IMG/VR virus record: IMGVR_UViG_3300034411_000581
Location: 1-25,070 of that record
Source: a virus
Lineage: Duplodnaviria > Caudoviricetes
Strand: one strand, 5' to 3'
DNA: 25,070 nt
A program made the position numbers and the translations under genes. The notes beneath the pieces are model-generated. The model was not told the origin of the DNA. It saw only the letters and a list, made by a program, of their open reading frames with translations, and made no database searches. Each line of letters starts with the position of its first letter. Position 1 is the stretch's first letter. Shown piece after piece: positions 1 to 25,070 of the stretch.

Positions 1-1721
1 ATTCTTACAGTGAGTCACCGTACTTTGAAGACATTTATTATGTTGGTGAAGTAAAATTTGTGCCTATCAATGAGCTTAAGAAGCAATTTCCTGATCTCGA
101 CGAGGCACAGTTAGAAAAAATACAGAAGCAAGGATCACATAACCATAGCGCTGGATACGATCAGTCTTTGGTAAACCATGATGTTCGTGACAATAATGTA
201 GTGCAAGTGTTGTACTTCAATTATAAGACGTACATGAATGAAGTATATAAGGTTAAAGAAACTGCAACCGGCGCTTCTAAAATTATAGTAAGAGACGACC
301 AGTTTGATCCTCCTGTAGAATTACTTGAGGCTGAGTTCGGTAAAATGTCTCGTTCACTTGAAGTATTATATGAAGGTGTACTTATATTAGGTACTGACAT
401 TCTGCTTAAGTGGGAGATGGCTAAAAATATGATGCGCCCTAAAAGTGATTATGCTAAAGTTAAAATGAACTACAGCATTGTTGCGCCGCGCATGTATAAA
501 GGTAAGATTGAATCTATTGTAAGCCGTTGTACTGGTTTTGCAGATATGATTCAAATTACTCACCTTAAGATGCAGCAAGTACTGAGCAGAATGATGCCTG
601 ATGGGGTATACATGGATGCTGACGGTCTTGCTGAAATTGATTTAGGTAATGGTACCAACTACAACCCGCAAGAAGCACTTAACATGTTCTTCCAAACGGG
701 TTCTGTTATTGGCCGCTCATTTACAAGCGAGGGCGATATGAATCCAGGCAAAGTGCCAATTCAGCCATTGCAAACTGGTGCAGGTGGTCAGAAGCTGCAA
801 ACACTTATACAAACTTATAACTATTATTTGCAAATGATCCGTGACGTTACGGGTCTTAATGAAGCTCGTGATGGTTCATCACCTGATTCTAGAGCATTAG
901 TAGGTGTTCAAAAAATGGCAGCGGCTAATTCAAATACGGCAACGCGTCATATTCTTGATGCTGGTTTATTCTTAACAGCAGAAACAGCTGAGTGTTTATC
1001 ACTACGTATTTCTGATATTATAGAGTTTGATCCTTCACGTGAAGCGTTTATACAAAAAATCGGCAGCCATAACGTAGGTATTTTAGCTGAGCTAGAAGAC
1101 TTACACTTGCACGACTTTGGTATTTCATTAGAGCTTTCGCCGGATGACGAAGAAAAAGCGTTGCTAGAAAACAATATTCAAACTGCATTATCTGCAGGGC
1201 TTATTGATTTAGACGATGCTATTGATATTCGTGAAGTTAAGAACTTAAAGTTAGCTAACCAGTTATTAAAGCTACGCCGTAAGAAAAAGCAAGAGCGCGA
1301 CCAAATGATGCAACAGCAAAATATGCAAGCGCAAGCTCAAGCGAATGCCCAAGCACAACAAGTTGCCGCACAAGCTGAAATGCAGAAAGATCAGGCAGCG
1401 TTGCAAACTAAGTCTCAGCTAGAACAACTTAAAGCTCAAATAGAGCAAGCTAGGATTGACAAAGAAGTTGAGGCTAAGATGCAATTGATGGCATTAGAGT
1501 TCCAGTATAACATGAAGCTTAAAGGCTTAGAAGTTGATGCTGCTAAAAGTAAGATCTCGGAAACTGAAGATCGCAAAGACAAAAGAACAAAAATTCAAGC
1601 TACACAACAAAGTGAGCTTATAGACCAAAGACAAAAAGGCGGTTCGCCTAAAGACTTCGAATCCTCTGGTAATGATATACTTGGCGGTGGTTTCGGTTTA
1701 GGAAGTTTCGAACCTAGGTAA
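1..1721 (+). CDS. Phage portal protein (5'-truncated by window edge)
   Basis: The frame is open from position 3 (SYSESPYFEDIYYVGEVKFVPINELKKQFP), so the GTG at 60 is internal. It lies upstream of the scaffold-like and capsid genes, has the portal-like segment YYLQMIRDVTGLNEARDG, and ends in a long Q/A-rich coiled coil. TAA at 1719-1721. Confidence 0.8.
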   Translation, partial: SYSESPYFEDIYYVGEVKFVPINELKKQFPDLDEAQLEKIQKQGSHNHSAGYDQSLVNHDVRDNNVVQVLYFNYKTYMNEVYKVKETATGASKIIVRDDQFDPPVELLEAEFGKMSRSLEVLYEGVLILGTDILLKWEMAKNMMRPKSDYAKVKMNYSIVAPRMYKGKIESIVSRCTGFADMIQITHLKMQQVLSRMMPDGVYMDADGLAEIDLGNGTNYNPQEALNMFFQTGSVIGRSFTSEGDMNPGKVPIQPLQTGAGGQKLQTLIQTYNYYLQMIRDVTGLNEARDGSSPDSRALVGVQKMAAANSNTATRHILDAGLFLTAETAECLSLRISDIIEFDPSREAFIQKIGSHNVGILAELEDLHLHDFGISLELSPDDEEKALLENNIQTALSAGLIDLDDAIDIREVKNLKLANQLLKLRRKKKQERDQMMQQQNMQAQAQANAQAQQVAAQAEMQKDQAALQTKSQLEQLKAQIEQARIDKEVEAKMQLMALEFQYNMKLKGLEVDAAKSKISETEDRKDKRTKIQATQQSELIDQRQKGGSPKDFESSGNDILGGGFGLGSFEPR

Positions 1722-1734
1722 TAATAACCATAAC

Positions 1735-1753
1735 AATTATATAATATTTTATC
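1735..1753 (+). promoter_or_regulatory. AT-rich leader motif AATTATAT(A/T)ATAT...TATC-ATG, copy 1
   Basis: AATTATATAATATTTTATC directly before ATG 1754; similar to the leader of the ORF at 4426. Confidence 0.3.
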
Positions 1754-2899
1754 ATGAGTGAAGAAACCAAAGACACATCACCTGTTTCTCAAGGTGATGA
1801 TGGTACTATTAAAGTGGATTTTTCAGCAGTACCTCAGGAAGCACCAGCAGAAGAAACTGTTGAGCAACCTGTAGAAGAGGCACCTGTAGAGGAGCCTGTT
1901 GTTGAAGAAACACCAGTACAAGAAGAAGCACCTGTAGAAGAACCTACAGAAGAAGCAGCTGAAGAGCCTGTTCTAATGGAAATTACAGAAGAAGAGGTTG
2001 AAGAAGCTGCTGAACAATTGGAAGATGAGGTTGCAGATGCAATTAAAGAGTCGGCTACGTCTGGCGCAAACCTTCCTGAAAACATTCAAAAAGTTGTAGA
2101 CTTTATGAGTGAAACAGGGGGATCATTAGAAGATTATGTACGTCTTAACACGGACTATTCTAGTTTAAACGAAGATCAATTGCTTCGTGAATACTATGAA
2201 ACTAAGTTTAGTGCTTATGACCGGGAAGACATCGACTTCTTGTTAGCCGATAAGTTTTCTTACGACGAAGAGCTTGATGACGAACGCGAAGTACGCTTAA
2301 AGAAATTAGAGCGTAAACAAGCATTAGCAGAAGCTAAAAATCATTTAGACGGCTTAAAGTCTAAATACTACGATGAAATTAAGATGGGTTCAAGATTGAA
2401 TCCTGAACAGCAAAAAGCGGTTGAATTTTTCAATCGTTATAATAAGGAGAGTGAAGAGGCTGCAAAAATAGCAGAACGACAAACCAGTAGGTTTAAACAA
2501 GAAAGCGAGAAAGTATTCAGCGAAAAATTCGAAGGTTTCGATTACAGCGTTGGAGACAAGAAGTACCGCTTTAAGGTTAAAGACGCTGGCCAGGTTAAGG
2601 AAACTCAAGGCGACATTAACAACTTTATCAAGAAGTTCTTGAACGAAAAGGGGGAAATGCAAGATGCTAAGGGTTACCATAAATCGCTGTTCACCGCTAT
2701 GAATGCCGATCAAGTTGCACAACACTTTTACGAGCAAGGTAAAGCCGATGCCGTAAAGGACAGTATGGCACGCACGAAGAATGTCGATATGGATCCGAGA
2801 GGGACTCATGAAAAAGTTACGACACAAAACGGGTGGACTATACGCGCTGTAAATGATGGTGAAAGCACTTCTAAACTCAAAGTCAAGTTTAAAAAATAA
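1754..2899 (+). CDS. Acidic capsid assembly/scaffolding-like protein (381 aa)
   Basis: Sits between portal and major capsid genes; very acidic low-complexity E/P/V/A N-terminus, helical middle, basic C-terminal tip (KLKVKFKK). Function inferred from position and composition. Confidence 0.6.
   Translation: MSEETKDTSPVSQGDDGTIKVDFSAVPQEAPAEETVEQPVEEAPVEEPVVEETPVQEEAPVEEPTEEAAEEPVLMEITEEEVEEAAEQLEDEVADAIKESATSGANLPENIQKVVDFMSETGGSLEDYVRLNTDYSSLNEDQLLREYYETKFSAYDREDIDFLLADKFSYDEELDDEREVRLKKLERKQALAEAKNHLDGLKSKYYDEIKMGSRLNPEQQKAVEFFNRYNKESEEAAKIAERQTSRFKQESEKVFSEKFEGFDYSVGDKKYRFKVKDAGQVKETQGDINNFIKKFLNEKGEMQDAKGYHKSLFTAMNADQVAQHFYEQGKADAVKDSMARTKNVDMDPRGTHEKVTTQNGWTIRAVNDGESTSKLKVKFKK
1838..1972 (+). 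repeat. Degenerate coding tandem repeats (EEAPVEEP-like)
   Basis: Repeated (gca)cctgtagaagag/gaa units encode EAPAEETVEQPVEEAPVEEPVVEETPVQEEAPVEEPTEEAAEEPV. Confidence 0.7.
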
Positions 2900-2919
2900 T
2901 TCATTAAAACAAATAAGAA

Positions 2920-4347
2920 ATGAGTTTTGCAACTACGCCAACTAGTTTGGCAAATTTATCTCACCTTACTCCACGTCCTATCAAGGGCTTGTTTGGTGAC
3001 AATTATCTGTCTGTGGCTGACATGGACTTTACACAACAATTCCTTCCTGAGGTATACGAGAAAGAAGTAGAGCGCTACGGAAACCGTACAGTATCAGGAT
3101 TCTTGCGCATGGTTGGTGCAGAAATGCCTATGGCTTCTGACCGCGTAGTATGGCAAGAGCAAGGACGTTTGCACATTGCTTACGATAGCCTTACAGTAAA
3201 CGCTGCTGGTACTACCATTACATTCCCTGCTGGTCACTTGATCGGTGCTGGTATGACATTGGTTGTATCTAAAGGTTACAAGACTTTCAAAGCATATGTT
3301 GTTTCTGTAGCCGGTAACGTAGCTACTATCAAAGTTTACGATAGCTCTGACGGAGCATTGCCTGCAGGTACTGGTACTTTGCGTGCTGCTACTGATGCTA
3401 AAGCATTCGTTTACGGTTCTGAGTACACTAAAGGTTCTAGCAGTGCTGGAAACTCAATGGATGCTTCTTTCACTACTTTTGACAACAAGCCTATCATCTT
3501 ACGTGATAAGTACAATGTTAAAGGTTCTGATGTAGCTCAAATCGGTTGGGTTGAAGTAACTACTGAAGCTGGTACTTCTGGATACTTATGGTACTTGAAG
3601 TCTGAGCACGAGTCTCGTCTACGTTTTGAAGACTACCTCGAAATGAGCATGGTTGAAGCTGAAAAAGCACAATCTAACATTGCTCAAGATGCTGCTTTCG
3701 GTAACACTGCTAAAATCGAAGGTTCTGAAGGTTTATTCGCAGCTCTAGAGTCTCGCGGTTTGGTATTTAACGACCAAGACTTCAACAACGCTTCTGGTTT
3801 AACTGGTTTAGGTGACTTTGACGTAATTCTTCAGGAATTAGACAAGCAAGGTGCTATCGAAGAGAACATGATGTTCTTGGATCGTACAACTGCTTTAGAT
3901 ATCGACAACATGCTTGCTCGTGCTAATAGCTACGGAACAGGTGGTACTTCTTACGGGGTATTCGATAACTCTGAGGATATGGCATTGAACTTAGGTTTCT
4001 CTGGATTCCGTCGTGGTTCTTACGATTTCTACAAGACTGACTGGAAATACTTGAACGATTCTGCAACTCGCGGTAGCATTGCTGACGTAGAGGGTGTTAT
4101 TGTTCCTGCTGGTACTTCTACTGTATACGACCAAAACTTAGGTCAGAACATCGCGCGTCCGTTCTTACACGTACGTTACCGTGCTTCTGAAGCTGAAGAT
4201 CGTCGTATGAAGTCTTGGGTTACTGGTTCAGTTGGTGGCAACTACACTAGTGATGCTGATGAAATGAACGTACACTTCCTTTCTGAGCGTGCACTTTGTG
4301 TTCAAGCTGCGAACAACTTCGTAATGCTGAAGAAAACTACTGCTTAA
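2920..4347 (+). CDS. Major capsid protein (475 aa)
   Basis: Follows the scaffold-like gene and is followed by a hairpin. Motifs QQFLPEVYEKEVERYGNRTVSGFL, SDRVVWQEQGRLH and GFSGFRRGSYDFYKTDWKYLND match my recollection of Bacteroidota phage capsid proteins. Strong high-expression codon bias (TTC, TAC, AAC, ATC, CGT, GGT). Confidence 0.85.
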   Translation: MSFATTPTSLANLSHLTPRPIKGLFGDNYLSVADMDFTQQFLPEVYEKEVERYGNRTVSGFLRMVGAEMPMASDRVVWQEQGRLHIAYDSLTVNAAGTTITFPAGHLIGAGMTLVVSKGYKTFKAYVVSVAGNVATIKVYDSSDGALPAGTGTLRAATDAKAFVYGSEYTKGSSSAGNSMDASFTTFDNKPIILRDKYNVKGSDVAQIGWVEVTTEAGTSGYLWYLKSEHESRLRFEDYLEMSMVEAEKAQSNIAQDAAFGNTAKIEGSEGLFAALESRGLVFNDQDFNNASGLTGLGDFDVILQELDKQGAIEENMMFLDRTTALDIDNMLARANSYGTGGTSYGVFDNSEDMALNLGFSGFRRGSYDFYKTDWKYLNDSATRGSIADVEGVIVPAGTSTVYDQNLGQNIARPFLHVRYRASEAEDRRMKSWVTGSVGGNYTSDADEMNVHFLSERALCVQAANNFVMLKKTTA

Positions 4348-4368
4348 TTAGCGTAGTTAATCAAAAAT

Positions 4369-4410
4369 ATTACCCTCGTCCTTGTGGCGGGGGTAATTAT
4401 TACCTTTATT
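4369..4410 (+). terminator. Stem-loop after the capsid gene (probable leaky intrinsic terminator)
   Basis: 12-bp stem ATTACCCTCGTC / GGCGGGGGTAAT (two G-U pairs), loop CTTGT, followed by TATTACCTTTATT (imperfect U tract). Confidence 0.65.
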
Positions 4411-4411
4411 T

Positions 4412-4425
4412 AATTATATTATATC
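4412..4425 (+). promoter_or_regulatory. AT-rich leader motif AATTATATTATATC-ATG, copy 2
   Basis: Directly before ATG 4426; resembles 1735-1753. Confidence 0.3.
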
Positions 4426-5277
4426 ATGGCACAAGCTAAAAAGCCTGCAGCAAAGCCTGCGGCAAAAAAAACAGCACCTGCAACAGCAGTTGTTGAAGAA
4501 ACAGTTGCGGCACCCGTCGCACCACCTGCACCTGTAGATACATGGGTTATCAAAGACAGATTGTACGAAATTACTTCAGGGCGTAAACCATTAGCGTTTA
4601 CATTACCTACCGTACATTCAGCTCGCACTCCCTTGTTATACTTTGATGAAGAATTAGGATACAACCGTGAATTGCGTTATGCAACTAACCAGCGTACTCC
4701 ATTCGTTGATGAGCAACAAGGAACTGCAACATTAGGTCGTATCGTATTTAGAGACGGCATTTTGAGGGTACCAAAAGAAAATATAGTTTTGCAAAAACTT
4801 CTTTCTTTATACCACCCATATACACTGCAAGGTCGCATTATGGAATACAAACCAGAGCAGATCGCAGAAAACGAAACTGACTGGATTGAATTAGAGCTAG
4901 AAGCGATGACCGTTGCAAAAGCAATGGATATCGACGAGGCTGAAGCAATTTTAAGAGCTCAATACGGCTCACAACAGGTATCTAACGCGTCTTCTAAAGA
5001 ACTAAAACGTGATTTACTAATACTTGCGCGTAATAACCCTAGTCTCTTCTTAGACTTGGCTAATGACGACAACGTAATGCTGCGTAACATTGGGATCAAA
5101 GCTACCGAAACGGGAATTTTGAGTTTATCACAAGACCAACGCACATTTACATATGCAAGTAACGGAAGAAAGCTGTTAACAGTACCGTTTAATGAACATC
5201 CATATTCAGCACTCGCTGCTTACTTTAAAACAGATGAGGGTATGGAAGTATTACGAGCCGTAGAGAAACAGCTATAA
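4426..5277 (+). CDS. Hypothetical protein of the head module (283 aa)
   Basis: Full ORF just after the capsid gene; K/A/P-rich N-terminal tail (AKKPAAKPAAKK) followed by a globular region. Function not recognised. Confidence 0.75.
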   Translation: MAQAKKPAAKPAAKKTAPATAVVEETVAAPVAPPAPVDTWVIKDRLYEITSGRKPLAFTLPTVHSARTPLLYFDEELGYNRELRYATNQRTPFVDEQQGTATLGRIVFRDGILRVPKENIVLQKLLSLYHPYTLQGRIMEYKPEQIAENETDWIELELEAMTVAKAMDIDEAEAILRAQYGSQQVSNASSKELKRDLLILARNNPSLFLDLANDDNVMLRNIGIKATETGILSLSQDQRTFTYASNGRKLLTVPFNEHPYSALAAYFKTDEGMEVLRAVEKQL

Positions 5278-5290
5278 TACATATCTTTTT

Positions 5291-5324
5291 GTGATTAGGC
5301 TGCTGTAACAAGCGGCCTAATTAC
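5291..5324 (+). terminator. Intergenic stem-loop (weak terminator or mRNA processing/stability hairpin)
   Basis: 14-bp stem GTGATTAGGCTGCT / AGCGGCCTAATTAC (two G-U pairs), loop GTAACA; no strong U tract afterwards. Confidence 0.5.
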
Positions 5325-5348
5325 TTAATATACATAAACAAACACAAA

Positions 5349-6035
5349 ATGGCAGTAAGCGTAGATACAGTATACCAAAGAGTATTGGCTATCCTTAACA
5401 AAGAACAAAGAGGGTACGTAACTCCTCAGGAATTTAACTTGTTTGCAAACCAAGCACAGTCTGATATTTTTGAGCAGTACTTCTATGACATTAACCAATT
5501 CGGTAGAATGCATGGTAATGACACTGAATACTCTGACATGCTTAACCTCTTGAATGAGAAAATAAACATATTCGAGAAGAATGGTAGTATGACCTACTCT
5601 GCTCCTAACTGGACGGTCCCTAGCGATCTTTACCGGTTAGGTACAATTATTTATAATAACATCGAAGCTGAGCGTATTAATGCCAACGAGTACTTATATA
5701 TTAATGCTTCGCCACTTACTAAGCCTACAAATGCCCGACCAATATTTGTGGCTAGCTCTACAGGCTATAAGGTGTATGGTGCGGCGGCGTTAACTTCAGG
5801 AGTATCGTGTAATTATATTAAAGTACCTGCGACGGTTGAGTGGGCATATAACACAGTAGCCGGAAGAGCCATATATAATTCAACAAATGCTACTAATTTT
5901 GAGTTGCATGCTTCTGAAGAAACCGAACTGGTTTTTAAAATATTGCAACTAGCAGGGCTTTCTATTAAAGAACTTCAGGTTTACCAAATTGGTAACCAAA
6001 TGGAAGGGCAAAACACACAACAAGAAAAAGCTTAA
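5349..6035 (+). CDS. Putative head-tail adaptor / tail ring protein (228 aa)
   Basis: N-terminal helical motif VYQRVLAILNKEQRGYVTPQEFNLFANQAQ, beta-rich middle and helical end fit tail tubular/ring proteins; first gene of the tail block. Confidence 0.6.
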   Translation: MAVSVDTVYQRVLAILNKEQRGYVTPQEFNLFANQAQSDIFEQYFYDINQFGRMHGNDTEYSDMLNLLNEKINIFEKNGSMTYSAPNWTVPSDLYRLGTIIYNNIEAERINANEYLYINASPLTKPTNARPIFVASSTGYKVYGAAALTSGVSCNYIKVPATVEWAYNTVAGRAIYNSTNATNFELHASEETELVFKILQLAGLSIKELQVYQIGNQMEGQNTQQEKA

Positions 6036-6038
6036 TAA

Positions 6039-6944
6039 ATGGGATTAATTAATCAAACACAAAAGCTCTATTACGAAGGTGCTGACGGCAACTGGAATAG
6101 CGGAGATGAAAATTACGGTGATTACCAGTTTGTAAGCATTAAAGATATCATTAACAACTTCATTATCGCTTATGTTGGAGAAGATAAAATCATTAGCAAA
6201 ATTAAGCGCACGGATGTTGCATTTCATGCTCAGCGTGCTTTACAAGAGCTTTCCTTCGATATACTACCCTCGGAAAAAGCTTTAGAAATTGAATTAGGGC
6301 CAGCACTAGAAATGGTTTTGCCACAAGACTACGTTAACTACGTTCGTTTTAGCTGGGCTGATGCTGGTGGTATAGAGCACATTATCTATCCTACACGTCA
6401 CTCAAGCAACCCCAAAGCTATTGTTCAAGATTCTGATTACGAATACACGTTTGATAGCAGTGGTGAAAAGCAGTATGCTAATAAGTCTGAAACGTTAAAG
6501 AAATTTGAAGCATCTAATCAAGAAGCTAATAGTAAAGCAGAACTTAGCACTAGTGAGCTCTTTAATCTTTACCGTCACGGTAGACGCTATGGGCTAAATC
6601 CCGAGTTTGCTCAAGGTAATGGCGTATTCTACATTGATAAGCTTAAGGGTATCGCACACTTTAGCTCTAGCTTAGTAAACAAGATTGTTACATTAAAGTA
6701 CATCAGTGACAGCTTAGGGTCTGACGAAGATATGCGAGTGCATAAATTTGCAGAAGAAGCCGTTTACAAATATCTAGCTCATGCCATTCTGGCAACAAGA
6801 GCCAATACTCAAGAATATTTAGTCGCGCGCTTTAAGAAAGAAGCGTTTGCAGCAAAAAGAGTTGCAAAACTCCGTATGTCTAACCTTAAGATTAGCGAGA
6901 TTGCTCAAATCATGCGCAACCAGGCTAAATGGATTAAACACTAA
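6039..6944 (+). CDS. Putative tail ring / tubular structural protein (301 aa)
   Basis: Helix, LPQDYVNYVRFSW, beta region, helix layout typical of adaptor/ring proteins; coupled between the 228-aa gene and the stabilization protein gene. Confidence 0.55.
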   Translation: MGLINQTQKLYYEGADGNWNSGDENYGDYQFVSIKDIINNFIIAYVGEDKIISKIKRTDVAFHAQRALQELSFDILPSEKALEIELGPALEMVLPQDYVNYVRFSWADAGGIEHIIYPTRHSSNPKAIVQDSDYEYTFDSSGEKQYANKSETLKKFEASNQEANSKAELSTSELFNLYRHGRRYGLNPEFAQGNGVFYIDKLKGIAHFSSSLVNKIVTLKYISDSLGSDEDMRVHKFAEEAVYKYLAHAILATRANTQEYLVARFKKEAFAAKRVAKLRMSNLKISEIAQIMRNQAKWIKH

Positions 6945-6947
6945 TAC

Positions 6948-9900
6948 ATGCCAAAATTAGCACACAACTTTGTCCAGGGCAAAATGAACAAGGATCTTGA
7001 TGAGAGACTTGTGCCTCCAGGCCAATATCGTGACGCTTTAAACATTCAGGTTTCAACATCTGAAGGTTCAGACGTCGGCGCTGTTGAGAACATATTAGGT
7101 AATACTAAGCTAAATAAAAAGTCGTCCTCTGTAAATTGGGGGGCTAATTTTGGTTTAACTTCTGCAAAATGTATAGGTACGGCTAGAGATACTCAAAACA
7201 ACAAGTTGTATTGGTTTGTTACTTCAGCATCGGTTGATGCTATTTTAGAGTATGATGAGGCTACAGGCTTTGTTGCACCTATATTAGTTGATACAGGCAC
7301 AGTATTAAATTTTAACACGGCTAACTTTATAACCGGTGTTAACGTTTTTGAGGGACTATTATGCTGGACTGATAATTTAAATGAGCCTAGAAAAATATTA
7401 ATATCTAGGTTTAAAGCAGGTAGTACACAAAGTGGAACGAGTATAAATACTCATACGCAAGTGTATAGCAGGCCGTTTGTTGCTTCTGATATTACCGTAA
7501 TTAAGAAAAAGCCAAACGAAAGATTACATTATACCGCTGCATCTTCTACAAGAACAGGTAATGGTGTTGGTATAAATAGAGTTACAACCCCTAAAAACTT
7601 TACAGAAACTTATAATGCTGTAAAAGTTCCAAGGGAAGTAGGCAGCTCTGTTTCTTTTGTAACTAGCTTAGCTCCAAATTGGCAGGCTAATGACATTATA
7701 ACACTTACGGGTTTTGAGTTTAATAATGAAAGAAACCTTAATGACAAGTATCAGGTAAGAGTTAAAGTAACCAGCATTACTGGATCGGCATTAAAGAACG
7801 TAACAGGTACTATACTTTCTATATCTTCTGATATGCCTGATCTCGAGATAACTTGGGAGTGTGAGCTGCAAGAGGACCCACCTATGTTTGAGTTTTCTTT
7901 CCCACGCTTTGCATATCGCTGGAAGTACATTGACGGCGAGGTATCTGCTTTTTCACCGTGGACCAATGCAGTGTTCGTGCCGGATACGTTTGAGTACGGT
8001 TCTTTCGATGCTTACAATGAAGGCATGCGTAACAACCTGCGTAAGCTTACTTTAAACAACTTTGAAACACCACCTGCTGATGTAGACAAGCTCCAAATTT
8101 TATACAAAGATTCTTCAGAGAATATAATTTATAAAATAGAAGAAAAGTCCGCAGCTGTAACTAGTATTGCTATCACCTCAGAGGTTGTAACAAATGTTGT
8201 AGATTCTAATCAGATACTTAGACCTTACGATAATGTGCCAATAAAAGCTCTGGCACAAGAAGTTATTGGTAACCGTATTGTATATGGTAACTACGTACAA
8301 CAATATGATATTATTGACGAAGTTGATCTAACGGTAGGGCTACAGTCTTCTAATATAACTACAGTTAAAACTCCCGAAGAAAGTGTTAAGTCTTTACGCG
8401 ATTACCAAGTAGGTATTGTTTACGTAGATGAAAACGGTAGAGAAACTCCTGTGTTCACTAATAGTTATGCAACTACCAAGATAGGTATAGACAAAGCTTC
8501 TAAGGTTAATAAAATAACTGCTGACTCTGGCCAAGACGCTCCTTCTTGGGCAACACACTTTAAATACTACGTAAAAGAAGTATCTAATGAATATTACAAT
8601 GTTTCATTAGACCGTTACTACGCCGATCCTGACGGCTTTATGTGGTTATCTATACCAAGCGCGGAAAGAAATAAAGTGCAAGAAGGTGATTTCTTAATTT
8701 TAAAGAAACAACACAATAGCGATACTCCAGTTGATGAGCCTACTAGATACAAAGTTATAGATATTAGCAATGAAGCGCCTGAACCTATAAAAACAAGAAG
8801 AAAGTTTAAGGTTTCCGCAGGTTGTACAAGAGGATCAGATGCCGCAAGAATTGCTTCAGGTTTAAAAACTTTTAAGTTTGTAGGGCCTAATCCTAACGCT
8901 GGTAATGCTGAATTTGTTAGCTCGTTAAATCAAGACGTTTATGTTCGTTTTGTAAGCGGAATTAATAAAACCGCTTTTTACGAAGTTGAAACCGCCGGAT
9001 TTACAAATGATGCTAGTAACCATTACGAGGTAACTTTAAATAAAAAGCTTTCAACTTACACTTGGTTAGGTAGTGCAACAAACATAACCGTAGAGGTCCA
9101 CGAAAGAAGAACAGATATATTGCCTGAGTACATAGGAAGGTTTTTTGTCAAGATTGACAGAGACATGGCGTTTGATGAAAACATAATTTACAATTTTACA
9201 AACAACCCAGGGGATTATCAACAAGACGGTACAGCTAATCCAGGTGTACTAGTCGATACTATTTCGGACGATCCAGATGTAGATAATATATTTTTAGTCC
9301 AGCAAGGGTGGGACGAGCATGCTAATGCCCAGCCTAGCGTGACGCTTTACGGTAAACCTACTTTGAATTCCTATAACTTTGGTATAATACATGCTCCGTG
9401 GGATTCTTCTACTCCTATTGGTGGCGCAGGGCTACAGTCGTTTAACACCAAAGCAGTCGCTAATGCAATAGTGCAATTTAGAGAAGGTAGTGGTTCGTGG
9501 GGCACCTTATACGAGATTGAAAGTGTTACAAAAGGATCTTATGTAAGGGGGCAAGGTACGGGTGGTACAACTCAAGGCAATGACGAAAACGGTTACTACT
9601 GGAACTTCGTATTAAAAACAGCATTTAGTGAAGATATAGATCCTGACCAAGTTAGGGTAGCGGTAAGAAAAAGAACGCAGCCAACGGTATTTGATGAAGA
9701 CAGTGATGTATTGCCTACAGAAAACCCGGCTATATTTGAAGTTGAACCAAACCCAGCTGTTGATTTAGAATTATACTACGAAGCAACCGAGGCGTTGCCA
9801 ATTGCAAACCTCTCAACAGAGCAAACATTAGATTACTTTAATTCTTACAGTTTTGGAAACGGAGTTGAGTCAGATAGAATACGTGATGACTTTAATGCCA

Positions 9901-11237
9901 AGCGTATCGGAAAGGGTGTTAAGGTTTCTAGTGTAATAGAAAATGAGTACAAACAAGAACGCCGTAAGGCAGGTTTAATATACAGCGGTTTATTTAATAA
10001 CACTAGTGGGTTAAATGAGCTTAATCAGTTTATCCAAGGTCTTAAAATAACAAAAGACTTAAACCCCATATATGGTGGCATACAAATTTTAAAAGCTAGA
10101 GATACTGACTTAGTGACTCTTTGTGAAGACAAATGCTTTAGAATACAAGCTAATAAAGATGCGTTATTTACAGCAGACGGTAACCCTAATGTTACGTCTA
10201 CAAATAATGTGCTTGGTCAAACAATGGCATATGCGGGTGAATTTGGTATATCTAATAATCCTGAATCGTTTACTACATATGGATTCAGATCTTACTTTAC
10301 AGATAAAGCAAGAGGGACGGTAATACGGCTATCAATGGACGGCATTACGGAAATAGCTGAAAAAGGCATGTCCGATTACTTTGAAGACAAGTTTAAATCG
10401 CACACAGGTGCTATTTTAGGCTCATATGATGAGGCTTCTGGTTCTTACAATATAAGTTTAAGCGGTGACGAATCCGTTGCATTTAAAGAAGGCGTGAACG
10501 GTTGGACATCAAGATTTTCTTTTGTGCCTGAAGCGGCTATATCGTTAAACAACGATTATTACACTATGAAAAATGGTGAACTGTGGGTGCACAACAGCGC
10601 AACGCGTTCTAATTTTTACGGCACTCAAGCTAATTCTACGGTAACCCCTATATTTAACGATGCGCCATCTAGTATTAAAAACTTTAAAACGCTATCTTAC
10701 GAAGGTGACACCGGCTGGGTTGCAGATGTACTTACAGACCAGCAAGACGGAGAAGTAGAAGCTTGGAAAAAGAAAGAGAATCTTTACTTTAACTATATTA
10801 AAGGGAAGGCTACTACGCTGTCAAATATTGATTCAGGCGAATTTGCAGTGCAAGGGTTAGGAAATCCAACAAGTACTGAAGAAGATGCTGCTACTATTGA
10901 TGGTGCTAGTGTACAAACTTATAATCTTGTTTTTCCAAGAGCACTAAATGTTTCTTTACAAAAAGGAGACAAAGTATATTTTGCTGACGCTAGCGCTAGT
11001 GATGCTGTAAAAATTATAGGTACTTGCGGTATTGTAAATGGAAATACTGTAACGGTTATATGGGAAGCTCCTTTTAACGAACCGGTTGCTCAAGACTTTA
11101 TATTCTTTGTAAAAGACACGGAAAAGAACACGTCGGGTATAATAGGTTACCATGCGTCCGTTGAAATGAAAACAACTAGCTCCGACAAAAAAGAGCTCTT
11201 TGCTGTTAACTCTGAGGTGTTTATCAGCAGTGAATAA
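6948..11237 (+). CDS. Tail stabilization / nozzle (muzzle-like) protein (1429 aa)
   Basis: N-terminus FVQGKMNKDLDERLVPPGQYRDALN and motifs WTDNLNEPRKI, YQVGIVYVDENGRETPV, YAGEFGISNNPESF, YFTDKARGTVIRLS are typical of the beta-propeller stabilization proteins (P22 gp10-like) of crAss-like/Bacteroidota podoviruses. Confidence 0.75.
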   Translation: MPKLAHNFVQGKMNKDLDERLVPPGQYRDALNIQVSTSEGSDVGAVENILGNTKLNKKSSSVNWGANFGLTSAKCIGTARDTQNNKLYWFVTSASVDAILEYDEATGFVAPILVDTGTVLNFNTANFITGVNVFEGLLCWTDNLNEPRKILISRFKAGSTQSGTSINTHTQVYSRPFVASDITVIKKKPNERLHYTAASSTRTGNGVGINRVTTPKNFTETYNAVKVPREVGSSVSFVTSLAPNWQANDIITLTGFEFNNERNLNDKYQVRVKVTSITGSALKNVTGTILSISSDMPDLEITWECELQEDPPMFEFSFPRFAYRWKYIDGEVSAFSPWTNAVFVPDTFEYGSFDAYNEGMRNNLRKLTLNNFETPPADVDKLQILYKDSSENIIYKIEEKSAAVTSIAITSEVVTNVVDSNQILRPYDNVPIKALAQEVIGNRIVYGNYVQQYDIIDEVDLTVGLQSSNITTVKTPEESVKSLRDYQVGIVYVDENGRETPVFTNSYATTKIGIDKASKVNKITADSGQDAPSWATHFKYYVKEVSNEYYNVSLDRYYADPDGFMWLSIPSAERNKVQEGDFLILKKQHNSDTPVDEPTRYKVIDISNEAPEPIKTRRKFKVSAGCTRGSDAARIASGLKTFKFVGPNPNAGNAEFVSSLNQDVYVRFVSGINKTAFYEVETAGFTNDASNHYEVTLNKKLSTYTWLGSATNITVEVHERRTDILPEYIGRFFVKIDRDMAFDENIIYNFTNNPGDYQQDGTANPGVLVDTISDDPDVDNIFLVQQGWDEHANAQPSVTLYGKPTLNSYNFGIIHAPWDSSTPIGGAGLQSFNTKAVANAIVQFREGSGSWGTLYEIESVTKGSYVRGQGTGGTTQGNDENGYYWNFVLKTAFSEDIDPDQVRVAVRKRTQPTVFDEDSDVLPTENPAIFEVEPNPAVDLELYYEATEALPIANLSTEQTLDYFNSYSFGNGVESDRIRDDFNAKRIGKGVKVSSVIENEYKQERRKAGLIYSGLFNNTSGLNELNQFIQGLKITKDLNPIYGGIQILKARDTDLVTLCEDKCFRIQANKDALFTADGNPNVTSTNNVLGQTMAYAGEFGISNNPESFTTYGFRSYFTDKARGTVIRLSMDGITEIAEKGMSDYFEDKFKSHTGAILGSYDEASGSYNISLSGDESVAFKEGVNGWTSRFSFVPEAAISLNNDYYTMKNGELWVHNSATRSNFYGTQANSTVTPIFNDAPSSIKNFKTLSYEGDTGWVADVLTDQQDGEVEAWKKKENLYFNYIKGKATTLSNIDSGEFAVQGLGNPTSTEEDAATIDGASVQTYNLVFPRALNVSLQKGDKVYFADASASDAVKIIGTCGIVNGNTVTVIWEAPFNEPVAQDFIFFVKDTEKNTSGIIGYHASVEMKTTSSDKKELFAVNSEVFISSE

Positions 11238-11277
11238 TACGTAATAATGAATAATAACTTAATATAATACAAACGCC

Positions 11278-11943
11278 ATGTTAATAGACAGCGTAATTCA
11301 AGGGGGTGTAGGAATTGCTTCCGGTATTATAGGTCATAAGAAAAGAAAGCAAGAGCAGAAAGATGCTCAAGCTCAGTTTGATCAAAACATGACAAAATAC
11401 CAATCCCAAGATCTATCAAACCCGTATGCTAATATGGAGAATGTTTATGAGGATTTAACCGTAAACACTCAAGCAGCCGACTTTGCAGCACAACAACAAG
11501 CTCAAGGTATGGCTAATACTATGCAAAGCATGAAAGGCGCGGCTGGTGGTAGTGGTATTGCTGCATTAGCACAGGCAATGGCCGGACAGCAATCACAGAA
11601 TGCTCAAAGTGCTTCTGCTGATATAGCTAGACAAGAAGCAGGTAATCAAAAAGCACAAGCTCAGATGGCTGGTCAATTGCAATCTATGGAACGCGAAGGC
11701 GATATGATTTCAAGAAGCTTGAAACGCGAACAATACGAAACAGAGTTAGGAATGAGTCAGCAAAGACTTGGTGCAGCCAACTTAGCACGTCAAGAAGCTA
11801 CACAAGCTCTTGTCGGGGGAATTGGTCAAGTTGCGGGCGGTGTAATAAAAGCCAATCCTGCTGCAGCGGCAATGGGTGCCCAGGCAGGATCAGGTAAAGG
11901 TATTGCTGGATTTATCGGTAATCTCATGAACCCAGCAGGATAA
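11278..11943 (+). CDS. Putative internal virion / ejection protein 1 (221 aa)
   Basis: Q/A/G/M-rich and helical with Gly-rich hydrophobic ends (GGVGIASGIIG; ALVGGIGQVAGG); directly after the nozzle gene, like small podovirus ejection proteins. Confidence 0.55.
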   Translation: MLIDSVIQGGVGIASGIIGHKKRKQEQKDAQAQFDQNMTKYQSQDLSNPYANMENVYEDLTVNTQAADFAAQQQAQGMANTMQSMKGAAGGSGIAALAQAMAGQQSQNAQSASADIARQEAGNQKAQAQMAGQLQSMEREGDMISRSLKREQYETELGMSQQRLGAANLARQEATQALVGGIGQVAGGVIKANPAAAAMGAQAGSGKGIAGFIGNLMNPAG

Positions 11944-11945
11944 TT

Positions 11946-13046
11946 ATGGCAAATAGTGATTTAATAAAAGGTGCAGGGTTTGTTGCAAAGTCAGAAGGTT
12001 TTGTGAATTATGCGGAAGCTATTAATGTTCCCAACCCAAGGCAAGGGGCAAACTTTTTTGTAGAAGAAGAAAAACGCAAGCAGGCTACAAAGTCGCGGGT
12101 AAACGGTTATATAGATAACCTTAAATCTGACATTGACTTAGACGGGCTAAGCCCAGAACAAACATCAGCGATGCGAGGCTTTTTAGTTTCGCAACGTTCT
12201 ATATATGCTAATGCTGCAAACGAGATTGCTAAGATTGACGATGCTTCATCACCTGAGTACCAGCAGTACGCAGATATAATGAATGACGTAAACCGTAGCT
12301 TTGTTAGTTTATCTGAAGAAGTTAAGGCTTATAAAGAAGCTAAAGTAAATTATGCTGAAACACATCAAGCTGATCTTTACTCTAACGCTGCATCTGGATC
12401 AGAAATTCAGACTGCTGCGTCTTTATACGGTTTAGATCCTGAAGTACCTGCTTCTTTTTCTGTTGGGGAGGGCGGTCATATAATGTTTGAAGTTAACGGT
12501 GAGACTCAATCGTATAAAGATTATAAAGAGCCTATGCTGAAAGACTATAAAACAATGAATAGCCTTTTAGAAACTACAAACCGAATTTTCAACGCTGGCC
12601 AAAAGCTTGATGGATATAAAGCACAGCTTCTAGGTACGCAGGTTGAAGCCATGCTTGCAAATCCTAATACTATAAAATCTATATTAGCAGGAGACTTTGC
12701 GGGTAGCGGTATTGATTTAAGTGGGATTGCTTACAATCCTGAAGATGTAGCTGGTACACGTATGCAGGTTAAAGACGCTATAATGGGTGCTTTAACACAA
12801 GTTGCTAATGAAGGTTATGCTGAAAAAGAAAGAAAGACTAGAAAAAGAAATAACCCGAAAAATACTACTAATTCTAGTAGTGGCAAAGATTATACCGAAA
12901 GATGGGCTGACGTAGATAAAGCGCCCGGAGTTCCTCAAAAAATTAGTGGCCACACTGTAGTAGCAAATCCTGATGACCCAAACGTATATGAAGTAGACGG
13001 TATAATGATGGATAAAGAAACAGCATTAGATATTGTAACTAACTAA
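11946..13046 (+). CDS. Putative internal virion / ejection protein 2 (366 aa)
   Basis: Mostly helical ORF 2 nt after the previous gene and before the giant protein; function inferred from position only. Confidence 0.45.
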   Translation: MANSDLIKGAGFVAKSEGFVNYAEAINVPNPRQGANFFVEEEKRKQATKSRVNGYIDNLKSDIDLDGLSPEQTSAMRGFLVSQRSIYANAANEIAKIDDASSPEYQQYADIMNDVNRSFVSLSEEVKAYKEAKVNYAETHQADLYSNAASGSEIQTAASLYGLDPEVPASFSVGEGGHIMFEVNGETQSYKDYKEPMLKDYKTMNSLLETTNRIFNAGQKLDGYKAQLLGTQVEAMLANPNTIKSILAGDFAGSGIDLSGIAYNPEDVAGTRMQVKDAIMGALTQVANEGYAEKERKTRKRNNPKNTTNSSSGKDYTERWADVDKAPGVPQKISGHTVVANPDDPNVYEVDGIMMDKETALDIVTN

Positions 13047-13063
13047 AAATTCATTTAAAAAAT

Positions 13064-16000
13064 ATGGATCTTAGTAAACTTAGTCCCGAAAAACTGCAAA
13101 ATATAGCAGATATGAACGGTGTAACCGTTGAAGAGCTATTAGCAAAAGCAAGTGGCGGTGCGGGAAAGCAGAACGACTTGATGGAAACAGACCCGCCAAC
13201 AAGTCAGAATACAGAAACGTCCGCTGGGGAATCCAGTTCGGGCGATATTTCTTTGGGGTCACCCGAAACTGATTTAGTCCAAAAATCTAAAGAAGCAATA
13301 AAAAATATAAAGTTGTCTACCGAAGAAATTCAGGATATAGAAATAAAAGCAACTGAAGATTTAAGGATAGAGCTCGCGGCTACTAATAATATAGCTATTG
13401 ACGCGGTTACAGATGAACAACTTTCGGAGTTACTGCCTTCTAAAATACAAAATTTAAAATCACAGGCTTTATCTAATAAGATAGAGCCGATAATGAAAGA
13501 TTTTGAAGATGAATCTTTAAACTTTTTTGAAGAAGGTGTTAAAGACTTAAGATTAGCTTCTGTATGGGCAAGCAAATATTTGCCTGAAGGTTTAGGTAAA
13601 ACTTTAGCAAGAGTCGGACAAGCTGCGTTTGTTACCGAAGCTGAGGTTGAAATGCAAAAAGGTAAAAAAGCTATTACAGAAGATTTTAAAAAATCACAAA
13701 CAGAAGCGGTTGCTGCTCATAATAAAGCTGCAGAAGAAATTAACAACCATGCGGTTACTATAGACGCTATAGATGTTGAGTTACAAAATTTAGAATCTAA
13801 ATACGAAAACGATCCTTATTCCGTTACGCCACAGGAACAAACTGAGTATACTGAATTAATAGAAACACGAAACGCTGCAGCAACTTCTTTAAACAATAAG
13901 CTTGCCTCGTTAGACCAGTATATTGAAGAGGCGAGCACCGCTGCTGAGGTAGTAGACATGGTTGGCCGTGCTTATCACCCGGAAGAGGTAGCCCTTAATA
14001 GAATGGAAGGCGCTACACTAAGATTAGTGGCTGGGTTAGGGGATGTTGTAAGAAACGTAAACCCTGTTAAGCTTACTGAAGTGCTAACTGGCGGATATCA
14101 GCCAAGATGGGCTGAGGTAATGGATGATGGTATTAATTCGTGGACTAATGATTTATATTCTGAAGTCCAAAATCTAGAGGCCCGCACAAGAAAAAAACAA
14201 GAGTTTCTTAAAATTGGAGAAAGTGGTAACGCTGCAGGTGACGTATTTGATTTTGCTTTAGACTTGTTTTCAGAACAAGTTGTTAATACAGCCATTACGG
14301 CTTCAATTCCAGGCGCTGGTTTATATATAGTTTCAGCAGGTGCGGCTGGTAACAAGTTTCATGAAATGGACCTTCAGATAGAAGAAGGCAAAAATATAAG
14401 TGCTGCGCAGTATTACGGTGCGGCATTTATGCATGGGGCTGGTGAATTTATTACTGAAAAAGTAACACTAGGTCAAGCAAAAGGTGCGTTTAGCGCAACC
14501 CGAAAGATGTTTGATTTACAAGCTGCTTCAGGTTTAACTAATATTGTGCCCACAGTTACGAAAGCTTTTGGTACATATGGTTTTAATATTCTTTCAGAAG
14601 CAGGTGCAGAAGGTGGCTCTCAAATTATAGGTAACATAGCGGATAAATATATTTTAAAAGAAAATATTGGTTTATACGATGGTGTAGCCGAAGCTGCTAT
14701 TTCCGGTGCATTTATGTCTGGTACGGCTTTTAGTGCCCCTGTATTAGCTGTTGACCTTACTAGAGCATTTACATACGGGCCTGAAATAAAAGCGGCTAAC
14801 ATGCGATCCAGAGAAATGATGGATCTAAAAAACAAGTTTGATAAACTGCCTGTTTCTGAAGATCCGGAAGTCAAGCAAGCCAGAGCCGCTATATTGGAAA
14901 GAATAGATGAGCTAGCAGAAGAAAACGTTCAGGCTATTAATGTTGCAGCAGCTAGGGTTGATGAATTATCACGAGCGGATAAAAGAGCGTTATTAGACAT
15001 TGACACTAAAGCTCAAAGATTTAGAGGCAAAATTGATAGTATAAACGGTAACAAAAAGCTATCTGAAGATCAAAAGAAAAAAATGATCAACAGATATTCT
15101 AATGGATTAAACCTATTAGAAAATCAAAAATCACAAATTTTTGGAAACACAGAAGCTTCTTTAGGCAGAGCTCGAGCAAAAGCTTTTCAAATGATTACTG
15201 CAGCCGAGGCTGGTTTGGATTTCAATTATATTGAAGGAGAAACATCAGCGGAAGCTATTGCAGAAGCAAAAAAATTAGTTGAAGATTCTAATTTAAGCGA
15301 AGAAGCTAAAGCAGAGTTAAATAAAAAACTAGAAGAAGCTTCTAACGAAGAAGGAATGAACGGTTTTTATCTTGGTGCTGAATTAGGTTTACCTATTGCA
15401 TTAACTACCGCGGAAGGTAAAAAACGCAATAGCTCTGTTGCGGCACACGAGGTTTCGCACGCTACTTTGTTTGCTAAATTACTAGAGGGCAACGCTGACG
15501 CGGTTGGTTTAGCTAATGATTTAGCTAGCTACTTGATCAAAAATCACGGAGCGTTAGCCGCCCGCAAGTTGCAAGGGGTTATTAATACATATACAAAAGA
15601 AAAAGGATTTACCGATGCTCAAATAGCTGAAGAAATCATGGCTGCTGCTGTAGAGCTTACTAGGCGTTTAGACTTAGATATTAGCAAAAATCAAACCTTG
15701 CAAGGCAAGTTGATGAGCCGTTGGAATAAGCTGTTTCCTAATAATAAAGAAATAACAGAAGTACGTACCGGTAAAGATGTATTAGATGCTATTATATCTT
15801 TTAACTCATCATTTGATAAAGGTGAAATGTCTGGGTTATCTAAGGACATTATAGAAGGTAAAGTAAAAGCTAGACAAACCACTGAGTCTGCAATTAAAAC
15901 AGCGCAGGCTAATATTACATATAGCAAAGACCAAGACATATCTTCAGCGGCTGATAGAGCAAAAAGGGTATTAGAAAAAGTAAGTTCTAATATGGAATTC

Positions 16001-19000
16001 TTTGACCCTAACTCTCCACTTATTGCGCGTGTACTACCAGGAATGATACAGGCACAGTTAGCTAAGCTTTCTATTAAAGGGCTGCAGTTTGACATGGACG
16101 AGGCTAACAGCGATATCATACTTAGATTATACTCTAACGGTGATATAAATAAGTTTGATGGACGCGGTACATTATATGGTTATATAAACGGTCGTATTAG
16201 TTTCCGTATTAAAGATATGCTTAAGGCTTCTGGCGAGGGCAAAAACGATATTGTTGAAGACTTCAACCAGAGCGACGTAGAGGACCTTAAAGGCGTTGCG
16301 GCTGATGTTACCACTGTAGAGCAAATAGAAGAGCGTACGGAAGCTGAGAGACCTGAATACAGGCCTCTTTTAAACAGTCGTATTGCTAAGCCTGAGCTTA
16401 TTGAAAATATATTAGCTAAAATACCTAGAATAGTAGGAACGCTAAAAAGTCGCATTGACGCGCCCGTATCTAAAAACACTACAGTTACTCCTTTAGTAAA
16501 TGAGCTAAGGTTAGCTTTAGGTAAGCAGATAGACATTGACTTGAAAAAAGCAATGGGGGGCAAAAAAGATGGTGTACTTAGAAGATTCTTAACCGATAAT
16601 AAGAAAGCCATACTTGAAAACATGACTACTACTTATTTGATGTCTGCATTCCCTGCCGCCATACAAAAGAAAGTAGATGGTGTATTTACCAGTGATTGGA
16701 AAGGTAAGAAAATTGATCGCGAAACAACTGATACTGACAATGCTGGCCGAACGTCAGGTGCTGAGATTGTGCGTAGATTACCTAATGCTTCAGTAAAAAT
16801 AGATGACAAAACATTTTTGTCTTTTATTCTTGATGAAAAGGGCAATCCATTGCGTGGTAAAAAAGAATCTCTTGCTAAAGCTATTGCTGAAGAACTGTCT
16901 ATAGAAATTATCAATCAAGAAATGCAAGATCCTGATAGCAAAATTCGTCAGGCATTCGAAGCTAATCAAGAAAGATTGGGTGCAGAGCTAGCTGATAATT
17001 TTGTAGCTAAACTTAAACTTGATTCAGAAAGAGGAAATGTAAAATACTCTATTTCGCTAGATGTTCTTCAAAATAAAGACTTTCAAAAAGAATTATCAAA
17101 GTTAACAAGCTCTATTACAATCAGCGGTCGTCAAGAGGTTATTGATGACAATTTTAAAATTATAGTAGGTCTTGAAACGCCATTTAAAAAAGAATTAGAG
17201 GTAGCATTAAAAATAATGTTAACCGAAGGGATTTTAGAAGAAGGCAAAGGCTTAGGTTTCATTAGCCAAGTTGAGTTAAACGAAAACATCCCTTCAGATG
17301 TTGTTGATGAACTAAAAAGAATTCATTTTGGCAGCAGCCCAACAAAAGGATCTTTAGCCGAGTTTGAAAAATTAGGCGAGCCTGTTGTTAATGATATAAT
17401 ACCTTTATTTCCTTATAAAATATTAAACAAATTAGGTCCTCAATTTTTTGGCGCAACCACACGTTACACTAAAATGTTTAAGGATAAAATTAAAATTTCC
17501 GGTGCTTTTGATATTAACGTGCCACGAGCTTTAAACGTAAGCTTAACACATAAATTTAATAATCCGTCTACTGGAATTTTTAAAGAAGTATATGATATTT
17601 TAGCGCTTGATATACCTGCTGCTGAAAAAATAAAATTGTTTGAAAAAAGCGAAGCCAGAAAAAAAATATTGCAAGCTAACAAGCACAATAGATTATTAGC
17701 TGTTTACGCTGCTAAAAAATTAGCAAGTACTGTACAGAAAAATTCATTTTTAGGCTGGTTAAACGGTGATAGTAACATGGGTGTAAATCCATCTACTATA
17801 TTAAGAATACTACAAGCTCAGACTAATTTAAAAGACGGATTTAGAGCTTACGGTAATATAGAATATATAACATTTAAAGATGGGCCGCAAAGCAATATTA
17901 AGTTTGAGCATGTTTTAGACAACGCTACCCTTATGGCTAAGCTAGCCAATATCATGCTTAGCGAAAGCAACCCGGACATTGCCAACATTAAAATTGAAGA
18001 GCTATTTGAAAATAATAATTTATGGGCAGAAGACAATGCTACATTAGACTTTATAGATACCGCTGGTAGAAACAACCCCCAGCAAGATGCTCGGTTACTA
18101 ATGTTACCAAAAGCGCAGCTCGATGACGTATATTATATTGGCGGAGCCACCGTTGTTAAAGCAGAGCCTATTGTAAGGCAAAAAGTAGAAGCTAATAAAG
18201 CAAAAGCTTCATTAAAAATAGATTATGAAGCTTTAGTGCGTTCAAAAAATAGTTTAAAACAAGGCACTCTTTTTTCATTATCTACGCCTCAAGCTATTTT
18301 TATGGTAGGTGGACCTGGTGCTGGAAAATCTAGCGTTATTGCCGGATTAAATTTAGTAGAAGATGGTTACCGTCTTATTAACCAAGACCCTTATTTAGAA
18401 AAATACATTAAAGAAGCAGGTCTTCCAACAGATGAAAAAACTTACGATAAAGAGCAAAGATCTTTACGTGCTAAATTAGGCTGGAAAGCTAGAAAAGCTG
18501 CAGAAGAAGATTTAGCTAATAATACTGCCGCTAAAGAAAGTATGGTTGTTGACGGCACTGGCGCTTCTTATAAAGCTACAACTAAAAAGATGAAAGCTTT
18601 AGAGGATGCAGGATATGAGGTGCATATGATATTCGTAAATACCAGCAAAGAAGTTGCGGTACAAAGAAATAGAATGCGCGCGGAAAGATCGTTAGCAGAT
18701 TTTATAGTTACAAAAACATGGGATAACGTACAAGAAAGTGTTGCTAAATACAGAGAGGATTACGGCAGCAGGTTCTACGGTATTGAAATGGATAACTTAA
18801 AATTTGGAGAAGCACTTCCTTCAAGCTTTGTAGAATCTGTAAAAGGAGGTTTAAACAAATCAAAAACGCAGTACTCGCTCTCCCTTAGCGAAGAGTTTAA
18901 TAATATGGTGGAACGCACTAAAGGTGTTGAAGCTGATAAAGTATACTCTGCTGCTCAAGCGCGTATGCAAGGTGAAAGAAAAGGTAAGTACCGTTTATTT

Positions 19001-21043
19001 ATTCCTTCTTCCGCAGAAGACTTTAGAGGGCTAACTTCATATACATTTGCTGGAAAAGGAAAACAAGGTGAAGCTGATCAAAAATTTATTGAAGACAAGT
19101 TAATAACACCTTATACTAGAGGTGTGGCAATGATTGAAGCGATTAAGCAACAAGTTCGCCGGGAATATAATGCTTTAGCAAAAGCTAATAAGCAGTACTT
19201 TAAAATGCTCGGTAAAAAAATTACCAATAGTGATTACACATATGATCAAGCATTAAGAGTCTACATGTGGACCCAGCAAGGTATTGAAATACCCGGTATG
19301 TCTAAAGACGACATCAATTTTTTAGTTAATGAAATTAAGCAATTTCCAGCGCTTATTGATTTAGGTAACCAGATGCAGCTTATATCTAGACAAGATACTT
19401 GGGCAGAGCCTGGTGAGCACTGGCTTTCTCGTACTTTGATTTCCGATTTGAACGGCATGACTGAAAAAGTAGGTAGAAAAAAATACTTACAAGAGTTCAT
19501 TGAAAACTCTGAAGCAATATTTAGCACAGAAAATTTAAATAAAATAGAAGCTGTTTACGGTACAAGGCATAGAGAAGCTATAGAAGATGCTTTATTTGCA
19601 ATGATTAACGGTACAAACCGTACTGTTGGTACAAAAAATAAGCAGGTAAATGCTTGGTTAAACTGGGTTAACAACTCTACCGGTGCAATCATGTTCTTAA
19701 ATGTTAGATCCGCTATACTACAAACACTTTCGGCTACCAACTTTATTAATTGGTCTGATAACAACCCGCTTAAAGCAGCAGCTGCATTTGCGAATCAAAA
19801 ACAATACTGGTCGGATTTCGCAATGATATTTAATTCTGACAAATTAAAACAACGCCGTTCGGGATTACAAACCGACGTTAACGCTGCGGAAATTGCTAAT
19901 GAAGCGGAAGGCGCTAAAAATAAAGCGGCTGCTGTTGTTACGTATTTATTGAAAATTGGTTTTACGCCTACTCAAATGGCGGATAGCTTTGCGATATCTA
20001 TAGGTGGCGCAAGCTTTTACAGAAACAGGGTTAAAACATATCTTAAAGAAGGTATGGATCAAGCAGCGGCGGAAAAGCAAGCGTTTGAAGACTTTAGTAA
20101 AACTGCAGATGAAGCACAGCAATCATCTGATCCGTATTTAGTTTCTCAAGAACAACGCAGCGTGCTGGGAAGATTAGTTCTTGCATTCCAAAACACTCCG
20201 ATGCAGTACACCCGCTTAATGAAAAAAGCGATGAAGGATCTTGCTAATGGTAGAGGTGATGCTAAAACACATATATCTAAGATTATTTATTACGGTGCGG
20301 TGCAGAACTTTATATTCTCAGCGTTACAAAGTGCTTTATTTGCTGTTATACCAGGGTTTGATGACGAAGACGAATCTGAAATGACTGATAAAGAGCGTGA
20401 AAAACTTGAACGCAAGAATGATAAAAGAAATCTTCGTATTATTAATAGTATGACAGATTCTATTCTGAAAGGTAGCGGGGCACGAGGTGCTGTATTAGCT
20501 ACTATTAAAAATACTATTACCGAATATTTTGCACAAAAAGAAAAAGGATTTATGGCCGATAGAGGCGCAGTTATATTACAAGCGCTTAGTCTTTCTCCGC
20601 CTATAGGTTCGAAGCTTAGAAAAATAAACTCAGCATTAGCAGGTGAAGCTTTTAACAAAGATATACTAGAAGCAAGAGGCTTTAGTATTATGGAAGATGG
20701 AAGAATAAACTTAAGTCCTGCATATTCTATAATAGGGTCTGTGGTTGAAGGAACAACTAACATTCCTTTAGCAAGAATGGTAGATCTTATTAATGGCTAC
20801 TCCGAAGCATTAGATTCTCGCAATACAGCTTGGCAACGTATAGCATTAGCACTTGGTTGGAAAACCTGGGATGTTGGTGCTAAAAATGAAGAGCACGATC
20901 TTATTGAGATTGAAGGTAAAGCAAAACGAAAAGAAGAAGGTAAAGCTAAAGCTAAAGAAACTCGTAAAAGCAATGCTGCAAAAAAGAATGCCGACAGGCT
21001 TGAAGAGTATTATAAAAAATATCCGGAACGTAGACCTAAATAA
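13064..21043 (+). CDS. Giant multidomain (polyvalent) virion/ejection protein (2659 aa) with zincin, sigma-2-like and zeta-toxin-like kinase modules
   Basis: Uninterrupted 7980-nt ORF. HEVSH at 15446-15460 with a downstream EE; KFDGRGTLYGYINGRISFRIKDMLK near 16150-16225; Walker A GGPGAGKS at 18308-18331 plus VVDGTG and RNRMR; hydrophobic G/A-rich segments in the N- and C-terminal thirds. Confidence 0.75.
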   Translation: MDLSKLSPEKLQNIADMNGVTVEELLAKASGGAGKQNDLMETDPPTSQNTETSAGESSSGDISLGSPETDLVQKSKEAIKNIKLSTEEIQDIEIKATEDLRIELAATNNIAIDAVTDEQLSELLPSKIQNLKSQALSNKIEPIMKDFEDESLNFFEEGVKDLRLASVWASKYLPEGLGKTLARVGQAAFVTEAEVEMQKGKKAITEDFKKSQTEAVAAHNKAAEEINNHAVTIDAIDVELQNLESKYENDPYSVTPQEQTEYTELIETRNAAATSLNNKLASLDQYIEEASTAAEVVDMVGRAYHPEEVALNRMEGATLRLVAGLGDVVRNVNPVKLTEVLTGGYQPRWAEVMDDGINSWTNDLYSEVQNLEARTRKKQEFLKIGESGNAAGDVFDFALDLFSEQVVNTAITASIPGAGLYIVSAGAAGNKFHEMDLQIEEGKNISAAQYYGAAFMHGAGEFITEKVTLGQAKGAFSATRKMFDLQAASGLTNIVPTVTKAFGTYGFNILSEAGAEGGSQIIGNIADKYILKENIGLYDGVAEAAISGAFMSGTAFSAPVLAVDLTRAFTYGPEIKAANMRSREMMDLKNKFDKLPVSEDPEVKQARAAILERIDELAEENVQAINVAAARVDELSRADKRALLDIDTKAQRFRGKIDSINGNKKLSEDQKKKMINRYSNGLNLLENQKSQIFGNTEASLGRARAKAFQMITAAEAGLDFNYIEGETSAEAIAEAKKLVEDSNLSEEAKAELNKKLEEASNEEGMNGFYLGAELGLPIALTTAEGKKRNSSVAAHEVSHATLFAKLLEGNADAVGLANDLASYLIKNHGALAARKLQGVINTYTKEKGFTDAQIAEEIMAAAVELTRRLDLDISKNQTLQGKLMSRWNKLFPNNKEITEVRTGKDVLDAIISFNSSFDKGEMSGLSKDIIEGKVKARQTTESAIKTAQANITYSKDQDISSAADRAKRVLEKVSSNMEFFDPNSPLIARVLPGMIQAQLAKLSIKGLQFDMDEANSDIILRLYSNGDINKFDGRGTLYGYINGRISFRIKDMLKASGEGKNDIVEDFNQSDVEDLKGVAADVTTVEQIEERTEAERPEYRPLLNSRIAKPELIENILAKIPRIVGTLKSRIDAPVSKNTTVTPLVNELRLALGKQIDIDLKKAMGGKKDGVLRRFLTDNKKAILENMTTTYLMSAFPAAIQKKVDGVFTSDWKGKKIDRETTDTDNAGRTSGAEIVRRLPNASVKIDDKTFLSFILDEKGNPLRGKKESLAKAIAEELSIEIINQEMQDPDSKIRQAFEANQERLGAELADNFVAKLKLDSERGNVKYSISLDVLQNKDFQKELSKLTSSITISGRQEVIDDNFKIIVGLETPFKKELEVALKIMLTEGILEEGKGLGFISQVELNENIPSDVVDELKRIHFGSSPTKGSLAEFEKLGEPVVNDIIPLFPYKILNKLGPQFFGATTRYTKMFKDKIKISGAFDINVPRALNVSLTHKFNNPSTGIFKEVYDILALDIPAAEKIKLFEKSEARKKILQANKHNRLLAVYAAKKLASTVQKNSFLGWLNGDSNMGVNPSTILRILQAQTNLKDGFRAYGNIEYITFKDGPQSNIKFEHVLDNATLMAKLANIMLSESNPDIANIKIEELFENNNLWAEDNATLDFIDTAGRNNPQQDARLLMLPKAQLDDVYYIGGATVVKAEPIVRQKVEANKAKASLKIDYEALVRSKNSLKQGTLFSLSTPQAIFMVGGPGAGKSSVIAGLNLVEDGYRLINQDPYLEKYIKEAGLPTDEKTYDKEQRSLRAKLGWKARKAAEEDLANNTAAKESMVVDGTGASYKATTKKMKALEDAGYEVHMIFVNTSKEVAVQRNRMRAERSLADFIVTKTWDNVQESVAKYREDYGSRFYGIEMDNLKFGEALPSSFVESVKGGLNKSKTQYSLSLSEEFNNMVERTKGVEADKVYSAAQARMQGERKGKYRLFIPSSAEDFRGLTSYTFAGKGKQGEADQKFIEDKLITPYTRGVAMIEAIKQQVRREYNALAKANKQYFKMLGKKITNSDYTYDQALRVYMWTQQGIEIPGMSKDDINFLVNEIKQFPALIDLGNQMQLISRQDTWAEPGEHWLSRTLISDLNGMTEKVGRKKYLQEFIENSEAIFSTENLNKIEAVYGTRHREAIEDALFAMINGTNRTVGTKNKQVNAWLNWVNNSTGAIMFLNVRSAILQTLSATNFINWSDNNPLKAAAAFANQKQYWSDFAMIFNSDKLKQRRSGLQTDVNAAEIANEAEGAKNKAAAVVTYLLKIGFTPTQMADSFAISIGGASFYRNRVKTYLKEGMDQAAAEKQAFEDFSKTADEAQQSSDPYLVSQEQRSVLGRLVLAFQNTPMQYTRLMKKAMKDLANGRGDAKTHISKIIYYGAVQNFIFSALQSALFAVIPGFDDEDESEMTDKEREKLERKNDKRNLRIINSMTDSILKGSGARGAVLATIKNTITEYFAQKEKGFMADRGAVILQALSLSPPIGSKLRKINSALAGEAFNKDILEARGFSIMEDGRINLSPAYSIIGSVVEGTTNIPLARMVDLINGYSEALDSRNTAWQRIALALGWKTWDVGAKNEEHDLIEIEGKAKRKEEGKAKAKETRKSNAAKKNADRLEEYYKKYPERRPK

Positions 21044-21049
21044 ATAACA

Positions 21050-21514
21050 ATGAAATTATCAGATAACTTAAGCGTTGCTGAGGTGATTAAATCAACTACA
21101 GCAAAGAGATGTGGCATAAATAACGAGCCTAAAATAGAACATTTGGAAAATTTAAAGGCAATTGCGCTAAACATCTTCCAACCAGCGCGTAATTATTTTA
21201 AAAACCCCATTGCCGTAACTTCTGGATATCGCAGTGAAGCTCTTAACGAGCGCATTGGCGGAAGTAAAACCTCACAACACTCAAAGGGTCAAGCTCTTGA
21301 CTTAGACGCCCAAGCATTCGGTGGGCTGACCAACAAAGAATTGTTTCATTACATATCAGAGCACACTGATTTCGATCAGTTAATATGGGAATTTGGTACG
21401 GAAGACGAACCAGATTGGGTCCATGTTTCTTACGTTGATAACCAAACAAACCGTGGAGAAAGATTAGTAGCCTACAAAAAAGACGGCAAAACAAAATACA
21501 AGTACTTTAAATAG
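21050..21514 (+). CDS. Peptidase M15-family zinc peptidase, probable endolysin (154 aa)
   Basis: Motifs TSGYRS, SQHSKGQALD (H-x6-D) and WVHVSY are the zinc-ligand signature of M15 peptidases; no signal peptide or wall-binding domain visible. Confidence 0.88.
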   Translation: MKLSDNLSVAEVIKSTTAKRCGINNEPKIEHLENLKAIALNIFQPARNYFKNPIAVTSGYRSEALNERIGGSKTSQHSKGQALDLDAQAFGGLTNKELFHYISEHTDFDQLIWEFGTEDEPDWVHVSYVDNQTNRGERLVAYKKDGKTKYKYFK

Positions 21515-21515
21515 C

Positions 21516-21791
21516 ATGGCAAAGGAAATTTCAGAAAACACAGTAGTAGGGTTATCCCTAAAAACTATAGGCGCTATTATGGCAGCGGTCGGGGTAGTTA
21601 CGCTCGGCTATTTTGACCTGCAGGCAGGCATTGAAGAAGCTAAACTTTTACCACCTGCTGAGGTTGGCAGAATGGAATACGATCTTAAAGATCAGCTAAT
21701 ACGTGAAACCATCATGAATACGCAAGATGATGTAGGCGATATTAAAGAGCAGCTCGATAAGATGGAAAAGAGACTATTTGAAATGAAGTGA
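21516..21791 (+). CDS. Small single-pass membrane protein with C-terminal coiled coil (91 aa); holin or inner-spanin candidate
   Basis: Hydrophobic stretch TIGAIMAAVGVVTLGYF followed by heptad-like DVGDIKEQLDKMEKRL; 1 nt after the endolysin stop. Confidence 0.6.
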   Translation: MAKEISENTVVGLSLKTIGAIMAAVGVVTLGYFDLQAGIEEAKLLPPAEVGRMEYDLKDQLIRETIMNTQDDVGDIKEQLDKMEKRLFEMK

Positions 21792-21792
21792 T

Positions 21793-22143
21793 ATGAAAAA
21801 GACAATACTTCTGTTGATTGCATTTTCACTATGTTCTTTTGCTTCTAGTACTATTAGCAAACGTGGCGTAGTTTTAGTGCATTACAACGCGAGCTTCAAC
21901 TCCGCAAATAATTATGTGGACGTTGTTAAAATTAAAGATGCTAAAATATTTAAAGCATCTATAGATAACAATGCTGCGCTAAAGCAAGATGAGCGCATAA
22001 GATCAGTGCCTACATTAGTATTGTACAAAAACGGTAAAGAGATTACAAGATGGGAAGCCGGTATTAATTTATCGCTTAGCCATATAGATTATCGTGAGAT
22101 ACAAAAAGAAGTTGACCAGCTAACCGGGGCTAATAAGTTTTAA
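21793..22143 (+). CDS. Exported thioredoxin-fold protein lacking CxxC (116 aa)
   Basis: Signal peptide MKKTILLLIAFSLCSFA; VVLVHYNASFNSAN aligns by eye with the thioredoxin VxFxAxWCGPC region; IRSVPTLVLYKNGKEITR is the cis-Pro/beta-hairpin motif. Confidence 0.75.
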   Translation: MKKTILLLIAFSLCSFASSTISKRGVVLVHYNASFNSANNYVDVVKIKDAKIFKASIDNNAALKQDERIRSVPTLVLYKNGKEITRWEAGINLSLSHIDYREIQKEVDQLTGANKF

Positions 22144-22145
22144 GC

Positions 22146-23237
22146 ATGAAAAATTTACTTATAACATTTTTTATATCAACCTCAGCGTTTGGGCAGGGAT
22201 TGTTAAAGTACAGCACGTTGTACACCAGTGTGTACGGAGCGTCGCCAATGGAAGCACAGTCAGAGTACTTTGTTTCTCAAGGTGGGGACCTAATGGATAT
22301 AACCATTGAAAACCCGTTTGATTACAGATATACATTTGGCATTCGCCGTGTAGCTCGTTACGATTACGAGAAAAGACAAAACCCATTTTACGATGGCCAC
22401 AATCAGTCTACAACATCTTTATTTGCGACTGTTGGTGCTGTTGAGGGGTTTGAGTACTTAGCTCAATTTGATCGCGGCAGACAGCAAGGAAACGATTATA
22501 TAAACCAACGTTACTTCCTTAGATACCTAGCCAAGCATTGGATGGTAAAAGCAGAGCTGTTCAACCAGGGATTAGTTAACCTAGATTACACTCAAGTTGA
22601 GGTAAGAGGTAGATTGCACGTTGGTGAAGTAGATTTTAGTTTGGGTGTTGCAGCACGACAGCACCAAGCTTATGGTTACAATCCTATTGCGGAATATCTA
22701 GCTACTAGTCCATGGTGGGACCTAGTGCGTGATATGGGTTATGAAGATATCTATTACGGTATCGATTACGATAACGACGACGAAATAGACAATGGAGACT
22801 GGTACTGGTTAGATCCAGACGGTAACAAAGTTGCTGATACTGATCTTGATTTTAGAAAGTATATATACGGCGATATTGTAAATGCATACAATGCAGAGCA
22901 GCTCGCCGGCATTGGCGCACTTGGCTCCTTATCAGCTATAATCGGTATTGATTACTATCACTACTCAGAAGACTTTTGGATTCATTCATGGGCAAGTATG
23001 TTGCCGTGGCACATGCATATCATAGGAGACCACGAGTTTTCATACGAGCAGTTTGCTGATGAATTAGAAAATACAAATCATTTTATACCAGGGCAATGGA
23101 TCGACTACAACTTCGGTGGAGTTATAGGTTATAAGATAGGATTGAACTGGGGTATATTCGCGGAAGGTGAGTATATGAAATACTGGGATAAAGAAGTCTT
23201 TGAGATCAAAGCAGGAATTAATTACCAATTCAGATAA
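22146..23237 (+). CDS. Putative outer-membrane beta-barrel protein (363 aa)
   Basis: Signal peptide MKNLLITFFISTSAFG then Q; aromatic-rich alternating strands (DYRYTFGIRR, DFSLGVAARQ, YNFGGVIGYKI, WGIFAEGEY); C-terminal FEIKAGINYQFR resembles a BAM beta-signal. Confidence 0.65.
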   Translation: MKNLLITFFISTSAFGQGLLKYSTLYTSVYGASPMEAQSEYFVSQGGDLMDITIENPFDYRYTFGIRRVARYDYEKRQNPFYDGHNQSTTSLFATVGAVEGFEYLAQFDRGRQQGNDYINQRYFLRYLAKHWMVKAELFNQGLVNLDYTQVEVRGRLHVGEVDFSLGVAARQHQAYGYNPIAEYLATSPWWDLVRDMGYEDIYYGIDYDNDDEIDNGDWYWLDPDGNKVADTDLDFRKYIYGDIVNAYNAEQLAGIGALGSLSAIIGIDYYHYSEDFWIHSWASMLPWHMHIIGDHEFSYEQFADELENTNHFIPGQWIDYNFGGVIGYKIGLNWGIFAEGEYMKYWDKEVFEIKAGINYQFR

Positions 23238-23251
23238 TAAAAACAAAAAAA

Positions 23252-24187
23252 ATGAGTTACAAAAGAACGCCGTTTAAGATGGCACCAAAGTCACCTTTAA
23301 CAAAAGCGCTTAAAGGTAATCAAGGAAAACTTCCGCAGCATTTGCAAGAAGCAATTAAAGCTGCACCTGAATCTCCAGCTAAAGCAATGATGGGTCCAGG
23401 CGTGCAAAAAGAAGCTGGTAAAACAGGAACAGCTGGGGCAAACAGTGCCGCAGGTAAGAACGCTGCACCAGCACCGGTTCAAGGCCCACCGCGCAAAAGC
23501 TCTGGTACTTTAAGTAAAAGTATTAAAGATCGCAGCTATGCTCCAGATACGTTTGAAGGTAAAACTCAATCAACTTTTAGTACACCAAAGCCTAAGGCTA
23601 AAGCTAAAGCGCCAGCGGCTAAATATGATAAAGAACTAAACTCTTTAGTTGCTTCAAGAAAAGGTTTGAAGAAAGGTACTGCTGAATACAACAGAGTACA
23701 GAATCGTATTAATGAAAAGTTAGGTAGCAGCGTTCGTCGTAGAGAGGAAGAGGCTACAGTAATTGCTCCTAAGAAAAAGAAAGCAACTGCAGCTCCTAAA
23801 GTAAATACAGCTTTACCAGCTAAACCTTCTGCACCTGCAGCTAAAAAACCTGCAGCCAAAAAGAATAGCCCGCGTATTACTCAAACAGCAAATCGAGCAA
23901 CAGTAGTTACTAAGTCTAATGGCGTTAAGAAAAAAGAAACTGTAAATAAAAACACTGGTAACAAGAAAGTTGTTGTTAAAGACGCAAACACGCGTACAGT
24001 CACTAAGACTAACAAAGCGGGTGAGTCAACCACTAAAACTACTAAGCGCATTGGTAAAGGCCGTATTAAAGGTGCTATCAAAAATGCTAGGCTAGCTCGC
24101 TTAGATAAAAAAGCAACGCGTCAAGCGGCTAAAGCTGCGGATAAGAAAAGTAAAGGCGCTGGTAAACTAAGTGGTCTTGGCAAGTAA
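23252..24187 (+). CDS. Lys/Ala/Pro-rich basic low-complexity protein (311 aa), histone-H1-like composition
   Basis: ATG after an A-rich leader; PAAKKPAAKK and KT-rich tracts; few acidic residues. Confidence 0.7.
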   Translation: MSYKRTPFKMAPKSPLTKALKGNQGKLPQHLQEAIKAAPESPAKAMMGPGVQKEAGKTGTAGANSAAGKNAAPAPVQGPPRKSSGTLSKSIKDRSYAPDTFEGKTQSTFSTPKPKAKAKAPAAKYDKELNSLVASRKGLKKGTAEYNRVQNRINEKLGSSVRRREEEATVIAPKKKKATAAPKVNTALPAKPSAPAAKKPAAKKNSPRITQTANRATVVTKSNGVKKKETVNKNTGNKKVVVKDANTRTVTKTNKAGESTTKTTKRIGKGRIKGAIKNARLARLDKKATRQAAKAADKKSKGAGKLSGLGK

Positions 24188-24335
24188 AGGATGTGGGCCG
24201 CAGCGGCTCGGTAGCCCATTGAAGCTTAAAGATGCATGCTACCATAAAGTAAAAGCACAGTATGATGTATTCCCCTCAGCTTATGCTTCTGGTGCCATCG
24301 CCAAATGCAGAAAGAATAAAGGAAAGAAAAAGTAA
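24171..24335 (+). CDS. Small basic protein (about 52-54 aa) with KDACYHKVK...PSAYASGA motif; not in the ORF track
   Basis: Translated by hand: (M)VLASKGCGPQRLGSPLKLKDACYHKVKAQYDVFPSAYASGAIAKCRKNKGKKK*. Start GTG 24171 or TTG 24177 overlaps the upstream gene end; TAA 24333-24335 is 1 nt before the next ATG. Confidence 0.75.
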   Translation: MVLASKGCGPQRLGSPLKLKDACYHKVKAQYDVFPSAYASGAIAKCRKNKGKKK

Positions 24336-24336
24336 T

Positions 24337-24621
24337 ATGTATATACAAAGTAACTCTCCCTTCAAAAAAGTCAGAAAGACTAAAGAAGGCTTAGCTCTTA
24401 AACGATGGTTTAAAGAAGAGTGGAAAACACCAGAGGGTAAAGAGGGTTACAGCAAAGGTGACAGCGGCACATTTAGACCAACTAAAAAAGTTAGTGCTGA
24501 TACACCTAAAACATATGCTGAACTTAGCCCAGCTGATTTAGCTGCTGCAAAGGAAGAAAGGAAAGCGAAAGGCAGAGTATCACGATATGACCGGTCTGAG
24601 TTAAAGAAAAACAAAAAGTAA
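24337..24621 (+). CDS. Small basic protein (94 aa) with LKRWFKEEW...RPTKKVSADTPKT motif
   Basis: Start moved from 24262 to ATG 24337 (MYIQSNSPFKK) because 24262-24336 is occupied by the preceding gene in another frame. Confidence 0.75.
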   Translation: MYIQSNSPFKKVRKTKEGLALKRWFKEEWKTPEGKEGYSKGDSGTFRPTKKVSADTPKTYAELSPADLAAAKEERKAKGRVSRYDRSELKKNKK

Positions 24622-24623
24622 TT

Positions 24624-25001
24624 ATGAGAAAAGGAATTGGACCAAACAAATTAGGTGCGGTTAAATCACCTATTAAGAAAACGGGGAAGGCTAAAGAAGG
24701 ATCGCCAGATACTAATAAAAAAGACCCGTATAAAGATAACATGACTGCTTTTAATAACCGCATGGCCAATAAAGCTACGGGTGGTATAAAAGTAGATAAC
24801 ACTATTGAATCTTTAGTTATGGGGGGGCCTGTAGTTAAAGGCGTAACAAAAGCAATTAAAGGTGCAGCTGGTGCTATTGGTGCTGGAAGAGCAGCTTCTG
24901 CAGTAGGCTCTAAAGTGGGGCATGGCGTAGCGGAAGCCGCACATGTCGGCGAAGTAGCTCATTCCGCAGCTCATATGAAAAAATCCAAAAACAAAAAGTA
25001 A
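24624..25001 (+). CDS. Small basic hypothetical protein (125 aa)
   Basis: ATG 2 nt after the previous stop; N-terminus KGIGPNKLGAVKSPIKK; G/A-rich and His-containing C-terminus; followed by a terminator. Confidence 0.7.
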   Translation: MRKGIGPNKLGAVKSPIKKTGKAKEGSPDTNKKDPYKDNMTAFNNRMANKATGGIKVDNTIESLVMGGPVVKGVTKAIKGAAGAIGAGRAASAVGSKVGHGVAEAAHVGEVAHSAAHMKKSKNKK

Positions 25002-25010
25002 AAGCCTATC

Positions 25011-25054
25011 AAAACAAAAAAAGGGGATCCAGTAACGGGTCCCCTTTATTATTT
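25011..25054. terminator. Probable bidirectional intrinsic terminator ending the late block
   Basis: Stem AAAGGGGATCC / GGGTCCCCTTT, loop AGTAAC; TTTATTATTT on the 3' side and AAAACAAAAAAA on the 5' side (a U tract on the minus strand). Confidence 0.8.
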
Positions 25055-25070
25055 ACATGATATTCAAAAG

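Follow-up and report, generated by a model that had tools for sequence, protein, structure and literature searches.

The window, by which we mean the whole stretch of 25,070 nucleotides that was analyzed, is a fragment of 25 kb (40% complete) from a marine, podovirus-like phage that has not been cultured. Genes for the portal, the capsid, and ring proteins, a gene matching the crAss muzzle family, and two smaller genes lead up to a 2659-aa open reading frame on the plus strand (13064 to 21043), the last gene of the particle block, which specifies a giant multidomain protein. The capsid shares 44 to 48% identity with capsids of Flavobacterium elemo phages, Maribacter phage Panino, and Cellulophaga phages. 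The host is presumably a flavobacterium or another member of the Bacteroidota, for which the sole direct hint is a short contig, assigned to a Bacteroidetes metagenome-assembled genome (MAG), that carries a peptidase gene with 95% identity. Its gene position makes the giant protein a likely ejected cargo, and position together with the crAss-like layout gives its packaging into the particle a good probability. The protein has 557 homologues, and cultured phages yielded no homologue except of its kinase part.

Upstream of the region of interest, an HExxH motif at aa 795 to 799 (15446 to 15460, plus strand) marks a probable zincin-like protease, recognized in the sequence and without a Pfam match. 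The motif recurs 150 to 250 aa upstream of the sigma-like domain described below in 16 of 17 further giant proteins, and the protease is a candidate self-processing enzyme. Candidate cleavage sites are provided by a border motif, [KTQL][YF]S[LIK], the first of whose four similar copies lies at aa 952 (15917 to 15928, plus strand) and the others at aa 1327, 1736, and 1936; these copies fall at module borders, and where the basic domain ends, the motif is conserved. Farther downstream, aa 1740 to 1891 (18281 to 18736, plus strand) form a zeta-toxin/AAA_33-type P-loop kinase cassette (PF06414, E 3e-13; PF13671, E 3e-12), which is kept in some homologues only and missing from many. In homologues, the corresponding slot is empty or holds other cassettes, such as one with a DxD HAD-like motif recognized by eye (P0097) or one matching Tgi2PP (P0117).

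Beyond the giant gene, the M15 peptidase is followed at 21793 to 23237 by a signal-peptide-bearing thioredoxin-like gene and a gene for a 363-aa outer-membrane-like protein rich in aromatic residues. Past the lysis region, 23252 to 25001 encodes very basic low-complexity small proteins and includes a DUF5872 gene; genes similar to this set flank the late block in relatives. Against the window's 21050 to 23237, the peptidase and the three following genes of one relative (G004, stretch L047) are nearly the same, and its sigma-like domain belongs to a different lineage, which points to module exchange.

A sigma-domain-2-like module

The first-pass annotation of this locus had quoted a peptide resembling region 2 of ECF sigma factors, followed by an acidic linker, and both are in place. 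The peptide lies in frame at 16037 to 16225 (aa 992 to 1054 of the open reading frame at 13064 to 21043), and the linker (16247 to 16348, plus strand) is acidic in sequence and predicted to be disordered, with pLDDT below 50 at aa 1069 to 1093. The folded unit begins earlier than that annotation proposed, at about aa 957. Model, fold, and profile searches delimit a four-helix domain at aa 955 to 1061 (15926 to 16246, plus strand), with one N-terminal helix plus regions 2.1 to 2.4. Modeled alone from 98 sequences, it gives a confident prediction (pLDDT 91.8) that matches the sigma domain 2 fold.

Three kinds of search converge on sigma factors at modest scores. A family profile run against 177,635 PDB sequences returned 6 weak matches, and sigma factors account for 4 (gp55, E 0.032; WhiG, E 0.34 and 0.92; SigB, E 0.49). 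Foldseek of the domain model returned no match at E ≤ 0.001, and its rows 1 to 9 are all sigma chains by entry title (E 0.32 to 1.0). In VIA-align, sigma factors make up 8 of the 10 best structural matches with middling scores (Z 6.4 to 8.5): gp55 at 8.5 (rmsd 3.2, 94 residues aligned), sigma28 and SigE at 7.4, sigma70 at 7.0, and SigB at 6.9; the best non-sigma match reaches 6.9, and in helical bundles a Z below about 13 may reflect a common arrangement. The language-model search placed a sigma match at rank 28 (0.94). The window sequence itself, when checked against Sigma70_r2, is without a Pfam match, and among homologues that family appears in 1 of 27 (E 0.07) and in 2 of 98 (E 0.018), below the Pfam cut-off. 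Pfam and PHROGs gave no sigma call on the window protein and the homologue sets. Searches with phmmer and the first profiles against the PDB gave helical noise only; a match to amyloid precursor E2 (E 6e-4) that they produced was rejected on account of its helical composition. With the two-domain model, Foldseek found nothing at E ≤ 0.001, and in the viral library weak phage-sigma rows stood at ranks 4, 5, 11, and 46.

The conserved positions of the domain appear to be those of the sigma-2 pattern. Across 62 diverse homologues, an aromatic residue occupies aa 1031 in 61 (F, Y, and W in 28, 20, and 13) and aa 1040 in all 62. At what we take to be region 2.2 (aa 1013, 1016, and 1017), D or E is found in 40/62 at aa 1013 and in 35/62 at aa 1017 and Q in 4/62 at aa 1016, in a stretch where the alignment is noisy. 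The W433/W434 aromatic pair of group 1 is absent (G/R), as in sigma28. Among homologues the domain falls into several lineages and diverges to 9 to 30% identity; the last helix of some copies carries insertions, and the domain does not reach significance in 4 of the 17 further giant proteins. Sigma-2 ancestry is very probable on three weak and concordant methods, none of them decisive alone. Of the ECF reading, this ancestry is supported by profile, two structure searches, and the language model; the last helix looks nearer to group 3 (WhiG/sigma28) and to gp55 than to ECF factors.

T4 gp55 is a phage sigma that retains little beyond a core resembling domain 2; it acts late, is produced as a free protein in the infected cell, and needs gp33 and the sliding clamp. 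It is also the top match of the window domain by both profile (E 0.032) and fold (Z 8.5; PDB 7d7c/7d7d chain F). Unlike gp55, the window domain sits inside a 2659-aa protein of the particle block and is proposed to act early. With domain 2 of the group 3 factors sigma28/FliA and WhiG (PF04542) it shares the fold (6pmj, Z 7.4) and an alignment of the last helix with WhiG. Unlike those factors, it shows no regions 3 and 4 and stays below the Pfam cut-off. We describe it as a reduced phage sigma like gp55 within a probable polyvalent virion protein, and not as a PF04542 member by profile.

The linker leads into a K/R-rich domain at aa 1096 to 1331 (16349 to 17056, plus strand), delimited by conservation and a confident model, with 58% mean column identity and many invariant K/R. 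Profile searches, a fold search of the two-domain model, and a language-model search were uninformative and placed it in no known family. The module formed by the sigma-like and basic domains is matched by 385 clusters at 50% identity (E ≤ 0.001); no prophage or MAG copy of it was found in the genome contigs searched. That no region 4 helix-turn-helix follows region 2, as the first-pass annotation had remarked, agrees with the model, Pfam, profile-profile comparison, and a two-domain fold search of the downstream region. In place of region 4, the basic domain might, as a weak candidate, read upstream promoter elements. It is weakly detected in genomes with G as the variable promoter base discussed below, and a role as universal reader of the upstream element AYACGA is weakened by genomes selected on the promoter motif, which often match it weakly or not at all.

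Promoter motifs and the free sigma factor of the relatives

Five complete relatives repeat before their early genes a motif, TACAA-N5-AYACGA-N8-nGATAAT, that we call class I. Its strict form (AYACGA-N8-nGATAAT) occurs in all 11 module-bearing records that are at least 90% complete, in 2 to 13 copies nearly all on one strand, and reversed-pattern controls gave 0. Overall, 23 of 50 records have it; the others are mostly fragments, and two are the distant Panino and MW202828. Relaxed matches are intergenic in 43 of 47 cases in five genomes. In 61 bacterial genomes of one order, class I is at chance (2 matches versus 4 in controls). The window holds no class I site because it contains late genes only. 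In the window-type clade, the base preceding GATAAT is C, as judged from a relative with a 91% identical module (G067, 4/4 sites).

Placing GATAAT at -12 to -7 makes +1, a position left free by the search pattern, a purine in 193/193 sites and -1 a pyrimidine in 156/193. Since neighboring positions are purine-rich (0.47 to 0.94), the signal lies in the contrast between -1 (0.19 purine) and +1 (1.0). The predicted spacing is that of sigma70-family geometry, unlike the flavobacterial primary promoter, TAnnTTTG at -12 to -5 (PMC9723704, PMC7641319). In its C-type form, the class I -10 element reads CGATAA and equals that of sigma28, whose region 2 residues contact -13C (bioRxiv 2020.01.02.893370). 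The upstream elements of class I lie at about -27 and -37, not at the canonical -35 of group 3 sigmas. In the A-type genomes G001, G091, and G093 (stretches L457 to L459), the predicted +1 of many class I sites coincides exactly with an ATG, which suggests leaderless mRNAs.

The early regions of G001 to G005 contain 0 to 5 TAnnTTTG sites per genome in sense versus 5 to 12 in antisense; the opposite strand of the upstream half of class I frequently spells TAnnTTTG, and such antisense sites may be coincidence or antisense host promoters. Three phages with related capsids (elemo, Panino, and MW202828) have neither the domain nor class I in the stretches read. In elemo, domain, free sigma, and class I are all missing in the 45 of 60 kb read, and the early region is headed by host-type TAnnTTTG sites.

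Each of the five complete relatives also encodes a free 250-aa sigma factor with regions 2 and 4, which the first-pass annotation missed and which is the main rival reader of class I. Its gene is present in all 21 complete records; the protein is highly conserved, with a sigma28-like last helix and a region 2.4 that hardly changes between genomes of the C, T, A, and G types. Profile-profile comparison relates the window domain to it weakly (probability 0.8%, E 0.068, 14 columns); the window domain gave nothing against a neighboring 206-aa protein used as a control, nor did the basic domain against the free sigma. No RNA polymerase came to light: the five complete relatives have no Rpb1_3 match (5/5), the translation of the window's giant protein contains no DFDxD polymerase motif, and DxDGD occurs in two unrelated smaller ORFs only.

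A second motif, GT(A/G)AT(A/C/T)(A/G)TA, or class II, stands at matching late positions in relatives. In 26 of 32 genomes it is found no more than 130 nt past the free sigma gene, the upstream control of 0/32 being a weak one, as upstream lies coding DNA. The window carries this promoter-like middle/late motif at 1718 to 1726 (plus strand), upstream of the gene in the scaffold position and at the same place as in complete relatives, where it is a candidate target of the free sigma. A class II-like motif with one mismatch, GTAATAATG, lies at 11241 to 11249 (plus strand), upstream of the block of cargo genes that includes the giant gene, with homologous intergenic sites in G002, G004, and G005. 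Class I sites, in turn, occur within 1.5 kb upstream of the free sigma gene in 11 of 32 genomes; in G123 the gene begins 27 nt behind such a site, which agrees with the free sigma being made by class I transcription. In G135 (stretch L482), a class I site takes the usual class II place directly after the free sigma gene.

An inverted repeat, TGAC.TAG ... CTA.GTC(A/G)C with an AT-rich core, is seen in G001 to G005 just before the conserved 206-aa gene that precedes the free sigma. In G004 it lies at 2515 to 2556 of stretch L209, and it is found on L212 near G004:56508-56640, at the start of the late region. It is a candidate operator or origin bound by the 206-aa protein.

Covariation between the last helix and the promoter

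The base at -13, directly before GATAAT, is specific to the genome (C, T, G, or mostly A) and uniform in most genomes, with spacers differing. It covaries with the residue at the position of D1051 (16214 to 16216, plus strand) in the last helix of the sigma-like domain, where the register is anchored on the WhiG alignment. We take this position to be that of R441 in sigma70 and refer to it as 441. In sigma70, R441 contacts the base at -14, one off from -13 (PMC4593229).

All 23 discovery genomes and 14 of 16 test genomes obey the rule that a small residue at this position goes with T; the position was picked after seeing the data, so the test set gives the fairer figure. That set started from 30 genomes picked by the class I motif alone, and those of enough length all carry the giant protein (24/25 by its C-terminal part, 5 more by the module). 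Seven of the 30 were dropped for an unclear register and would, at face value, add four fits and three misses (18/23); five without the anchor and two for which no protein sequence was retrieved were also left out. Among 19 columns compared in 33 genomes with at least two sites and a 60% majority base, position 441 covaries best (1.16 of 1.94 bits, z 11.9), and in 16 de-replicated genomes it reaches p 0.002, or 0.05 family-wise. D or N goes with C (9/9), A, G, or T with T (12/12), and E with G (5/6). Counting against such a code, D is paired with A in four genomes, which have R at 436.

Genomes with close free sigmas harbor different domain lineages (G003/G102, G129/G130, and G004/G067/G072), and residue 441 tracks the promoter base. 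Within each of three lineages (G004/G102, G110-type/G003-type, and G067-type/G130-type), the residue follows the base of the genome. Such shuffling of lineages between genomes with close free sigmas, with residue 441 still tracking the base, is suggestive; region 2.3-2.4 of the free sigma does not vary with the -13 base. The covariation is nonetheless confounded with phylogeny. On the free-sigma tree, the -13 base changes 4 times and the T genomes form one clade, and an independent-pairs test found one pair on well-supported branches and four on all branches, too few for significance. A variable column of the free sigma outside the DNA-reading helix scores 1.21 bits versus 1.26 for residue 441 in the same 25 genomes; being nearly equal, it shows how much phylogeny alone can give.

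Competing readings and a possible route to early transcription

We give an even chance to the reading in which the domain is a minimal early sigma that is delivered by the virion, acts on the host core RNA polymerase, and would open the phage early promoters. The first-pass annotation had left it at a virion-delivered factor that redirects or blocks the host enzyme; redirecting is favored over blocking by an indirect indication, the covariation of D1051 with the -13 base of the phage-specific class I early promoter. More tentatively, and falling a little short of even odds, we propose a fuller scheme for widespread uncultured marine and freshwater flavobacterial phages, which would inject a sigma instead of a polymerase: a domain 2 module released from a virion polyprotein would turn the host core polymerase to a private early promoter, a code of one residue would set the base at -13 (C with D or N, T with A, G, or T, and G with E), and the free sigma would take over for later genes.

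The giant protein would be made late and packaged, as its gene position and the crAss-like layout suggest. Ejection, perhaps with cutting by the HExxH protease at the border motif, would release a module of about aa 955 to 1330. The domain probably binds core polymerase, and by its fold, and perhaps by the acidic residues at two presumed positions of region 2.2, it would grip the beta-prime clamp helices like any sigma 2. The complex would then recognize class I, where the last helix would read the base directly before GATAAT, as the covariation suggests, and the basic domain may, on weak grounds, replace region 4. Early transcripts would include that of the free sigma gene, and judging from the layout the free sigma would take over class II for middle and late genes.

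Against this scheme stands the lack of any single significant homology score and the invariance of GATAAT and AYACGA while the domain diverges to 9 to 30% identity, which a conserved reader, be it the free sigma or a host sigma, fits better. The scheme also does not account for how so divergent a domain would read an invariant GATAAT, or for what would read AYACGA in genomes whose basic domain can hardly be recognized.

Alternatively, a relative of sigma 2 could bind core polymerase or an anti-sigma factor and read no promoter, serving as an injected decoy while a host sigma reads class I. We regard this as unlikely, even though no region 4 is seen, the melting tryptophans are absent, and an arms race would account for how rapidly the domain diverges and is shuffled. 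The flavobacterial polymerase transcribes -35/-10-like middle promoters of phi14:2 (bioRxiv 2020.03.07.982082) and F. psychrophilum has seven ECF sigmas whose motifs are incompletely known (PMC9723704). However, a decoy would not explain why residue 441 tracks the -13 base, and a phage that has no polymerase of its own would be hampered by a blocked core. Class I is, moreover, at chance in the 61 genomes of one order, with the host assignment depending on one binned contig, and the host TAnnTTTG and ECF-type CGT box, as described in PMC9723704, do not match it.

Less probable still is that the free 250-aa sigma, expressed from a host promoter, reads class I and that the embedded domain is an accessory, for example in loading or holding polymerase on the entering DNA. 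The free sigma is present in all 21 complete records and, like the motif, is highly conserved; it combines regions 2 and 4 with a sigma28-like last helix, but its region 2.3-2.4 stays constant despite the changes in the -13 base. Moreover, the class I cluster precedes its gene, which in some genomes follows a class I site immediately; sense TAnnTTTG sites are few in early regions (0 to 5 per genome, below antisense); and the class II promoters would lack a reader.

It is improbable that the bundle owes its likeness to sigma 2 to a common helical arrangement, or is a vestige, and has a structural role in the ejected conduit: no library gave a match at E ≤ 0.001 and non-sigma bundles reach Z 6.9, but the sequence profile and two structure methods independently rank sigma factors first, the conserved positions appear to fit the sigma-2 pattern, and the domain covaries with a promoter base.

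Known ways in which phages start early transcription are with the host holoenzyme, by modifying that holoenzyme, or with a packaged polymerase. The crAss-like virion RNA polymerases (phi14:2 gp66) and that of N4 occupy the same slot after portal, capsid, and muzzle-like genes and have the same proposed job of starting early transcription (PMC10136315, bioRxiv 2020.03.07.982082). They carry a whole polymerase, whereas none was detected in the window's giant protein or in the five complete relatives, so that only the specificity module would be delivered. Polyvalent proteins with zincin-like MPTase domains are likewise large phage proteins with HExxH and a swappable enzyme cassette, likewise proposed to be delivered with the DNA and to process themselves (PMC5512222); the HExxH motif of the window protein came without a Pfam match. 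In the main text of that paper, the word "sigma" occurs 0 times, a count that a Greek-letter form may escape. A full-text literature search, covering few subscription papers, found no description of a virion-delivered phage sigma.

One small domain, one promoter, and one predicted switch (D1051/-13 base) make a sharp culture-free test possible. If true, packaging a sigma module would give phages one more way into early transcription, and it would explain how infection starts in phages that have no polymerase and whose early promoters are not of the host type.
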